Part shown: positions 1 to 64,000 of the stretch, piece after piece
How the letters are laid out: every line of letters begins with the position of its first letter
Numbering within the stretch: position 1 is the first letter of the stretch
Origin: an uncultured Chloroflexia bacterium
GTDB taxonomy: Bacteria; Chloroflexota; Chloroflexia; QHBQ01; JADMIH01
Assembly (NCBI GenBank): GCA_963797095.1
Contig: CAWCNY010000005.1
Coordinates: forward strand, 615,425 to 679,424
Length of the DNA stretch: 64,000 nt
Reading direction: 5' to 3'
The notes under the pieces: generated by a model
Database searches by the model: none
What the model saw: the letters and a program-made list of their open reading frames with translations, nothing else
Told to the model about the DNA's origin: nothing
Made by a program: the position numbers and the translations under genes

Positions 1-5
1 TACAG

Positions 6-1073
6 GTGATGTCGCTCACGCGTCGCGAGTTCGACAAGGGCAACGAGGATAGATCTGAGATGCCGGTCAGGCATATTTATACGGGCGCGAACTACGGGGC
101 GGTCGGTGACTATGCCAACCTGGGGCGAGTGATCGAGCAGACCAGACGGGTATTGAGCACCAACCGCGTAGCCATCGCCCACCTGATAGGGACGCCGCTG
201 GCACTGGCACCATGGCTGCATTACCGGGGAATCAGGGTAGTCAATCACATCACTTTGTGCGAGCAGGTGTATATGGGGCACGTCGAGAGGATGCGGGCGC
301 AACTTGGGTGGCAGATATACGACAGGTGGATTGATATGTATGCGGTCAGCTCACCGGCACTCGTGGGACCTGTACTTTCGCGTGGGATCAATCCCGCGAA
401 AGTGTGCGTTGTGCCAGCGCCGGTGGACACGGGAATATACAGCCCTGACAACCGCGAACAGACGCGGAGATCGCTTGGCATCGGCATGGAAGACCTGGCT
501 GTGGTGTATGTTGGAACGCTTTCACCAATGCGCTTCCCGGTGGAGACGATACGGAAGGGATTGGAACGTGCCTCGTGGAGGGCAAGGAGAAAGGTGCGGT
601 TCTTCGCGTTCGCACCCAACGCTACTCACAGCTACAATCGCTCGTGGAGCGAGGAGGTACGCCAGGCGCTGGCTGATATACCCGATGTGGAGGTAAACGT
701 TACGCTTGGCGACCTGAGCGACACCGATAAGGCCCGCTGGTTCCGAGCTGCGGACGCGGTGCTTGTGCCTTTTACAGCACCCGTGGCGATCGAGCCGCCG
801 CTCACCATGCTGGAAGCAATGGCTTCAGGGGCTGTGGTAACTGCCACGCCGTTTGCCAACCGGTCGGAGAGCATTACCAGAGGGGTGAACGGTTATATCT
901 ATTCGACGGGCGAAGAGCTTGAGGATACGCTGGTGCACGTGCTTCGTCACACCAACAGCGCACATCTGAAAGAGATGAAGCGACAGGCTCGCGAGACAAT
1001 CGTGCGGCAATATGGTTTTGCTACAGTCGCTGCCAGTGTTGCGAATGTTTGGAGCAGGTTGGAGCGCCAATAA
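6..1073 (+). CDS. Glycosyltransferase family 1 (GT4-like). It may be 5'-truncated by the window edge.
   Basis: The C-terminal GT1 domain shows an E-x7-E-type motif (EPPLTMLEAMASGAVV...GVNGYIY). The ORF runs to the window start with no upstream stop codon. Confidence 0.75.
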   Translation: MMSLTRREFDKGNEDRSEMPVRHIYTGANYGAVGDYANLGRVIEQTRRVLSTNRVAIAHLIGTPLALAPWLHYRGIRVVNHITLCEQVYMGHVERMRAQLGWQIYDRWIDMYAVSSPALVGPVLSRGINPAKVCVVPAPVDTGIYSPDNREQTRRSLGIGMEDLAVVYVGTLSPMRFPVETIRKGLERASWRARRKVRFFAFAPNATHSYNRSWSEEVRQALADIPDVEVNVTLGDLSDTDKARWFRAADAVLVPFTAPVAIEPPLTMLEAMASGAVVTATPFANRSESITRGVNGYIYSTGEELEDTLVHVLRHTNSAHLKEMKRQARETIVRQYGFATVAASVANVWSRLERQ

Positions 1074-1074
1074 T

Positions 1075-2862
1075 ATGGTAAGCATCTCTACGCAGGAGAA
1101 GATTGCTAGCCTGGACGCCGGGAAAAGCGCGAGAGAAATATCGTTTGTTTCGACGCGTGCACTGGCTATGGTGCAGATGGTGTGCCTGGTGGTGCTGGCC
1201 GGGTGCGGCTTTGGCTCGATCCTGGCGCTCCGCGAGGCGGAGTGGCTCTTGCGGCCAGGCGAACTTGACCTTGCGAGCGCCCTGCCGACACCCTACTGGC
1301 TAATGCTGGCAGTCGGAACGTTGGCCGGGATCATCATCCTGTTGAAGTCGGATTCGGACGCGGCACGAACGGCTGCTGTGGCGGGGATCGCGTTTCTGTT
1401 TGGACCTGCTTTCTTGCTCGGTATCTATCCGGGGGTGGCGGGGTGGGATACTTACTTGCATGCCGCTCCAGCGAGCACGCTGCTGGCTGGGCAGGGGATC
1501 CCGGCTAATAACTATTACGCTGGGCAGTACCCAGGCACCGCAAGTCTGCTGGCGATTGTATCAGGTGCGACTGGGCTTAGCCCCGTAGAAGGGGGGATAC
1601 TGGTCACGGCGGGGGCGGGGATAAGTTTGACGCTGCTGTGGATGGGGATTGCCCGCCACTGGCTCGATTCGCGAACTTCAGCATGGGCAGCACTGGGGGT
1701 GCTGGCGCTCACGCCCGCTATCTTGACCAATGACCATATCTCGCCGTGGAATGTCAGCTATGTGCTGGTGTGGGCGATGGTGCTGTTGCTGTTGGTGGGG
1801 GTGGAAAGCCCGCGAGCATGGATGCAGGCGAGCGTAGGCGCGCTGCTCCTCGGAGGGGGCACAGTGGTTGTGCACCCGTTCATGCCGATCGTGGCGACAG
1901 TGCTCGCGGGTGGGTGCGCTTTGCTGGCGTGGAGGCGAGGGTCGATCCAGGGCAGCGCAGCGGGCTGGTTCGCGCTAATGCTAGCGGTGGCGGCAACCGC
2001 CTGGACGATATATGTGGCTACGCAGTACTTCGGGACGGGAGTAGCCTTCCTGAAGAATGTGCTGCTGGGAACGCAGGATGTGGCAGACCAGTGGACAGGG
2101 CTTTCGACATATGAAGTGCTCAAGCGCGCTTCGACGCCCGCTTTGAGCATTATCGCGCTGAGATGGGCTGGGTATGCCGGGGCTGGAGTGCTGGCGCTGA
2201 CCGGGCTGGTGCTGCGCAGGACGCGACGGGACGTAGGCGGAGTGCTTATGATCGTGGCGGCGAGCGTGGCTTCGCCTCTTGTAGGTTTCGCGTCGGAAGC
2301 CCCGTGGGTGCAGCGCTTTCTATATCTCGCTCCGCCACTGCTGGTGATGGCCGCCGCTATTTCGTTGAAGGGGTGGGCAGAGCGACTCAATATGGGTAGG
2401 CGTGCCGGGCTGGTGGGGGCACTCTTGATGGGCGCGTGGCTGGTGGGGAGCACCCTCGTGTGGCACCCTCCTACGCTGGTAAATAGCGTACACCCTGAGG
2501 AGTCGACCTTTGTGGTGTGGCCACAGGAGACGGCTGCCGCACGGTACGTGGCAAATCTCAATGCGAACGGGCCTGTGAGCGTAGGCAGTGATTTGCAGAC
2601 GATGATCATCTACTCTTACTTCAAACCGAATTATTCACCGTTTGATCACGGTATATCGATGGGGTCAAATCTGACGGAGCAACTGGGACAGAACATGTTT
2701 ATGTTCGATGGAGAGTATGTTATCAGGTCGGGCAGGCAGGAAATGGTGAGCTATGGGGCTCAGGATATGGACCCCGGCTTCTGGCAGGGACTCGACCACA
2801 ACTTGAATAGTTATAGCGAGAGGATTTACGACAACGGGTTTGTGCAGGTTTACAGGCGGTGA
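1075..2862 (+). CDS. Large polytopic membrane protein with a C-terminal soluble domain. A GT-C-like or polysaccharide-related function is only a guess.
   Basis: There are many hydrophobic helices (about 12) followed by a roughly 170-aa hydrophilic C-terminus. The ATG at 1075 overlaps the upstream TAA stop. The gene sits between a glycosyltransferase and a nucleotidyltransferase. Confidence 0.65.
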   Translation: MVSISTQEKIASLDAGKSAREISFVSTRALAMVQMVCLVVLAGCGFGSILALREAEWLLRPGELDLASALPTPYWLMLAVGTLAGIIILLKSDSDAARTAAVAGIAFLFGPAFLLGIYPGVAGWDTYLHAAPASTLLAGQGIPANNYYAGQYPGTASLLAIVSGATGLSPVEGGILVTAGAGISLTLLWMGIARHWLDSRTSAWAALGVLALTPAILTNDHISPWNVSYVLVWAMVLLLLVGVESPRAWMQASVGALLLGGGTVVVHPFMPIVATVLAGGCALLAWRRGSIQGSAAGWFALMLAVAATAWTIYVATQYFGTGVAFLKNVLLGTQDVADQWTGLSTYEVLKRASTPALSIIALRWAGYAGAGVLALTGLVLRRTRRDVGGVLMIVAASVASPLVGFASEAPWVQRFLYLAPPLLVMAAAISLKGWAERLNMGRRAGLVGALLMGAWLVGSTLVWHPPTLVNSVHPEESTFVVWPQETAAARYVANLNANGPVSVGSDLQTMIIYSYFKPNYSPFDHGISMGSNLTEQLGQNMFMFDGEYVIRSGRQEMVSYGAQDMDPGFWQGLDHNLNSYSERIYDNGFVQVYRR

Positions 2863-2863
2863 T

Positions 2864-3967
2864 ATGAACACAACAATGCAAACAAGAGGCATAGCGATTA
2901 CAGGAGCGAACAGCAAGTATGACCAAGCGCTTACGCACGGGTACTTCGGCAGCGAGGCGACCGGGCTGAGGCCGGACAGGATGACGATGGCTCAGGCACT
3001 GCAGTTGAAGGCGAACAAGTGGAGCGTGTTGGCCGCAAACGAGGCGGATAGTTATGCGCATCGTGCCGAAAGCGCGGGCAAGGCCAACAGCGTGGCGGAG
3101 TTGATCGGGCAGCAGGGCACGCAGATGAGCGCGTGGGCGGAACTGCTGGCGGACGCGGTGCAGATGTTCGAGTCGGTAGCTGCGAGTTGGACGCTGATGA
3201 AGGCGCTCGCCTCGCCCTTCGCGCTCATGTCAGATATTGACTTCCTGGTGCCGGAGCCTGTGGATATAGCGCGGATAACGCTTGAATTGGAGATACGAGG
3301 TTTCCGGTTGTACAGATTCCGGTTGCTGGCACACCCACTGAAAGTGATGGCAGTGCCTGATAGACAGGACATCAAACAGCCTCCGGCTATAGATATTTAC
3401 CCGGACGGGATGTGGGTCAGGAAACATGTGATCGACGGCCCCGGAGTGGTGGAACGCAGGAACGCGGATGAGGTACGGGGGATCAAGGTATATTCGCCAA
3501 GCCCAGCAGACGATCTTTATCTGGTGGCGACGCATGCTTTTTCTCATGGCGCGATTTCGCTCGCCGAATTGGACCACGGGACACGATTGGCGGCGGAAGG
3601 CGGCAGTTGCTTCGATTGGGACCAGGTGGTTAGGATGGCGGAAGTCTTCGGCTGCCTAAACTCGGTATATGTGTACCTGGGGCTGATAGAGAGGATATGC
3701 GAGGCGCTTGGACAGGATCGGGTTGTGCCTAAGAGCGTAGTGAAGTCGCTGGCACAGCGGGCGGTGAACAGGCCGATAGAGGGTTGGCTGAAGCGGGCGG
3801 GCGAGAGTCTTGAGTTTCCACTGCGAGTACCGTTGTGGATCAGCACGGTTCGTTCGGCGCTCTATCATTTGCCGGCTGTGCTTGGAAAGCTTCGCCCGCG
3901 GGAACTGGTGATGGACGCTGCGGTACATGGGTTCGCGGTGGGCACGCACCTTATGAGGAGGGATTAG
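2864..3967 (+). CDS. Nucleotidyltransferase-family protein (uncharacterised NTase, PF14907-like)
   Basis: There is an MSDIDFLV-type motif and a pol-beta-like NTase core. The ATG at 2864 overlaps the upstream TGA stop, which suggests translational coupling. Confidence 0.65.
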   Translation: MNTTMQTRGIAITGANSKYDQALTHGYFGSEATGLRPDRMTMAQALQLKANKWSVLAANEADSYAHRAESAGKANSVAELIGQQGTQMSAWAELLADAVQMFESVAASWTLMKALASPFALMSDIDFLVPEPVDIARITLELEIRGFRLYRFRLLAHPLKVMAVPDRQDIKQPPAIDIYPDGMWVRKHVIDGPGVVERRNADEVRGIKVYSPSPADDLYLVATHAFSHGAISLAELDHGTRLAAEGGSCFDWDQVVRMAEVFGCLNSVYVYLGLIERICEALGQDRVVPKSVVKSLAQRAVNRPIEGWLKRAGESLEFPLRVPLWISTVRSALYHLPAVLGKLRPRELVMDAAVHGFAVGTHLMRRD

Positions 3968-4014
3968 TGAACGTCAAACGCACAATCGTTGACAAATCGC
4001 TTGGCGTGTTTGGG

Positions 4015-4239
4015 ATGGCCGGGTGTGCCGGATTGGCGCTGGTGGCAGTTCGGAGTTTGGGCACGAAGAGTGTGGTTGGCACGGCTGGGGGCGGAATGTC
4101 GTTGCTGGCTTCGACCGTGATGTTCTACTTCGGATGGCTGCTATTGCGCTATCCCGCTGAGAGGCTGTCGGCGGCAAGGGATATAGCACGTGACGCCGAG
4201 AAGCAGGGCGGACCACTCACACCTCGTTGGAAAGGTTAG
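4015..4239 (+). CDS. Small hydrophobic protein (hypothetical)
   Basis: A short ORF with two predicted transmembrane segments (MAGCAGLALVAV... and LLASTVMFYFGWLLL). The start codon is uncertain and GTG 3967 is an alternative. Confidence 0.25.
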   Translation: MAGCAGLALVAVRSLGTKSVVGTAGGGMSLLASTVMFYFGWLLLRYPAERLSAARDIARDAEKQGGPLTPRWKG

Positions 4240-4247
4240 ATAGAGAA

Positions 4248-4940
4248 ATGCTTGGCGACCGTCTCATTATGATCTCCGGTATAGATGGCAGCGGCAAATC
4301 GAGCCACCTGTCGTGGATTGCCGCTGCGCTGCGCGCCGATGGACAGCCTTACAGATATGTGCGTATGCGCTGGTCTGCGTTTACCAGTTATCCCTTGCTG
4401 GGGGTTGCCCGAATGATGGGGTACGCACCGCGTGAGTACAACAAACGCTCGCAGAGCGTGGTGATCAAGCATCGCTACGATGAGAGTGCGATGATGCACA
4501 AGCTGTGGCCGATGCTGTTCGCCTTCGATACTGCCATCAACGCCTCCAAGAAGGTGATACGGCCTTTGGAGCGTGGCGAGTGGGTGCTGTGCGATAGGTA
4601 TGTGGTGGATGCAATCGTGGATGTGGCAGCTATGCTCAAGGACGAGAACCTGCTACGCGGCAAGTTCGCAGATAAGCTACTTTCACTGGTCCCGCAAGGC
4701 ACGCGCAAGCTGTTTCTGGATACCGACCCTATGGTGGCCTTTGAGCGCAAGCTGGATATACCGGAACCGGAATTTGTGCTGTATCGCAGGCCGCTGTATG
4801 GAAGGCTTTCGGCGCTTACCCAAACTCCTGTGATAGATGGCAACCGATCTTATGAGAAGATACAGGAAGATATAGCCAGGATAGTGGGTTTTGGGCCGCT
4901 CGCCGAGCATAGAGGGGTTATCCCTGAGGGGATAGCATGA
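4248..4940 (+). CDS. Thymidylate-kinase-like P-loop kinase
   Basis: A Walker A motif (ISGIDGSGKSS) sits at the N-terminus and the dTMP-kinase-like fold has a DRY motif. The ORF track starts at TTG 4227; I prefer ATG 4248. Confidence 0.65.
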   Translation: MLGDRLIMISGIDGSGKSSHLSWIAAALRADGQPYRYVRMRWSAFTSYPLLGVARMMGYAPREYNKRSQSVVIKHRYDESAMMHKLWPMLFAFDTAINASKKVIRPLERGEWVLCDRYVVDAIVDVAAMLKDENLLRGKFADKLLSLVPQGTRKLFLDTDPMVAFERKLDIPEPEFVLYRRPLYGRLSALTQTPVIDGNRSYEKIQEDIARIVGFGPLAEHRGVIPEGIA

Positions 4941-6310
4941 AGATGGGGTATCGAGTACCGAGTGCCGAGTACCGAGTGGCGACACCGGTCGGGGGCGCAA
5001 CACCGAGCGTGCATAGCTCGCTGTGGATGCGGCTGCATTCGCGCGCGCCTCTGCTTGTCAGCAGCGGGACGGCCTTCCTGGGTACGACATTGACGGGGAT
5101 ACTGGGGTTTGTGTTCTGGGTGATCGCGGCTCGGCTCTATCCGGCATCGAGTGTTGGGCTCGCCAGCGCGGCAATCTCGGCCATGTTCCTGGTTGGGAAC
5201 CTGGGAAGGCTGGGGATGGATTACGCCCTGGCGCTCCACCTGCCACAGCAGGGCAATAAGGAGCGGAGGCATACGACCGCATTGGTGACGTTGGGCCTGG
5301 TGGGCATCGCAAGCGCGGCGTTTGGGCTGCTGTTCATCTTGCAGGGAGCGTTCAGCAGCGAGGTGCGCAACATGCTGGTCGAAAACGGCTGGCTGGCGGT
5401 GGGGTTTGTGCTGGCGTGCGGGGCGTGGGGGCTTGGGCTGGTGCTCGAACAGTTGCTGCTGGTCGGGAGGTATGGGGGACTGGTGCTGGGGAAGAACGCC
5501 GCCTTCTCGGTTGGACGGATCGTGGCTCTGGTGATCCTGCTGCCGCTCGCAGGCGAACGATACGGTATCGTGGCTGCTACGCTGCTGGGCGTGGGAGCGG
5601 GGGTCGCGGTGGTTTGGGCTGCGTTCAGGACCCGTATGGCCTATTCTTTCGGATCGATGCGGGAGAGCGTAGGCGAGGTGGCAAGGCTAGTTGGAAGCTC
5701 AGGCTTCGGGAACTATGTACCTGCGCTGGTGGCAGGACTGCCCGGCTGGCTCCTCCCCGTGACTGTGCTGGACCGAGCGGATAGCGCCAGCGCCGCCCAT
5801 TTCTATACAGCATGGATGATAGTGACATTGGTGAACTCGGCACCGGCTGCGCTGGCTTCTGGGATGCTGGCCGAAGGGTCGCGTGTACGCGAAAGCAGCC
5901 GAGCGCTCATATTGAAGGCCTATAAATACGCAGCAGTGGTGATGGTGCCAGCTGTGGCCGTCCTGTTTGTGGCGGCGGAGCCGATCCTCAGCATATTTGG
6001 GAGCGGCTATTCGGAGAGTGGAGCGGAACTGCTACACTGGATGGCGCTCGGCAGCATACCTTACGCGCTGGTGCAGGTCAACGCAATCAAGCTGCGTTTG
6101 GACGGCAAACTCGGCGCACTCGTTGTAGCGGCTGCTCTGCTCAGCAGCATCTGCCTGGGCGGCAGCTATTTCGCGATACCGGTATTCGGCCTGGAGTCGG
6201 TTGGAATAGCCTGGATGGCAGGCTCGGTATTGGCTGGCATTGTGAGCATTTGGCCTCTCTTGCCTACAATCTTTACACGCGGAGAAAAGACACAATGGCT
6301 GCAAGCGTAA
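4937..6310 (+). CDS. Polysaccharide biosynthesis protein / Wzx-like flippase (MOP superfamily)
   Basis: There are about 12-14 transmembrane helices with a Wzx-like N-terminus. An ATGA overlap with the upstream kinase suggests coupling. Codons 5-15 are encoded by a heptamer tandem repeat (CGAGT[AG]C), so the start could instead be the internal ATG at 5027. Confidence 0.7.
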   Translation: MKMGYRVPSAEYRVATPVGGATPSVHSSLWMRLHSRAPLLVSSGTAFLGTTLTGILGFVFWVIAARLYPASSVGLASAAISAMFLVGNLGRLGMDYALALHLPQQGNKERRHTTALVTLGLVGIASAAFGLLFILQGAFSSEVRNMLVENGWLAVGFVLACGAWGLGLVLEQLLLVGRYGGLVLGKNAAFSVGRIVALVILLPLAGERYGIVAATLLGVGAGVAVVWAAFRTRMAYSFGSMRESVGEVARLVGSSGFGNYVPALVAGLPGWLLPVTVLDRADSASAAHFYTAWMIVTLVNSAPAALASGMLAEGSRVRESSRALILKAYKYAAVVMVPAVAVLFVAAEPILSIFGSGYSESGAELLHWMALGSIPYALVQVNAIKLRLDGKLGALVVAAALLSSICLGGSYFAIPVFGLESVGIAWMAGSVLAGIVSIWPLLPTIFTRGEKTQWLQA

Positions 6311-7071
6311 AGTCTAAATCGAGATTGGCCGGTCGTAGCGACATCTACTTCTGTGCCCTGGGCGGCTTTTCGCTCGGCCTCTACGCGATACTCACCCATT
6401 TTTGGGTGATCGACAGGGGCCCACTGGGTGAAGTGCCCACAGCTATGCTCGGCGCGGGGTTGCTGGTATTTCCAGGGTATAGCCTATGCCGTGCACTGGG
6501 CCTTGACCAGCATGGGACGGCTGTGTTGGGTGGGCTTTCATTCGCGCTGAGTCTGGCATTGCTGGCCGTGGCAGGCGCGGGCGCGTGGCTCATGGTGCAA
6601 GAGCTTGACATTACAGCTATCGAGACAGCGGTGCTGGCTCTCACTATTAGCTTTTGCGCTGTCGCGGCTTTGCGCAGCACAGAGGTGGATGGTGCCCTGA
6701 AGGGCGCGCCTGAGCGATGGACCGCGTTGGGATTGGTGCTTGTTCCGCTCCTCGTTGGGGCGGTGGCATTCAGCCCCGACCTGCCGGTGACCGCCGCAGC
6801 ACGGCACACCGAGTTCTATTTGAATACGCATACCACGCCACTTACCGTGGATATCTACAATGCGGAAGGCAGGACTGTAACTTATACACTGGTAGCAGAC
6901 GACGGCCACAGGCAGGAGAGCATCGGACCTATTGACCCTGGGGTGGATGGGCGTTGGGAAGGCAAATCACCAATCGCACCACCCGTGGGAGGCACATTGC
7001 ACCTGTACCTGTACCGCTATGGAACACACCAACCCTATCGCTTGCTGGTGATAGCGGGCGACAACCCATGA
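6295..7071 (+). CDS. Membrane protein with a C-terminal extracytoplasmic domain (hypothetical)
   Basis: The N-terminal half has about 5 transmembrane helices and the C-terminal 90 aa are soluble. ATG 6295 overlaps the flippase stop codon. The ORF track starts earlier, at 6250. Confidence 0.55.
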   Translation: MAASVKSKSRLAGRSDIYFCALGGFSLGLYAILTHFWVIDRGPLGEVPTAMLGAGLLVFPGYSLCRALGLDQHGTAVLGGLSFALSLALLAVAGAGAWLMVQELDITAIETAVLALTISFCAVAALRSTEVDGALKGAPERWTALGLVLVPLLVGAVAFSPDLPVTAAARHTEFYLNTHTTPLTVDIYNAEGRTVTYTLVADDGHRQESIGPIDPGVDGRWEGKSPIAPPVGGTLHLYLYRYGTHQPYRLLVIAGDNP

Positions 7072-7108
7072 ATGGGGGCCTAAAGGGAGGCAACGAGAGG
7101 TCACTAAG

Positions 7109-8107
7109 ATGTCTATACTACGCAACAAACCTACACTACCTTATTGGGGCTACTTGCTGGCGGCTACCGCCGGAGAGGTGGCTGCGGTGTATGTGCCACT
7201 GCTTGGGCTGGGTATCTACACGGCGCTCTTGATCGCCATGCTCACGCAAGGTGTGATGTCGCGAGATGATGACAGGTGCAACCTGGCCCTTGCCCTGGTG
7301 CCTGCGCCGTTGATCCGCCTCCTTTCGCTTACTATGCCTCTCCTTGATTTCCCGCGGGTCGCGTGGTACCCAATGGTGGCGGTTCCGCTGATAGTCGCGG
7401 TATGGCTCATAGCGAGACAAGCCGGCTTCAGTCGTGGCGACCTGGGCCTTCGGATCGGTAACCTGCCAGCACAAGTGTTGGTGGCACTTTTCGGACCGGC
7501 TCTTGGAATTATCGAGTTTGTCATCCTGAAACCCGCTCCGCTCACACGCTCGGAGGATATCTATGAGATCGGGTTTTACAGCCTGGTGCTCCTGATCTTC
7601 ACCGGGCTGAACGAGGAGTTGATCTTCCGGGGGCTGATGCAGGCTGCCGCCGGGCGGGTGCTGGGCCGCAGCGCACTTCTGTTTGTGTCAATCTTGTTCG
7701 GGGTGCTGCACATCGGTTATATGTCGGTGCCGGACCTCGTATTTGTGACGGGGGTGGGGCTTGCGTTCGCGTACCTGGTACGCTGGGGAGGCTCTATCCT
7801 GGGCGTCACCCTCGTGCACGGACTTACTAATATTACGCTGTTTATAGTAGCACCCCTTGCCCTGGCTGATATGGGATCGGATGCCGCTACCAGCCTCTTT
7901 GCGGTAGCAGGAGCCGGGGTGTTGTTCGCGAGCATCGGCACATTTTGGATATATCGTTCGGCGCGCCGAGACAACGAGGCAGCTGCGCAACAGGAAAAAC
8001 CCACCTATCTGGAGAAGCCCGGCGACCTACCAATTGCTTATGCAAGGTCGAAGTATGTAACCAAAATACTTACCGACACATTGCTGGCTTCGATTGTTCA
8101 ACAATAA
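7109..8107 (+). CDS. CPBP-family intramembrane metalloprotease (CAAX protease / Abi family)
   Basis: The conserved EELIFRG motif, the FGVLH motif and the HGLTN motif lie within transmembrane helices. Confidence 0.8.
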   Translation: MSILRNKPTLPYWGYLLAATAGEVAAVYVPLLGLGIYTALLIAMLTQGVMSRDDDRCNLALALVPAPLIRLLSLTMPLLDFPRVAWYPMVAVPLIVAVWLIARQAGFSRGDLGLRIGNLPAQVLVALFGPALGIIEFVILKPAPLTRSEDIYEIGFYSLVLLIFTGLNEELIFRGLMQAAAGRVLGRSALLFVSILFGVLHIGYMSVPDLVFVTGVGLAFAYLVRWGGSILGVTLVHGLTNITLFIVAPLALADMGSDAATSLFAVAGAGVLFASIGTFWIYRSARRDNEAAAQQEKPTYLEKPGDLPIAYARSKYVTKILTDTLLASIVQQ

Positions 8108-8128
8108 CCCTGAGAAGGAGGTGATAAG

Positions 8129-8359
8129 GTGACCACAACAGTTACGACAACTACAGTTACTACCCTGGCGCAGGCCGCTGCACTGGGCGTGGTGGCGGTG
8201 ATAATCTTGCTGGCGTTGTTAGCCAACAAGCAATTCATCGCCAACAGCTCGAATGAGCGCCTGCAACGACTGAGCAAAACGCTTAACGTGGCAATAGTGC
8301 CGTTCATGATAGTGTTCGCGGTAATTGCGACCGTCAAGTTTGTTACTGCACTAAGCTAG
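8129..8359 (+). CDS. Small two-transmembrane membrane protein with a Thr/Val repeat N-terminus (hypothetical)
   Basis: A strong RBS (GAAGGAGGTG) lies 6-8 nt upstream of the GTG start. Two hydrophobic helices are present. Confidence 0.45.
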   Translation: MTTTVTTTTVTTLAQAAALGVVAVIILLALLANKQFIANSSNERLQRLSKTLNVAIVPFMIVFAVIATVKFVTALS

Positions 8360-8682
8360 TTATGCATATGGTTCAACATAGCCTGTGATCAAAGCGGTCA
8401 AGACATGCCCTGGCCATGCGAGCGTTTTGGAACGCATGGGAATGTCGCCTGACGGCAGGATAAAATATCGTTTGCACCTTGAGTGTGGGGCGGGGAATGC
8501 CTCGCCCCGTGCAAACGCCAAACCAGCAGATCACCACAGGGGTGTGGTGTTTTGCACAGTTGCAATCTTGCATCTTCTGTGTTAGTATTGTACTGTGCTA
8601 GCTGATGAGGATGGGCTGGCGGAGACTCAGGCGTATAGCTCAAGCAATCAGGCTCGAGTAGCTCGAAAAGGCGAGCAAGAAG

Positions 8683-9318
8683 ATGATCTATGATTTTGGT
8701 CCGCGCGCTCAGTGGGTCTATACGGTACTACGTGAGCGAATAACAAGCGGGGAGTTTACGCCGGGGATGCGCCTGCCATCTCATACTGAGTTGGCGGCGG
8801 AGTTCGGCGTTGCGCCACTCACTGTGCGACAGGTGCTGTCGCGCCTCGAAGAAGAGGGAATCGTATCGCGCCAACAAGGGCGCGGTACTTTCGTTCGCGA
8901 ACAAACCATCCCGGCGGTGCTGATCGCAGAGGACGACCCTGAAATGTCGGCTTTGCTCAGCGCTCACGTCCAGAGGGCAGGATACAGACCACTCACGGCA
9001 TCTAACCCGGCGGATGCGATGCAGATACTACAGAACGATCAGAACATCGCACTTATCTTCAGCGACGTGCGAATGCCTGACCGGGATAGTGGCATCGACT
9101 TCATCCGCACGGTACGAAGGCGCTGGTCTCAACTCCCACTGGCCGCTGTAACCGGTTTTCCGGAGGATCTATCGGAGTTGCATGGCACACCCAAATCACC
9201 GGTGCTGATCCTACCTAAGCCTGTGTGGGCGCACCAGATACAGGAAGCCCTACGACTGGCCCTCCGCACAACCTACAATAACATGAATTTCGAAAGACCT
9301 CACCAGCAGAACCCCTGA
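8683..9318 (+). CDS. Transcriptional regulator with an N-terminal GntR-type winged HTH fused to a C-terminal receiver (REC) domain
   Basis: The GntR HTH is visible (TELAAEFGVAPLTVRQVLSRLEEEGIVSRQQGRGTFV). It is followed by a REC-like domain (VLIAEDDPEMSALL...LIFSDVRMPD...). Confidence 0.8.
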   Translation: MIYDFGPRAQWVYTVLRERITSGEFTPGMRLPSHTELAAEFGVAPLTVRQVLSRLEEEGIVSRQQGRGTFVREQTIPAVLIAEDDPEMSALLSAHVQRAGYRPLTASNPADAMQILQNDQNIALIFSDVRMPDRDSGIDFIRTVRRRWSQLPLAAVTGFPEDLSELHGTPKSPVLILPKPVWAHQIQEALRLALRTTYNNMNFERPHQQNP

Positions 9319-9414
9319 TACGCACACAACACATGCTTGATGAGTAGAAGATAAGCCATCGCGAAGTGTAATGGAATAGATCGTGCTAACCCACTCCTTT
9401 AGATCGGGTCAGTT

Positions 9415-11559
9415 TTGATGTTGCCATCGTCCAACAATATATATCCAGAATCGAACACCTCCCAATCGATGGATATGCTCCAGGCGTTGGTATTGGCGAT
9501 CATGGATGCGCCCGACCGACGCTCTGCTTTAGGGGGCATAGTCAAGGAGACTTGTGTTCGAGCGGGCTGGGACTATGGTGAAGCGTGGGTGGTAGAGGCC
9601 GATCAAGAGGGTAATAAAGACCATCTGCGCCTTGCCACAAGCTGGCATACAGGAACGCTTGAGCTCGAGTCGTTTGCCAGCTATAGCAGGAACCTCACAA
9701 TCGAGAGTGACGGGCCGCTGGCCGGGCGTGCCTGGGCAACCCACGCGCCGGTGTGGATCAAGTCGCTTAAGGACGAACCAAAGTTCCGTCGTGGTGCTCT
9801 GGCAAGCCGTGTAGGCCTGGTTGCGGGATTCGCAATGCCGCTCTTCACCGAACAGAGCATGATCACGGTGCTAACTTTCTTCATGACAGCCAGCGAAGAG
9901 AGAGACGAGGAATTCATCAATGCGCTTTCGCAATCGGGTCCGATGCTCGGTGCGTTGATGGAGCGTAAGCCTGATGGGATGGGGGCAGGCACAGGTCTCA
10001 CGGGGCCGGAACTGATAGATGAGAATCTCAGGTTGAGCCAGGCGCTGCTGTCGAACTTAGTCAATTCGGCTATGGACGCGATCATCTCCATAGACGAATC
10101 ACAACGCATCACCCTGTTTAATCGGGCAGCCGAACAGATGTTCAGATGCTCGGCGGAAGAGGCAATCGGCCAAAGCCTCGACCGTTTCATCCCTGCGCGG
10201 CTTCAAGAGGCGCACCGTGATCTTGTGGCAGAGTTCGGTGAAACAGAGTCGGTAGCGGGGCTACGTCCGCATAGACCTGTTGTGGGGCTGCGGGCCACCG
10301 GCGAAGAGTTCCCGCTCGAATCGTCTGTTTCGCACACTACAGTCGGGGGACGGAAAGTGTTCACTGCCATACTGCGGGACATCACGGAGCGGCAGCGCAC
10401 CGAGGAGGCAAGAAGGGCACAAGTAGCCGCCGAGCAAGCCAATCAGGCAAAGAGCGAGTTCCTATCGCGCATGAGCCATGAACTGCGCACACCTCTCAAC
10501 TCTATTATAGGATTCTCAGATCTGCTCAACATGGAAGGGCTCGCGCCACGCCAGCGCGAGAATGTGGGCTACATTCGGCAGGCCGGGCAGCATCTCCTCC
10601 AGCTTGTCAATGAGGTGCTCGATATCACGAGTATCGAATCGGGCGCGGTCAACTTTTCATTGGAGCCGGTTGAGTTGAACGATGTGATCAATGAGGCGAT
10701 TGACCTGGTGCGCCCTCTGGCTGCCACACGGTTTGTGCAGTTCAGACTTGAGCCGATGCAGCCCGATCTCTACGTGCAAGCTGATCGTCAGCGGCTGAAG
10801 CAGATTCTACTCAACCTCCTGTCAAACGCTGTTAAGTATAATGTGGAGAGCGGCCTGGTCACGCTCACGGTGGATGCAGACGATGATGGTCCAATAGGGG
10901 TCAGTGTTTCGGATACGGGCATGGGAATCGACCCTGGGAAGATGAGCAAGCTGTTCATGCCTTTCGAGCGATTGGGGGCCGAACGGCTCGGCGCGGAAGG
11001 CACAGGACTGGGGTTAGCGCTCGTCAAACACCTGGTTGAGGCCATGAACGGCACTATTGGAGTGGAGAGCACGCCCGGCAAGGGAAGCACCTTTTGGGTT
11101 GAGCTGCCGCGCACGCAGGCGCAAGTAATGCCTCTGCGGAAACTTGGTACTGCGCCTATCGACACGTCCAGTCTTCCTGGTTACACATCGACCATATTGT
11201 ATGTGGAAGATAATCTGTCGAATATCAGATTGGTAGAGCGTATTCTTGAGCACCGGCAAGGTATCAGGTTGTTGAGTTCTATGCAAGGGAGGCTTGCGCT
11301 CGACATTGCTCGCGATCACAAGCCCGATGTGATTCTGCTTGACCTGCATTTACCCGATATTACGGGCCAGGATGTACTGCAAGCTCTCAAGAGCGACGCT
11401 ACAACACATGACATCCCGGTCGTGATTATAAGCGCCGACGCCACACAGGGCACACTCGAACGCCTTATTGCAGCGGGAGCGCACAGTTATCTCACAAAAC
11501 CTCTGGAAGTCAGACGCTTCCTGCGTGTTCTTGACGAGACGCTAACCTCCACGCGATAG
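9415..11559 (+). CDS. Hybrid sensor histidine kinase (GAF-PAS-HisKA-HATPase-REC), cytoplasmic
   Basis: The H-box is SHELRTPLNSIIGF. The G-box is GTGLGLALVKHL...GKGSTFWVELPR. The C-terminal REC has DLHLPD. No transmembrane segments are evident. Confidence 0.9.
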   Translation: MMLPSSNNIYPESNTSQSMDMLQALVLAIMDAPDRRSALGGIVKETCVRAGWDYGEAWVVEADQEGNKDHLRLATSWHTGTLELESFASYSRNLTIESDGPLAGRAWATHAPVWIKSLKDEPKFRRGALASRVGLVAGFAMPLFTEQSMITVLTFFMTASEERDEEFINALSQSGPMLGALMERKPDGMGAGTGLTGPELIDENLRLSQALLSNLVNSAMDAIISIDESQRITLFNRAAEQMFRCSAEEAIGQSLDRFIPARLQEAHRDLVAEFGETESVAGLRPHRPVVGLRATGEEFPLESSVSHTTVGGRKVFTAILRDITERQRTEEARRAQVAAEQANQAKSEFLSRMSHELRTPLNSIIGFSDLLNMEGLAPRQRENVGYIRQAGQHLLQLVNEVLDITSIESGAVNFSLEPVELNDVINEAIDLVRPLAATRFVQFRLEPMQPDLYVQADRQRLKQILLNLLSNAVKYNVESGLVTLTVDADDDGPIGVSVSDTGMGIDPGKMSKLFMPFERLGAERLGAEGTGLGLALVKHLVEAMNGTIGVESTPGKGSTFWVELPRTQAQVMPLRKLGTAPIDTSSLPGYTSTILYVEDNLSNIRLVERILEHRQGIRLLSSMQGRLALDIARDHKPDVILLDLHLPDITGQDVLQALKSDATTHDIPVVIISADATQGTLERLIAAGAHSYLTKPLEVRRFLRVLDETLTSTR

Positions 11560-11716
11560 CCATCCGAATCCCAGAAAAGTAAGGCGAACCTCTAAGCTGG
11601 CAGCGAACCGTTAATCAGCATTTCAGATTATGAGACGCTTATAGCTTTACATTTCATTAAGAATTGGGTATGATTAGGACCGGGTACTATTGAAGGTATC
11701 AAGGTGAGCATGTCCA

Positions 11717-14371
11717 ATGCGCAGGTCCTTATCGCTCAACAAGCTGTTACTCATCTTCTCTCTACTTCTTGCATTTCCCATAGTGGCCGCACTCGCCTAC
11801 TCTTCCTATGTCGATTGGCAGAATAGTGAGCAAGCAGTTCGCAACGCGAACACGCAGACAGCTAAGATAATCGCCGCTCAGGTTGACGGGTATATTTCAG
11901 ATGCGCGCTTCATGTTGGAGCAGATGGCCGCGCGCCCATCAGTACGCAACCTTGACCCTGGTGAGTGCGACCCCGCGCTGGACGATTTTCTTGCTTTGCA
12001 TACTCAATTCACCACAGTCTTTACGGTTGGCCCGGATGGGCAACTGGTGTGCTCGACGACGCCGCCTGCAAACCGCCCAAGCACCGCTTTCGGGGACAGG
12101 GCATGGTTTCAGGACCTTGTGGCGAATAACGAGTTCGTAATCAGCGAACCCCAGATCGGGAAACTCAGCGGTAAGTGGGTGGCGGTACTGGCAGTGCCCG
12201 TGCATGGGGCAGATAATCGGACGGCAGGCGTAATAGCTTTCTCATTGGATCTTATCCGCTTCCAGGAGCCTTTCGCTACGTCTGTGAGCCTGGAGGACAC
12301 AGTAGTCCGAATCATCAACAACGACGGGACGATTGTTGCATCGAGCGACGCCCCCGAACAATGGGTGGGCAGGAACTTCGCGGATAACACCACGGTGCAA
12401 AGTGTCCTTTCCAGTTTTTCGGGCCAGGATCAGAGCACCGGACTGGACGGTATCGAGCGACTCCAGTCTTACACAACCATAGGGTCGGCAAACTGGCATG
12501 TGTGGGTAGGTGAGCCGGTTGAGACGGCATTTGTGGCAGCGCGAGACAACTCCATCCGAAATGGGGTTATCGCCTTGCTGCTATTGGTGGCGGCGGGGGC
12601 TTTCGCATTTATGGCTGGGCAGGGGATCGTTGGGCCCGTAAACAGGCTGGCGCAGGCAGCGCGTGCTGTTGGGCAAGGCAATCGCGATGTCAGAGCACCG
12701 GTGGAAGGCCCGGCGGAGATAGCGGATATGGCCTTGGCGTTCAATGCAATGCTGGCGGCGCGCAACAGGGTTGAGGAAGACCTGCAGCAGTCTGAAGAGG
12801 TATTCAAGAAGGCATTCCAGGCCAGCCCTGAAGCGCTATTGATCAGGCGGCTCAGCGACAATGCTGTGCTTGATGTGAACCCGGCCTTCGAGGAGGTAAC
12901 AGGCTTTAGCCGAAAGGAAGTGTACGACGAACCCAACGTCTTCTTCGAATTGCTGGCCGGCCCTGACTACCTGGGTGTAGTTCCCAATATGCTGGCATCG
13001 GGCCAGCCTGTTGTGAACTACGAAGTGCAGTTTCGGCATAAATCGGGTGAGATGCGGGATGCCCTGATCACAGCCGAGAATGTGGAGATCAGGGGCGAGC
13101 GCTGCCTGTTGGTGATAGGGCGCGACATCACGGAAATCCGCCAGGCCGAGCGCGCCCGGTTGGCAGTGGAAGCTGCCGAGAGCGCCAACAAAGCCAAGAG
13201 CGAGTTTCTATCGAGTATGAGCCATGAACTGCGCACTCCGCTCAACGCTGTGCTGGGCTTCACCGAGCTTTTGGAGATGGAGAACCCTACGCAAAGGCAG
13301 TACGAGAATCTAGAGCATATACGCAATGCGGGGCAGCACCTTCTAAAGCTGGTTAACGAAGTGCTCGATATGGCACGTATCGAAGCGCAGCAGATCAACC
13401 TCGCTCCCGAACCTGTGCCGGTTAGCGACATTCTCAAGGAATGCGTTGACCTGATCGCCCCAAGCGCCCAAAGAGACAACATAGAGATCAGGGTAGCGTC
13501 GAACGGGCCAGCGAACGACGGAAGTTGGAATGAAGCGGCAGGCAAAGGTAAGGGCCAATCAGCCGAGCAGTGGGTGCTCGCCGACAGGCAGAAGTTGCGG
13601 CAAACGCTACTCAATCTGCTCTCCAACGCGATCAAGTACAACCACGAAGGAGGCTCGGTAACGGTGGGGTCCTCACACGACGGCAACGGATACATCCGCA
13701 TCAGTGTAGCGGACACGGGTGAGGGCATATCGCCGGAGCAGATGAAGAGGTTGTTTGTGCCTTTCGAGCGACTTGAGGCAGGCAGGCGCAACATAGAGGG
13801 TACGGGCCTGGGCCTGGCGCTGTCCAAGCTGTTAGTGGAGGCGATGGCAGGACGTATCGGGGTGGAAAGCGAGCAGGGGAGTGGCTCTACCTTCTGGGTT
13901 GAGCTTCCCAGGGTGGTCCTGCGTGCTCATGATCAGGACAGACCGAGGGATGAAATAGAAGGAAGCAGCATGGACGAGGTAACCCATGAAACTACGACAG
14001 GGAATGTGCTCTATATTGAGGACAATCTATCCAACCTCAAGCTCGTGGAGGGGATATTGCGGCACCGGCCGGGGGTGAAGCTGGCGGCTGCTGTCACAGG
14101 GGGTGAGGGGCTGGAAGCGGCCCGGCAAAGCAAGCCTGACGTGATCCTGCTCGATCTCAATTTGCCGGATATGCATGGTGAAGAGGTATTCAGGCAGTTG
14201 CGGGATGGGGAGACGACAGCGCAGATCCCTGTAGTGATAGTGAGTGCGGATGCCAGCCCTGACCAGATCCGGCACTTAGAATCGCTTGGCGCTTATTCGT
14301 ATGTCACTAAGCCCGTGGATATCCATCGCCTGCTTGGACTGATCGATGATTTGTTGGGAAAGCAATCTTAA
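11717..14371 (+). CDS. Hybrid sensor histidine kinase with a periplasmic Cache-like sensor (TM-Cache-TM-HAMP-PAS-HisKA-HATPase-REC)
   Basis: A signal/transmembrane segment precedes an extracytoplasmic domain of about 250 aa. This is followed by a second transmembrane segment, a HAMP domain, a PAS domain, the H-box SHELRTPLNAVLGF, the ATPase G-boxes, and a C-terminal REC (DLNLPD). The kinase core is paralogous to the upstream kinase. Confidence 0.9.
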   Translation: MRRSLSLNKLLLIFSLLLAFPIVAALAYSSYVDWQNSEQAVRNANTQTAKIIAAQVDGYISDARFMLEQMAARPSVRNLDPGECDPALDDFLALHTQFTTVFTVGPDGQLVCSTTPPANRPSTAFGDRAWFQDLVANNEFVISEPQIGKLSGKWVAVLAVPVHGADNRTAGVIAFSLDLIRFQEPFATSVSLEDTVVRIINNDGTIVASSDAPEQWVGRNFADNTTVQSVLSSFSGQDQSTGLDGIERLQSYTTIGSANWHVWVGEPVETAFVAARDNSIRNGVIALLLLVAAGAFAFMAGQGIVGPVNRLAQAARAVGQGNRDVRAPVEGPAEIADMALAFNAMLAARNRVEEDLQQSEEVFKKAFQASPEALLIRRLSDNAVLDVNPAFEEVTGFSRKEVYDEPNVFFELLAGPDYLGVVPNMLASGQPVVNYEVQFRHKSGEMRDALITAENVEIRGERCLLVIGRDITEIRQAERARLAVEAAESANKAKSEFLSSMSHELRTPLNAVLGFTELLEMENPTQRQYENLEHIRNAGQHLLKLVNEVLDMARIEAQQINLAPEPVPVSDILKECVDLIAPSAQRDNIEIRVASNGPANDGSWNEAAGKGKGQSAEQWVLADRQKLRQTLLNLLSNAIKYNHEGGSVTVGSSHDGNGYIRISVADTGEGISPEQMKRLFVPFERLEAGRRNIEGTGLGLALSKLLVEAMAGRIGVESEQGSGSTFWVELPRVVLRAHDQDRPRDEIEGSSMDEVTHETTTGNVLYIEDNLSNLKLVEGILRHRPGVKLAAAVTGGEGLEAARQSKPDVILLDLNLPDMHGEEVFRQLRDGETTAQIPVVIVSADASPDQIRHLESLGAYSYVTKPVDIHRLLGLIDDLLGKQS

Positions 14372-14514
14372 GTGCCAGGTTAAGCGTTAATGATCTACAC
14401 AAAGAGTAAAGCTCAAAACTACACAGGTACCTACTTCCCAGGGTTAGTGCCAAAGGAAACCGCAGATGGGGATGATATGGAAATGGCACCTGGGTGCGAG
14501 AGGAGTGATGCGCC

Positions 14515-15564
14515 ATGACAACAGCTACCCTCACGACGACGTGGCCGAATGCGCGTATCCTGGTGGTTGATGACCAGCCGGTGAACACTCTCCTCCTTGA
14601 GAATATCTTGAACAGGTATGGGTTCAGGAATGTGCATTCGATCACGGATGCGCGGGACGTGGTGCCTTTGGTGCGTGATCTGAAGCCTGACCTGATATTG
14701 CTCGATCTGTGGATGCCGTACCTGGATGGGTTTGAGGTGCTGGAGAATCTGAGCGATGTGATCGACGGGAGCGAGTTCTTGCCTGTGCTGGTGCTGACGG
14801 CGGATGTGAACCCGGATAGTAAGAGGCGCGCCCTATCGAGCGGTGCGAAGGACTTTTTGAACAAGCCGTTCGACAGCCAGGAAGTGATCCTGCGGGTTAC
14901 GAATTTGCTTGAGACGAGGTGGTTGTATTTGCAGTTGCAGGACCGGAACCGCAATCTGGACGAGCAGGTGCGGAAGCGCACTTATGAGCTGGAAGCGGCG
15001 CAGGTTGAGATGCTGGAGAGGCTGGCGTGGGCGGCTGAGTACCGGGACGACGATACGGGCCGCCATATCCAGCGGGTGGGGAATAATGCGACGATTGTGG
15101 CGGAGGCGCTTGGGCTGGGGGAGCAGTTGACCACGCTTATACAACGGGCTGCGCCTCTGCATGATGTGGGGAAGATCGGGGTGCCGGACAGTATTCTTCT
15201 TAAGCCGGGCAGGCTGACGGCTGAGGAGTTTGATGTGATCAAGAGGCATACGAATATCGGTGCTCGGATCCTGGCGGAGGGGCATTCGGCCCTGGTACGG
15301 ACGGCTGCGAGTATTGCTTTTTCGCACCACGAGCGATGGGACGGGTCGGGGTATCCGGCGCGCGTGACGGCGGAGAGGATTCCGATTGAGGGGCGTATTG
15401 TGGCGGTGGTGGATGCTTTTGATGCTCTTACTCATAAACGTCCTTATAAGGAGCCGTGGCCTATTGAGGATGCCCTTGCGGAGATACGCAGGAATACGGG
15501 GACGCAATTCGATCCTATGATTGCTGAGGCGTTTTTGGATTGTCAGAGGTGTCTTGAGTTGTGA
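14515..15564 (+). CDS. Response regulator with REC plus an HD-GYP phosphodiesterase domain (RpfG-like; c-di-GMP hydrolysis)
   Basis: The REC domain is present (ILVVDDQ...LLDLWMP). The HD domain is present ([11 protein letters not shown]). The [11 protein letters not shown] motif is the HD-GYP signature. Confidence 0.9.
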
Positions 15565-15625
15565 CGAGTGACGAGTAGCGAGTAGCGAGTGGCGAGTGGC
15601 GAGTGACGAGTGGTGAGGTAGGACT
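15563..15625. repeat. Heptanucleotide tandem repeat array (GAGTGAC/GAGTAGC/GAGTGGC, ~8 units)
   Basis: The run is cgagtgacgagtgacgagtagcgagtagcgagtggcgagtggcgagtgacgagtgg. It begins directly at the stop codon of the HD-GYP gene. Confidence 0.9.
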
Positions 15626-15729
15626 ATGTTCTGGGCTTGACGGCACTTTTGGGCCATTGATGATATCGATCCTCGGCGACTATGATGGTTGTCGGGGATT
15701 TCTTTTGGCTTGCGATTTGGAAGGATGGT

Positions 15730-16398
15730 ATGCAGCCACTGAAACAGCAAGCACCGTTTCGACTTGGACACAGGCCCGCGCTGGATGGGTTGCGCGGGAT
15801 ATTTGTGCTTACAGTGGTGGCTCTGCACGCCGGGATACCGTTCATGCAGGGTGGGGGCCTTGGGGTAGATGGCTTCTTTGTGCTGTCGGGGTTCTTGATT
15901 ACCTGTTTGCTTTTGCAGGAATGGCAACGCCACGGGGTGATCAGTCTTAATGGTTTCTACGTAAGACGGGCACTTCGGCTGCTGCCTGCCTTTTACAGCG
16001 TACTGGCCGTGATAGGGATAATCACTATGGTGTGCTTGACGGGAGACCTGGCGGTTGATACACAACGGGGATTGCTCCTTTCGTTCTTGTATTGCAGCAA
16101 CTGGTTCACGGTGTTTTTCGGGGAAAATCATGTTGGCCTGGGATTATTACTGCATACATGGTCACTTGGTATTGAGGAGCAGTTCTACCTGGTGTGGCCG
16201 GTGTTGCTGATAGGGTTGCTGAGGCTTCGTCTTCGGGAGATGAGGCTTGTGGCCGTGATTGGGACGCTGGCTGTGGTTGCGTCATTGCGGCGGGTATGGC
16301 TTGTGATGATTGGGACCTCCTTTGCGAGGATGTCGTTTGGGACGGATACGCGAGTGGATGCGTTACTGATTGGGTGTACATGGGGATTGGATGCGTGA
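15730..16398 (+). CDS. Acyltransferase family 3 (OafA/YrhL-like) membrane protein, C-terminally short relative to the family. It may be a pseudogene.
   Basis: The N-terminus is typical of acyltransferase-3 proteins (PALDGLRGIFVLTVVALH...GVDGFFVLSGFLIT...). The ORF ends after about 220 aa and is followed by about 370 bp without a convincing ORF. Confidence 0.45.
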   Translation: MQPLKQQAPFRLGHRPALDGLRGIFVLTVVALHAGIPFMQGGGLGVDGFFVLSGFLITCLLLQEWQRHGVISLNGFYVRRALRLLPAFYSVLAVIGIITMVCLTGDLAVDTQRGLLLSFLYCSNWFTVFFGENHVGLGLLLHTWSLGIEEQFYLVWPVLLIGLLRLRLREMRLVAVIGTLAVVASLRRVWLVMIGTSFARMSFGTDTRVDALLIGCTWGLDA

Positions 16399-16765
16399 TA
16401 TGCACTCGCTGATGTGCAGCAGGTAGAGCCTGGCATCTTTCATAGGGGGATAGCTTCCTGCAATACTCTATCTCGGATGTACCAATGCAGGGCTTTCTCG
16501 GTGACAACATCAACCTTACACCCTGGAAGGTCCTGGAGGTCGAGGAGGAGGCCACTCAGGTCGAGGAGATTGCGGCCAGGGTCAAGTTCTACCAGGATAT
16601 CAACGTCACTTTCGTGGGTGGCGTCGCCCCTGGCAACAGAGCCAAACAGCCGTACATTCGTACATTGCGCGCCCCCTGTTCGTTGGCGAGGCGCAATATG
16701 TCTATCCGTTTGGCTCTGACTTGCTCGGTGATATTCAATTGCTCATCCAGATGATATTCGACGAA

Positions 16766-18700
<1,935 letters not shown>

Positions 18701-18852
18701 TTATCCACAATTTGATGCTAATATCGCTATCAGTAATTATACCATATTTTGGGGGGATTTGCACGTGAATGTAGCACGTGCGTTCTGTTGGCGGTGCCTG
18801 AGGAAGAGCTTGTAGGGGGTGCTTCTTGGTTGGATGGGCATGGTGGAGGCAA

Positions 18853-19035
18853 AGACCCCTCACCCCCGACCCTTCTCCCCGTTCGAACGGGGAGAGGGGA
18901 GAGTAAAAAGAGGAAGTAGAGTTGGGGGACACCCCCCAAACCCCCTGTCAGGGGAGTACCCCTGCACCCCTTTTGGTATGTGGCGGGAATATGATACCTT
19001 ACCCTGGCAGGGAAGTGCCTCTGCACCCACTCTGT
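18853..19035. repeat. Mosaic intergenic repeat element, copy R1 (module A hairpin + module B + a degenerate B)
   Basis: Begins AGACCCCTCACCCCCGACCCTTCTCCCC...GGGGAGAGGGG. This is followed by GAGTTGGGGGACACCCCCCAAACCCCCTGTCAGGGGAGTACCCCTGCACCCC. It lies upstream of gyrB. Confidence 0.85.
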
Positions 19036-19122
19036 GGGTGGAGATAGTAAATCCGCCTTCGGGACGGCCTTGTTGGGGCCGGGGAAGGCGGATTTTGTTG
19101 GGGCTGGTAGTGGGTCAGGGGT

Positions 19123-19899
19123 TTATTGGATTGTGAAGACTAGCACCTGCTCGAGGCCGGTGGAGAGGCCGTGGGCTACGAGGGAGTAGGTGCCATTGGG
19201 TAGGCCGGTGGTGTCGAGGGTGTAGGAGAAGGCACCGGAGTCGTCGGCGGAGGCCATAGCGTTGAGACCGACGACACCGTCTACTGTATCGGAGTTATCC
19301 TGTCCGAGGGAGTTACGGGGGACTGTGACGCCTGAGGGGACGTTAACCCAGAAGCTGATCCATTCGTCAGCTTCGTAGGAAGCGCCTGAGATGGTGATGG
19401 GTGTGCCAGCGGGAACGGCGCTGCTGGAAGCAGAGAGCTGAGTGGCCGGACCGTCCATAATTGTGAAGGTGAGCACCTGATCTTTACCGCTGGTGAGGCC
19501 GTGGGCTACGAGGGAGTAGGTGCCATTGGGTAGGCCGGTGGTGTCGAGGGTGTAGGAGAAGTTGCCATCATCATCGGCTGTGCCCATATCGTTGAGGCCG
19601 ATGACGCCGTCCACTATCTCGGTATTGGATTGGCCGAGGGAGTCGGGGGAGATTATAGTGCCTGAGGGCACGTTGACCCAGACGCCGACCCACTCATCGG
19701 CATCGAAGGAAGAGCCTGAGATGGTGAGAGGGGTGCCAGCGGCAACGGTGGAACCGCTAGCTGATGTTAGCGCTAATGGGGAGAGGAGGGAAGCAGTCAG
19801 GGTTTGCGCAGAGGCTCTTGTACTGCCGAGGAGGGTGGCAGCGAGGGCCAGAGTGAGACCAGGGGCCGCCATCCATTTGAAGTTGATCCTGGTAAACAT
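19123..19899 (-). CDS. Secreted protein made of two tandem ~110-aa repeat domains (hypothetical)
   Basis: An N-terminal signal peptide is present (MFTRINFKWMAAPGLTLALAATLLGSTRASA). Two near-identical domains correspond to a ~330-bp tandem DNA duplication. The upstream in-frame ATG at 19929 is an alternative start. Confidence 0.7.
   Translation of the reverse strand: MFTRINFKWMAAPGLTLALAATLLGSTRASAQTLTASLLSPLALTSASGSTVAAGTPLTISGSSFDADEWVGVWVNVPSGTIISPDSLGQSNTEIVDGVIGLNDMGTADDDGNFSYTLDTTGLPNGTYSLVAHGLTSGKDQVLTFTIMDGPATQLSASSSAVPAGTPITISGASYEADEWISFWVNVPSGVTVPRNSLGQDNSDTVDGVVGLNAMASADDSGAFSYTLDTTGLPNGTYSLVAHGLSTGLEQVLVFTIQ
19165..19825. repeat. Intragenic ~330-bp direct tandem duplication (two copies) within the secreted-protein gene
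   Basis: A 65-bp stretch (gaggccgtgggctacgagggagtaggtgccattgggtaggccggtggtgtcgagggtgtaggagaag) occurs identically at 19165 and 19495. The flanking sequence is also highly similar. Confidence 0.9.
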
Positions 19900-20047
19900 T
19901 TGTGTCTCCTGAAAGTGAAGGTTGACCATAAGGGTCCAGTCGGGTCGTTTCTTGTGTCAACTCCACTTTAATACGCGCACATTAATGACGGGCAGGAGAA
20001 GAATTAAGAGTTGATGAAAGGTTAGCCACCGCATGGCTTGATGGAGT

Positions 20048-21211
20048 CTACTTGTATGAGATCCTGGGATCAACGAGAGTGTAGAGGATATCAACAAGCA
20101 TGTTGGCGAGAGCTACGGCTACGATTAGCATGAGAGTGATGGCGAGAGTGAGAGGAAAGTCGAGGGGGAGGAGGGTCTGGCCGGGAGGGCAGGCAAACTC
20201 TCCTACCAGACTGGTGACGAGACAGCCGCCAAGGGCCTTGTAATAAAGTTGGCCCATGCCGGGATAGCCGAAGACCGATTCGACCATGATAGCTCCGGAG
20301 AGCACGACGGGCATCATGAGGCCAACGGTGGTGATTATGGGGATGAGAGCGTTGCGAAAGATGTGCTTGAGAACGACCCGCTGAAGGCTCAGACCCTTGG
20401 CCCAGGCGGTGCGTATGTAGTCGTGACCCAGCACTTCAAGCATCGAGAAGCGGAGCTGCCTGGAGAGGAGGGCGATCTGGGGTAGGGCAAGAGTAGTGAC
20501 AGGCAGGATGAGATGGTAGAGACGGTCGAAGACATTATTGACGGAGTCGCTGCTAGTGGAGGCGAGAGCGCCGGGGAGGTAGGGGAGCCAATCCCAGCCG
20601 AAGCAATTCCTGAACTGGTAGGGGAGTATGCCGAAGAGGACAGCGAGTATTAGGCCGAGCATAAACGGAGGGATGGAGAAGCCGGTAAAGGTAACGAGGG
20701 TGAGGATATGGTCAAGCCTGGAACCCTGCTTGATCGCAGCGATTATGCCGATAGGAATGGCGACAAGTACGGCAAGAACAAGGGCGAACCCGACCATCAG
20801 GAGTGAATTGAGCCAACGCGAGCCAATTACATCGTTTATGGGTTGAGATGGGATGAAGCGCGCACCAAGAACGCGTTCGGTGACGCCAAAATCGCCCGTG
20901 AGGATGCCGGAGCCTCGAATGTGGAGAGGGCCGATTGTAAAGTCAACGCCTTTGGGGATATTAGTCTGAACGTTGTCATCGTCGAAAACGGTGGAGAACA
21001 TATCGTCGGGGTCGAAGAGCCAGGCGAAAAAGCTGGCGGGCCAGGGTTTGCCGAGACCGTATTGTTGGTTGAGGGCCTGCTTTTCGACTGGGAAGCTCCT
21101 ATTGTACATAGCGGCGGGGCTGCCTGGCATCACATATACAAGGAGCGTGTGATGACTCCGCATGGCGTAAACGCCAGCAGCTTCTACGGTTTTGCACCGA
21201 TGCATACTCAT
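20048..21211 (-). CDS. ABC transporter permease, OppB/DppB-like. The canonical first transmembrane helix is not encoded in frame upstream, so the gene may be disrupted.
   Basis: Conserved OppB regions are present: the periplasmic loop with ...GDFGVT... and the EAA-like loop. The frame opens immediately after a stop codon with no hydrophobic TM1. Confidence 0.65.
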   Translation of the reverse strand: MSMHRCKTVEAAGVYAMRSHHTLLVYVMPGSPAAMYNRSFPVEKQALNQQYGLGKPWPASFFAWLFDPDDMFSTVFDDDNVQTNIPKGVDFTIGPLHIRGSGILTGDFGVTERVLGARFIPSQPINDVIGSRWLNSLLMVGFALVLAVLVAIPIGIIAAIKQGSRLDHILTLVTFTGFSIPPFMLGLILAVLFGILPYQFRNCFGWDWLPYLPGALASTSSDSVNNVFDRLYHLILPVTTLALPQIALLSRQLRFSMLEVLGHDYIRTAWAKGLSLQRVVLKHIFRNALIPIITTVGLMMPVVLSGAIMVESVFGYPGMGQLYYKALGGCLVTSLVGEFACPPGQTLLPLDFPLTLAITLMLIVAVALANMLVDILYTLVDPRISYK

Positions 21212-22233
21212 CCATATGCCATTAAGGTTGCACTATAGGAGACACCTAAGATGCTTTTACGCTGCACAAGGGTTTCGTGCAACAACCCGCTAACATCTTG
21301 CATTATCAAAGTGCGGACTACTACCCGAAGGCAATAGTGGCGTGTAGCATTGGTTAGCTTCCACGTAATACTGTAGGAAAGGCTTACCGTAGATGCGAGG
21401 AGATTGCCCCAGGAGACCAGGGGCGGGTCGTAGATGCCCTGATTGAAGTAGGCAAGGACGGCTTCCAGGATTATGAAGTCGCCAACGGCGAAGGTGGCGG
21501 CTACCAGGATGGGGGCAATTGTGTTGGGGAGGAGATGGCGGAAGATGACGCGCCGCCTTCGAGCGCCAAGAGCGCGGGCGGCCTCGATGAAGGGCTGGGT
21601 GCGGAGGGAGAGGATGGAGCCGCGTACGAGGCGAGCAAGGCCCATCCAGCCGAAGAGGGTGAAGACGAGGCTGATCACGCCAAGGGTCATGTAGACGCTG
21701 GTAGAGGGACTTTGCCAGAGGGGCATGAAGACCATGAGCTGGCGCAGGAGACGAAGGGTAAGCAGGAAGAGCGGGAGGAGTGGAAGGGCGAGCAGGAGAT
21801 CGGTAAAGCGCATGATGACGGTATCAATCAGGCCTCCGAAGTAGCCTGCGACGCCGTCCACCAGGGAGCCGATGAGGACCATGAGTAAGGTGGAGGCGAG
21901 GGCCACGAAGAGGGAGGTGCGCCCGCCGACGAGGAGGCGTGTCAGGTAGTCGCGACCAAGCCAGTCGGTGCCAAGCCAGTGGGTGCCGCCTTTGAGAAGG
22001 TCGGCTTCTCCGAAGTGAGCATAGCCCTGGACCGGATTCACCTCATCTACTTTGAACGAGGTGAACATGGGGACGAAAATGCAGGCCAGAGCGAGAAGGG
22101 CTAATGCGATAGCACCAGCGAGGGCACTCTTTTGCCTGCGAAAGCGCCGCCAGACAAGCGCAAATTGAGTTTCTGTACGTTTTGGTACAGCACTGAGTGT
22201 TTGCCCACCAGAGGTTAGGATTGCATCGGCCAT
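21208..22233 (-). CDS. ABC transporter permease, OppC/DppC-like
   Basis: The N-terminal transmembrane segment is followed by the HWLGTDWLGRDYLTRL motif and later the LSFLG...PPxxSWGN motif. The last ~60 aa do not resemble the canonical TM6 tail. Confidence 0.7.
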   Translation of the reverse strand: MADAILTSGGQTLSAVPKRTETQFALVWRRFRRQKSALAGAIALALLALACIFVPMFTSFKVDEVNPVQGYAHFGEADLLKGGTHWLGTDWLGRDYLTRLLVGGRTSLFVALASTLLMVLIGSLVDGVAGYFGGLIDTVIMRFTDLLLALPLLPLFLLTLRLLRQLMVFMPLWQSPSTSVYMTLGVISLVFTLFGWMGLARLVRGSILSLRTQPFIEAARALGARRRRVIFRHLLPNTIAPILVAATFAVGDFIILEAVLAYFNQGIYDPPLVSWGNLLASTVSLSYSITWKLTNATRHYCLRVVVRTLIMQDVSGLLHETLVQRKSILGVSYSATLMAYG

Positions 22234-22304
22234 GAGATTGTCCTGATGCTAAATGATAGGCTGTCCAGGATCATATCCTTTACTCTGGCCGGATGTTTGA
22301 GCTA

Positions 22305-23333
22305 TTACTCTAGTTCTGAGAGGAGTTGATCCTCTTCATCGTAGTTGGGGAGGGGGTATTGGGCAGGGTCGGGTGGGTTGGCGCGCTCCCAGGCTATTGT
22401 GTTTTGGAGGGATTGGGTGGGAGAGGTGGGTTCGATGTAGTTTAGCTCCTGGCGGATGCGGTCGCTGCTTACGGTCAGGTGCTGGGAGGTGTCGAGGGGG
22501 AGGTCGGTGCGGCCTTTGGGGACGAGGACAACACGGCCTTGCCAGCCTGTGATGTCGGCTATGAGGCGAACCCATTCGGCTTCGGGGTGGGAGGGGGATT
22601 CGGCTACGTTGTAGATGCGATTGGAGGCAGGGGGGTTGGTGGCGGCGAGGGTGATGGCCCAGGCTACGTTTTCTACGTAGCCGCGTGGAGAGTGCCAGGA
22701 GGCGAGGGTTTCGTCGAGGGGGATGGCGGGGCGGGCGTCGTCCATTGGTTTGATGTAGGAGTAGAGGCGGTGCTGGCTGTCGCCGGGGCCGTAGATCATG
22801 GGGAGGCGGAGGACGGTGCCGGGGAGGTTGGAGGGGTCGGAGAGGACGGCTTGCTCCACGAGGATTTTGTCGTAGTGGTCGAAGGGTTTGCGGGGGTGGT
22901 CGTTGGGGAGGGGTGGGTCGGAGCGGTAGGGGTAGAGGCGCTCGCGGAGAGGGGAATCTTCGGTGAGAGGGACGGGGTCGGGCGGGCCGGGCTCGATCTT
23001 GTTGAGGCGGGCGAAGGCGCGGTAGACATCGGCGCTGGAGAGGGCGACGATGCGAGCGGCGTGGCCTTTGAAGGCTTGCATGGCGGCGTTGGCGTCTTCG
23101 GCACCGTTGGCACGCATAAGGATCACTACGTCGGGGTTGAGGGCAGGGAGGTCGGAGGGGATGGTGGTTACGGGGAATTTGCCGTGAGGGCTGTGTATGT
23201 GGCGGACGGTGGGAGGGAGGTCGGGTTCGTGCTCGCCTGTGTGGAAGACGGTGACGGTGTGGCCGAGGTCAAGAAGCTGGCGGACTACGAAAGGGCCGAG
23301 GAAGCCTGTGCCGCCGATGAGGAGGATATGCAA
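22305..23333 (-). CDS. NAD-dependent epimerase/dehydratase (extended SDR family)
   Basis: An N-terminal Rossmann motif is present (ILLIGGTGFLG). A YxxxK-type catalytic region is present. Confidence 0.85.
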   Translation of the reverse strand: MHILLIGGTGFLGPFVVRQLLDLGHTVTVFHTGEHEPDLPPTVRHIHSPHGKFPVTTIPSDLPALNPDVVILMRANGAEDANAAMQAFKGHAARIVALSSADVYRAFARLNKIEPGPPDPVPLTEDSPLRERLYPYRSDPPLPNDHPRKPFDHYDKILVEQAVLSDPSNLPGTVLRLPMIYGPGDSQHRLYSYIKPMDDARPAIPLDETLASWHSPRGYVENVAWAITLAATNPPASNRIYNVAESPSHPEAEWVRLIADITGWQGRVVLVPKGRTDLPLDTSQHLTVSSDRIRQELNYIEPTSPTQSLQNTIAWERANPPDPAQYPLPNYDEEDQLLSELE

Positions 23334-23391
23334 CGCCTTGCTCCTTTCTTTATGGGGAGAAGGGATGGGGAGAAGGGCCCGATGAGACCCC

Positions 23392-23721
23392 TCAGTCTTG
23401 TTGTACTACCTGGCGGGAGATCTTGCCTATCGAGCCCCAGTGCTTGGCGTAGTCGGCCCTCAGGCGGGCGGCGGCTTCGCCGGAGCTGTAGCTCTGATAG
23501 TCGGCGAGGGAGGCGAATTCGTAGACGGTGATGTATTGGGCGGGCCAGTCGGCGGGGGTGGTGTCTTCGAGGACGCGGTATTTCCAGGAGCGGAGAACTT
23601 GAGGCTCGGCGGTGACTTCAGCCACATGGACGTTGGTGTGCCATTCGTTCCATTCGTCGAGTTTGTCTTCCGGGATCCACGTGCGGACTATGTAGAGCAC
23701 ATGTCCTGTGGAGTTGTCCAT
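23392..23721 (-). CDS. Small alpha+beta protein (Dabb/EthD-like or DUF4286-like; hypothetical)
   Basis: A 109-aa ORF in coding-like sequence, situated between two annotated genes. I have no motif-level assignment. Confidence 0.45.
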   Translation of the reverse strand: MDNSTGHVLYIVRTWIPEDKLDEWNEWHTNVHVAEVTAEPQVLRSWKYRVLEDTTPADWPAQYITVYEFASLADYQSYSSGEAAARLRADYAKHWGSIGKISRQVVQQD

Positions 23722-23811
23722 GATGTTTGCCTCCCATTGTACTCAGGTTTTATGGACGAAGATATGAAGAAGAAGGAAGTGCGTGGGCTACTTCAGTGGT
23801 ATTGTACCTGA

Positions 23812-25200
23812 TCAGTGGGCATCTGCTGCCACCTGCTCCAGTGGTTTGGCGTTGCGGACGTAGCTGTTGATGGTTGTGGCGAGGCTCAGGACAACGTAGA
23901 CTGAGCCATAGGCGATGATGGTGCCGGTCGTGCCGAAAACGCCGAGCAGTATGCCGGAGAGGGCGGCACCGATAGGTTGGAAGCCGTATGCCAGTAGGCG
24001 GAAGGTGCTGTTGACACGACCTTGCAGTTTGTCGGGGATGAGGGCAAGGCGGTAGCTGAATTGGACGACGTTGTAGATGGGGCCGGTCATCCAGGATAGA
24101 CCCATGATGATGCCTAGCACCAGGAAGTTGGGAGCGGCAAGGAGCGTAAAGTAGAGGACAACGTTAATCCAGCCGGTGGTGATAATCACCTGGGCGAAGG
24201 AGAAGCGCTTTTGAATCTGGCCGCCTACTACGGCACCGACCACGCCACCGAGAGCGCCAATACTGACGAGGAAACCGATTTCGGTATCGCTTGCTCCGAG
24301 GTCTTTGGCGCGCACTATGAGGATCAGGAAGGTGGCCGCGTTGATGAAGTTGAGGCCGCCGGTGAGGAAGGCCATAAAGCGGATCAGGGGCTGGTTCCAG
24401 AGCCAGGAGAGGCCCTCTCGGATCTCTACGAGAATGTGGCGCTGTTCGGCCGGGCGCTCACCCTGAAACTGAGTTTTGATGAAGAGGAGAGAGACGACAG
24501 AAAAGGCATAGGAAACGGCGTCGAGGATGAAGGGGAAAGCGCGGCTGACGCTCTGGAATAGGAAGGTGCCGATGGGGGGACCGGCGAGGTTGGCGGCGAT
24601 GAAGCCACCCTCGTTCTGGGCGGTGGCCTGGGGAAGCTGCTTTTTGGGCACGACGCGGGGGAGGGCTGCTACTTCGGCTATGTTGAAGAAGACGAAGAAG
24701 ATGCCCTCGATGAAGGCGTTGATGAGAAGCTGCCAGGGGGTGATCTTGTCGAGGGCAAAGGCGAGGGGGATGCTGGCGATGTTGAGGGCGCGGAAAGTAT
24801 CGCAGATGATCATGACGTGCTTGCGGTTCCAGCGGTCGATGAGAGCGCCTACGGGGAGGCTAATGAGGAGGTAGGGGAGGGAGCCAAGAGCGGCGGCAAA
24901 ACCGGCCAGGGCGGTATCGCCGGTGGGATTGGAGGCGCTGACGGTGATCGCCAGGATCAGGAGGGGGAAGACAATGCCCGACATACCGCTGCCTACGGCT
25001 GAGATCACCTGACCGCTCCAGAGGAGCATGTAATCGCGGTTGAAGACTAGAGGGCGGAATTTCTCCTGTTGAGGTTGGGGCTGTTCGGGCCGGGCATTTT
25101 CGGGGGCGGCCATCGCGGTATCGACGGAGACCGAGGAATGGATCGCTATGTCTTCTTGAAGCTGCTGCAAGGCAACCTGTTCTTGTTCGGTGGTGTCCAT
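23812..25200 (-). CDS. MFS transporter (EntS/DUF894-like subfamily), copy 1 of 3
   Basis: Twelve transmembrane helices and MFS signature loops are present. An RBS-like AGAGGAAG sits upstream of ATG 25200. The ORF track has an alternative start at 25269. Confidence 0.8.
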   Translation of the reverse strand: MDTTEQEQVALQQLQEDIAIHSSVSVDTAMAAPENARPEQPQPQQEKFRPLVFNRDYMLLWSGQVISAVGSGMSGIVFPLLILAITVSASNPTGDTALAGFAAALGSLPYLLISLPVGALIDRWNRKHVMIICDTFRALNIASIPLAFALDKITPWQLLINAFIEGIFFVFFNIAEVAALPRVVPKKQLPQATAQNEGGFIAANLAGPPIGTFLFQSVSRAFPFILDAVSYAFSVVSLLFIKTQFQGERPAEQRHILVEIREGLSWLWNQPLIRFMAFLTGGLNFINAATFLILIVRAKDLGASDTEIGFLVSIGALGGVVGAVVGGQIQKRFSFAQVIITTGWINVVLYFTLLAAPNFLVLGIIMGLSWMTGPIYNVVQFSYRLALIPDKLQGRVNSTFRLLAYGFQPIGAALSGILLGVFGTTGTIIAYGSVYVVLSLATTINSYVRNAKPLEQVAADAH

Positions 25201-25282
25201 GTTGGGTATTTCACTTCCTCTTGTGGTGACCGAGCAGGCTAGGCAAACCACCCGGTAATTTCGACTCATGTGTGCGCTTTTT

Positions 25283-25395
25283 GGATTGGTACGCTCCCGA
25301 AGTTTGATCCTGGAGAGCGAGATCCTTCGCTTCGCTCAGGATGACAAGGTCATCATGGGTTTGTTTCCTGACACATTTTCGTTAGCACGGTGATC
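25283..25395. repeat. Second repeat family, copy 1 (~100 bp, GAGCGAGATCCTTCGCTTCGCTCAGGATGACAAGG...CATTTTCGTTAGCA)
   Basis: About 80% identical to the copy at 39625-39740. It lies immediately upstream of MFS copy 1. Confidence 0.8.
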
Positions 25396-25418
25396 AGGAT
25401 GAGAGGGGTAAGCCGGGG

Positions 25419-26882
25419 TCATTTTACGGCTTCCTGGGGGAGCGCCTGGGGCATCTGGGCGTCGGCAAGGATCTTTTCTATGGGTTCGCCACGCTGGATG
25501 GCGACTTCGTCAAGGTACTTCTTGTCTTCCACCTTCAGGAGGTACTGGTTGAAAAGCTGGATGGTGGAGAAAAGAACTACGATGCCGCCCAGGATGGCGA
25601 GGATCAGGCCGGGGTTGAAGGTAGCACCCGCGAGTCCGGCCAGGAGAGTGCCCACGGGAGCGGAGAACTGGGCGATGACGCGCCTGACGGAGAAGACACG
25701 GCCCTGAAGGGCGCGGGGAACCTGGGTTTGCCAGATGGTCTGGGAGTGGGAGTTCATGACAGGGATGAGAGAGACCAGGGCAAAGCTCATGGCGGCGGAG
25801 AGGAGGATGGACGGGGAGAGGCCATAGACGATCTGGATTATCCCCGCCACGAGGATCGGGATTACGACGCCGTAAACGCGCTTGCGCTTGAGGCCACCCC
25901 AGGTGCTCATTAGCACGCCACCGACTACGCCGCCGATGCTGCCGAGAGTGGTGATGAGGGCGAGGGCGGTCTCGAAGGTGAAGCCGAGATGCTGCCAGTC
26001 AGAGGCGAGGTTGAATTTAAGGAGGAGGGGGACGAAAAGCTCGACGGGGGCACTGGCGAAGTTGATCACGGTGAAGGTGGCGAGGAGCCAAAGCAAGGGA
26101 GGGCGACGCCTGATGTACATAGCGCCCTCTTTGATGTCGGCCCAGACGCTCTTTCTGATTTTGGTGCCATCCTCGGCGTGGAGGTCGGTGCGTTTGGGGG
26201 AGGGGATGTAGAGGAAGAGGAGGGTGGCAGCCGCGATGAAGAAGGTGACAGCATCGACGCCGATGGCGAGGGCCGCGCCGTCGGTGAGGGGGGCAAGCCA
26301 ATCGGCGAAAGCGCCGGGTAGGAGGCCCTGCCGGGCCAGGGAAGGGAGGGCGATGATGCTGGCGGCGATGGCGGGGGAGAGAATGCCGGAGAGGGACCAC
26401 ATTGTTTGCATCATGCCGTTGGCGCGTGCCAGTTGTTTTTCGGACACTAGCATGGCGTAGGAGGTATCGAAAGCCGAGTTGTGGAAGACGCTGAAGCCCT
26501 GGAAGGCAGCGACCAGAAGGACAAGCATCCAGACATCGAGGACGCCTGTGAGGAGGAGGGTCATGAGAGTGAAGCTGAGGAGGCCATTGGTGGCGTCCAC
26601 AAGCATCATGGTACGCTTGCGGTCGTGGCGGTCGGCCCAGGCACCCGCGATGGGGGCGAGGACGAGGGTGACGATGTAGGTGAGGGAGATGGCGGTGAGC
26701 GCGAAGGCTAGCTCAGGCTTCTGGGACTCCAGGGGGTATTTGGTCTGGGTGAGCCAGATAGTGACGGCGAACCAGGTGAGGGCGCTGCCGAAGACGGAGA
26801 GCGATTGGGTGATCCACACAATGAGGAAGGTGCGGAAGCCATTCGCAGGGGGCTGGTATTCTGTTGCGATTGGTGTGGACAT
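25419..26882 (-). CDS. MFS transporter (EntS/DUF894-like), copy 2 of 3
   Basis: Twelve transmembrane helices are present. The GAWADRHDRKRTMM loop 2-3 motif is present. Confidence 0.85.
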   Translation of the reverse strand: MSTPIATEYQPPANGFRTFLIVWITQSLSVFGSALTWFAVTIWLTQTKYPLESQKPELAFALTAISLTYIVTLVLAPIAGAWADRHDRKRTMMLVDATNGLLSFTLMTLLLTGVLDVWMLVLLVAAFQGFSVFHNSAFDTSYAMLVSEKQLARANGMMQTMWSLSGILSPAIAASIIALPSLARQGLLPGAFADWLAPLTDGAALAIGVDAVTFFIAAATLLFLYIPSPKRTDLHAEDGTKIRKSVWADIKEGAMYIRRRPPLLWLLATFTVINFASAPVELFVPLLLKFNLASDWQHLGFTFETALALITTLGSIGGVVGGVLMSTWGGLKRKRVYGVVIPILVAGIIQIVYGLSPSILLSAAMSFALVSLIPVMNSHSQTIWQTQVPRALQGRVFSVRRVIAQFSAPVGTLLAGLAGATFNPGLILAILGGIVVLFSTIQLFNQYLLKVEDKKYLDEVAIQRGEPIEKILADAQMPQALPQEAVK

Positions 26883-26996
26883 GCTTTTCCCTGTGAATTA
26901 GATAAGTATCTCAGTGGATCTACTTTAGCAAATCGGTGACGGGATCGCCATCGGTCCTCAGGCGTATTTAGCGATGGGGGTGCCGGGTGCCGGGTG

Positions 26997-27021
26997 CCGG
27001 GGAAGCCGACGGCTTCCCCGG
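26997..27021 (-). terminator. Perfect 11-bp-stem hairpin (CCGGGGAAGCC-gac-GGCTTCCCCGG) downstream of MFS copy 3; possible terminator
   Basis: It lies 13 nt after the MFS stop codon on the minus strand. The downstream tract is not U-rich. Confidence 0.35.
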
Positions 27022-27033
27022 AGAAGGTGCGCG

Positions 27034-28299
27034 TCAGGCGGCGGCTACCTCCTTTTCCTCGCGCATCTGGGATAGTGGCACCTGGCCGGGGTCGCGCAGG
27101 AGGCGCAGGGCCAGGAGACCGGAGATTATCACCAGGAGGCACATGGCTGCCATGAGGAAGACCACGTAGAGGTGGCCGCCGAGCACGGTTGCCAGCACCC
27201 GACCAAAGAGGAGGAGGAGCGCCTGGGTGGTGTTGATGGTGCCGAAGACGCGCCCGCGATAGCGATCCTGGGTGAGGCTCTGGAACATGGTGAGGGCTCC
27301 TACATCGAGGCCGACCAGGGGTATGCCGACTAGGACCAACAGAGCCAGGTTAAGGGGAAGGATGGGAATGGAGAAGATGAGGAGGTCGACCACGCCAAAG
27401 AGGAGCAATCCATAGGAGACAAGCTGCCAGGCCTGGACTTTTTTGGAGACGAGGCCTATAAGGGCACCGCCCAGGAGTCCGCCGATGGCCTGGGCGGTCA
27501 TGAGCCAGCCAAGCTCGACGGAACCGCCTTTGAGGGCGTCGGTGACGTAGACGGCGAAGAGGACGGTGATAGCGCCGTCGGCGAGCCAGACCATGGTGGC
27601 CAGGCTGAGGATGGTGGCGAGGGTGCGGTTGCTGCGTATTACTGTGAGGCCCTCCAGCCACTCGCGGATGAGGTTTCTGTAGTGGAAGGAGGGGGGTGGC
27701 TCATCTTCGGGATGCCCGACGCGGGTTATGTTGCGAGGCGCGCTGATCAGGAGAATCAGGCTTGCGCCTATGACGAAGCTGGCTACATCGAGTACTACGG
27801 AGAGGTGGAAGCCGAAGAAGGCGAAGACTACGCCACCAACGGCGGGGCCGATGAGGCGGGCCAGGTTGTTGTTGAGGGAGTTGAGGGCGTTGGCGGTGAC
27901 GAGATCGCTTTCGCCTACGAGCTTGGGGAGGAGGGCGCTTTCGGCCGGATTGGAAAGCTGCCTGATTATGTTGGCGGTGATGGCAACCACATAGATCACC
28001 CAAACGTCGGCAGGGGTGTTGAAGAGGAAGAGGAGGGAGTAGACGGGGGCAAGCAGGAGGTTGGTTACTACGAGGATCTGCTTGCGGTCCAACCTGTCGA
28101 CGAAGACGCCGCCGAGGGAGCCGAGGAAGATGCCGGGGAGGGCGGCCACCACGAAGTAGAGGCCCATGGCGGCGACGGAGCCTGTGAGGTAGAGGGTGTA
28201 GAGGGGGAGGGCTGTGAACATGACCCAGTCGCCCATGAAGGAGATGAGGCCGCCCCACCAGAGGAGGGCAAAGTTGCGTTGTCTTAGTACTGCGATCAT
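27034..28299 (-). CDS. MFS transporter (EntS/DUF894-like), copy 3 of 3
   Basis: Twelve transmembrane helices are present. The VFVDRLDRKQILV motif is present. I placed the start at ATG 28299 because the longer ORF would run through repeat element R2. Confidence 0.85.
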   Translation of the reverse strand: MIAVLRQRNFALLWWGGLISFMGDWVMFTALPLYTLYLTGSVAAMGLYFVVAALPGIFLGSLGGVFVDRLDRKQILVVTNLLLAPVYSLLFLFNTPADVWVIYVVAITANIIRQLSNPAESALLPKLVGESDLVTANALNSLNNNLARLIGPAVGGVVFAFFGFHLSVVLDVASFVIGASLILLISAPRNITRVGHPEDEPPPSFHYRNLIREWLEGLTVIRSNRTLATILSLATMVWLADGAITVLFAVYVTDALKGGSVELGWLMTAQAIGGLLGGALIGLVSKKVQAWQLVSYGLLLFGVVDLLIFSIPILPLNLALLVLVGIPLVGLDVGALTMFQSLTQDRYRGRVFGTINTTQALLLLFGRVLATVLGGHLYVVFLMAAMCLLVIISGLLALRLLRDPGQVPLSQMREEKEVAAA

Positions 28300-28357
28300 G
28301 GTGTTTCTCCGTGGATGGGGCCGACCCCTCGAATGTTGTTTCACATTGGGTGAGCAA

Positions 28358-28565
28358 AGACCCCTCACCCCCGGCCCCTCTCCCCTTGTAGGGGCGAGGG
28401 GAGTTAATAATTGGTGAGGAGAGTTGTGGGGACACCCCCCAATCCCCCTGTCAGGGGAGGACCCCTGCACCCCCTTTCGTTGACGTGTAAAGGAGGGGTT
28501 GGGGGCACCCCTAATCTCCTGTCAGGGGACGCCGGGGTCTTTCAGGGTAATACCTCTGCACCCCC
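28358..28565. repeat. Mosaic intergenic repeat element, copy R2 (A + B + B)
   Basis: It has the same A and B modules as R1. It lies between the DUF4097 gene stop and the MFS-3 start. Confidence 0.85.
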
Positions 28566-28569
28566 TCGG

Positions 28570-29709
28570 TTAGCGACCGAGGCGGGTGATGGCGTCGAGG
28601 GCTTCCTGGGCTGACATTTCGCCGCGCTCTACCTTCTGGAAGATCTCTAGCTCGGCTTGCTGGCGAGAGACGTAACCTTCGGGCTGGGTGCGGTCGCCGT
28701 AGCTTTCGTCTGAGCGGCTGAGGTCGGTGGTGAGGGAACCGGAGGTGCCATCGCCATCGGCCCTAGGCTGCCTGCGCGGGTTGATGTTGATGTCACCGCT
28801 GACGGTTGATACCTGGATGGTGAGGCCGCCGCCGCCGTTGACTTCGAGGGAGGTCTCGCGCCTGCCATTGGCCTGGTACTTGACCTTGTCGCGGGGGAAG
28901 CCGCAGGTTACGGAGCCGCTGACGGTGCGGGTCTCAAGCTTGAAGCCGGCATCGGCAGGGGTGAAGACGGTGAGGTCGCCACTGACGGTGCGTACCTCGA
29001 AGTCCTTTTCAGGGAGCTTGACCATGTCGAGTTGCAGATCGCCGCTGGAGGTGTGCATGCTCAACTCATCGAGTGAGAGGTCGCGGGTGCGGATGTCGCC
29101 GGAGGCGGTGCGCACGCCCATCTTGCCTTCGAGGCCGGCAACGGTTATGTCGCCGCTGGCGCTGCTGACCAGGAGGTTGCCGCCCACGTTCTTGAGGCCG
29201 AGGTCGCCGGAGCTTGTCTGGCAAAGGAGGGTGCCTGTGACACCTTCGATCTTGATATCGCCGCTGCTTGTGCGAAGGTTGAGGTGGCAATTGTGCGGTA
29301 CTTTGATGTAGTAGTCGCGGCCACCACGCCAGTTGCCGAGGTTGATATCGACGTGGACGCCAAACCTGCTCATCCTGCGCATAGTGCGGTCGATGGCGCG
29401 CTCGATGTTCTTGCGCTCAAGGCTGGTGGCGGCCTTCGCCAGGTCTACGCCGAGGTCTTTCAGTTCCACGTCGCCGGGGTCACGGAAGTTGACTACTTTC
29501 TGACGGCCGGGGTTGTTCTTGATGGTGACGTTGGACCCTTCCTCGATTACATCGAAGTAACCATCGGGGTCGCTGATCGATACTTCGATCTCCTGCTTGT
29601 CCCATGCTTCAACGTAAACGTCGCCGGTGGGCTGTTCGAGGTTGACGCGGGGGGTTTCGTCGAATTCCGCTGTGGAAATCGTCTGTGTGTATCCTTGAGT
29701 TTCTGCCAT
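28570..29709 (-). CDS. DUF4097-family protein (LiaG / putative-adhesin-like beta-helix repeats)
   Basis: Repeated SGD(I/L)xV motifs are present (TSSGDIKIEG, SSGDLGLKNV, ASGDITVAG, ASGDIRTRD, SSGDLQLDMV, VSGDLTVF, VSGDINI). Confidence 0.8.
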   Translation of the reverse strand: MAETQGYTQTISTAEFDETPRVNLEQPTGDVYVEAWDKQEIEVSISDPDGYFDVIEEGSNVTIKNNPGRQKVVNFRDPGDVELKDLGVDLAKAATSLERKNIERAIDRTMRRMSRFGVHVDINLGNWRGGRDYYIKVPHNCHLNLRTSSGDIKIEGVTGTLLCQTSSGDLGLKNVGGNLLVSSASGDITVAGLEGKMGVRTASGDIRTRDLSLDELSMHTSSGDLQLDMVKLPEKDFEVRTVSGDLTVFTPADAGFKLETRTVSGSVTCGFPRDKVKYQANGRRETSLEVNGGGGLTIQVSTVSGDININPRRQPRADGDGTSGSLTTDLSRSDESYGDRTQPEGYVSRQQAELEIFQKVERGEMSAQEALDAITRLGR

Positions 29710-29783
29710 TTTGTTTGCCTCCTAAAGTGATTTTTGTTAGTCAGGTAGATTGGTAATAGGTCGCGGGCGTGTGTGAAGCGCCA

Positions 29784-30794
29784 TCAAAATATACGTAGGG
29801 AGTATGTTCCTGCCGAGGCAAAGAACCTCTCTACCAGCCAGTTTTTCATAAGGGCAAAATAGCCGGGAGCGAAATCGAGATCGCTTCTTTCACGACGCTC
29901 TGCCCGCTCCTTGCGGCTGCCGGTCTCTGAAGTAAATATGCCGTGATCGGCTTCGGCAAATACTTTGAGGGTAAAATCGGGGTTGCCCGCCGCCTGAAGC
30001 TCCTGCCTGAAAGCCTCCACACTGTGCAGGGCGGGGACCAGCTGGTCGGTTTCGCCCCAGATGCCGAGGAAGGGGCAGGTGACCTGGCGGAGCACAGGCC
30101 TGGGATCGTAGTCCATGATCTTGAGCATGAATGCAGCACCTTCGGGCGCAAGGTCGGGCAGATAGGGCATCCAGGGCTGGTCTTTGAGATGCTCGAAGTC
30201 GAGGGCCTGCATAATATCGGCGACGGAGAATCCATCGCGCAGCATGTTGAGGCCGGTGGAATAGAAGTGAACGGCGCGTTCGACATCTTCCTGGGGGAAG
30301 CCGTCGGCCCGAAGCTCGTGCTCGGCTCGGAATATCTCTTGATCGGCGGGGCTTATGGCCGGACCTGAGACGGCGATTACGAAGGCGATATCGGCTGAGC
30401 GTGAGGCGGCGAGGGGTGAGACCCAACCGCCCTGGCTGATGCCCCAGAGGCCGACGGCGTCTTTCTTTATGTCGGAGCGGCTGCGAAGGTAGTGGACGGC
30501 GGCGATAGCTTCGCCGGCGCGGTCGTTGAAGTCCTGGTCGAGCCAATTGCCAGTGGAGTCGCCACAGCCCGGCTTATCCCAGGTGAGGGTGGCGAACCCC
30601 GCACTTTCAAACATCTCGGCGAGGGCCATGAAGTAGGGGTCGGAGCGGACACCTGTGCCCGACCCCTCTACGATGGCTACCGCCGGGTGGGATCCCTCGG
30701 CATCGGGCAAGCAGATCATGCCTGCCAATTGCGTTTCGCCGTTCTCAAACATCACTTCTTCGGTACGCATTGTAGTTGTTCTCCTGGGTTCCAT
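29784..30794 (-). CDS. Alpha/beta-fold hydrolase (dienelactone-hydrolase/peptidase S9-like)
   Basis: A nucleophile elbow is present (GISQGG). Downstream Asp/His catalytic residues are present. Confidence 0.8.
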   Translation of the reverse strand: MEPRRTTTMRTEEVMFENGETQLAGMICLPDAEGSHPAVAIVEGSGTGVRSDPYFMALAEMFESAGFATLTWDKPGCGDSTGNWLDQDFNDRAGEAIAAVHYLRSRSDIKKDAVGLWGISQGGWVSPLAASRSADIAFVIAVSGPAISPADQEIFRAEHELRADGFPQEDVERAVHFYSTGLNMLRDGFSVADIMQALDFEHLKDQPWMPYLPDLAPEGAAFMLKIMDYDPRPVLRQVTCPFLGIWGETDQLVPALHSVEAFRQELQAAGNPDFTLKVFAEADHGIFTSETGSRKERAERRERSDLDFAPGYFALMKNWLVERFFASAGTYSLRIF

Positions 30795-30914
30795 GTAAGG
30801 TGTGATACGTTACTAACTTTGCGGGTTTCAGAGTTGGTGGCTGGTCCGGTTAAGTGGTGGCTTCCAAGTAGGGCGAGGCATGCCTCGCCCCTACAGGGGC
30901 TTTGAAAGGATTAC

Positions 30915-31178
30915 CTAGACCAGAAGGCGCTGGACGCGGTTGATGCCGTACTCTTCCATCCTGTCGGCCAGGCCGCGGGGAGCGGGAGCGAGGGCGACGT
31001 GTGTCGAAGGGCAGGTGTTGTCGTCTTCGACGGTGGGGATGGCGGGAGCGGTTACCAGTTGAACCAGGAGCCATCTGCGCTTCTTGCCGGTGTTGAAGTG
31101 GAATGAGAAGCGCGAGCGGCGTATACCTTTGAGAGCTTCGTTGTTCTGGGCGATGGGGCCAATCAAATTCGTAATCAT
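30915..31178 (-). CDS. Hypothetical small basic protein
   Basis: An 87-aa ORF lies in an otherwise ~440-bp gap between two same-strand genes. Nothing is recognisable in it. Confidence 0.3.
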   Translation of the reverse strand: MITNLIGPIAQNNEALKGIRRSRFSFHFNTGKKRRWLLVQLVTAPAIPTVEDDNTCPSTHVALAPAPRGLADRMEEYGINRVQRLLV

Positions 31179-31241
31179 TGTCTTTCTCCTCTTATTTCCT
31201 CAGGGGTGCGTTCTGCACGGGTTGTGTGTTGCCTGTGACGG

Positions 31242-31748
31242 TTATCCGTAGATTTTCTTCATTGCCTCTGCGGCGCTGATCTTGCCGGCAGCCAGGTCAT
31301 CGAGTATTTTTTGCCTTTGCTCGGCGGACATCCTGGGGGGAGTGGGCGAAGTGGGTGGGATTGCCGGAATGGGCGGGGCGGGAACTGTGGGTGCGGGCGG
31401 AGCCGGCATGCGAGGCATCTGGGGCTTGAGGACCTGGGCCTCATAGTATTCGTACTGATCGACTTCGCTAAGCTCGGAGTCGTTGACGTCGTATCCCATG
31501 GCTTTGACTACTTCGTTGAGGCGAGCGACGACGGTCGGGTACGAGATCTCGAGTTCGTCTTCAACGTCTTTGATCTTGCCTTTGCATTTCATGAAGACTT
31601 CGACGAAGGCGACCTGCTCAGGTGTGAGGGCCTGTAGTCTGCCGAGGCCGAACGCGCCATCGATGCCTGTGCCGCAAGTGCCGCACTGCAACCGGGTGAC
31701 TGTAAGGGTGCTGTTGCAGATCGGGCATTTTCCTGGCATTTGATTCAT
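31242..31748 (-). CDS. DUF2089-family protein (zinc-ribbon + HTH) with a Pro-rich linker and a C-terminal SHOCT-like tail
   Basis: A CPICNSTL...CGTCG zinc ribbon is followed by a helix-turn-helix (LTPEQVAFVEVFMKCKGKIKDVEDELEISYPTVVARL). Confidence 0.75.
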   Translation of the reverse strand: MNQMPGKCPICNSTLTVTRLQCGTCGTGIDGAFGLGRLQALTPEQVAFVEVFMKCKGKIKDVEDELEISYPTVVARLNEVVKAMGYDVNDSELSEVDQYEYYEAQVLKPQMPRMPAPPAPTVPAPPIPAIPPTSPTPPRMSAEQRQKILDDLAAGKISAAEAMKKIYG

Positions 31749-31944
31749 TTTTCACAACCTCCGCATTCAGATTATCAATTTTGGTTTCAATATTCTCAAC
31801 TCTGCGGCCATCATATCACAGGAAATTGAGTTTGTCAAGTGGTAAATTGAGAAATTTAAGATGAATGTCAATAATCTTCATCTATTCTTTGAGTTTGTTC
31901 AAGATTGGTTGCTATTCTTACACTTCCTTGACTTTTGGGGTCCG

Positions 31945-32075
31945 GGGAACCCCTCACGCCAGCCCCTCTCCCCCGGTGGGGGAGAGGGGGTTAATAATTA
32001 GTGAGGGGAGTTGGGAGGACACCCCCAATCCTCCTCTCAGGGGAGTACTCCCTGCACCCCTTTGCAGGGGGTTTG
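31945..32075. repeat. Mosaic intergenic repeat element, copy R3 (A + B)
   Basis: The sequence is CCCCTCACGCCAGCCCCTCTCCCCCGGTGGGGGAGAGGGGG...GGACACCCCCAATCCTCCTCTCAGGGGAGTACTCCCTGCACCCC. It lies in the divergent intergenic region. Confidence 0.85.
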
Positions 32076-32373
32076 GGTGGTGGAGAGAGTAGAGGGTGGT
32101 CTGGTAATTGCTTGGGTGGGGAGGAGAGGAAAGGAGGGGTTTTGTGTGTAAGGTGAGCGCTAGTACTAATTCTATTGGGAATGAATACTTTTGGGCCGTT
32201 GCATTTTATTAGGTTCTGATATAACATATAGACACCGGGGGAGGGCCGGGTGCCACGATGTATCAAGGGCGTGTATATACCTCCGGGAATCCTCGTATTC
32301 GCGCTGGTGGGCGCACCGGCAATATAAATGCGACATAAATTAGGAAATCGGATAGAGAAGAGGAACCGCCAAT

Positions 32374-33183
32374 ATGCCAATTACCAGCACGAGAATGCCG
32401 ATTATCGGTATCTCTACAATTGATGACCATGACGCGGCAGGGATGCATGCCCCGCGCTTCAGCCTGAACCAGAGTTATGTGAAGGCTGTGGAGGCGGCAG
32501 GCGGCATACCGATCCTTATTCCTCAGTTGGAAGATGAAGGGGCGTTGCGCCGCATTTACGATATGCTGGACGGTATTTTGTTTCCGGGCGGGTTGGATAT
32601 TCACCCGAAGTTTTACGGGCAGGAGCCGCACCCGGCGCTTGACCCTACGGATATAGGGCTTGATTTTGTGGAGACTACGATATTGCCGTGGGCACTGGAC
32701 GACGACCTGCCTGTGCTGGGGATTTGCCGGGGCGAGCAGGTGATCAATGTGGTGATGGGCGGGACGCTGATCCAGGATATTTACAGCCAGTACACGACCA
32801 CTATTGACCACAGGGAGTCGTTCAAGAGGCGGATCAGGGATTTCCTGGCGCATGATATTGCTATTGACCCGGATTCGAGGCTGCGGACGCTGGTCGGGGA
32901 GGACCGCATATGGGTGAATACGTCGCATCACCAGGCTATTGATAAGGTCGCGCCCGGGTTGAAGGCAACGGCGTGGTCGCCTGACGGGATTGTGGAGGCG
33001 GTGGAAGCGCCTGACCGCCGTTTCTTGCTGGCGGTGCAGTGTCACCCCGAGGAGATGTGGCGCAAGCACCCGTGGGCGCGCAGGTTATTTAAGACGTTTG
33101 TGGACACGGCGTCGGATAGTATGGTTTCGCAGGGGCCGCACAGGTCGGCACTGCATTCTATGCAGGCTTTGCATTCGGCCTAA
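32374..33183 (+). CDS. Gamma-glutamyl hydrolase, class I glutamine amidotransferase-like (peptidase C26, PuuD-like)
   Basis: The catalytic Cys is in the GICRGEQ context. The HHQ...CHPE motif is also present. Confidence 0.85.
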   Translation: MPITSTRMPIIGISTIDDHDAAGMHAPRFSLNQSYVKAVEAAGGIPILIPQLEDEGALRRIYDMLDGILFPGGLDIHPKFYGQEPHPALDPTDIGLDFVETTILPWALDDDLPVLGICRGEQVINVVMGGTLIQDIYSQYTTTIDHRESFKRRIRDFLAHDIAIDPDSRLRTLVGEDRIWVNTSHHQAIDKVAPGLKATAWSPDGIVEAVEAPDRRFLLAVQCHPEEMWRKHPWARRLFKTFVDTASDSMVSQGPHRSALHSMQALHSA

Positions 33184-33240
33184 TGGGTTAGGCTCACCTT
33201 TTTTTGTTTGGGTATGCCCTAAGTTTGGGGTGCTTGCAAA

Positions 33241-33560
33241 GAGCCCTCACTCCCAGCCCCTCTCCCCTGCTAGGGGAGAGGGGAGTTAGTAATTAGTGAG
33301 GAGAGTTGGGGGACACCCCCGCCGCCCAGAGGGCACCCGCCCGGCAGGCAGTTCCGCCTGCACCCCCTTTAGCAATCGCGCCTGAGAGCTGGGATACGCC
33401 CAAACCGCTCGGCAGACTTTTCTGCCTGCACCCATGTTGGTGGAGTGTAAAGGAAAGGTTGGGGACATTCCAGAAACCCCCTGTCAGGAGGCGAAGTTCC
33501 CTGCATCTCTTTTTTGCCAATTGGGACCGCGAGTTGGGGGAAGTGTCCCAGATTCCCTTT
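33241..33560. repeat. Mosaic intergenic repeat element, copy R4 (A + ~3-4 B-like modules)
   Basis: Starts GAGCCCTCACTCCCAGCCCCTCTCCCCTGCTAGGGGAGAGGGGAGTTAGTAATTAGTGAGGAGAGTTGGGGGACACCCCC... Several variant B modules follow. It lies upstream of hutI. Confidence 0.85.
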
Positions 33561-33604
33561 CTGACCAGGGTGAAAGATGGGGCGGATTGGGGTATATTAG
33601 GGGC

Positions 33605-35014
33605 ATGAAAGAGCCTACTGCTAGCCTGATTATTCATTCGGCCTCCGAGCTTGTTACTTGCGCTTTGCCTTCTGCTAATTTGGAGGAACCTGCGCCTGCT
33701 CGTCCGGTGCCGGAGGTTGGGGGCCGGAAGGCGGAGGATGGAGGGCCGAGGCGAGGGTCTGAGCAGGGGGAGGCCGGGATCATCCATAACGGGGCGGTGG
33801 CGATCAGGCAGGGGCATATCCTGGCGGCCGGGGCGACCGAGGCGATTATGCCGAGGTATCGAGGGGAGGATACGCGCCTGATCGATGCTTCGGGGAAGAC
33901 AGTGACGCCGGGGCTGGTGGACGCGCACACGCATTTGGTGTGGGCGGGGTGGCGTGACGAAGAGTATGAACTGCGATTGAAGGGAGCCACCTACCTTGAG
34001 ATTATGGAGGCTGGGGGCGGGATCATGTCGACGGTGAGGGCGACGCGGCTGGCGGATGAAGACGAGCTAAAGGAGCTTGTGCGAGAGCGGCTGATGAGGA
34101 TGCTCGCGCATGGGACGACTACGGTTGAGATCAAGAGCGGGTATGGGCTGTCGGTTGAGGCAGAGTTGAAATCGCTGTGGGCTATACGGGACCTGAATAT
34201 CGAGTTGCAGGAAGCGGGGACGGGACCGCGCATCGCTGCTACATTTTTGGGAGGGCACGCTGTGCCGGAGGAGTACGCCGACAGTCCGGATGATTATGTC
34301 AACTTGATCGTTGAGAAGATGCTGCCTACTGTGGCACAGGAAGGATTGGCGGAGTGGTGCGATGTGTTCTGCGACGTAGGGGCGTTCAGCGCGGAGCAGA
34401 CGCGGCGGATATTGCAGAGGGCCACGGAGTTGGGCTTGGGGGTGCGGCTGCATGCTAACGAGTTCGAGAGGATCGGGGCGGTGCAGGTGGCGGCGGAGTT
34501 CGGGGCGGTGTCGGCTGACCATTTGCTGGTTATGGAGGAGGAGGATATCAAGGCGCTAAGGGACGCGGGAACGGTAGCGGTGCTGCTGCCGGGCACGCCG
34601 CTTGGGTTGGGGTTGAAGAATTATGCCCCGGCAAGGGCGCTCATTGATGCGGGGGTGCCGGTGGCACTGGCAACGGATTGCAATCCAGGGACGTGCCCAT
34701 CGGAGAACCTGGCGCTGATGATCTCGCTGGCTTGCTCGCAGATGAGGATGACGCCCACCGAGGCGACTGTGGCAGCCACGATCAATAGTGCATATGCGTT
34801 GAACAGGGGGCATATTGTGGGGAGCCTCGAGCCGGGGAAGATGGCCGACCTGGTGATCTGGAACGCGCCCAATCACCGGCATTTGGCGTATCATTTCGGG
34901 GTGAATTTGGCGGAAGCTGTATTTGTGGGTGGGGCGCAGGTCGGGGGTGGTTATTCGGAGACGGAGATCGAGGTCTACGTGGAAGAAGAGGCGATAGAGC
35001 GATTCTTGTCTTGA
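33605..35014 (+). CDS. hutI: Imidazolonepropionase (amidohydrolase)
   Basis: The DAHTHL metal-binding motif and the HutI C-terminal core are present. The start is set at ATG 33605, because the longer track ORF overlaps repeat R4. A low-complexity insertion lies near the N-terminus. Confidence 0.8.
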   Translation: MKEPTASLIIHSASELVTCALPSANLEEPAPARPVPEVGGRKAEDGGPRRGSEQGEAGIIHNGAVAIRQGHILAAGATEAIMPRYRGEDTRLIDASGKTVTPGLVDAHTHLVWAGWRDEEYELRLKGATYLEIMEAGGGIMSTVRATRLADEDELKELVRERLMRMLAHGTTTVEIKSGYGLSVEAELKSLWAIRDLNIELQEAGTGPRIAATFLGGHAVPEEYADSPDDYVNLIVEKMLPTVAQEGLAEWCDVFCDVGAFSAEQTRRILQRATELGLGVRLHANEFERIGAVQVAAEFGAVSADHLLVMEEEDIKALRDAGTVAVLLPGTPLGLGLKNYAPARALIDAGVPVALATDCNPGTCPSENLALMISLACSQMRMTPTEATVAATINSAYALNRGHIVGSLEPGKMADLVIWNAPNHRHLAYHFGVNLAEAVFVGGAQVGGGYSETEIEVYVEEEAIERFLS

Positions 35015-35103
35015 TATATGATTGGTCCACGGCACGCTAATTGCAATGTTATGCAATGAAGATTATGCCGATATATCCCTGACGGGGCTGATATTTCGGG
35101 GCA

Positions 35104-35655
35104 ATGGAGCCTACAATGAGCAAGCGGAAGAAGACAATAGTTGTGGATGGGGCCAATCTCGCTTATGAAGAGATGACGCAAGACCGCAAGCCGAAGGTCT
35201 CGAACATCAAGGCAGTGATGCAAAAGATCCGGGGGATGGGATTGCGTCCGATTGTGATCGTGGATGCGAGCCTGATACACGATGTTGATAAGCCGGACCA
35301 ACTGGATGCAATGATCAACTCAGGGCAGATCAAGCAGGTGCCCGCAGGGACGAACGCCGATTACTTTATTCTGAAGATCGCCAAAGAGCATAACGCGCAG
35401 ATCGTGACCAATGACCAGTACAAGGATTTTGCAAAGCAGTTCCCGAAGATCGATGAGCGCAGAGTGCCCGCTATGATCGTGGATGGTACGGTGGAGATAT
35501 ATGAGCCTGCGCTGAATGTAGCAGACAACGGCAATGGGCAGAACAACCACGACAGGCATGGCAGGGCGAACGCGCACCATAGCAATAAAGATGGTGGTAA
35601 GCGTCAAGGTAAAAGACAGGTGAATAAAAAGGAGAGGGCAAAAAGCTCGCCATAG
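35104..35655 (+). CDS. NYN-domain (PIN-like) putative RNase with a basic low-complexity C-terminal tail
   Basis: The N-terminus has the NYN-domain hallmark (KKTIVVDGANLAY...IVIVDAS...TNDQY). The gene and its flanks look lower in GC than the rest of the window. Confidence 0.7.
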   Translation: MEPTMSKRKKTIVVDGANLAYEEMTQDRKPKVSNIKAVMQKIRGMGLRPIVIVDASLIHDVDKPDQLDAMINSGQIKQVPAGTNADYFILKIAKEHNAQIVTNDQYKDFAKQFPKIDERRVPAMIVDGTVEIYEPALNVADNGNGQNNHDRHGRANAHHSNKDGGKRQGKRQVNKKERAKSSP

Positions 35656-35663
35656 GGAACGTA

Positions 35664-36728
35664 TTACGGCGCGCTGACGCTGAGGGTAAAGGCGGGGCGA
35701 ACCACGCCCACCACATCGCCGGGGCGATTGCGAACCTCTTCCAGCCAGTATCGTTCCAGCTTATTCAGGCTGTCTTCGTCCAGGAAGCCTCCCTGGCGCA
35801 ATCCTTCTATTATGGCGGGATTGCGCGCGCGCTGGGAGGGGTCGCCATCGAGCAGTTTGAGGGCAAAACCGGCGGCGGCCTCGACCGGATCGCCCAATTG
35901 CGCCACGCAGTAGACGCCCTCGGCCCCGGCTTTGGCTACGATGCCATCGGCGGCACGCATGAGGTCGGTGTCGATGCGACCCCTGGTGGCGGCCACCATC
36001 TCAGGATAGGCGCGCATGGCGGCGGTGATCCTGCGGACGGCGGTACGGCGCGGTTCGGGCCAGTATTCGGGCTGGCCGAGGCGGGCGAAAGAGGATGCCA
36101 TGCGATGCACGGAAATGCCGAAGGTGCAGACGCCGCAGCCGTCTACGCCAACGTGAACGTCGTTGGGGTGGAGGCCAGCGAAATCGGCGACGGTCTGGAG
36201 GATGGTTTGTTGAACGGGGTGGCGGGGGGATTCGTAGCCGCCGACGGGCCAGCCGTGGAAGCGGGCCAGGGCGAGCATGCCAGCGTGTTTGCCTGAGCAG
36301 TTGTTGTGGAGGACGGTGGGGGGCTCGCCGCGCTCTTGCAATTCGCGCGAAGCCTCTTTGTCGAGGGGAAAGTGGACGCCACAGGCGAGGGCGTCGGGGG
36401 TGAGGCCTATTTTGGAGAGAATTCTGGATACGACTTCGACATGGATGTCTTCGCCGCCATGGGAGCCGCAGATGATGGCGATCTCCTGTTCGGTGAGGCC
36501 GAAGTGGTCGGCAGCGCCACTTTCGACGAGGGGCACGGCCTGGATGGGCTTGGAGGAGGAGCGGTAGTAGGCAAGGGTGCCGGGGTTGCCCGCCCAGGCG
36601 AGTAGCTCGTTTTCGACGTTACAAATGGCGATGGCTCCAAAGTGGACCGATTCGATCATTGGGCCACGGGTTACTTCTACGAGGATGGCGGGGCTGCGTT
36701 CGGGGTTGTGTTTGGGGTCTGTTGTCAT
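35664..36728 (-). CDS. L-asparaginase II family protein
   Basis: The NCSGKHAGML motif and other asparaginase_II-family conserved blocks are present. Confidence 0.85.
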   Translation of the reverse strand: MTTDPKHNPERSPAILVEVTRGPMIESVHFGAIAICNVENELLAWAGNPGTLAYYRSSSKPIQAVPLVESGAADHFGLTEQEIAIICGSHGGEDIHVEVVSRILSKIGLTPDALACGVHFPLDKEASRELQERGEPPTVLHNNCSGKHAGMLALARFHGWPVGGYESPRHPVQQTILQTVADFAGLHPNDVHVGVDGCGVCTFGISVHRMASSFARLGQPEYWPEPRRTAVRRITAAMRAYPEMVAATRGRIDTDLMRAADGIVAKAGAEGVYCVAQLGDPVEAAAGFALKLLDGDPSQRARNPAIIEGLRQGGFLDEDSLNKLERYWLEEVRNRPGDVVGVVRPAFTLSVSAP

Positions 36729-36767
36729 GGGGGTCTCGTGATACGTGATACGTGGGGTCGTTAGTTG

Positions 36768-36800
36768 CTAGTTCCTGGTTCCTGGTTCCTGGTTGTTGGT
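36768..36800. repeat. Heptanucleotide tandem repeat (GTTCCTG, ~4 units)
   Basis: The run is tagttcctggttcctggttcctggttgttgg, between the asparaginase II start and the O-methyltransferase stop. Confidence 0.85.
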
Positions 36801-37502
36801 AGTCGGAGGTCGGTAGTTGGAGGGATGGGTTGGTTGTTGGGGATTGGGTAGTTTTAGGGTTATTGAGAGGCCGTCGCGCAGGGGGATTATTGTGGTTGTC
36901 AGGCGGGGGTGGTTGGAGACTGCTTTGTTGAAGGCGGCTATGCCCTGGGTGGAGGGGGAGGGGTTCTGGGGGTCCAGGACGCCGCCTGAGCGGATGGCGT
37001 TGTCGGATAGGAGGAGGCCACCAGGGCGGAGACGGCGGAGGCAGCGGTCGAGCATATGGAGGGCGGTGTCGGGTTTGTCGAACTGGGTGAGGATGTCGAG
37101 GAAGATTAGGTCAAAGCTCTCTTCCATGCCGTTCATGAGGACCAGGGCGTCGCCACGGCGGACGGCGCAGGTGCTGGAGAGATCGGCCTGGCGGAAGTAG
37201 GCTTCGGCCCAGGAGGCGCGGGCGTCGTCTTTTTCCAGGGTGACTACGCGGCCTTCGTTTTGGCGGGCGGCGAGGGCTAACCAGAAGGCGGAATAGCCGA
37301 TGGCGGTGCCGACATCGAGGATGTCTTTGGCGCGAGTGGAGAGGGCGAGGGTGTAGAGGAAGTGGCCCTCAATAGGGCCTATGATGGGGACGTTTTCACG
37401 CTCGGCGTGGGCTTCCATGTCGGCCAGGACGCCCTGGCGGGCAGGGATCAATGATAGTAGGTATTCTTCTACTCTGGGGTCTGTTATTCCGAAGTGTTTC
37501 AT
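36768..37502 (-). CDS. Class I SAM-dependent O-methyltransferase (caffeoyl-CoA OMT-like)
   Basis: The SAM-binding motif is present (ILDVGTAIGYSAFWLA) along with downstream family motifs. Confidence 0.85.
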   Translation of the reverse strand: MKHFGITDPRVEEYLLSLIPARQGVLADMEAHAERENVPIIGPIEGHFLYTLALSTRAKDILDVGTAIGYSAFWLALAARQNEGRVVTLEKDDARASWAEAYFRQADLSSTCAVRRGDALVLMNGMEESFDLIFLDILTQFDKPDTALHMLDRCLRRLRPGGLLLSDNAIRSGGVLDPQNPSPSTQGIAAFNKAVSNHPRLTTTIIPLRDGLSITLKLPNPQQPTHPSNYRPPTTNNQEPGTRN

Positions 37503-37544
37503 TTTTTGTGTTCTCTTTTTGTTTCTTACAGGTTGGGGTAGGAG

Positions 37545-37890
37545 AGACCCCTCACCCCCGGCACCTCTCCCCTATCAGGGGAGAGGGGAGTTAATAAAGA
37601 GAAGAAGTAGAGTTGAGGGGACGCCCCCCAAACCCCCTGTCAGGGGAGTACCCCTGCACCCCCTTCTGCTGTGTGTTAGGGAAGAGGCGACACCCCCAAT
37701 CCCCCTGTCAGGGGAGAACCTCTTCGCTCCCACTTTTGCCGGATAAGCGAGGAAAGAATTGGGGGAACACCTCCCGAACAGCCTGACAGGCTGTTTCGCC
37801 TGCACCCCCTTTGTGGTTGGGTGGTAGAGGAAGGGTTGGGGATACCCTAAGCCCCGCAGGCGACTTCATCGCCGCACCCCTTTTGTGCCT
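37545..37890. repeat. Mosaic intergenic repeat element, copy R5 (A + 4 B-like modules)
   Basis: Starts AGACCCCTCACCCCCGGCACCTCTCCCCTATCAGGGGAGAGGGGAGTTAATAAAGAGAAGAAGTAGAGTTGAGGGGACGCCCCCCAAACCCCCTGTCAGGGGAGTACCCCTGCACCCCC... It lies upstream of the O-methyltransferase gene. Confidence 0.85.
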
Positions 37891-37950
37891 GGATAGTGTA
37901 GGGAGATGAAGGCACGCATAACCCTCGGTAAGCGGTTTCGGTTGCGCTCT

Positions 37951-38415
37951 TTATTCTTCATGCTCGTGGCCGAAGACGGCTTTGTAGTCTTGTTGGATTT
38001 CCCAGGCTTCGTTGAAGCGGGGTGTGGGTTTGCCTTCTTGTTGGGTCCATTGATGAAGGCAGCGGGTGCACCGGTAGGTGAAGATGCGGACTGCATGGGT
38101 TTCCCTGGAAACGCGATGGGCAGTCCAGGCAGCGATGATCGTCAGGGATAGTATACCAGCCGTGATAAGTATTAACCATGTTGAATCTGGACCGAAAAGC
38201 CAGGTAACCCCCAGGTAAGACACGAGTACAGATGCGACGAAGATCGTGCCTGTGACCTGTGCATCTAGAGCGCCCATCTGACGATAGGTTTTGCCGGTGC
38301 GGAGGTCACGCCAAAGCATCCCCACGTAGTTTCCGAATGCGCCGCAATTGGGGCATTGGGTGGGCGATAGCTGGCTAGGGTGGGCAGAGGCAGGGGGTTG
38401 AGGCCAGAGTTTCAT
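37951..38415 (-). CDS. Small membrane protein with a Cys4 zinc-ribbon-like N-terminus (hypothetical)
   Basis: Two CxxC pairs flank two transmembrane helices (CPNCG...CTRC). An ATGA overlap with the upstream DUF1786 gene suggests translational coupling. Confidence 0.5.
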   Translation of the reverse strand: MKLWPQPPASAHPSQLSPTQCPNCGAFGNYVGMLWRDLRTGKTYRQMGALDAQVTGTIFVASVLVSYLGVTWLFGPDSTWLILITAGILSLTIIAAWTAHRVSRETHAVRIFTYRCTRCLHQWTQQEGKPTPRFNEAWEIQQDYKAVFGHEHEE

Positions 38416-39581
38416 TTGGGAGCGTCCAACCGGGATTGGATGTCGGGGGCGTGCTGGGGGAAGTGGACGGCGAAGGCGCGGAGGAGGCCATAGCAGCCGG
38501 AGAGCATCATGTCGCCGTGGGGGACGGCCATGTAGACGGGCCAGGGAGTGGGTATGCCTGAGAGCATGGAGCGGCGGGGGCCTGTTACCATGCAGAGGGT
38601 GGGTTCGGATGTTGGGGCGATGGTGTCATCGTGGGGGAGGGTGAGAGCGCCGTGACCGCTGGTGTCGAAGATTTCGGCGTTGGTGAGGCTGCCGGCGGCG
38701 AGGGAGCGGAGGAAGCTGACCAGGCGAGGGGCGTCGATTTCGCCTGTGTGATGCTCGAAGAGGGCGCGAATGCGGTTGCCTACTATGTGGAAGGCGAGGA
38801 CATGGAAGTTGCCTACATTGACGAAGAGGGCGTCGCCCTGCGCGGCTTCGCGGACGATGGGGTCGCCGAGAGCGCCGAGGAGGGCGGCGGGGCCAGTGTC
38901 CATTAGGAGTAGGAGGGGGTGGGCGCGGTCGGATTGGGCGATGGTGGAGGCTACGGCCTGGAGACGGGTGAGGTCGGGGTGGACTTGAGCGGAGGGGGAG
39001 GCGAAGGCGGCGAGAGCCTGGGAGATGGGCTTGTCGCCCCAGGTTTGTAGCTGATGGGATATGTAGTCGAAGCGGAAACGGCGGTCGCTGTAGCCGGGTG
39101 GGGCGTTGCCGTGGTCGAAGACGGCTACGGCGAGGGCATCGTATTGGGTGGGTTCGTGGAAGCCTGATAGGGCAGAGTGGATGGAGTGGAGGGTTACATC
39201 CTCCATTGTTATGAGGGTAGAGCGGCTGGGGCCGAGGTCGTGGTGGAGGGATTGGAGGGCGTCGGGGGGGATTATCTGGATGCCCATTGCTTCCACGCGG
39301 GAGAGGTCGTCGTCGAAGGTGCGGGCGGCGTCGGGGACGGCGTAGACGGGGAGGTTGGCGCGCAGGTGGTCTTCGACGGCCCATGCTCCGGGGCCACCGC
39401 CCATTGTGACGCCGGTGAGAAGGAGGGTGTGGGATCTGGCGGTGGCTTCGCGGACGCGGCGGGCGACGATCTGGGTGGGGGAAGGCATGATCATCTGCAC
39501 GCAGTTTTCGATCTCGGTGGAGGAGTCGAAGAGGAGGATGTCCTGGGTGCCGGTGCCTACGTCAATGGTGAGGATTCGCAT
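38412..39581 (-). CDS. DUF1786-family protein (ASKHA/hydantoinase-like ATPase fold; hypothetical)
   Basis: The N-terminal motif MRILTIDVGTGTQDILLFD is typical of sugar-kinase/Hsp70/actin-like folds. The DUF1786 assignment is from memory only. Confidence 0.6.
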   Translation of the reverse strand: MRILTIDVGTGTQDILLFDSSTEIENCVQMIMPSPTQIVARRVREATARSHTLLLTGVTMGGGPGAWAVEDHLRANLPVYAVPDAARTFDDDLSRVEAMGIQIIPPDALQSLHHDLGPSRSTLITMEDVTLHSIHSALSGFHEPTQYDALAVAVFDHGNAPPGYSDRRFRFDYISHQLQTWGDKPISQALAAFASPSAQVHPDLTRLQAVASTIAQSDRAHPLLLLMDTGPAALLGALGDPIVREAAQGDALFVNVGNFHVLAFHIVGNRIRALFEHHTGEIDAPRLVSFLRSLAAGSLTNAEIFDTSGHGALTLPHDDTIAPTSEPTLCMVTGPRRSMLSGIPTPWPVYMAVPHGDMMLSGCYGLLRAFAVHFPQHAPDIQSRLDAPK

Positions 39582-39624
39582 GGGTAGTGGGTAATAGGAT
39601 CTTTGTTAAGGGTCTGTGCTTTTT

Positions 39625-39740
39625 GGCGTGGTGTGCTTCCAAAGGGTGATCTTAGCGAGCGAGATCCTTCACTTCGTTCAGGATGACAACCTCTTTGTTG
39701 GTTCGTTTCTTGCCACAATTTCGTTAGCGAAGTACTCAGG
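39625..39740. repeat. Second repeat family, copy 2
   Basis: The sequence is GAGCGAGATCCTTCACTTCGTTCAGGATGACAACC...CAATTTCGTTAGCG. It lies immediately upstream of the DUF1786 gene, and a further CAGGATGACA motif follows. Confidence 0.8.
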
Positions 39741-39810
39741 AAGACAAGTTCTGAGTCAGGATGACAGGCCCTGAGGTGGGATGGTTGTAGATTATTCTTG
39801 CCGGATACCG

Positions 39811-40704
39811 TTAGCTGCCGGCGAGGACTTCTACTTGCTCGCCTACCAGACGCCAGACTATGGGGCGCATCTGGTCGGGGTCGGCGCTGGTGTAGACCGT
39901 GAGGGTGCCTTTGCGGTCTTGTGGGTAGAGGAGGCCGCGCGAGGCTAGGACGCGGGCGGTCTGGCGGGAGACGCCTTCTCCGGAGTCGATGAGGAGGATG
40001 GTGTCGCCCACTACTTTGCGAACAAGAGGGGCGAGGAAGGGGTAGTGGGTACAGCCGAAAACGATGGCATCGACGTTGTGTTCGAGCATGGGGGCTAGGA
40101 AGCGGCGAACTGAGGCTTCGGTCTGGGGAGTATCGAGGTCGCCGCGCTCTACGGCCTCTACCCAGCCTTCGGGGGCTACTTTGATCACCTGGACGCCTGC
40201 GGGGTTGGCGAAGCGGTCGATTACGTCGGTGAGGAGGCGGCCACGGATGGCGGCTTTGGTGGCTAGGACGCCTACGACGCCTGTGCGGGTTAGCTCGACG
40301 GCGGGCTTGACGGCGGGGACGAGGCCCACTATGGGGAGGGGGTAGGTGGCGCGTAGGTGTTCGAGGCCGGCTGCGGAGGCAGCGTTGCAGGCGACTACAA
40401 CGGTCTTGGCGGCGCGCTCCATGAGGAAGGCGGTGATCCAGGCGGAACGGTCGCGGAGCCATTCGTCGGGACGACCGCCGTAGGGGCAGTTGCCGCTGTC
40501 GGCATAGTAGACGATGTCTTCGTGGGGGAGGAGCTGGCGCAGCTCATTGATGATGGAGAGGCCGCCCACGCCGGAGTCGAATGCGGCGAGCGGACAGAGC
40601 GCAGCCAGAGAGGCGAATGGGTAGGGGTTATGCTGGGCGGAACCTTCGAGTTCGCCAGGGCCTACGGCGTTTTCGATTGAGTTGGGCATGTATGCCACGG
40701 CCAT
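39811..40704 (-). CDS. murI: Glutamate racemase
   Basis: The AFDSGVGGLS, GNCPYG and VVACNAASA motifs are present. The start is uncertain; the track ORF extends to 40758. Confidence 0.85.
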   Translation of the reverse strand: MAVAYMPNSIENAVGPGELEGSAQHNPYPFASLAALCPLAAFDSGVGGLSIINELRQLLPHEDIVYYADSGNCPYGGRPDEWLRDRSAWITAFLMERAAKTVVVACNAASAAGLEHLRATYPLPIVGLVPAVKPAVELTRTGVVGVLATKAAIRGRLLTDVIDRFANPAGVQVIKVAPEGWVEAVERGDLDTPQTEASVRRFLAPMLEHNVDAIVFGCTHYPFLAPLVRKVVGDTILLIDSGEGVSRQTARVLASRGLLYPQDRKGTLTVYTSADPDQMRPIVWRLVGEQVEVLAGS

Positions 40705-40969
40705 GGGGGATTGTCCTGTGTATGGGGTTAGTATCTTATGGTGGGAGGCGCTTGTCAAGCGCGAGGCTGTCTTTGGGTTGAAGCAAAGATGGCTTCTGAT
40801 ACTTTAGGACTGGTACGCCCACCACGACCCCACCCTAAGTCCCTCCCCAGAGTGGGGAGGGACTTTCAAAATAAAGCAAAAATCGGTCGATCTTTTCTTT
40901 ATTATGATCCAGATTGGGGTTCGCCAGGTGTAGGAGCGGAATGCAGGGCATTGCCGACATCCCCAGTGG

Positions 40970-42265
40970 TTAGGGTAGGAGACGGACACCCTCGAACAGG
41001 CGGCTTACGTCGAAGAAGGTGATTATCGCCATGAGTGCCAGGAGGACCACCATGCCTGCGAAGTGGACCATGCCTTCTTTTTCGGGGGCTATCTTGCGGC
41101 CACCTCTTAGAAGCTCGATGATGATGAAGAGGAGGCGGCCACCGTCGAGGGCGGGGAGGGGAAGCAGGTTGATCATAAAGAGGGAGATGCCGAGGAGGGC
41201 GGTGAGGTTGAGGAGGCCGTTGATGCCTGCTTCCTGGGCTACTTCACCGGTCAATTGGCTGATACCTACTATGGAAGTAACGCCAGGGCCATCGGACTGG
41301 CCTGAGAGGGCCTGGGCTATGCCAGCGGGTATGCTGGCGATGACATCCCAGGTGTTCTGGAGAGCGCGGCCCAGGGCTTCGCCGGGGCTGTAGTATACGG
41401 TGCGGATAGGCTCGTAGGTGCCGAAGTCGTAGCGCCCGCCACTGCTATTCACGGTAATCGTGTGCTGTGCTCCGGCACGCTGGATTATGAGTTGGACAGG
41501 CCCATCGCTGGAAGTGATCAGATATTGGGCTTTGATGTTGTTGTCCACGGGCTGGCCGTTGACAGACAGGATCTCGTCACCGTTCTGCAGACCCGCTTCG
41601 GCGGCTGCGCTGCCATCGCGCACGCTGTCAACTATGGCGGGGGAATACCAGGCGTAAAGGCCAACACCCAGGTAGGGGGAGGTGGTGTTGGGGGTAATGG
41701 TGAGGTTTACTTCCTGGCCGTCGCGCAGGACAGTGTAGACAGTGGGCTTGCCACCATTCTGGTTGCTGAGAGTGCGAATATCGTCGTCGGAGGCGACGGG
41801 CTGACCGGCGATCTTGATGATTTTGTCGCCTACCTGCATACCGGCAACGCCAGCGGGTGCAGTTTCCGTGACAGATACTATACCTGTCAGGGGGGCAAGG
41901 TTGGTGTTTATCTCCTGGGTGCCTGAGATAGCCATGCCCGCGAAGATGACGAGGGCCAGGAGGAGGTTCATGGTGGAACCTGCTGCAAGCACGATGATGC
42001 GCTTCCAGGCGGGGGCCATACCGAACGAGCGGGGATCATCGGAGTCGCCGTTTTCGCCGGTGATCTTGACGAAGCCGCCGATGGGCAGCAGATTCAGGGA
42101 ATAGTCAATGCCCTTACGACGGATGGCGAAGATGCGCGGCGGGAAGCCTATGCCGAATTCCTCGACTTTGATGCCGAGCCATATCGCGGTGAAAAAGTGC
42201 CCCATCTCGTGAACTATGATCAATATACCGAGTACAGGGACTACCCATAGCCAACTGAAATCCAT
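40970..42265 (-). CDS. rseP: RIP zinc metalloprotease RseP (site-2 protease) with PDZ domains
   Basis: The HEMGHFF HExxH motif lies in TM1. Two PDZ-like segments and the C-terminal LDGG motif are present. Confidence 0.85.
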   Translation of the reverse strand: MDFSWLWVVPVLGILIIVHEMGHFFTAIWLGIKVEEFGIGFPPRIFAIRRKGIDYSLNLLPIGGFVKITGENGDSDDPRSFGMAPAWKRIIVLAAGSTMNLLLALVIFAGMAISGTQEINTNLAPLTGIVSVTETAPAGVAGMQVGDKIIKIAGQPVASDDDIRTLSNQNGGKPTVYTVLRDGQEVNLTITPNTTSPYLGVGLYAWYSPAIVDSVRDGSAAAEAGLQNGDEILSVNGQPVDNNIKAQYLITSSDGPVQLIIQRAGAQHTITVNSSGGRYDFGTYEPIRTVYYSPGEALGRALQNTWDVIASIPAGIAQALSGQSDGPGVTSIVGISQLTGEVAQEAGINGLLNLTALLGISLFMINLLPLPALDGGRLLFIIIELLRGGRKIAPEKEGMVHFAGMVVLLALMAIITFFDVSRLFEGVRLLP

Positions 42266-42360
42266 TCTTCTAACTCCGAGGGTGAGGGAAACGTGACTAT
42301 TTCGTACTGCCTACTGCCTACTGCGTATTGCTTACTTCGTACTACTTAACTCGTCACCTG

Positions 42361-43575
42361 TCACGTTTCATTTATCATTTCTTGGGCCTTCTGCCTTGCC
42401 CAGTCGTCGGCCCACTTGATGTCTTGTATGTCGGGATGGGGAATGGCGGTTCCAACATGATTTTCGAGCACTTTCTCTATTATACCAGGAATTTGCCCGA
42501 AGCGGATTTCTTCGCGTAGGAAGGAGGCGACGGCTATTTCGTCGGCGGCAGCCATTACGGTGGGGTAGGTGCCACCTTTGCGCCCGGCCTCGAAGGCGAG
42601 GTCGAGGCAAGGGAAGCGGGGGCGGTCGACCGCTTCGAAGTGGAGCGCGCCGAGCGCGGGCCAATCGGCGCGGGGGTGGGCGGGATTGGGGTAGCGCTGG
42701 GGGTGGGTGAGGGCATACTGGATGGGGACGCGCATATCAGGGATGCCTAGCTGGGCTTTGGCTGAGCCGTCTACGAAGCGCACCATCGAGTGGATAATGC
42801 TTTCGGGGTGGACTATCACCTCTATGTCGTCGAAGGGGACGCCGAAGAGCCAGTGGGCTTCGATCACTTCCAGGCCCTTGTTCATGAGGGTGGCGGAGTC
42901 GATGGTGACTTTAGCGCCCATGTTCCAGGTGGGGTGATTGAGGGCCTGGCGGGGTGTGGCGTTGTAGGTGCTCTGGAGATCCCACTTGCGGAAGGGGCCG
43001 CCCGATGCGGTGAGGACGACTTTCTCGATGCAGTCCCAGGCACCGGAGACGCCACGAGTGTCTTCGCGGCGGGGGGCTTCGGGCTCGCCAACGAGGCACT
43101 GCCAGATGGCGCTGTGCTCGCTGTCGATCGGGCGGATGCGGATGCCTTTCTCGCGGGCGAGGGAGGTGACGATGGTGCCAGCCATCACGAGGGCTTCTTT
43201 GTTGGCGAGGGCGATCTGCTTGCCAGCGCCGAGGGCGGCGAGAGTGGGGGCGAAGCCCGCGTGGCCGGTGGTGGCGACCACCACCATGTCTACTTCGGGG
43301 TGGGTAGCGAGTTCGACCATGCCGGATTCGCCTGAGAGGATGCGAGAGTCGTTGCGGGCGGCTTGTTCTTCGGCGAGGGCGAGGAGGAGGGGAGGTTGTG
43401 GGAGGGAGGCGGCTTGCTTCAGGAGGGCGCCGCGGTCGCGGCCCGCGCCGAGGGCGACCACCTGGAAATGGTCCGGGAGGCGGCTGACTACGTCGAGGGT
43501 CTGGGTGCCGATGGAGCCGGTTGAGCCGAGGATGGCAATACGGATTTTGGATTTTGGATTTTGGATTTTGGACAT
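42361..43575 (-). CDS. dxr: 1-deoxy-D-xylulose 5-phosphate reductoisomerase
   Basis: The N-terminus reads RIAILGSTGSIGTQTLDV and Dxr core motifs are present. Codons 2-10 are encoded by a GGATTTT heptamer tandem repeat, translated as SKIQNPKSK. Confidence 0.9.
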   Translation of the reverse strand: MSKIQNPKSKIRIAILGSTGSIGTQTLDVVSRLPDHFQVVALGAGRDRGALLKQAASLPQPPLLLALAEEQAARNDSRILSGESGMVELATHPEVDMVVVATTGHAGFAPTLAALGAGKQIALANKEALVMAGTIVTSLAREKGIRIRPIDSEHSAIWQCLVGEPEAPRREDTRGVSGAWDCIEKVVLTASGGPFRKWDLQSTYNATPRQALNHPTWNMGAKVTIDSATLMNKGLEVIEAHWLFGVPFDDIEVIVHPESIIHSMVRFVDGSAKAQLGIPDMRVPIQYALTHPQRYPNPAHPRADWPALGALHFEAVDRPRFPCLDLAFEAGRKGGTYPTVMAAADEIAVASFLREEIRFGQIPGIIEKVLENHVGTAIPHPDIQDIKWADDWARQKAQEMINET

Positions 43576-43626
43576 TCGAAGTGTAATTCAGGGAACCACA
43601 GAGGCACTGAGGCACTGAGGTTCTTT
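43535..43626. repeat. Heptanucleotide tandem repeat (GGATTTT, 4-5 units, inside the dxr 5' end) plus an adjacent 8-mer repeat (GAGGCACT, ~2.5 units)
   Basis: The heptamer run is ggattttggattttggattttggattttgga. The 8-mer run is cagaggcactgaggcactgagg. Confidence 0.9.
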
Positions 43627-43632
43627 TGGGTT

Positions 43633-44523
43633 TTAGAGGTTGGGTAGGAGTTTGAGGGGGATGTAGAGGGCTAAGGCGATGAGGATGGGGTCGTGGCTTA
43701 GTTCTACGAGGGTGCGGGCCAGGTTTAGGCCGGGGGCGGTGGAGGCGCGGGAACCTGAGGCGGCAGAGACTAGAGGGCGGGTGAGGAGGCCGATCAGGAG
43801 GGCTGTGCCTATCAGAAGGGCGACCAGGAGGCCGAAGATTACGCGCCACAAAGGTTCGGTGTCGGCGTTGAACATGGTGAAGGAGAAGAGCACCACGGCT
43901 AGGGCTGTTGCGAGGATGAGAGCGATCAGATTGGCGGCGGTGATGTTGGTGCGGCGGCCCAATCGCCTGGTGGCGAGGGAGAGGGCTTCGAAGACGAGGG
44001 GCGGGAGGAGGACCAGGAGGATGAGGGGAGCGAGCCTGTTGGCGAAACTGTTGGCTACGAGCCACATGGCCTGCACACCAACGGAGGAGTAGAGGGCCAC
44101 GCCCATGACGAGCGCCCAGTCGCGGAGGGCGCGGGGAAGGTCGTGGCGGGGGAGTTGGGCGGCGAGGGTGAGGGCGGTGACAGGGCCGAGGGCTTCGACG
44201 GTGCGTTCAGGACCGATCAGGAGGCCGGGGAGGGTGAGCGCTCCATAGGTGGCGACGGTGAGAAGGGACCAGACCAGGCGATTACGCCGGGAGCCTTCGA
44301 AGAGGTTGTGGGAGGCGAACCCGGAGAGGAGGAAGCCCCAAAGAAGAAGGGTGGCGGGGACGGGGTTGAGGAAACCCCAGGCTACAAACCAGGAAAGAGG
44401 GTTGCCAACGGACATGAGGAGCACGATGGCAACCACAAGGAGGATTTTCCAGGTGAGGGTGATCCAGGTTGCGCGGGGCGCGGGCGCGCCGCCCATTCTG
44501 GCTCTACCGGCGGAGGCATCCAT
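43633..44523 (-). CDS. Polytopic membrane protein of unknown function. It occupies the position usually held by cdsA but lacks the CdsA signature.
   Basis: About 8 hydrophobic helices are predicted. No S-x-x-KR...GHGG...DR motif was found. Confidence 0.55.
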   Translation of the reverse strand: MDASAGRARMGGAPAPRATWITLTWKILLVVAIVLLMSVGNPLSWFVAWGFLNPVPATLLLWGFLLSGFASHNLFEGSRRNRLVWSLLTVATYGALTLPGLLIGPERTVEALGPVTALTLAAQLPRHDLPRALRDWALVMGVALYSSVGVQAMWLVANSFANRLAPLILLVLLPPLVFEALSLATRRLGRRTNITAANLIALILATALAVVLFSFTMFNADTEPLWRVIFGLLVALLIGTALLIGLLTRPLVSAASGSRASTAPGLNLARTLVELSHDPILIALALYIPLKLLPNL

Positions 44524-44532
44524 TCGGGACGC

Positions 44533-45360
44533 CTACTTCACGGTAGCGGGATCGAAGGAGACAGAGGCGGCCTGGGCAGAGATGGCGTCGTTCCCGTTGT
44601 ACTCATGTATCTCTTCGGGAAGGATGCCGCCAAACTTGCGGTTGCGCCTGCCGTACTCGGCTATGGCCTCTCGGAAGGAGTCTTTGTCGAAATCGGGCCA
44701 GCAGGTGGGGGTTGAGTAGAACTCGGAATAGGAGGCCTGCCAGACGAGGAAATTGCTGAGACGCATCTCGCCGGCTGTGCGGATGATGAGGTCGGGGTCG
44801 GGGATCTCGCGGGTGTAGAGGTGGCTGGAAATGGCCTCTTCGGTGATGTCTTCAGGCTTGACGCCCTCGGCCACGAGATCGCGGACGGCGCGCACGATGT
44901 CATCGCGACCGCCATAGTTGAAGCAGACGCTGAGGATCAGGCGGTTGTTGTGCCTGGTGGTTTCGAGCGCGTAGGCTATGGCCTTCTGCAAGGAGGGGGG
45001 CACGTTTTCCATGTGGCCCAGGTGGCGGATCTGGACGCCCTCGCGGGACAATTCGGGAGTCTCTTTGTGGATCACCTCGGCCAGGATGCGCATGAGGCCC
45101 TGCACCTCACCGCTCGGCCTGTTCCAGTTTTCGGTGGAGAAGGCGTAGACGGTCAGGTATTTGACATCGTTCTCGACGCAGGCATGGACTATGCGGCGAA
45201 TGTTCTCGGTGCCTGCGCGGTGCCCGGCCAGGCGTGGGAGACCGCGCCTGCGCGCCCATCTGCCGTTGCCGTCCATAATGATGGCGACGTGCTGCGGCCG
45301 AGGATCCAGATGATTTTGGATTTTGGATTTTGGATTTTGGATTTTGGAGATATCGGACAT
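44533..45360 (-). CDS. uppS: Undecaprenyl-diphosphate synthase (isoprenyl transferase)
   Basis: The HVAIIMDGNGRWA and ENWNRP motifs are present. The N-terminal codons are encoded by a GGATTTT heptamer repeat, translated as SKIQNPKSKIQN. Confidence 0.9.
   Translation of the reverse strand: MSDISKIQNPKSKIQNHLDPRPQHVAIIMDGNGRWARRRGLPRLAGHRAGTENIRRIVHACVENDVKYLTVYAFSTENWNRPSGEVQGLMRILAEVIHKETPELSREGVQIRHLGHMENVPPSLQKAIAYALETTRHNNRLILSVCFNYGGRDDIVRAVRDLVAEGVKPEDITEEAISSHLYTREIPDPDLIIRTAGEMRLSNFLVWQASYSEFYSTPTCWPDFDKDSFREAIAEYGRRNRKFGGILPEEIHEYNGNDAISAQAASVSFDPATVK
45305..45352. repeat. Heptanucleotide tandem repeat (GGATTTT, ~5 units) at the uppS 5' end
   Basis: The run is gattttggattttggattttggattttggattttggag. 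Confidence 0.9.
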
Positions 45361-45525
45361 GGGTCGTTCTACTTTTGCTCCAAGTTTAGCCTGCCAGAGG
45401 ATTATATGCGCGTGTCTCTACTGAGATCAACGACTTGAGTGCTTAAAGATTACTCTCTCTACAATTTACGCGGGAGTTGCCAAAATGGGCGCGTCCGGGA
45501 AGACCCAAACCGAAATCCGAAATCG

Positions 45526-46083
45526 CTAGACTTCCATTACCTCGTCTTCTTTGGTCTGACCGACCACCTCGGCTTCGCGGGTGTAGGTATGCACGAGGGT
45601 TTCGAGGCGGTCGTTGGCGCGCTTGTGCTCGTCCTCGGAGATCATCTTTTCGTTCTCCATCTCCTTAAGGTCCTGCATGACATCGCGCCTGATGTTGCGG
45701 ATGGAGACGCGGCCTTCCTCGACCTTGTGCCGGACGGATTTGACCATATCGCGCCTGCGCTCTTCGGTGAGGGCGGGGATGGGGATGCGGATCAGCCTGC
45801 CGTCGTTGGCCGGGTTGAAGCCCTGCTCGGACTTCTGGAGGGCCTTTTCGATTGCGGCCATTGAGCTTTTGTCGTATGGCTGCACGACGAGAAGGCGAGG
45901 CTCAGGCGCGTTGATCTGGGCTAGCTGGTTTAGGGGAGTGGGAGTGCCGTAGTACTCGACCATGAGACGCTCAACGAGAGCGGGGGTGGCGCGCCCTGTG
46001 CGCACCGATTGCATATCGCGCTTGAGGGCCTCGATGGCCTTTTTCATACGGTCTTCAGCGTCTTTCAATAAGTCATCAATCAT
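45526..46083 (-). CDS. frr: Ribosome recycling factor
   Basis: A 185-aa protein typical of RRF (...VRTGRA...IRNIRRD...). Confidence 0.9.
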   Translation of the reverse strand: MIDDLLKDAEDRMKKAIEALKRDMQSVRTGRATPALVERLMVEYYGTPTPLNQLAQINAPEPRLLVVQPYDKSSMAAIEKALQKSEQGFNPANDGRLIRIPIPALTEERRRDMVKSVRHKVEEGRVSIRNIRRDVMQDLKEMENEKMISEDEHKRANDRLETLVHTYTREAEVVGQTKEDEVMEV

Positions 46084-46110
46084 TCTTTACCCCGTTGTAA
46101 TTCTAATTGC

Positions 46111-47624
<1,514 letters not shown>

Positions 47625-47735
47625 GTTTGTTGTTCCTCCTGGGATAATAAAATGCCGGTAGTCAAGTGTCGGTAGTCAGTTGCGGAAGATCCGCTACCGA
47701 CTACTGGCAACTGACTACCGACAACTTGTGTTTTT

Positions 47736-48737
47736 CTATGCTTCTTCGTCGTCGGGCGAGAAGCTGTACTCACCCGGCTCGACTGTGTAATCGAAATCTT
47801 GCTCGGCGCGCATGGTCTCGCGGCGCTGTTGGCCTTCGATGGCGGCGTCCGCAATCTTGGCGGTGATTACACGGACGGCCCTGATGGCGTCGTCGTTGGA
47901 GGGGATCACATAATCCACCTCGTCGGGATCGCAGTTGGTGTCGACCATAGCGACGACTATTATGCCAAGCTTGATGGCCTCTGTGATGGCAATGCGCTCG
48001 CGATGAGGGTCGACTATGAAGACGGCGCTCGGCAGGTCGCGCATGTTTTTGATGCCGCCCAGCAGGTTGTTGAGGCGCACGATCTGCTCTTCGAGCTTGC
48101 TGGCCTCGGCCTTCGGTAGGTCGTTGAACTCGCCACGCTCGCGGCGGAACTCGAGGTCCTGTAGGTAGCGAAGGCGCTCGCGGATGGTGCGGAAGTTGGT
48201 GAGCATACCGCCCATCCAGCGTTTGTTGACAAAGAGTTGCCCTGCGCGCTCGGATTCTTCCTGGATGGCTTCCTGGGCCTGCTTCTTGGTGCCGATGAAG
48301 AGAATTCTGTCGCCGCGCGCCACAAGGTCGCTCACGAAGTTCATGGCTGCCTGCAAGCCGGTGACGGTCTGCTGTAGGTCGATGATGTGGATGCCGTTGC
48401 GCTCGGTGAAGATGTAGGGCTTCATCTTGGGGTTCCAGCGCTTGGTCTGGTGCCCGAAGTGTACGCCCGCTTCGAGGAGGGCCTTCATGCTGATGCCGGT
48501 GGAAGCTGAGCCGGCGCTCACGTTGCCGTCGGCTGAGCCGTTCGCCGAGCGCTGTGGCCTGGCGGGTGCTTCGACCGGTGCTGTTTCGACCGGTGCTGTT
48601 TCGACCGGTGCTGTTTCGACCGGTGCTGTTTCGACCGGTGCGGCTTCCGCCACTGGAGCCTGGGCGACAGGAGCCTCGACGGCGGTGGGCTGTTCTGTAT
48701 CTACCTGCTGTTCGATGTCACTATCCATAGTTACCAA
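47736..48737 (-). CDS. rpsB: 30S ribosomal protein S2 with an ~83-aa acidic Pro/Ala-rich N-terminal extension
   Basis: The S2 core starts at [20 protein letters not shown]. The extended start TTG 48737 has a strong upstream GGAGG at 5-nt spacing. The extension contains 4x APVET from a 15-bp tandem repeat. The alternative short start is ATG 48489. Confidence 0.85.
48575..48640. repeat. 15-bp tandem repeat (cggtgctgtttcgac, ~4 units), encoding (APVET)x4 in the RpsB N-terminal extension
   Basis: The run is ccggtgctgtttcgaccggtgctgtttcgaccggtgctgtttcgaccggtgctgtttcgacc. Confidence 0.9.
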
Positions 48738-49221
48738 AGTTTCCTCCGTTTGTTATGCGTCCGCTGCTTTCATCCCTCAGGCCACGTACCACGGTGGTAC
48801 GCACAGGCCATCAAGTCCGGCAGCGTGCTTGATTTGGATTTGCAGCGCTCTCTAAGTAGCTTCATAAAAGTGGCTTCGTAGAGAATGCCAACAGCCATTA
48901 TACCACAGGTGGGCGTTGGTCGGCAAATTCGGTGGGGCGCGCAACAGTTCAGAGTTAGAGTAGAGAAGATACCGGAGTAGGGCACCCCTTGTGAGTGCCT
49001 GTTTGCGTGCCTAGATCGCTCCCCACTAGGGCATCCATAAAGGGTGCCCCTACTCTTCTTACCCCAAATCTGAACGCTTACTGGGGCGTGTTATATTATG
49101 GGAGTTCTGCCAGCGTTAGCCTTTGTGACGAGTGGACGGGGGATGAGGTAGAGAATAGATACGGACTGTGGTTATTCGGTGGTTAGTTTGAAGTGGAAGT
49201 TAAAGAACAGAGGAGTTGAAG

Positions 49222-49800
49222 GTGAAGAGTGTCAATCCGATTGTCATTGTGGAGTATCGACCGGAATGGGGGGAGGAGTTCGCGAGGATAGACGCACCTG
49301 TGCGGGAGGCGCTTGGGGAGATGGGGCTGAGGGTGGACCACATAGGCTCGACGGCGGTGCCGGGCCTGGCGGCCAAGGATATTATTGATGTGCAGGTGAC
49401 AGTGGGTGATTTCACGCCTGAAATGGATGAGGCCTTTCAGCGTGCGGGCTATGGTCGCCTGGAGTATACACAGGACCACCGGCCACCCAATGCGACGGGA
49501 TCGAACCGCGATTGGGAGAAGCGGATGTACCGGCCTACCGGCGCCGGGAGACCGATCAATTTGCACGTGCGCCGAGCGGGGAGCGCGAATGGGCGCTACG
49601 CCCTGCTGTTTCGCGATTATTTGCGGGCGCACCCTATGGCGGCAGCGGCTTACGGACAGGTAAAGATGGCGCTGGCAGAGCACGGGCCTACCGATTGGGA
49701 CCTCTATTACGATGTAAAGGACCCGGTGTGCGACATTATTATGGCGGGGGCGGAAGACTGGGCGGCGGCGACACTGTGGGGTATCGAGTATTACTCTTGA
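49222..49800 (+). CDS. GrpB-family protein (UPF0157)
   Basis: GrpB blocks are conserved (VEHIGSTAVPGLAAKDIIDV, GYG). The GTG start at 49222 sits 6 nt after AGGAG. The track ORF starts at TTG 49216. Confidence 0.7.
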   Translation: MKSVNPIVIVEYRPEWGEEFARIDAPVREALGEMGLRVDHIGSTAVPGLAAKDIIDVQVTVGDFTPEMDEAFQRAGYGRLEYTQDHRPPNATGSNRDWEKRMYRPTGAGRPINLHVRRAGSANGRYALLFRDYLRAHPMAAAAYGQVKMALAEHGPTDWDLYYDVKDPVCDIIMAGAEDWAAATLWGIEYYS

Positions 49801-51044
49801 AAGGCGGGCCGCCAGGCTTCCGGTATTGTTTCTCCGTAGTCTATTTCTATTGCGCCGAGGAAGGTGGCTAGGTCTTGGATAGCGTTAGCGATGGCTTTGC
49901 CCGTGGGGAGGTCTAGTGGTGCGTTCGGCTCGGCGTAGATGTTGTTGATGTTGAGGCGTTTGGTTTTGCGGTCCATTAAAGGGTCGATGCGACCTATGAG
50001 GCGGTCGTTGTGGAGGATGGGAAGGACATAATAGCCGTATTTGCGCTTGTCTTTGGGGACATAGATCTCGATACGGTACTCGAAGTTCCAGAGTAGCTCG
50101 GTGCGGGCGCGGTCGCAAATGAGGTTGTCGAAGGGGGAGAGGAGGGTGGTGCGGCCCTCCCATTCGCCGCGCTTGATTTGTTCGAGGAGGGGGAGGTCTT
50201 CGCTGTGGACGTACCAGGGGCCTGCCCACTTCTTGCCTTGCGCGCCCTCTCCGGTGATGTCAACCCGGTGAATGAGGCCATCTTTCTCCAATTCGGTAAG
50301 GACATGGGGGAGGTCCCAGTAGCGGTTGCGGGTGAAGTGCTGGAGGATATCGCGTTTGCGGGCGACTCCGAGGGCGCGGATGGCACGCTGAGCGGAGCGG
50401 GATACCGCTTCGTGGCGGGATAGCTCTTCGCGGGGGGTCCAGTCGGGGAGGACACGCTCGGTGAGGTCCCAGTAGCGAAGCTGGCTGCGGCGCTCGGCTA
50501 CCATGATGATGCCCTGCACCCAGAGGAAATCGAGCATACGGTTGATGTTGCGGTCGTTGGTCCAACCACTGGACCACCAACTGACGGTGGCTTTTTCCTC
50601 GAAGTCTTTGGAGGAGAGGGGACCACGCTCTTGAAGGGAAGACATGACGGCATCGAGAAGGGGCTGGTTGTCTTTCATCCATTTACGGATGGAGACGGAC
50701 CATCCCTGTTCGGCGGTTTGGTGATGGCGCATCTGGAAGCTATGAATGGGGTAGTCTTCGGTGGTGACGATGGCGGCGGCGTGGGCGAAGTATTCGAAGG
50801 TGGAGCGGTCTTGCCAGAGGAGTTGGTCCCAGATGGCGGGGTCGTAGGTGCCGAGTTGGCTCCAGGGCACCAGGAGGTTGGTGCGGGCTACAGCACTGAT
50901 GGGATCTAGCTGGACGCATCCGAGGTCGCGGACGAGGTCGAGGAGACCTTCGGCGGTGGGTGCAGGGCGGGAACCTGCGAGGCGCTGGCGGGTGACGGCG
51001 AGGCGGCGAGCGGTGGTGGGGGTGATGGGAAGGGGCTTGTTCAT
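49791..51044 (-). CDS. Winged-helix DNA-binding protein of the YcaQ/AlkZ-like (DUF1006) family (putative crosslink-repair DNA glycosylase)
   Basis: Similarity is family-level across the length (QLDPI...NLxxP...). The start may be at 51086. Confidence 0.7.
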   Translation of the reverse strand: MNKPLPITPTTARRLAVTRQRLAGSRPAPTAEGLLDLVRDLGCVQLDPISAVARTNLLVPWSQLGTYDPAIWDQLLWQDRSTFEYFAHAAAIVTTEDYPIHSFQMRHHQTAEQGWSVSIRKWMKDNQPLLDAVMSSLQERGPLSSKDFEEKATVSWWSSGWTNDRNINRMLDFLWVQGIIMVAERRSQLRYWDLTERVLPDWTPREELSRHEAVSRSAQRAIRALGVARKRDILQHFTRNRYWDLPHVLTELEKDGLIHRVDITGEGAQGKKWAGPWYVHSEDLPLLEQIKRGEWEGRTTLLSPFDNLICDRARTELLWNFEYRIEIYVPKDKRKYGYYVLPILHNDRLIGRIDPLMDRKTKRLNINNIYAEPNAPLDLPTGKAIANAIQDLATFLGAIEIDYGETIPEAWRPAFQE

Positions 51045-51132
51045 GGGGAGATTATAGCATGTATGTTCTATCTTTTCTACGGCCAAATGGGCGTTGGTTC
51101 CAAAGTAAGCTGATCTAGCGGGGTAGGGTGGC

Positions 51133-53340
51133 TTAGCGGGCGCTTTGGCCTGAGGTGGTGCCTCTGTAGATTGTGTAGCGGGGTTGTTGTTCGGCTATTT
51201 TGTAGAGGGATTGGAGGGTTTGGGTGGTGGCGGGGGAGAGGCGGGCGAAGCCACGCTCGTGGACTACTATGAGGGAGACAAGGGTGGAGCGTTCGAGGAA
51301 GTCGGCCTGGGGGATGGGGCTTCGCATTACGGCATAGGGGTCGTCGCCGTGGTCGCCGCGCAGAGAGGAGTCGATGAGGTCGCCCCAATCGCGGGTGTCG
51401 AGGCTGAGGCCGAGGTAGATCATGTGGCCGTAGCTGTCGATCAGGTAGCCGGTGGAGGGGGAATAGCTGGGTGGACGGGCTGAGAGTATGTTGAACTGCT
51501 CGTCGGAGGAGAGGACGGACGAGCCGGGAGGGACGGCGTCGTTGACGTAGCGGGCAACAATCTCGAAGATGTGGTCTTCGCAGTGGGGGCAGTCGCGGGT
51601 GGTCATGCCGGTCCATTGGAGAACGATGAGGGGTGAACCTACCAGGAGGAGAACCACGAGAGGGGTGAAGGTTGTTAGTAGGGAGGTGCGTCGGGCAGAA
51701 GCGGGAGGCCGAGGGTGAGCAGAGGTGCGGGACGTGAGGCGGCGGAGGAGTCCGGGGGTGAGGCTCAGGCCGGCAGCGAGGATGCAGAAGGGGGCGGCTA
51801 GCTGGATGTAGTAGTGCTGGTAGAAGGAGCGGCTGTAGGTGAAGAGGATGAGGCTGAAGAAGGCCCAGAAGATGGCGACGCGCCAGGGGCCGAGGGAGCC
51901 GCGCAGGTTGGCCCACACCCAACAAGAGAGGACTATGAAGCCGAGAGCGGCCAGGAGCGGGGTGAGGGCGTTGGCGAGGCTGGAGGTTAGGTCGCCTATG
52001 CGGGCGGGGGTATCGACCTCGCCGTCGCTGGGGCGGAGCATCTGGAAGAAGAAGACCATGCGGATGAACTGGGAGGGGGCGATGATGAGGAAGGGGCCGA
52101 CGACGACCAGGAAGGAGGCTAGAGCGCCAAGGATGAGGGAGATGAACGAATTCTGGATTTTGGATTCTGGATCTTGGATCTTGGATTTGTTGGTGCCGAG
52201 TTCTGAGTTTGAAGTGGGGAGTGGGGGATCTGGGTCGTCTTGGGTAGGGGTTAGGGTGGAGGGTTGGATGGGGGTGGTGCGGCGGGTTTCTAGCCAGAGC
52301 CAGATCATGTCGGCTAGGATGGCGAGGAGGCAGGCCAGGCCAGCTATTTTGGTGAGGGCACTCAGGGCGGCCAGGACGCCGACGAGGAAGAATCCGAGGC
52401 GCGGGGTGCGGAGTTTGGAGTGCGGAGTGCGGAGTGCGGAGTGCGGAGTGTTTATTCTGTTGTTTGTTAGGGTGGGGCGGACCAAGATGTAGAGGAGAAC
52501 GGCGGCGCATGATAAGAGGACCAGGGGGCCTTCCAGCATTATCTTGCGGTTGATCTCTACTACTCTGCCGTCGATGGCCCAGAGGCCGCCTGCCAAGGCG
52601 CCGCCCCAGAGGCCTGCAAGGAGATAGCCTATGCCGAATAGTAGGGCCAGGGTTATCAGGCTGTAGGCGACGGAGAGGTAGCGCGCGATCATGAAGGAGG
52701 TGGGACTTCCCCATTCGGTGAAGTGGTAGGCCATGGCGGGAGCGTAGGCAATGGCGGCGATGGGAGGGTGGGCGAAGAAGTAGTCGCGATAGGGGAGGAT
52801 GCCTTGCAGGAAAAGCTGGGAAGTGCCTGCATAGACGCCTTCATCGTCGTAGGGATAGCGGCTGATGCCGTAGTTCTGGGGCCATAGCTCGACCATGCGG
52901 CCAATGCCACCAATGAGGATCAGCACCAGGAGCAGGGCAAGCGGAATCCAGCGTGATAGGCGTGGGCGTGTGGCTGGTTGGAGTGGGTGTGGAGGTTGGT
53001 CGTCAGGGGTGGGGAGTTTGTTGGAGATGAAGCGGGTCGAGAGGAGGGCAGCGCCGAGGAGCCATGCGGCCCAGGCCAGCCAGGGGCGGGCGTCGTAGTG
53101 AGCTTCGAGGGGGGAGAGGATGCCGAGTTGGAGGGGGGCGTCCCAGGCGACGCTGCCACCGAGCCAGCCGGAGATGCCTTCAATAAGGAGGGACAGGAGG
53201 CGCAAGTTGATGGCGACGCCTAGAGCGCCATAGGCAATCAGGATCGCTGAGATGTAGGGGACGAAGCGGGCAAAGTAGCCTGTTAGGGGCAGGCTGTACT
53301 TCTGCGATTGCATGGAGGGATTGTCGCAGAAGCACAGCAA
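51133..53340 (-). CDS. Glycosyltransferase family 39 / ArnT-PMT-like membrane glycosyltransferase
   Basis: A multi-transmembrane N-terminus with a PMT_2-like region is present (YPYDDEGVYA...). Two in-frame heptamer-repeat-derived inserts are present (HSALRTPHSKLRTP and KIQDPESKIQN). Confidence 0.75.
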   Translation of the reverse strand: MLCFCDNPSMQSQKYSLPLTGYFARFVPYISAILIAYGALGVAINLRLLSLLIEGISGWLGGSVAWDAPLQLGILSPLEAHYDARPWLAWAAWLLGAALLSTRFISNKLPTPDDQPPHPLQPATRPRLSRWIPLALLLVLILIGGIGRMVELWPQNYGISRYPYDDEGVYAGTSQLFLQGILPYRDYFFAHPPIAAIAYAPAMAYHFTEWGSPTSFMIARYLSVAYSLITLALLFGIGYLLAGLWGGALAGGLWAIDGRVVEINRKIMLEGPLVLLSCAAVLLYILVRPTLTNNRINTPHSALRTPHSKLRTPRLGFFLVGVLAALSALTKIAGLACLLAILADMIWLWLETRRTTPIQPSTLTPTQDDPDPPLPTSNSELGTNKSKIQDPESKIQNSFISLILGALASFLVVVGPFLIIAPSQFIRMVFFFQMLRPSDGEVDTPARIGDLTSSLANALTPLLAALGFIVLSCWVWANLRGSLGPWRVAIFWAFFSLILFTYSRSFYQHYYIQLAAPFCILAAGLSLTPGLLRRLTSRTSAHPRPPASARRTSLLTTFTPLVVLLLVGSPLIVLQWTGMTTRDCPHCEDHIFEIVARYVNDAVPPGSSVLSSDEQFNILSARPPSYSPSTGYLIDSYGHMIYLGLSLDTRDWGDLIDSSLRGDHGDDPYAVMRSPIPQADFLERSTLVSLIVVHERGFARLSPATTQTLQSLYKIAEQQPRYTIYRGTTSGQSAR
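52140..52192. repeat. Heptanucleotide repeat (GGATTTT/GGATCTT variants, ~5 units) inside the GT39 ORF
   Basis: The run is ttctggattttggattctggatcttggatcttggatttg. Confidence 0.85.
52395..52450. repeat. Heptanucleotide repeat (GCGGAGT, ~5 units) inside the GT39 ORF
   Basis: The run is gcggagtttggagtgcggagtgcggagtgcggagtgcggagtg, encoding HSALRTPHSKLRTP on the minus strand. Confidence 0.85.
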
Positions 53341-53354
53341 GCTGTCAAATGCGG

Positions 53355-54446
53355 TTATTTGGAGATGGTTACGCTGCCTAAGCCTGCGTGAACTGTGAGA
53401 TCGAGTTTGTCAGTGGCATCGGAGTAGCCTCTTGTCACCCACTCGCCGTCACCCTGTTTGATGAAGCGATCATCTACGGAGGAGTTGCCTATGCCGGTAT
53501 TGAGGGAGAGGTGGGCTTGCACGCCATCGGGGATGTGAATTTCCAGATTGCCTATGCCGCCGTCAATAGTTGCAGAGAGGTTGCCTTGTGGGTGAGGAAA
53601 TGTGACCGAGGTGTTGCCCGTACCGCTTTGGATAGCGAGATCGGTGAGGTTGAGATTGCCGAGATCGAGGGTGCCGTTGCCAACGCCAAGATCTGCGTGG
53701 AGGGAGGTCGGGAGGTCTGGGCTGAGGTGGATGTTCCAGTGAGGAGACTGGGCAGGGCGGAACCAGCCGAAATTGAACCCGTGCTGGTCAAACTCGCTGA
53801 GCATAAGTGCAATCTGGTCGCCTTTTGTGTTGACATCGGCCTGAGGGGCATCGCTGTTGGCATAGTAATCGAGGGAACCGGAAGCGAGGCTTTCATTGTT
53901 GGCGGAGCCATCAACGTTTAGGTCACCAAGACCGAAGTCGATCTCGACGCTGGCCGAGCGGGCGCTGTTGAGGGGGATATTCAAATTGTAGGCTGTCAGG
54001 TCGCCACGAGTGGCGAAGCCTGCGTAGAGGATGATCGCGCCGCCCACGCCTAGCACGAGCAAGATGAGAAGGAGAGAGAGGAGGGGCCTGCGCCTGCCGA
54101 TGATCAGGTCGAGGCCAACGGCGATGAGCGCGAGGGGCCACAAGCGCCAGAGGTCGGCCCAGATGCCCCAGGGAAGGATGTCGAGATTGTTGAGGAGCAA
54201 GACGACGCCCGCAGCGATCAGGATTACGGGTCCGGCCATTGGGGTGCCCATATGGCGTCGCGGAGGCACGGGCTGCACATAAGAGGGTTGGGGCGGTGGC
54301 AGGGGTTGCGCTCCCTGCGGTTGGTAGGGAGGGATGGGAGGTGGATAATTACCTGTAGGCTGGGTCGGTGCGCCCGTGGGGTTGTAATCGTTTCGGCGGG
54401 CGGACTCCGGCGCGTCGGAAGGTTGGTTTGATGGGGCCTCGTTCAT
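53355..54446 (-). CDS. LiaF-like / DUF2154 envelope-stress protein: Pro-rich N-terminus, transmembrane helices, and a beta-rich toastrack-like C-terminal domain
   Basis: The domain order is Pro/Gln-rich N-terminus, two transmembrane helices, then repeated (D/N)LxV/GxGN beta-strand motifs ending in GLGSVTISK. Confidence 0.65.
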   Translation of the reverse strand: MNEAPSNQPSDAPESARRNDYNPTGAPTQPTGNYPPPIPPYQPQGAQPLPPPQPSYVQPVPPRRHMGTPMAGPVILIAAGVVLLLNNLDILPWGIWADLWRLWPLALIAVGLDLIIGRRRPLLSLLLILLVLGVGGAIILYAGFATRGDLTAYNLNIPLNSARSASVEIDFGLGDLNVDGSANNESLASGSLDYYANSDAPQADVNTKGDQIALMLSEFDQHGFNFGWFRPAQSPHWNIHLSPDLPTSLHADLGVGNGTLDLGNLNLTDLAIQSGTGNTSVTFPHPQGNLSATIDGGIGNLEIHIPDGVQAHLSLNTGIGNSSVDDRFIKQGDGEWVTRGYSDATDKLDLTVHAGLGSVTISK

Positions 54447-54472
54447 AGGTTTGCCTCTACCTAATGAATAAG

Positions 54473-54490
54473 GGCGAGACACGCTCGCCC
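54473..54490 (-). terminator. GC-rich hairpin (GGGCGAG-acacg-CTCGCCC) downstream of the pspC-like gene; possible intrinsic terminator
   Basis: A 7-bp perfect stem is followed, on the minus strand, by TTATTCATT. Confidence 0.4.
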
Positions 54491-54509
54491 CTACCACTAC
54501 AATATCATA

Positions 54510-55067
54510 TTACGCTCTGCGGCGGGTGAGCAAGAGCACGCCCAGGCCGATCAAGAGGAGAGGCCACCAGGCCCAGACGAGCCAATGGAATACGCCGATC
54601 TTCGATAGCAAGAAGAAGCCGCCAACACAGATCAAGATGAGGGGAAGTATCCCGTACCTGGCACTGGACCCTGAGTAGGGATGTGCGCTGGGGCCACCGT
54701 TGGTGACAGGTCCACCGTTAGGGCCACCGTTGGGAGCGCCGTTCGTGGTGGGAGTGGGATTGCCGTTGGTGGGGGTCGCTCCACCGTTGCCGCCGTAGCC
54801 GCCGAAAGTGCCGCGCACTCGCGCACCCATATCATCGAGGTTCTCGCGGACTACATCGCCGGCGCTGGAAGCCGTGCTGCCGGCGGTGGGGATCAAGAGC
54901 CACATGGCGAGATAGGCAAGAATGAAGCCGCCACCTGTGAAGAGGGTCAGGAGCACGAATACGATCCTGATGATGGTGGGGTCGATCTTGAAATAGTTGC
55001 CAAGCCCGGAAGCCACTCCGCCAAATATGGCCTCACTGGTGCTTCGATAGAGCTTATTGCCGTTCAT
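54510..55067 (-). CDS. PspC-domain membrane protein
   Basis: The N-terminal PspC domain is present (LYRS...IFGGVASGLGNYFKIDPTIIRIVFVLLTLFTGG). A Gly/Asn/Pro-rich linker and C-terminal transmembrane helices follow. Confidence 0.8.
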   Translation of the reverse strand: MNGNKLYRSTSEAIFGGVASGLGNYFKIDPTIIRIVFVLLTLFTGGGFILAYLAMWLLIPTAGSTASSAGDVVRENLDDMGARVRGTFGGYGGNGGATPTNGNPTPTTNGAPNGGPNGGPVTNGGPSAHPYSGSSARYGILPLILICVGGFFLLSKIGVFHWLVWAWWPLLLIGLGVLLLTRRRA

Positions 55068-55183
55068 CTAATAACTCCTCCTGAATGTCGCTCACGTGAT
55101 ACGTGATTTCTTGTTGCCCTGGTAAGCGGGAGCCAGGTCTTGTGTTTCGTTCCTCAGTCCTCAAGCCTCAAATGCCTGTTGGT

Positions 55184-55384
55184 TTATACGGTAGGGTTGC
55201 GAGGTATTACTACGCTTAGGATGATGTAGATTATGAATACCGGGAACAGGCCGGTCACAAACGCCAGCAAGATGGTGATCAGGCGCACGATGGTGGGATC
55301 GAGGTTGAAGTACTCGCCCAGACCACCACACACGCCGGAGATCATAGCGTCCCGGTTGCTGCGGTAGAGCCGCTTGTAGTCCAT
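55184..55384 (-). CDS. Small PspC-domain protein
   Basis: The PspC domain is present (LYRSNRDAMISGVCGGLGEYFNLDPTIVRLITILLAFVTG). Confidence 0.7.
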   Translation of the reverse strand: MDYKRLYRSNRDAMISGVCGGLGEYFNLDPTIVRLITILLAFVTGLFPVFIIYIILSVVIPRNPTV

Positions 55385-55477
55385 ATCTCATGCCCTCCTT
55401 TCGAACGATGTTTGCCATTCTGTCTGGTCTTCATTGTTAGTTACGTGGCGGGGTGGGGGAAGGTTTCAGGGTGTTGG

Positions 55478-55548
55478 TAGTTGGGTATAGTTCCTGGTTC
55501 CTGGTTCCTGGTTCTGACTACCGGCTACCGGCTACCGGCTACCTGCTT
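55478..55548. repeat. Compound heptamer array (GTTCCTG x4, then GGCTACC x3) abutting the left end of the IS element
   Basis: The run is agttcctggttcctggttcctggttctgactaccggctaccggctaccggctacctgc. Confidence 0.9.
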
Positions 55549-55554
55549 CTACTC

Positions 55555-57490
55555 CTGTAGTTTGAGATCCACTGATCATTCGCGCAAATGAGAGAGGAAA
55601 TTCGAAGAGGCTGATGGCAATGATGGCAATGTGGTAGCATCCAATCTATGCTACCAGATAGTAACTCTACCACCCTGACCAATGAACAGGTCAACAGCGT
55701 CCCCTTCTTGCTTGGGTTGATCGAGGACCTGGGCATTGGCTCTCTGATTGACGCCCATGTGCGTCCTCACGGCCATTGGCAAGGGGCCAGCGTGGGCACG
55801 CTCGTCACTATCTGGCTGGCCCACATCCTCAGCGAACGCTCCCATCGTCTCGTTGCCGTTCGTGACTGGGCTGCTGCCCGTGCCCATACCATCGAAACCT
55901 TGCTGGGCATAGAATTGCGCCCTACTGATTGCACCGACGACCGCCTGGCCAATGTCCTCTCCATGCTTGGCTCTCCCTCCACCCAATCTATCCTTGATTC
56001 TGCCCTCACCCATCGCTGGATACATGGATCCGCCTCTACCGCTTGCCCTCTGACACCATCCGCCTGGACAGCACCTCGGTCTCCGTCTACCACGACTTTG
56101 ACCCCGCTGAACAGGGTATCTTGCTGCAACGAGGCCACGGCAAAGCCACGGCAAAGCCAAAGCAAGGATAATCGCCCCGACCTCGCTCAGTTCAGAGTGA
56201 TGCTTGCCTCGCCGCCTCCCTCGACCCGCTTGGGCTGCCCCTGTGCTGCCAGACAGTGAGTGGCAACCGCGCCGATGACCCCTTGTACATTCCCGCCTAG
56301 GAAGCGGCAGTTGGGGCTGTAGGCACTCGCGATGTGCTGGTGGTAGGTGATTGTAAGATGGCTGCACTCGAAACGCGAGGATACATGGCCGCGCACAACA
56401 GCCGTTACTTGTGTAGGCTCTACGCTCCATGGGCTGCCCGTGAAATTGCAGGGTGGGTGGAGAGCGCCCTCGAACCTGAGCGTCGAGCCAATTGGGAGTG
56501 GGAGTGGGAGTGGGAATCGCTGGAAGTGGTAGATACGCGCACCGGGGAAATCCGTCTGGTGAGCGAGGTAGATACCCACCAACGAGCGCAGAGTTGGGTC
56601 GATCCATCGAGCGGGCGAAGAGTAGAGTGGAGCGAACGAGTGCTGTTGGTGCGCAATCAAGGGTACTGGCTCAAGGAACGAGCCAATCGGGAGCGTGCCC
56701 TGGACAAACTGGTGGCAGAGTTGGGCAAGTTATGCCTTGTACCAGGTGCGGGGCGAGGCCGACGCCGGTACGGCAGCAAAATGGAGTTGGAAGCAGAAGT
56801 TGTCAAACGGATAGCGGCCGCGGGATTCGAGGGAGCGGGAGTGGTAAGGGCACCTGTGATAGAGGTAGAGACAGAGACAGAGACAGAGACGGTAGCCGGG
56901 CGGCCCTACTGGGTGGTTGAGCAGGTTATGGTGGAGGGAACAGCATGGGAGAGGTATGTGGATCGACTAGGGTGGCAAGTCTGTTTGACAAGCACAACAG
57001 CCGAGCAGTTGAGTACAAGGCAGGTGTTAGAGACATATTATGGGCAGGTAGTGCACGAGCGGGATTTTGCCCGGCTCAAGAGCCGAGCGGTGCATATCCG
57101 ACCGGTGTATGTGCGAGATGAGCAACGGATCGCAGGGTTGGTGTGGCTGCTGATGGTGGCATTGCGGGTGCTGGTGATGACCGAGCAGCGCCTACGAGCA
57201 GAGTTGGCCAGGCGGGGAGAAAGCTTGGGAGGCTTGAATCCGGCAAGCCGCACACAGCGAACGGTGCGACCGACCACAGAACGTGTCCTGGATGCATTTG
57301 CGGAGATAACGCTGACGCGCTGGCAGGGAAAAGGTGGGCGATGTGGAGGACATGTCACATCTCTGAACGGGACGCAGCAGCACATCCTCGCCCTGTTGGG
57401 GTTGCCACCGGACCTGTATGATCGACTGGCTCATTCTCCTCCTTATTTTGCTGTGGGTTTGTGCGAATGATAAGTGGATCTCAGCTGTAG
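55555..57490 (+). mobile_element. IS1634-family (IS4 superfamily) insertion sequence with a frameshifted transposase and ~30-bp imperfect terminal inverted repeats
   Basis: The left end reads CTGTAGTTTGAGATCCACTGATCATTCGCGCAA. The reverse complement of the right end reads CTACAGCTGAGATCCACTTATCATTCGCACAA. Internal ORFs encode a DUF4277-like N-terminus and a DDE C-terminal region. Confidence 0.75.
55648..57470 (+). pseudogene. IS1634-family DDE transposase, split into at least two frames (55648-56259 and 56334-57470)
   Basis: The N-terminal motif VPFLLGLIEDLGIGSLID...W.GASVGTLVTIWLAHILS is recognisable. The C-terminal block is YYGQVVHERDFARLKS...IAGLVWLLMVALRV. The reading frame is lost around 56000-56330. 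Confidence 0.7.
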
Positions 57491-57554
57491 TCCCTTGACA
57501 ATAGGGGCTGATTGGGGTACTAAATATGGGAGTACAATGAAATAGGAAGTAAAG

Positions 57555-57858
57555 GCAACGACGGAGAGAGTAGGTTGGGCGGTCGCGCCCAGGGAGGGTA
57601 TGGCCGGAGACTGTGAGCCAGCCCCGTTGAACCCGACTGAAGTTCACTCCTGAGCCGGCAGGTGAAAGGCTTCTCTGCTGCGTAGCGCGTACTGCTTACT
57701 GCGTAAGGCGGTTGGGAAGTTTGGTAGTTTGCCCCGGTTGCTCGCCGTTATTGAGTTTTGAGCGATCCACCTTCGCTAGGTGAGGGGTTGGATCGAAATC
57801 AGGGTGGTACCACGTGGCCGCGCTTCGTCCCTGGCGAGAGCGCGGTTTTTGTTTGGAC
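57555..57858 (+). promoter_or_regulatory. T-box riboswitch leader (Phe-specific) with an intrinsic terminator, upstream of pheS
   Basis: Stem I has an AGAGA/AGTA motif at ~57563. The specifier loop contains UUC followed by A at 57643-57646. The conserved T-box sequence AATCAGGGTGGTACCACG lies at 57797-57814. A GC-rich stem at 57817-57846 is followed by TTTTTGTTT. Confidence 0.75.
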
Positions 57859-57861
57859 GGA

Positions 57862-57950
57862 AGGTGGCGAGTGGCGAGTGGCGAGTGGCGAGCGGCGAGC
57901 GGCGAGCGACGAGTGACGAGTGACCAGGAACTAGGGACTAGGGACTAGGA
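57862..57950. repeat. Compound heptamer array (GGCGAGT/GGCGAGC ~8 units, then ACTAGGG/AACTAGG ~3 units), between the T-box terminator and the pheS start
   Basis: The run is ggcgagtggcgagtggcgagtggcgagcggcgagcggcgagcgacgagtgacgagtgaccaggaactagggactagggactaggaact. Confidence 0.9.
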
Positions 57951-57988
57951 ACTTTCGTCCTTCGTCCATCGTCGTCAGGGGAGGTGTT

Positions 57989-59065
57989 ATGAGTAGTTTG
58001 CAGGAACAGATTGAGGAAGCCCGGCGGGAGGCGCTTGCTTCGCTTGGTGGCGTGTCGGATAGCGCGGGGCTGGAGGAATGGAACCGCGAATGGCTTGGGA
58101 AGAAGGGGCGGCTGACGGCGCTGTTCAGGGGCGTTGGCGGGCTGCCCGCAGAGGAGCGCGCAGGTGCAGGGCAAGCTATCAATGCCGCCAAGGCCGACCT
58201 TGAGGCGGCTTATCAGGGTGCGCTGGAGACGATCAGCGCGGGGGAGCGCGAGAAGCGGTTGGAGGCCGAGGCGGTAGATATCACGTTGCCGGGACGGCCT
58301 GTGCATGCGGGGCATTTGCATGTGATCACGCAGACTGCGCGCGACATATTGAAGGCTTTTCGAGATATGGGGTTCCAGGTGTACGAGGGGCCGGATATCG
58401 AGCTTGAGGAGTATAACTTCCAGTTGTTGAATATACCGCCGGAGCACCCGGCGCGCTCGATGCAGGATACTTTCTATGTTGACGACCGGTTGCTGGGCAT
58501 GAGGCCACCGGGGGCAAGTATGGACGAATTGCCGCCGGCGGTGTTGAGGACGCATACTTCGCCCAATCAAATACGGATGATGCGCAAGATCGCGCCACCG
58601 CTCAGGTTGATCGTGCCGGGGAAGTGCTATCGCTCGGAGGCGACGGATGCCACGCACGAGGCGTACTTCACGCAGGTGGAGGGGCTAGCGGTCGATAGGA
58701 ACATCACGCTGGCCGATTTGAAGGGAACGTTGGCGGCGTTCGCCCGCGCCATGTTCGGGTCGGACAGGAAGGTGCGGTTCAGGTGCGACTATTTCCCTTA
58801 TGTGGAGCCCGGGGTGGATTTGGCGATCAATTGCATCAATTGCGATGGGTCGGGGTGCAGGTCGTGCAAGTACACGGGCTGGCTGGAGATCATGGGGGCG
58901 GGGATGGTGCACCCGCAAGTGCTTCTGAACGGGGGGATCGACCCGGACGAGTACAGTGGGTTCGCGTTCGGCATGGGGCCGGAGAGGATCTCTATGCTGA
59001 GGCATGGGATTGATGACATCCGGTTGTTCTATTCGAATGATTTGAGGTTTCTGCAGCAATTCTGA
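57989..59065 (+). CDS. pheS: Phenylalanine--tRNA ligase alpha subunit
   Basis: Class II aaRS motifs 1-3 are present (e.g. FRCDYFPYVEPG, GFAFGMGPERI). Confidence 0.95.
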   Translation: MSSLQEQIEEARREALASLGGVSDSAGLEEWNREWLGKKGRLTALFRGVGGLPAEERAGAGQAINAAKADLEAAYQGALETISAGEREKRLEAEAVDITLPGRPVHAGHLHVITQTARDILKAFRDMGFQVYEGPDIELEEYNFQLLNIPPEHPARSMQDTFYVDDRLLGMRPPGASMDELPPAVLRTHTSPNQIRMMRKIAPPLRLIVPGKCYRSEATDATHEAYFTQVEGLAVDRNITLADLKGTLAAFARAMFGSDRKVRFRCDYFPYVEPGVDLAINCINCDGSGCRSCKYTGWLEIMGAGMVHPQVLLNGGIDPDEYSGFAFGMGPERISMLRHGIDDIRLFYSNDLRFLQQF

Positions 59066-59069
59066 TTGG

Positions 59070-59100
59070 AATGGCGAGTGACGAGTGACGAGTGACGAAT
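59070..59100. repeat. Heptanucleotide repeat (GACGAGT, ~3-4 units) in the pheS-pheT spacer
   Basis: The run is ggcgagtgacgagtgacgagtgacgaatg. Confidence 0.85.
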
Positions 59101-59167
59101 GCTGGCACTTGATGCGTGATGTGGGAGTAGGGTTGTTGCTTGCTGATTACTTGTTGGGAGGAAAGAT

Positions 59168-61807
59168 ATGCCATTAAGAGCGCCACTTTCGTGGCTTCGA
59201 GAGTATCTTGAGCTAACGGCTTCGCTTGAGGAGCTTGCGCGGCGGCTTACGCTGGCGGGGCAGGAGGTGGAGCATATCGTGACGGTCGGTGATGAGTGGG
59301 AGAACATCTACACGGGGCAGGTAGTGAAACTGGAGAGGCATCCCAACGCCGACCGGCTGAACCTGGCTACCGTGGAATACGGGGCGGATAGCGCGATCAC
59401 GGTAGTGACGGGAGCGCCGAATATCGAGGAGGGGCAGAAGGTGGTGCTGGGGTTGCTGGGGTCGAGGTATATCGACCAACATCAAGATCCATCAAAGGAT
59501 GCGTTACCACGCAATGGCCTTAAGTGGTCGCGCCTGAAGCCCGCCAAGATACGGGGCGTGCAGACCGAGGGGATGGTGATGTCGGAGGCGGAGCTGGGGT
59601 TGTCGGAGGAGCACGAAGGGATTATCGTGTTGGACCCCGGCACGCCACTTGGCTTACCGGCGCGTGAAGTGCTTGGGGATACAGTGTTGCAGATAGATGT
59701 GACGCCTAATAATGGGCGGGTGCTGAGTATGATCGGGCTGGATAGGGAGATCTCCGCGATATTCGGGGGAAAGGTGCAGTGGCCTTCGAGCGAATGGCAG
59801 GCCGGCGGGCCATCTGTGCATGACGTACTGAAGATAGAGATAGCGGACCCCGATCTGTGCTCTCGGTACTCGGCGGCGGTGATCAAGGGGGTGCGGCTTG
59901 GGCCTTCGCCCCAGTGGATGCAGAAGCGGCTCACGCTGGCGGGGATGAGGCCGATCAGCAACATCGTAGACATTACCAACTATGTGATGCTGGAGATGGG
60001 GCAACCACTGCATGCGTTCGATTACAACACGGTGGAGGGGCACAAGGTGATCGTGAGGCGGGCGCGGCCGGGCGAGAGGCTGGTGACGCTGGACCACGTG
60101 GACCGGGCGCTTGATCCTAATATGCTGGCGATCTGCGACGTTGAAAGACCGGTGGGGTTGGCGGGGGTGATGGGCGGATTGAACAGCGAGATCGAGGGGG
60201 AGGAAGGCGATCGTGTTGATGTGCTGCTGGAATCGGCGCATTTCGACCCCGGCAACACAAGGCGAACGGCGAGGCTGTTGCGTTTACCTTCGGAGGCGTC
60301 ACATAGGTTCGAGCGGTTCGTTGACCCCAATTTGACGGTGCCCGCATTGAAGCGAGCCGCAGAGTTGATGCGGCAGTTGGGCGATGGGACTATAGCGGAG
60401 GGATATATAGATGAATATCCGGTGCCGAGCAAGCCAAAGCGGATGATGTTCTACACGTCGGAGGTGGAGCGGTTGCTGGGGATCAGGGTGGCACCAAGCC
60501 AGGTGGCCGATGTGCTGCGTAGGCTTGAGTTCGGGGTGGATATTCCGGACAACGCCGACGTGGTTGGGCAGGATACCACGCTGATGGTGGACGTTCCTAC
60601 GTACAGGAACGATGTGGTCATACAGGCCGACCTGGTGGAGGAAGTGGCGCGCATCACGGGCTACGACCTGATCCCTGAGACGTTGATCGTGGGGGGCTTG
60701 CCTCCACAGGAAGTGAATGCATCACTGGAGACGGAGGCGGAGATCCGCGATCTGATGGTGGCGTGCGGCATGGACGAGGTGATCAACTACTCGGTGACCT
60801 GGAGCGGTGCGCTTGAGAAGATGGCGGAGATGGGCGAAGGACGAAGGGTGAAGGGCGAAGGACGAGCGGAGTATGACGCCTGGGATACGGCCCGCCTGCT
60901 GGTTACTATCGTGAACCCGGTCAGCAGCCGCCAGGATGTCATGAGGCCGACCCTGCTGCCTAATATGCTGGATACGTTGAGGAACAACTTGAAGATGCAG
61001 GCCGAAACACCGGTGCGTATCTTTGAGTTGGGCAAGGTGTACCTTTCGCCGACCGAGGCAGAGATCGAGGCGCGGCGGGAGGTTATGCGGAAGGAGCGCG
61101 AGAGGTACCCGCGCATGAACCAGTGGCCGCCCGTGGAGAACGAGGACAAGATGCCTATCGAGCCGCGCAGGATGATGGGGATGATGGCGGGGCCGCACAC
61201 GCCCCGTTCTCTGTACGCGCCCGACAGCGAGAAGGCAGAGGAGATGCTCGATTACTTCGATGCCAAGGGCGTGGTGGAGGAGTTGATAGGGCAGATGCAC
61301 ATCGCGGGAGTGGAGTGGGTGCCTGTGGATGCGCCACTGTTCCACCCCGGCAGGGTCGCCATGCTGCGGAAGGATGGCGTGGAATTGGGCGTGGTCGGAG
61401 AGTTGCACCCCAATCTGCTGGCGGAATGGGAGGTGCCCGCGTCGCGGGTGGCTGCCTTCGACCTGGACGTGGAGGCGCTTATAAGCGCGCTGCCTAACAG
61501 GGTGCGGTATAAGACGATCAGCGCGTACCCGCCTGTGAGACAGGATATGGCATTCGTGGTTGATGAAGGGGTGGAGGCGGCGCGAGTGGCGGAAGGGATC
61601 AGGCGAGCAGGAGGCGATGCCGTGACGGGCGTGAGCCTGTTCGATATCTACCGGGGCAAGCCTGTGCCGGAGGGCCGCAAGAGCCTGGCGTTCGCCGTGA
61701 CGCTCAACTCGCCGGAGAAGCCGCTGAGCGAGGAGGAAGTGGCGCGGATACGAAAGAAGATCGAGGGAATGCTGGCGAGGGAGCTGGGAGCGCAGTTGCG
61801 CAGCTAA
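59168..61807 (+). CDS. pheT: Phenylalanine--tRNA ligase beta subunit
   Basis: The domains are present in order: tRNA-binding (OB), B3/B4, the B5 region, and the C-terminal FDX-ACB domain. There are insertions, including a Gly/Glu-rich segment around 60830. Confidence 0.95.
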   Translation: MPLRAPLSWLREYLELTASLEELARRLTLAGQEVEHIVTVGDEWENIYTGQVVKLERHPNADRLNLATVEYGADSAITVVTGAPNIEEGQKVVLGLLGSRYIDQHQDPSKDALPRNGLKWSRLKPAKIRGVQTEGMVMSEAELGLSEEHEGIIVLDPGTPLGLPAREVLGDTVLQIDVTPNNGRVLSMIGLDREISAIFGGKVQWPSSEWQAGGPSVHDVLKIEIADPDLCSRYSAAVIKGVRLGPSPQWMQKRLTLAGMRPISNIVDITNYVMLEMGQPLHAFDYNTVEGHKVIVRRARPGERLVTLDHVDRALDPNMLAICDVERPVGLAGVMGGLNSEIEGEEGDRVDVLLESAHFDPGNTRRTARLLRLPSEASHRFERFVDPNLTVPALKRAAELMRQLGDGTIAEGYIDEYPVPSKPKRMMFYTSEVERLLGIRVAPSQVADVLRRLEFGVDIPDNADVVGQDTTLMVDVPTYRNDVVIQADLVEEVARITGYDLIPETLIVGGLPPQEVNASLETEAEIRDLMVACGMDEVINYSVTWSGALEKMAEMGEGRRVKGEGRAEYDAWDTARLLVTIVNPVSSRQDVMRPTLLPNMLDTLRNNLKMQAETPVRIFELGKVYLSPTEAEIEARREVMRKERERYPRMNQWPPVENEDKMPIEPRRMMGMMAGPHTPRSLYAPDSEKAEEMLDYFDAKGVVEELIGQMHIAGVEWVPVDAPLFHPGRVAMLRKDGVELGVVGELHPNLLAEWEVPASRVAAFDLDVEALISALPNRVRYKTISAYPPVRQDMAFVVDEGVEAARVAEGIRRAGGDAVTGVSLFDIYRGKPVPEGRKSLAFAVTLNSPEKPLSEEEVARIRKKIEGMLARELGAQLRS

Positions 61808-61834
61808 ACTCGACAAAGGAAAGGGAAAGCTGTT

Positions 61835-62560
61835 ATGCGAGTGGCCGCAATCTACGATGTGCATGGGAACCTGCCCGCGCTTGAGGCGGTGCTCGATGAG
61901 GTTCGTCAAGCGAAGGTGGACTTAGTAGTGGTGGGCGGTGATGTGCTTCCAGGCCCAATGTCACGCGAAACAATTGCCTGTTTGCTGGACCTCGAAATAC
62001 CTGTAGAGTTTATACAGGGCAACGGCGAACGCGAGATGCTTGCGCTGATGGCAGGCTCGGATGCGGTCGGCATCCCTGAGAGGTTTCGAGAGGGAGTGCG
62101 TTGGGTAGGCAGGCAGGTTCAGCCTGAATATGAGGGGCTGATAGCAAGCTGGCTCAAGACAGTCTCAGTAGAGATCGATGGGTTGGGGGAGGTGCTGTTT
62201 TGCCATGCGACACCGCGCAACGATACCGAGATATTTACCCGGCTCACGCCCGAAGACCGCCTCTTGCCTGTCTTTGAGGGGGTTAGTGCGCGCCTGGTCG
62301 TGTGCGGGCACACGCATATGCAATTTGACCGAACGATAGGAGGGGTGCGGGTCGTGAATGCCGGGAGCGTGGGAATGCCGTATGGGGAAGCAGGGGCGTA
62401 CTGGCTCTTGTTGGGGCCTGACGTTGAGTTTCGACATACGCGCTATGACCTGGCGGAAGCAGCTGAACGCGTTGGGAGCACTGATTATCCGCAGGCACAA
62501 GATTTCGCGGCAAATAATGTATGCTGCTGCCCGGCAGGGCACCTTACCTTCTGTGCCTCC
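61835..62560 (+). CDS. Metallophosphoesterase (calcineurin-like). Its 3' end runs into IS-derived sequence, so the true stop is uncertain.
   Basis: The DVHGN, GDVLPGP, GNGE and GHTH motifs are present. The ORF continues to 62695 through sequence that encodes a transposase fragment on the other strand. Confidence 0.75.
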
Positions 62561-63570
62561 CAATCCACCGCAAAACAGCCCGCCGCATACCCTTTACCGG
62601 CTTGCGCTTGCCAACTACTGTCATCAGGTAGCGGTCCCACTAATCGCACCTCGTACTGCTCCTTACTGGCTACTAATCGGGCAGAGTTGACGTAGCCAGC
62701 ATCAACCAGGTGTTCAGTTGGTAACAGATCGCGTTCTTTCAGCGCCTGGTGGATCGGTTCTAATGATGCCTCATCCGTGGCGGTGGCCGAGGTGGTTTCT
62801 ACGTGGGTGATCAGATGGGGTGTATCATCATCACAAGTCTCGGTGATATGAACCTTATAGCCAACCCAACGCTTTTCCCGTTTGTTGCCGGTGCGGGCCT
62901 CAACATCATAAGGCGAGACAATCAACAAACCGGCAGGGGGTAGGTCATCCACTTCCCGCCAACGCACGATTCCATCCTTGTCTGGAGCATGGAATTGCTG
63001 CAACCAAACCGCTCGCAAAACCTCTACCTGGGGCAGCCATCGTAAGCCCCTCGGCGCCCCTTCAGCATAGATCGCACTCAGCAAGCGTACCCCATCAGCA
63101 CCGATTATGGTGGCCATCGCTCTTCTGGCTTCTTTGCCTTTTGGTAGGTGATAGTCACTGGCGCGATGGCTGTAGCGCTCGACCCACTCGGGCTCGATAA
63201 GGGGGCCAAGCCAGTGGGGGTCTGCCTCTGCCAACTCATTGAGAGCTGAGCGCATGGTTTCAACACAATTGACCAGACGGCCCACCGATCGTACCGCCGC
63301 TAGTACGTGAGTGGAGTCAGTGCGAGCACGCCCCCTTGCTTTGAGTAATCCTCGATCTTGTAGCGCTTCGAGCAGGGTATCAAGCAAGCGCATTTCGAGG
63401 CCACCAGCGATTAGGCGGGTGCGAAACTCGGACAAAACAGAGCTATCAAAGCCAGGATGGTGCAGCGGAAGGGCAAGAGCATATTTCCAAGCGAGGTGTC
63501 CGCGCACGGCGTCGGCGGCTTGTTCATCGCTCAGCAAATAATGTGCTGAATCCTCCTTCGGAGGAAGAAG
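62485..63570 (-). pseudogene. IS5/IS1182-family transposase fragment lacking both the N-terminus and the C-terminal part of the DDE domain
   Basis: A DUF772-like block is present (HLAWKYALALPL...GFDSSVLSEFRTRL). The first DDE-region signature is present (WVGYKVHITETCDDD). The fragment opens straight after a stop codon and ends about 200 aa short. Confidence 0.6.
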
Positions 63571-63582
63571 CGCTCAAGGTGT

Positions 63583-64000
63583 TTACCCCGGCTGAATTGA
63601 AGTAGACGTTTCGCGCATTGCGATAAGGGGTGAGAAGAGCAGCCAGAGAGCCGCTACGAAGAAGCCGCCCACGGCTACCAGCAAGGTGAAGCGGGCGCTG
63701 GTGGAGGTGGCAAGCACACCGGCTACGATAGCGCCGAGGGGGCCCGCGCCGCCTGTGAGGAACTGGGTGGTGGCGATCACGCGGCCCAGGAGGCGGGATG
63801 AGGTGGTCATCTGGCGCAGGCTGTTCTCGCCTATTTGATAGACCTCCCAGGCTATGTCGCCCAGGAACTGGGCCAGGAACATCATGACAATCACCAGCAC
63901 GACAGGGCCTGCGGCGAGAGGCACAAGTAGCTCGAAGGTGGAAGTTGTAAAGGCGGCCAGCACGAGCAGGCGGCCCAACCCGAAACGCCGCGCGAGCCGC
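63583..64000 (-). CDS. MFS transporter, C-terminal portion. The gene continues beyond the window end.
   Basis: Transmembrane helices and an MFS-like loop are present (RRFGLGRLLVLAA). The ORF stays open to position 64000. Confidence 0.6.
   Translation of the reverse strand, partial: RLARRFGLGRLLVLAAFTTSTFELLVPLAAGPVVLVIVMMFLAQFLGDIAWEVYQIGENSLRQMTTSSRLLGRVIATTQFLTGGAGPLGAIVAGVLATSTSARFTLLVAVGGFFVAALWLLFSPLIAMRETSTSIQPG

What the first reader, a model, noticed from the sequence alone, without database searches (positions are those of the whole stretch)
37600..37860. Module B carries a three-arm switch-like structure, conserved by compensatory changes
In canonical module B, CCCCTG, CAGGGG and CCCCTG occur consecutively as ...CCCCCTG-t-CAGGGG-agta-CCCCTG-CACCCCC. 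The middle arm can pair with the downstream arm to give a hairpin with a 4-nt loop. It is also palindromic with the upstream arm.

Variant copies keep this architecture with different sequence. In R5 (37770-37810) the unit reads CAGCCTG-a-CAGGCTG-tttc-GCCTGCACCCCC. In R4 it reads GCAGGC-agttcc-GCCTGCACCCCC. A preceding mini-hairpin, GGGGG-aca-CCCCC, is also conserved.

Stem-preserving substitutions imply selection on structure, either an RNA hairpin or terminator, or a DNA cruciform or protein-binding palindrome, rather than on sequence alone.
Basis: partly seen in the sequence, partly recalled or inferred. Interest (0 to 1): 0.7.

Follow-up and report, generated by a model that had tools for sequence, protein, structure and literature searches.

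The report
Phylum-wide two-hairpin intergenic repeat
The supposed three-arm "switch" is one unit of a short two-hairpin repeat that sits in tandem arrays between genes across the phylum Chloroflexota. It seems to be undescribed and behaves like a REP/BOX-type repeat that comes and goes, not like a regulatory RNA switch.

Summary
Module B is a 57-75 nt unit found 12 times in the window. All 12 copies lie on the + strand, in five intergenic clusters, and each cluster is preceded by a module-A hairpin.

The same core occurs in at least 115 loci from 41 Chloroflexota assemblies covering many classes. The core reads: xyGGGGG-ACA-CCCCCy'x', then ACCCCCG, then GCAGGG..loop..CCCTGC, then ACCCC.

Covariation tests on 150-200 copies support two hairpins:
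- P1 is the mini-hairpin.
- P2 is formed by the middle and downstream arms.

The upstream "third arm" does not covary with the middle arm. The switch reading is therefore not supported.

The clusters are not tied to transcription. They occur in either orientation and in all intergenic types at background frequencies. Relatives with the same gene order lack them: the 448 nt spacer here is only 7-18 nt there. No Rfam family matches.

The best reading is a new, modular, REP/BOX-like structured repeat that is gained and lost. Its hairpins and invariant C-tracts are probably recognised by an unknown partner. A lineage-dependent orientation bias with GC skew hints at a single-stranded-DNA mechanism, but this is unproven.

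The parts
37609..37668 (+). Canonical module-B unit. P1 is 37613-37620 paired with 37624-37631, loop ACG. Linker ACCCCCTGT is 37632-37640. P2 is CAGGGG 37641-37646 paired with CCCCTG 37651-37656, loop AGTA. Tail CACCCCC is 37657-37663.
   Evidence: CM hit of 51.6 bits, E 2e-10. The predicted fold gives P1 plus P2.
37678..37738 (+). Degenerate module-B unit. The linker and the CCCCTGTCAGGGG palindrome are kept. The 3' arm and tail are replaced by CCTCTTCGCTCCC.
   Evidence: CM hit with E 0.025. Direct repeat family D1 at 63% identity, and inverted repeat I6.
37755..37814 (+). Variant unit R5. P1 is weakened (GGGGG-aaca-CCTCCC). P2 is CAGGC 37787-37791 paired with GCCTG 37798-37802. This is the only variant whose upstream tract, CAGCCTG 37779-37785, is also complementary to the middle arm.
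   Evidence: CM hit of 39.7 bits, E 1e-7. The minimum-energy fold uses the upstream and middle arms.
37830..37886 (+). Variant unit. P1 is GGGG-ata-CCC(T). P2 is GC-a-GGCGA 37856-37863 paired with TCGCC-GC 37869-37875. The tail is ACCCC.
   Evidence: CM hit with E 0.001. Fold.
37541..37597 (+). Module A. It reads GGAGAGACCCCTCACCCCCGGCACCTCTCCCC-tat-CAGGGGAGAGGGGAG followed by the AT box TTAATAA. It heads the cluster. The hairpin arms are 37564-37573 and 37577-37586.
   Evidence: Inverted repeat I9, 10 nt at 100%. The same A + AT-box + B composite occurs at all five window clusters and in MAG JBDTQH.
37503..37950 (.). The whole 448 nt spacer between the 154-aa gene (37951-38415, - strand) and the O-methyltransferase gene (36768-37502, - strand). 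It holds A plus four B units, antisense to both genes.
   Evidence: ORFs and Pfam families. The orthologous spacer is 7, 18 and 15 nt in L120, L121 and L124, and 117 nt without any B unit in L123.
33301..33515 (+). Three module-B units at 33301-33372 (R4, with a 12-nt insert), 33384-33440 and 33453-33515. They lie between two + strand genes, so here they are in sense orientation.
   Evidence: CM hits with E 1.5e-9, 0.004 and 3e-4. Sequence.
28420..28570 (+). Two module-B units at 28420-28479 and 28494-28570, between two - strand genes.
   Evidence: CM hits with E 1.8e-11 and 1.9e-6. Sequence.
18917..19035 (+). Two module-B units at 18917-18976 and 18986-19035, between two - strand genes.
   Evidence: CM hits with E 5e-13 and 0.001. 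Sequence.
32007..32066 (+). A single module-B unit between divergent genes.
   Evidence: CM hit with E 6e-8. Sequence.

Best explanation
Module B is one unit of a Chloroflexota-wide family of short, structured, non-coding interspersed repeats. In the window's lineage it is modular: one A module followed by one to four B units in head-to-tail arrays.

Shown here:
- Each unit has two hairpins. P1 is a 7-bp stem with an ACA triloop. P2 has a conserved GCAG/CTGC base and a free-varying top.
- The hairpins are separated and followed by invariant unpaired tracts, ACCCCCG and ACCCC.
- Both stems are kept by compensatory change.
- The clusters lie in ordinary intergenic DNA, irrespective of gene direction.
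- Clusters are present or absent at different junctions of the same conserved operon in related genomes.
- Unit number changes between paralogous regions.

Inferred:
- The family spreads and turns over as a non-autonomous element, in the manner of REP/BIME, BOX or IS200/IS605-derived elements.
- The hairpins plus the invariant single-stranded tracts are the features recognised by a trans-acting partner that is itself conserved in the phylum.
- In several lineages, including this window (12 of 12 units), the C-rich strand lies on the G-rich strand. If positive GC skew marks the leading strand here as in most bacteria, that strand is the lagging-strand template.
- Any transcript that crosses an array will carry strong hairpins, with possible side effects on mRNA decay or read-through. 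That is not why the units are there.
- The upstream 'third arm' is simply the conserved C-tract next to the G-run of P2. It is not a co-evolving switch arm.
For: Family and range:
114 are from Chloroflexota of many classes.
- The covariance model finds 251 units in those loci and 12 in the window.

Structure:
- P1 outer pairs counted outward from the loop pair in 79% and 65% of 203 unique copies, against 46% in shuffles, using TA, GC, CG and AT types.
- Cognate P2 arms give 6.55 Watson-Crick pairs, against 5.70 for non-cognate arms (maximum 5.82 over 30 shuffles).

Recognition features:
- Loop ACA, linker C5G and tail AC4 are 77-100% conserved even in the 54 copies that the scan pattern did not force.

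Not tied to transcription:
- The clusters sit in 59 co-directional, 17 divergent and 17 convergent spacers. Background predicts 59, 19 and 15.
- Within co-directional spacers, 38 are antisense and 21 are sense.
- The cluster has no consensus promoter, and its one terminator-like hit is no more than shuffles give.

Gain and loss:
- The 154aa-to-methyltransferase spacer is 448 nt with A+4B here. It is 7, 18 and 15 nt in relatives at 80-87% protein identity, and 117 nt without B in the syntenic, element-rich MAG JBDTQH.
- JBDTQH instead has A+B at the M50-racemase junction, where the window has only an A-like hairpin. It has no B unit at the C26-HutI junction, where the window has A+3B.
- Two paralogous regions of Dictyobacter aurantiacus differ by exactly one 84-nt unit bounded by an 18-nt direct repeat.
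- Flanks are more alike within an assembly (0.38 identity) than between assemblies (0.285).

Strand bias:
- The C-rich strand lies on the G-rich genome strand in 71 of 109 same-orientation runs (p = 0.002) and in 19 of 26 assemblies that show a majority.
- This holds in all four gene contexts.
- The coding-strand skew of genes is about zero.
Against: - No mobilising enzyme was found. No gene family recurs next to the units.
This is a weak negative.
- No target-site duplication or exact element ends could be defined, because the nearest empty sites are only 80-87% identical at protein level.
- The strand bias is heterogeneous: JBJMMB 13:2, window 5:0, DAOUBN 8:7, JACVQK 2:9. It rests on the skew of 8-kb pieces.
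- Conservation of a roughly 45-nt core across a whole phylum is unusual for selfish REP-type repeats. It would fit a host function equally well.
- Gene calls in the loci are crude ORF heuristics.
- The sample is biased towards copies with a canonical P1 and tail, because of the scan pattern.
Confidence: 0.55

Rival explanations
1. B units are RNA-level elements. They would be a multi-copy family of small C-rich RNAs, or arrays processed from a precursor started near module A's AT box. The two unpaired C-tracts would bind G-rich targets such as Shine-Dalgarno regions, or an RNA-binding protein.
For: - Two hairpins flank invariant unpaired C-tracts, the layout of C-rich regulatory sRNAs (the comparison is from my own knowledge).
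- A conserved AT-rich box (TTAATAA, TTTATAA, TTATATTAA) sits 17-24 nt before the first B unit, both in the window and in MAG JBDTQH.
- Non-Watson-Crick positions in P2 are G.T 17 times and A.C 6 times on the C-rich strand.
- An orientation co-directional with replication would suit highly transcribed genes.
- sRNA genes may lie in either orientation relative to their neighbours.
Against: - There is no promoter-like site, and a 63-72 nt unit leaves no room for one per unit.
- P1 shows no excess of G.T over A.C. Many of the P2 G.T cases can be redrawn as a bulge.
- The units are not conserved at orthologous positions.
- No Rfam family matches.
- In one lineage the units occur as close inverted pairs.
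- The AT box is absent from most other lineages.
Confidence: 0.17
2. B is a host DNA site read in a replication-oriented way. Examples would be a binding or loading site for a chromosome-organising, priming or repair protein acting on the lagging-strand template.
For: - The orientation bias follows GC skew independently of gene direction.
- The core, including its unpaired bases, is conserved across the phylum.
- The distribution over intergenic types equals background.
Against: - The bias is absent or reversed in some assemblies.
- Units pile up in local tandem arrays of up to 8 rather than being spaced out.
- They are dispensable at orthologous junctions.
- Density differs widely between genomes, from about one unit per 2 kb in the sampled loci of JACVQK to one cluster per 13 kb in the window. 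The JACVQK loci were chosen because they contain a unit, so that figure is inflated.
Confidence: 0.12
3. B would be a three-arm switch in which the middle arm alternates between the upstream and downstream arms, acting as a terminator, attenuator or riboswitch-like regulator of the flanking genes.
For: - The canonical window units and R5 can form either pairing.
- A C5 tract lies next to the G-run of P2 in most copies.
- There is a weak sub-threshold resemblance to the two-hairpin guanidine-II aptamer: 17.3 bits against a gathering score of 32.
Against: - The upstream-to-middle pairing shows no covariation.
- The upstream tract does not follow when P2 changes, except in R5.
- No U-tract follows either stem, and the terminator scan is at the shuffle level.
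- The units lie antisense to their operon in 3 of 5 window clusters and in 38 of 59 co-directional cases overall.
- They are not depleted from divergent spacers.
- They are absent from the same operon in relatives.
- Folding energies are not unusual: z-scores are -0.9 for the two canonical + strand units and -1.2 to -2.4 for the variant units.
Confidence: 0.04
4. The selected feature is a four-tract i-motif on the C-rich strand, or a G-quadruplex on the complement, rather than hairpins.
For: Four tracts of at least 4 C's, with median spacers of 3, 13.5 and 4 nt, occur in 98 of 150 copies. 135 of 150 copies have four tracts of at least 3 C's.
Against: - Covariation in the P1 outer pairs and the P2 inner pairs shows that Watson-Crick hairpins are what is kept.
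- Only 3 of the 12 window units have four C4 tracts, yet the variant units keep their hairpins.
- Two of the four tracts are explained as stem arms.
Confidence: 0.04

Closest known systems
REP/BIME elements with their RAYT (TnpA-REP) transposases (Proteobacteria and others; Di Nocera et al. 2013, PMC3733652; Quentin et al. 2018, PMC6006769)
   Same: Short, high-copy, intergenic imperfect palindromes whose stems are kept by compensatory change. They have conserved unpaired bases beside the stem, occur singly or in clusters, and are thought to be handled as folded single-stranded DNA.
   Different: - There is no GTAG or CGTC tag. The bases beside the stems are CCCCCG and ACCCC.
- The unit has two different hairpins.
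- Arrays are mostly head-to-tail rather than inverted pairs.
- There is no depletion from divergent spacers.
- The core is conserved across a whole phylum.
- No RAYT was found near the units.
BOX elements of Streptococcus pneumoniae (boxA-(boxB)n-boxC), from my own knowledge
   Same: A modular intergenic repeat with one head module followed by a variable number of tandem copies of a roughly 45-60 nt second module. It is predicted to fold stably and its propagation mechanism is unknown.
   Different: The sequence is unrelated. No C module was identified here. BOX is confined to one genus, whereas this core spans a phylum.
IS200/IS605-family ends and their miniature derivatives (PATEs). Single-strand transposition is coupled to replication (background in PMC6006769).
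   Same: Subterminal hairpins plus short conserved single-stranded guide or cleavage sequences on one 'top' strand. Element orientation is biased with respect to the replication fork.
   Different: The units are much shorter (57-75 nt). The two hairpins are unlike each other. No tnpA or tnpB lies nearby. The strand bias is only moderate and depends on lineage.
Rfam Chloroflexi-1 motif (RF01698; Weinberg et al. 2010, PMC2864571) and the guanidine-II riboswitch (RF01068)
   Same: Small hairpin-based motifs. Chloroflexi-1 is also from Chloroflexota. Guanidine-II has two GC-rich hairpins joined by a linker.
   Different: Chloroflexi-1 gave no hit even at E up to 10. Guanidine-II scored 17.3 bits against a gathering score of 32. 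Its defining ACGR loops are absent: the loops here are ACA, or ACG followed by C, and the P2 loop is variable.

Membership tests
REP (GTAG/CGTC-tagged, RAYT-associated) | A 20-40 bp imperfect palindrome in high copy number in intergenic DNA. | tested here: met
   P1 (17 nt) and P2 (16-25 nt) are hairpins. There are 12 units in 64 kb and 251 units in 118 loci.
REP (GTAG/CGTC-tagged, RAYT-associated) | A conserved GTAG or CGTC tetranucleotide at one foot of the stem. | tested here: not met
   The conserved flanks are ACCCCCG on the 5' side and ACCCC on the 3' side. The stem base itself is GCAG/CTGC.
REP (GTAG/CGTC-tagged, RAYT-associated) | A RAYT (Y1 HUH) gene in the same genome, typically flanked by REPs. 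| tested here: inconclusive
   No recurrent neighbouring gene was found. tblastn with recalled Y1 sequences found nothing in about 0.95 Mb. Whole genomes could not be searched.
REP (GTAG/CGTC-tagged, RAYT-associated) | A preference for spacers downstream of genes, that is, convergent or unidirectional spacers. | tested here: not met
   Observed 59, 17 and 17 in co-directional, divergent and convergent spacers. Background predicts 59, 19 and 15.
BOX-type modular repeat | An A-(B)n-C modular architecture with a variable number of B modules. | tested here: inconclusive
   A followed by 1-4 B units is seen at all five window clusters and in MAG JBDTQH. No C module was recognised. Most other lineages have B without A.
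IS200/IS605-derived miniature element | Left- and right-end subterminal hairpins recognised by TnpA, a fixed target tetranucleotide at the left flank, and the top strand on the lagging-strand template. | tested here: inconclusive
   Two hairpins lie on one strand. The skew bias is 71:38 but heterogeneous. No conserved flank tetranucleotide across lineages and no tnpA were found.
Intrinsic terminator / attenuator | A GC-rich stem followed directly by a U-tract, lying downstream of a gene on the same strand. | tested here: not met
   The terminator scan is at the shuffle level. ACCCC follows P2. The units are antisense to their genes in 38 of 59 co-directional cases.
Guanidine-II (mini-ykkC) riboswitch | Two hairpins each capped by an ACGR tetraloop, lying in a 5' UTR, and reaching the Rfam gathering score. 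| tested here: not met
   The score is 17.3 bits against 32. The P1 loop is ACA and the P2 loop is variable. The units are not in 5' UTRs.
Rfam Chloroflexi-1 (RF01698) | A match to the covariance model. | tested here: not met
   No hit at E up to 10 on the window region or at E up to 1 on four array-bearing loci.

The most novel reading that the evidence does not exclude
The B core (P1-ACA, C5G, P2, AC4) is the substrate of a still unidentified enzyme conserved across Chloroflexota that acts on folded single-stranded DNA at the replication fork. That would make it a new REP-transposase-like system with its own recognition code. Alternatively, the core defines a new phylum-wide class of C-rich structured RNA. 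Under either reading, a roughly 45-nt non-coding sequence has been kept nearly unchanged across an entire bacterial phylum while its copies move.
Probability: 0.25. Interest if true: 0.75.

Novelty: new variant of a known kind. Interest (0 to 1): 0.5.

Why it matters
Chloroflexota are abundant in soils, sediments, oceans and bioreactors, yet little is known about their non-coding DNA.

A repeat that appears to reach high copy number in some genomes is of practical and biological interest. It breaks short-read assemblies: several contigs end inside it. It places strong hairpins inside operons. Its 45-nt core is kept from Dehalococcoidia to Ktedonobacteria.

It gives a handle for finding the protein that recognises it. 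It provides a marker for contig binning and for strain typing. It also offers a test case for why some interspersed repeats stay constant over phylum-scale time while REP families elsewhere are species-specific.

Tried and rejected
- **Rfam.** I ran it at gathering threshold on the whole window and at permissive E-values on the region and on four array-bearing loci. No family matched. The only hits were chance-level miRNA/snoRNA models and a sub-threshold guanidine-II match.
- **RNAalifold on a plain MAFFT alignment.** It recovered only the invariant core of P1, because stem lengths vary. I replaced it with loop-anchored counts and a covariance-model alignment.
- **Neighbouring genes.** All-against-all clustering of 696 neighbouring ORFs gave only ABC ATPases, short-chain dehydrogenases and the like.
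- **Strain-level filled and empty sites.**
  - The window's methyltransferase is on record only on a 999-nt contig that ends in the repeat.
  - The 154-aa protein is not on record.
  - A degenerate metagenome scan for the methyltransferase start gave one contig, with heptamer arrays in place of B units.
- **Flank-pair search among the loci.** It found only the Dictyobacter paralogues.
- **Literature.** Searches by sequence string and by topic found no description of this element.
- **Viral contigs.** One IMG/VR contig carries two good units. This was not informative.
- **G.U versus A.C counts** as a test of RNA strand were inconclusive.

Full report
**What is at the coordinates**

Positions 37503-37950 form a 448-nt spacer between two genes on the - strand. 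One is a 154-aa protein (37951-38415). The other is an O-methyltransferase (36768-37502).

The spacer holds one module-A hairpin (37541-37597) followed by four head-to-tail units of 57-75 nt, starting at 37609, 37678, 37755 and 37830. The three consecutive arms CCCCCTG-t-CAGGGG-agta-CCCCTG-CACCCCC lie at 37633-37663. The R5 version lies at 37779-37809. R4 lies at 33344-33367.

The 13-mer palindrome is strongly over-represented: 18 matches against 2.6 expected. A covariance model built later finds exactly 12 units in the 64 kb. All are on the + strand, in five clusters at 18.9, 28.4, 32.0, 33.3 and 37.6 kb, and each cluster is headed by module A.

**The unit belongs to a family that spans a phylum**

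I scanned one genome per species for GGGGACRCCCCC-N18-48-CTGCACCCC.
- Three loci are chance matches in other phyla that the model does not score.
- One contig is labelled Micrarchaeota.
- The other 114 come from 41 Chloroflexota assemblies: Dehalococcoidia including SAR202 and Ca. Australimonas, Chloroflexia, Anaerolineae, Caldilineae, Ardenticatenaceae, Thermoflexus, and Ktedonobacteria including two Dictyobacter isolates.

The model finds 251 units in these loci, often in arrays of up to eight. The consensus reads: two or three variable bases, GGGGG-ACA-CCCCC, their complements, ACCCCCG, GCAGGG(..)-loop-(..)CCCTGC, ACCCC.

**Which pairings are real**

*P1.* I counted outward from the loop, so no alignment was involved. 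The sixth and seventh pairs of P1 were not fixed by the scan pattern. They pair in 79% and 65% of 203 unique copies, against 46% after shuffling and 33-51% after sliding, using TA, GC, CG and AT types.

*P2.* It has 68 distinct 5' arms, each with a matching 3' arm. Examples are CAGAGAACGA/TCGTTCTCTG, CAGGGAAC/GTTCCCTG, GCAGAGGGG/CCCCTCTGC, and the window's own CAGGC/GCCTG, GGCAGA/TCTGCC and GGCGA/TCGCC. Cognate arms give 6.55 Watson-Crick pairs. Arms exchanged between copies give 5.70, with a maximum of 5.82 over 30 shuffles.

*Model-based alignment of 150 copies.* Results for the P1 + P2 structure:

| Measure | Observed | Shuffled | Shuffles reaching observed |
|---|---|---|---|
| Cells paired | 92.0% | 85.4% | 0 of 500 |
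| Cells changed on both sides | 127 | 26.6 | 0 of 500 |
| Covariation score | 0.195 | 0.076 | 0 of 500 |

The slid controls give a covariation score of at most 0.06.

*Upstream arm against middle arm, same alignment.* This pairing scores 75.5% against 75.0% in shuffles (28 of 500 reach it). Its covariation score is 0.033 against 0.027, which is not above the slid versions. The central T-A pair that makes the window's palindrome perfect is present in only 20 of 150 copies.

When P2 changes sequence, the upstream tract either stays C-rich or decays. It does not follow P2, except in R5.

The third arm and the switch are not supported.

The unpaired parts are as conserved as the stems. Loop ACA, linker C5G and tail AC4 are 77-100% conserved in the 54 copies that the scan pattern did not force. 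This points to sequence-specific recognition, not just a stable fold. Folding energies are in fact unremarkable for this base composition: z-scores are -0.9 for the two canonical + strand units and -1.2 to -2.4 for the variant units.

**What it is not**

- No Rfam family matches at gathering or permissive thresholds. The only suggestive hit is guanidine-II at 17.3 bits against a gathering score of 32, and its defining ACGR loops are absent. Chloroflexi-1 (RF01698) gives nothing.
- The scan found no consensus promoter in the cluster. Its one terminator-like hit, inside unit 37755 on the - strand, is no more than shuffles give (1 found, 1.0 expected).
- Using crude ORF-based gene calls, clusters lie in 59 co-directional, 17 divergent and 17 convergent spacers. 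The background of spacers in the same loci predicts 59, 19 and 15.
- Within co-directional spacers, the units are antisense 38 times and sense 21 times.

A cis-regulatory leader, an attenuator or a terminator would not be distributed in this way.

**The clusters come and go**

The operon around the finding reads M50 peptidase, racemase, DUF1786, 154-aa protein, methyltransferase, asparaginase II. It is conserved in relatives.

The spacer between the 154-aa gene and the methyltransferase gene compares as follows:

| Genome | Methyltransferase identity | Spacer | B units |
|---|---|---|---|
| Window | - | 448 nt | A + 4B |
| L120 | 87% | 7 nt | none |
| L121 | 80% | 18 nt | none |
| L124 | 82% | 15 nt | none |
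| L123 (MAG JBDTQH) | 73% | 117 nt | none |

JBDTQH is otherwise rich in the same A+B composite. It carries A+B at the M50-racemase junction, where the window has only an A-like hairpin at 40841-40861. It has no B unit at the C26-HutI junction, where the window has A+3B.

Another relative has inverted heptamer arrays in the DUF1786-to-methyltransferase spacer, the equivalent position.

Two paralogous regions of Dictyobacter aurantiacus, 92-95% identical, differ by exactly one 84-nt unit bounded by an 18-nt direct repeat.

Flanks beyond the core are more alike within an assembly (0.38) than between assemblies (0.285). This is as expected if copies multiply within genomes.

**Orientation with respect to the chromosome**

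The window has a GC skew of about +0.2 on the + strand whatever the gene direction, and all 12 units have their C-rich strand on that strand.

In the loci, the coding-strand skew of genes averages zero. Even so, the C-rich strand of the element lies on the locally G-rich strand in 111 of 158 units. The same holds for 71 of 109 same-orientation runs (p = 0.002) and for 19 of 26 assemblies that show a majority. The ratio is similar in all four gene contexts.

The bias is not uniform across assemblies:

| Assembly | Concordant : discordant |
|---|---|
| JBJMMB | 13 : 2 |
| DAOTTC | 6 : 1 |
| Window | 5 : 0 |
| DAOUBN | 8 : 7 |
| JACVQK | 2 : 9 |

In DAOUBN, units often form inverted pairs.

If the G-rich strand is the leading strand, as in most bacteria, the written strand is the lagging-strand template. 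That is the arrangement reported for elements moved as single-stranded DNA (background in PMC6006769). I treat this as a lead, not a result.

**Search for a partner**

No gene family recurs beside the units. A single-copy enzyme elsewhere in each genome would escape both tests.

**Conclusion**

Module B is a unit of a new family of structured interspersed repeats, apparently undescribed. It is absent from Rfam 15, and I found no paper.

It works like REP/BIME, BOX or miniature IS200/IS605 derivatives, in four respects:
- non-coding;
- hairpin-dependent;
- modular;
- gained and lost in intergenic DNA.

It fails the defining tests of REP, having no GTAG or CGTC tag and no preference for gene ends. 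It differs from all of these elements in three ways:
- its bipartite core;
- its head-to-tail arrays;
- its conservation across a phylum.

The mechanism of spread and the recognising factor are inferred, not shown.

Noticed in passing
window 18848-18905, 28357-28407, 31948-31997, 33243-33292, 37541-37597; also 40841-40861: Module A is a second repeat: ..CCCTCACCCCC..CCCCTCTCCCC-loop-GGGGAGAGGGGAG followed by an AT box such as TTAATAA. It heads every B cluster in the same orientation. An A-like hairpin stands alone at 40841-40861. The same A + AT-box + B composite occurs in MAG JBDTQH (L029, L042, L111/L123).
   Followed up: partly
window 15561-15617, 57864-57922, 43542-43572, 45312-45348, 47024-47060, 52401-52450; L123 3870-3905 and 4660-4710; L127 330-405: Near-perfect heptamer tandem arrays lie in intergenic DNA (GTGGCGA x8 twice, GGATTTT, GATTTTG, GGTAGTC, GCGGAGT). 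Relatives carry other heptamers (GTAAAAC, GAAATGA) in the orthologous spacers. In L127 they form an inverted pair of arrays that could fold into a long hairpin.
   Followed up: no
window 48570-48641: A 15-nt unit, TTCGACCGGTGCTGT, is repeated 4.8 times at 100% identity.
   Followed up: no
whole window: GC skew is unusually strong and uniformly positive, about +0.2 on the + strand. It persists through stretches of + strand and - strand genes, so most genes between 15 and 55 kb lie on the C-rich strand.
   Followed up: partly
window about 19052-19100: A terminator-like hairpin, AAATCCGCCTTC...GAAGGCGGATTTTGTT, lies just after the 18.9-kb B cluster and next to the stop codon of the gene at 19123-19929.
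   Followed up: no
L064 6353-6422 (contig labelled Candidatus Micrarchaeota): A good B unit with a completely different P2 stem (CAGAGAACGA/TCGTTCTCTG) sits on a contig binned as an archaeon. This is probably a mis-binned Chloroflexota contig, or else a transfer between lineages.
   Followed up: no
L126 5670-5727 and 6791-6846 (IMG/VR UViG_3300047160_036250): A 16-kb contig classed as viral carries two high-scoring B units. It could be a prophage or a host fragment.
   Followed up: no
L119 (999-nt Logan contig), and many DAOUBN and JBJMMB contigs: Short-read contigs of the window's own organism and of several MAGs end inside B units. The repeat therefore breaks assemblies.
   Followed up: no
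L018 6649-6783; L101 1104-1388: L018 holds a c-di-AMP riboswitch (95.5 bits). L101 holds a T-box leader at 84.4 bits, just under its gathering score of 93. Both are unrelated to the repeat.
   Followed up: no

Follow-up and report, generated by a model that had tools for sequence, protein, structure and literature searches.

Arrays of short tandem units near gene boundaries are known from several bacterial groups. In filamentous heterocystous cyanobacteria, the STRR arrays are built of 7-nt tandem units drawn from a limited, reused set; they are mostly intergenic and often capable of forming hairpins between the genes of an operon, e.g., hupS-hupL, and roles in transcript stability or translational coupling have been proposed for them (PMC2670836, PMC4692102). 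The TAACTGA repeats of marine Beggiatoaceae, some cyanobacteria and Bacteroidetes (MacGregor 2015, PMC4679880) are located within a few nucleotides of the start codons of genes lacking a Shine-Dalgarno sequence, and some overlap stop codons. Few of them are inside ORFs, where they occupy the very start or end of the protein, including the essential MurG, and strains differ by indels in 7-nt steps (PMC4679880). The REP/BIME and REPIN elements of proteobacteria are dispersed intergenic hairpins in operons, found at orthologous positions, for which mRNA stabilization has been proposed (PMC3116915).

We analyzed a stretch of 64,000 nucleotides from an uncultured Chloroflexia bacterium (the window). 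In it, 17 exact arrays of period 7 reach 2.5 units or more, compared with 0.0 in shuffled sequences, and the same test returned no array in the window for periods 8–14. Per 100 kb, the window has 26.6 arrays and close Chloroflexia loci 45.1, compared with 3.3 for other Chloroflexi and 0 for Paenibacillus and related controls; the closest relatives of the window are uncultured soil Chloroflexia MAGs, which are also array-enriched, and sampling of more distant loci gave few arrays or none. The intergenic 15% of the window holds 16 of 23 arrays (P = 7e-9), and arrays sit largely at stop and start codons. Units are reused (GGATTTT and GTTCCTG at three loci each, GTGGCGA at two, GGTAGTC-type units at three), and AAAATCC was found in five genomes. 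Rfam and tRNA scans of the window gave no match.

Like the STRR arrays, those of the window are period-7-specific, unit-reusing, mostly intergenic and hairpin-forming. However, their host belongs to the Chloroflexia, their units are AAAATCC, GCAATCC, ACTCCGC, GACTACC, GTGGCGA and others, several of them lie inside the reading frames of core genes, and orthologous arrays show concerted unit turnover across genomes. The Chloroflexia arrays are an STRR analogue rather than a strict member, none of their units being among those known as canonical for STRR (e.g., CCCCAGT). They share with the TAACTGA repeats a position close to the starts of genes without a Shine-Dalgarno sequence. That system, however, has one dominant unit, which in forward orientation brings stops in all frames and therefore cannot be read through, whereas the Chloroflexia arrays use many units that are stop-free in the sense orientation and are read through; TAACTGA is absent among the 37 units that we found, and inverted pairing is the rule here but the exception there. 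The likeness to REP/BIME elements lies in dispersed intergenic hairpin repeats within operons that persist at orthologous positions, but REPs have a fixed consensus of ~20–40 nt and a RAYT transposase, whereas the Chloroflexia arms are variable tandem heptamers. A literature search for heptamer repeats in Chloroflexi found none.

Two arrays are located at the 5' ends of core genes:

42361..43575, minus strand: dxr ORF (404 aa); its sole canonical in-frame start is the ATG at 43575-43573, with an in-frame TGA upstream at 43590-43588.
43542..43572, minus strand: (AAAATCC)x4.4 array, dxr codons 2-11 (SKIQNPKSKI), from TRF, sequence reading and a coil in the AF2 model.
44533..45360, minus strand: uppS ORF (275 aa); its start context ATG-TCN-GAY (MSD) is conserved, also in relatives without an array in the ORF.
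45312..45348, minus strand: (AAAATCC)x5.3 array, uppS codons 5-17 (SKIQNPKSKIQN), from TRF, with orthologous arrays at the same position in 12 relatives.

Read on the minus strand, dxr opens with ATG followed by TCC AAA ATC CAA AAT CCA AAA TCC AAA ATC CGT ATT GCC, which translates as M-SKIQNPKSKI-RIAILGSTGSIG; TRF reports GGATTTT x4.4 with 100% matches at 43542-43572. The uppS ORF opens with ATG at 45360, then TCC GAT ATC and (TCCAAAA)x5.3 at 45348-45312, giving the N-terminus MSDIS KIQNPKSKIQN HLDPRPQHVAIIMDGNGRW. The first-pass annotation had stated that the arrays supply codons 2-10 of dxr and 5-16 of uppS; the in-frame supply is right, and the ranges become 2-11 and 5-17 on reading the sequence. 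Its statement that neither ORF has another start beyond the array is borne out: no ATG, GTG or TTG occurs between the dxr array and LGSTGSIG, and the next in-frame ATG of uppS is the M of IIMDGNGRW. For Dxr, PF02670, PF08436 and PF13288 are on record for the exact same protein, and the NADPH-binding motif GSTGSIG is found at residues 17-23; UppS has the HVAIIMDGNGRWA motif, the members of its 90% cluster are named undecaprenyl diphosphate synthase, and PF01255 is recorded for relatives of ~88% identity.

Because 7 and 3 share no factor, a heptamer array encodes one cyclic heptapeptide whichever frame is read, KIQNPKS in the case of AAAATCC. The sense-orientation peptides are hydrophilic and contain proline. 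In the AF2 model of Dxr (mean pLDDT 88.9), residues 1-7 score below 50, residues 1-10 are coil of low pLDDT and the first beta strand starts at residue 11; the tail is thus predicted to be disordered. Homologues of 74–76% identity have short N-termini such as MTTNLAI, MVVNLAI and MVTNLAI, and other homologues carry unrelated tails of 10–49 residues. Judging from the 7-residue N-termini of these relatives, the Dxr tail is dispensable.

The window has further arrays inside or near reading frames:

52401..52450, minus strand: (ACTCCGC)-type array (HSALRTPHSKLRTP), read in frame within a loop flanked by hydrophobic segments of the GT-C/PMT-like ORF 51133..53340.
52150..52188, minus strand: (AAGATCC/AAAATCC) array (KSKIQDPESKIQN), also read in frame within ORF 51133..53340.
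36771..36794, minus strand: (CAGGAAC)x3.4 array, last residues (QEPGTRN*) of an O-methyltransferase.
60835..60865, plus strand: (CGAAGGA)x4.4 array, in frame inside pheT (GEGRRVKGEGR).
4948..4982, plus strand: (GTACCGA)x4.3 array, 5' end of the Wzx/MOP-flippase-like ORF 4937..6310.

All arrays within ORFs encode hydrophilic peptides in the sense orientation. The two arrays previously reported in a 'GT39' gene are both read in frame in ORF 51133..53340, and the orthologue in relative L082 has QSKIQNPRSKI in the loop matching the array at 52150-52188. The 'GT39' label itself derives only from a sub-threshold Pfam PMT match (PF02366, E=0.002, 18.2 bits vs. a cutoff of 22.7), and the ORF has no NCBIfam match. 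Homologues of the flippase-like ORF 4937..6310 (plus strand) are PF01943 members; since this ORF has a second possible start, an ATG at codon 31, its array may or may not be translated.

Most arrays are found between genes, where they tend to be paired. Almost all spacers between rpsB and rseP in L082 have a pair of arrays, mostly inverted, whose first arm is +2 to +12 nt past the stop codon and whose second is at −6 to −20 nt relative to the next start; the pattern in L164 is alike. Hairpins predicted in relatives have z-scores from −3 to −9.2, and the two arms switch unit together between genomes (TAAAACG/CGTTTTA, TGAAACG/CGTTTCA, TAACACG/CGTGTTA). The corresponding elements of the window are as follows:

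47653..47723, minus strand: rpsB-to-tsf hairpin with 34-nt arms of the GGTAGTC/GACTACC unit family, z = −6.8.
47023..47096, minus strand: tsf-to-pyrH hairpin of GGTAGTC/GACTACC arrays with a 22-bp stem, z = −3.97.
45504..45524, minus strand: degenerate G-rich array GATTTCGGATTTCGGTTTGGG ('arm 1'), partly complementary to the uppS array, 1 nt past the frr stop.
45401..45430, minus strand: promoter-like site TTGATC-18-TATAAT ahead of uppS; it is also conserved among relatives, in the form TTAAGCACTCAAGnCGTTGAT...TATAAT.
43597..43620, minus strand: 8-nt array (CCTCAGTG x3, from TRF) in the 57-nt spacer upstream of dxr, where relatives have an ACGCAAT heptamer array.
42288..42369, minus strand: dxr-to-rseP spacer, with a relic stem that flanks a (GCAGTAG)x3 array and is formed by GAAACGTGAC, which overlaps the dxr stop, and GTCACGTTTC.

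The dxr-to-rseP spacer of relatives has long paired arrays, and the arms equivalent to the uppS array and its arm 1 give z = −5.5, −5.5 and −9.2 in L082, L164 and L002. The window's own uppS and dxr-to-rseP hairpins are degenerate (z = −0.6 and +0.3), and its dxr array is without a complementary partner; the hairpin context of these two genes therefore comes mainly from relatives. Matching of the two arms is not universal: in the window and in L167, arm 1 is degenerate or has been shortened.

Across relatives, the arrays at matching dxr and uppS positions are in frame in every orthologue examined, their units differ between genomes (AAAATCC, GCAATCC, GCACTCC), and some relatives have no array, which is the kind of comparison that the first-pass annotation had called for. 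Among 12 UppS relatives of ~87–92% identity, all 12 are in frame, and the distance from M1 to DPKP is exactly 17 residues in 8 of 11 called N-termini, as in the window. The coding arrays are the same in three independent assemblies of one strain (L081, L082 and L083). Over 13.2 kb, L082 is separated from L083 by 7 SNPs and one 7-nt unit indel, the sole copy-number change seen among near-identical strains; it falls before the dxr ATG, in the untranslated counterpart of the window's array at 43597-43620. A search of the contig index for exact copies of the window's Dxr gave no match, hence no second assembly of the window's strain, and in a metagenome scan with UppS, L084 was the only close relative among the matches listed.

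We hypothesize that the dxr and uppS arrays are translated, tolerated by-products of a lineage-wide system of 7-nt arrays at gene boundaries, with the tails held in frame by selection; we give this account as a whole a probability of about 0.7. The genome of this Chloroflexia lineage would have been seeded with short tandem arrays of 7-nt units, a first array lying at or just past a stop codon and a second just before or after the next start codon; the two would often be reverse complements and form a long intercistronic hairpin. If the second array falls past the start codon, which is the case in dxr and uppS, it would almost certainly be translated, as inferred from the logic of the ORFs and from conservation, and its peptide would be a disordered tail before the first beta strand, leaving the enzyme undisturbed. 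In agreement with translation, uppS keeps its MSD start both in L002, with the array upstream, and in the window, L082, L164 and L167, with the array downstream (L004 and L005, with upstream arrays, have MSE). Purifying selection would purge copy-number changes that are not multiples of three units, and such a filter, deduced from the pattern of lengths, would account for coding arrays that are short and in frame and for the constant length of the uppS array. Array units would change concertedly, for which conversion from other arrays is the likeliest mechanism, offered here as conjecture. A side benefit may be that, being poor in G, the arrays leave the start regions of dxr and uppS, which have no well-placed Shine-Dalgarno sequence, free of structure. 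The arrangement had been called unusual at first sight; it is not so for this lineage, whose members have heptamer arrays at nearly all gene boundaries, and the dxr and uppS arrays are one local case of this repeat system. The suggestion that the N-terminal peptides are tolerated decoration fits all of the comparative data.

A possible, if rather doubtful, alternative overlaps with this account: arrays near start codons may be functional cis-elements of the mRNA, unpaired G-poor ones serving as open ribosome landing sites at genes that lack a Shine-Dalgarno sequence and paired ones as intercistronic stem-loops that stabilize, process or gate read-through transcripts, translation of the array being a by-product of where the start codon lies. 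The uppS array is within ~40 nt of the start codon across genomes, on either side of the ATG, as would be expected of such an element. It begins 12 nt after the ATG in the window, and ends 3–7 nt before it in L002, L004 and L005; likewise, the dxr array of the window begins directly after the ATG, whereas those in L082 and L164 end 6 nt before it. Clade-wide, dxr and uppS are without a well-placed Shine-Dalgarno sequence, none being present in the window or any relative read, whereas rseP has GGAG. The energies needed to open their start regions, 4.5 kcal/mol for uppS and 5.2 for dxr, are the 4th and 6th lowest among 49 genes (median 10.0, a background of longest-ORF starts, some of them wrong), and in silico deletion of the arrays about doubles them, to 8.2 and 10.1. 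A G-poor array may thus keep the start regions of these genes unstructured. In addition, many relatives have significant hairpins whose arms change unit together, a conserved promoter-like site lies between the two uppS arms, such that the stem could form only in read-through transcripts, and comparable functions have been suggested for the STRR and TAACTGA repeats (PMC2670836, PMC4679880). However, L084, L001 and L006 have no array at uppS, nor do many Dxr homologues have one, and a benefit for initiation would therefore not be essential. The hairpins are degenerate in the window itself, and template switching in a quasi-palindrome can match the arms without selection.

A more far-reaching proposal, prompted by one comparison of uppS arrays, is that paired arrays are actively maintained operon punctuation, either through a trans-acting factor with a 7-nt register or through dedicated conversion or template switching that rewrites arrays at constant length. 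L164 and L167 share genes that are ~95–97% identical, yet every unit of their uppS arrays differs by the same GC-to-AA change with the length unchanged; slippage alone cannot easily explain such a change inside an essential frame. We consider this proposal unlikely as it stands. If it were true, the Dxr and UppS tails would be the coding-side arm of such elements.

It is quite improbable that the arrays are 5' untranslated leaders, with translation starting downstream at a non-canonical codon (dxr, ATT or ATC; uppS, CTG). Near-cognate codons do occur past both arrays, and the uppS array is truly upstream of the ATG in L002, L004 and L005. However, these alternative codons have no preceding Shine-Dalgarno sequence, there is no canonical start past the array, and an ATT start would leave Dxr with 3 residues before LGSTGSIG, shorter than any of ~100 homologues, in which the minimum is 5. 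The MSD context upstream of the uppS array is conserved, and wherever an array comes after an ATG or GTG and before the enzyme core, it is in frame, in independent genomes (the window, L082, L164, L167, L001 and P0021).

Still less probable is that the arrays are contingency loci, in which slippage by 1–2 units would toggle dxr, uppS and the glycosyltransferase in a subpopulation, as the first-pass annotation had raised by supposing that slippage would switch essential genes off. As in Haemophilus and Neisseria, a unit that is not a multiple of three lies near the 5' end of the ORF, and the one-unit indel between near-identical strains demonstrates that arrays slip. Moreover, the two alternative frames at the window's dxr have GTG codons, 36 and 45 nt before the array, that are open into it and could in principle rescue a shift of frame. 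Such rescuing starts in all three frames, provided for dxr by the GTG-containing 8-nt array, are absent for uppS and in L001, and we regard them as coincidence. The tracts are short, with 4.4 and 5.3 units, and contingency tracts of 4–5 units rarely switch in Haemophilus and Neisseria. They lie in housekeeping genes rather than surface or restriction-modification genes, the coding arrays have no length polymorphism, as the three assemblies of one strain and the near-constant length of the UppS tail illustrate, and the arrays as a class are lineage-wide and mostly intergenic. Since dxr and uppS are core biosynthetic genes, the OFF state would be lethal, and all orthologues are in frame. Two database proteins that looked like frameshifted natural variants, P0013 (250 aa) and P0058 (383 aa), reflect the start choices of gene callers, their contigs holding the full in-frame ORF. 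A switch on essential genes is not supported by these data.

Assembly or sequencing artefacts can practically be dismissed: although the relatives are metagenome-assembled and repeats are prone to mis-assembly, the arrays, at 31–50 nt, are far below read length, the ORFs remain intact, and the same arrays recur in independent ENA, NCBI and Logan assemblies and in many other samples.

For the annotation of this lineage, our reading means that, where a conserved protein has an 'extra' loop or a low-complexity tail at its N- or C-terminus, a heptamer array that is read through is often the source, and these arrays also account for disagreement between gene callers on start codons. An unexplained excess of heptamers, so far described mainly in cyanobacteria, Beggiatoaceae, some Bacteroidetes and Xanthomonas, is now extended to the Chloroflexia. 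As orthologous arrays can be traced across many metagenome genomes, both their concerted turnover and the selection on their hairpins become testable.

The window contains 17 exact period-7 arrays with 2.5 or more units, compared with 0.0 in shuffles, and no such array at periods 8–14. Twenty-three heptamer arrays with many different units were counted in the 64-kb window, where identical units reappear at several loci. Sixteen of the 23 are intergenic (a count made after two ORF calls had been corrected), with intergenic sequence comprising only 15% of the window (binomial P = 7e-9). In the closest relatives, which are MAGs of uncultured Chloroflexia, Dxr is 69–79% identical in a genome-collection scan and up to 82% identical in the protein database. 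The density of period-7 arrays is 26.6 per 100 kb in the window, 45.1 in close Chloroflexia loci, 3.3 in more distant Chloroflexi, and 0 in Paenibacillus and related controls. The arrays are a genome habit rather than a local oddity, and the arrangement, which the first-pass annotation had considered unusual, is not so for this lineage.

The longest arrays in the window are two that share one unit:
15561-15617, (GTGGCGA)x8, its start coinciding with the stop codon of a gene of response-regulator/HD type (14515..15564)
57864-57922, (GTGGCGA)x8, in the pheS leader, alongside GACTAGG and TTCGTCC arrays
A long ORF (14833..16131) running across the first of these arrays is spurious. Over the whole window, the plus strand has a strongly positive GC skew (between about 0.03 and 0.34, in most places 0.1–0.3) whatever the gene orientation, and the G-rich strand of most heptamer arrays is likewise the plus strand, whatever the direction of neighbouring genes; these features hint that the strand bias of the arrays is tied to the replication strand.

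The arrays within ORFs are located at the starts of dxr and uppS (and perhaps of a flippase gene), at the end of an O-methyltransferase gene, and in variable internal segments of a glycosyltransferase gene (two) and pheT (one):
42361..43575, minus strand, dxr ORF, read from the sequence
43542-43572, dxr array, GGATTTT x4.4, 100% matches (TRF)
44533..45360, minus strand, uppS ORF
45312-45348, uppS array, GATTTTG x5.3
51133..53340, minus strand, GT-C/PMT-like membrane ORF (glycosyltransferase), 735 aa, two in-frame arrays
52401-52450, first glycosyltransferase array, peptide HSALRTPHSKLRTP
52150-52188, second glycosyltransferase array, peptide KSKIQDPESKIQN
36771-36794, O-methyltransferase C-terminal array, last residues QEPGTRN before the stop
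60835-60865, pheT internal array, in a variable segment
4937..6310, flippase ORF, homologues being Wzx/MOP family members

The 5' end of dxr reads ATG TCC AAA ATC CAA AAT CCA AAA TCC AAA ATC CGT ATT GCC ATC CTC GGC, translated as M-SKIQNPKSKI-RIAILGSTGSIG, and UppS begins with MSDIS-KIQNPKSKIQN-HLDPRPQHVAIIMDGNGRW. The earlier description of these two arrays was right except for being one codon short at each, and the two in-frame arrays it placed in a 'GT39' gene are present. Its labels were weaker, as 'GT39' corresponds only to a sub-threshold PMT match (E = 0.002). In the ORF called a flippase, the ATG overlaps the upstream stop (ATGA) and is followed by a GTACCGA array, which is only possibly translated because a second ATG is present at codon 31.

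Comparative evidence indicates that the dxr and uppS arrays are almost certainly translated. An in-frame stop lies five codons 5' of the dxr ATG, no in-frame ATG, GTG or TTG occurs between the dxr array and the NADPH-binding motif, and the next in-frame ATG of uppS falls within the catalytic IIMDGNGRW segment, in agreement with the earlier claim that neither ORF has an alternative in-frame start beyond its array. Initiation at a non-canonical codon beyond the array, which would make the repeats 5' UTR, is unlikely for dxr, since the ATT there would leave 3 residues before LGSTGSIG and the minimum among about 100 homologues is 5. Comparison of orthologues, as proposed in the first-pass annotation, revealed arrays in dxr and uppS of relatives that are all in frame, with units varying between genomes (L-numbers denote loci of other genomes, and P-numbers relatives' UppS or Dxr proteins). 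For example, dxr of L082, L083 and L164 encodes MPQSKIQNPKSKINIALLG with the AAAATCC unit of the window, the P0021 Dxr has MNQSAIRNPQSAIVNIAL with the unit GCAATCC, L008 has a CCATCGT array, and in L001 a GTG start abuts a CAATCCG array. The uppS start context ATG-TCN-GAY (MSD; MSE in L004 and L005) is kept both with the array upstream of the ATG (L002, L004, L005) and with the array downstream (window, L082, L164, L165, L167), where it lies between the conserved start and a conserved LDPKPQHV segment. The UppS frame is intact in 12/12 cluster relatives (about 87–92% identical), and the distance from M1 to DPKP is exactly 17 residues in the window and in 8 of the 11 UppS with a called N-terminus. 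Database proteins that apparently start downstream of arrays reflect alternative gene-caller choices, their ORFs being intact. In P0013, P0058 and P0061 (UppS, Dxr), public-collection gene callers place the start downstream of the repeat or tail of a full, intact ORF; it seems that tails derived from the repeats mislead the prediction of starts.

Dxr N-termini in relatives (73–82% identity) range from 5–10 residues (MTTNLAI, MVVNLAI, MQKPVVNIAL) up to 49 with no conserved sequence, and therefore the extension is dispensable. In the AlphaFold2 model of the window Dxr (mean pLDDT 88.9), residues 1–7 score below 50, residues 1–10 are coil, and the first strand spans 11–16. Because 7 and 3 are coprime, each array encodes one cyclic heptapeptide in any frame, and this frame independence accounts for the SKIQNPKSKI-like strings common to Dxr, UppS and the glycosyltransferase of the window genome. 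The sense peptide is hydrophilic for every in-ORF array (mean hydropathy −0.3 to −3.0), and the antisense reading is usually more hydrophobic (e.g., GFWILDF). The glycosyltransferase arrays lie in poorly conserved segments flanked by hydrophobic stretches, and the L082 orthologue carries QSKIQNPRSKI at the same loop as the window array.

The first-pass annotation had interpreted the coding arrays either as switches, through slippage, or as tolerated decoration, an interpretation that is supported in part. Slippage is directly evidenced, but where it does no harm: between L082 and L083, two assemblies of essentially one strain, a 13.2-kb stretch shows seven SNPs and a single indel of one 7-nt unit, which lies in an ACGCAAT array (L082 11748-11781) six nt upstream of the dxr ATG. 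The coding arrays are identical in L082, L083 and a third assembly, L081. Phase variation of dxr and uppS is argued against by the shortness of the coding arrays (only 4–5 units), the housekeeping role of both genes, the conserved length of the UppS tail, and the finding of no out-of-frame orthologues. Tolerated decoration fits the comparative data. At the window dxr, an 8-nt array, CCTCAGTG x3 (43597-43620), supplies GTG codons just upstream in the other two frames, two of them open through the heptamer array; these are probably a coincidence, since no equivalent rescue codons occur at uppS or in L001.

A coding array can differ wholesale between close relatives. The uppS gene bodies of L164 and L167 are about 95–97% identical, and every unit of their arrays (L164 2025-2055) differs by the same GC-to-AA change (GCAATCC against AAAATCC) at constant length; the upstream non-coding partner arm (the paired array across the spacer) is three units shorter in L167. 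Such a change is not easily obtained by stepwise slippage inside an essential frame, and the simplest idea is that the uppS array may have been rewritten by conversion from another array, perhaps the AAAATCC array in dxr, at a distance of 1.7 kb. At three unrelated window loci (36771-36815, 46996-47060 and 55490-55547), a GACTACC/CCGGTAG-type array leads straight into (CAGGAAC)n, the same composite each time, which suggests spreading or conversion of arrays in blocks.

Of the spacers in the rpsB-tsf-pyrH-frr-uppS-x-dxr-rseP cluster of the syntenic locus L082, nearly all carry two arrays. The first begins 2–12 nt past the upstream stop codon or across it; the second either ends 6–20 nt 5' of the following start codon or sits just within the following ORF. 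The pairs are in most cases reverse complements and are predicted to fold into long stems. Predicted spacer hairpins in the window and relatives are as follows:
rpsB-tsf: window, z = −6.8
tsf-pyrH: window, z = −4.0
dxr-rseP: L164, z = −9.2; L002, z = −8.6; L005, z = −6.7; L082, z = −5.5
frr-uppS: L002, z = −9.2; L082, z = −5.5 (−4.9 when a somewhat longer stretch was folded separately); L164, z = −5.5; L004, z = −4.3
The dxr-rseP arm units co-change between genomes (TAAAACG/CGTTTTA, TGAAACG/CGTTTCA, TAACACG/CGTGTTA). In the window, the frr-uppS spacer is degenerate (frr-proximal arm GATTTCGGATTTCGGTTTGGG vs AAAATCC, z = −0.6), as is the dxr-rseP spacer, with only a 10-bp relic stem, and the dxr array has no partner and is fully unpaired in the MFE fold. 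The longest pyrH ORF in the window (46111-47097, minus strand) spans three arrays; PyrH has 268 aa in relatives, therefore the start is placed at M61 (46917), and the three arrays form the tsf-pyrH spacer hairpin.

Several points would be consistent with a cis role of the dxr and uppS arrays, either in initiation or in intercistronic control. No well-placed Shine-Dalgarno was found at dxr or uppS in any relative among the sequences read; rseP has GGAG 7–9 nt upstream. The opening energies over positions −18 to +15 are 4.5 (uppS) and 5.2 (dxr) kcal/mol, which rank fourth and sixth from the bottom among 49 genes (median 10.0), and rise to 8.2 and 10.1, respectively, when the arrays are deleted in silico. 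Between the two uppS arms lies
45430-45401, conserved promoter-like site, TTGATC-18-TATAAT
and therefore only read-through transcripts from frr could form the long stem. Some relatives lack the arrays, so any such role is not indispensable.

The same cluster holds another repeat and a further gene:
48570-48641, minus strand, perfect 15-nt repeat x4.8 encoding (APVET)n, in the rpsB ORF (47736..48737)
43633-44523, minus strand, membrane protein of 296 aa, encoded between uppS and dxr
The (APVET)n repeat is neutral to frame, 15 being divisible by 3, and lies inside a predicted N-terminal extension of ribosomal protein S2 that is about 86 residues long (Pfam S2 domain from residue 87); either this extension is translated or S2 starts near SMKALLEAG. 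The membrane protein has no Pfam or NCBIfam match, and its gene is kept in all close relatives at a position usually taken by cdsA.

Several bacteria have an excess of heptamers among their long simple repeats (PMC4692102). Cyanobacterial STRR are 7-bp repeats forming hairpins between genes, for which transcript stability or translational coupling was proposed (PMC2670836). In Beggiatoaceae, TAACTGA repeats lie within a few nt of start codons without Shine-Dalgarno, overlap stop codons, encode the extreme N- or C-terminus of proteins (MurG included) when they are inside ORFs, and show between-strain indels in 7-nt steps (PMC4679880). We found no description of heptamer arrays of this kind in Chloroflexi in the literature. 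The Chloroflexia arrays are comparable to both systems in mode of working, but differ in host phylum, unit sequences, regular inverted pairing, and read-through into dxr, uppS and pheT. The value of the finding lies in a lineage-wide architecture and its concerted turnover, rather than in a switch on essential genes.
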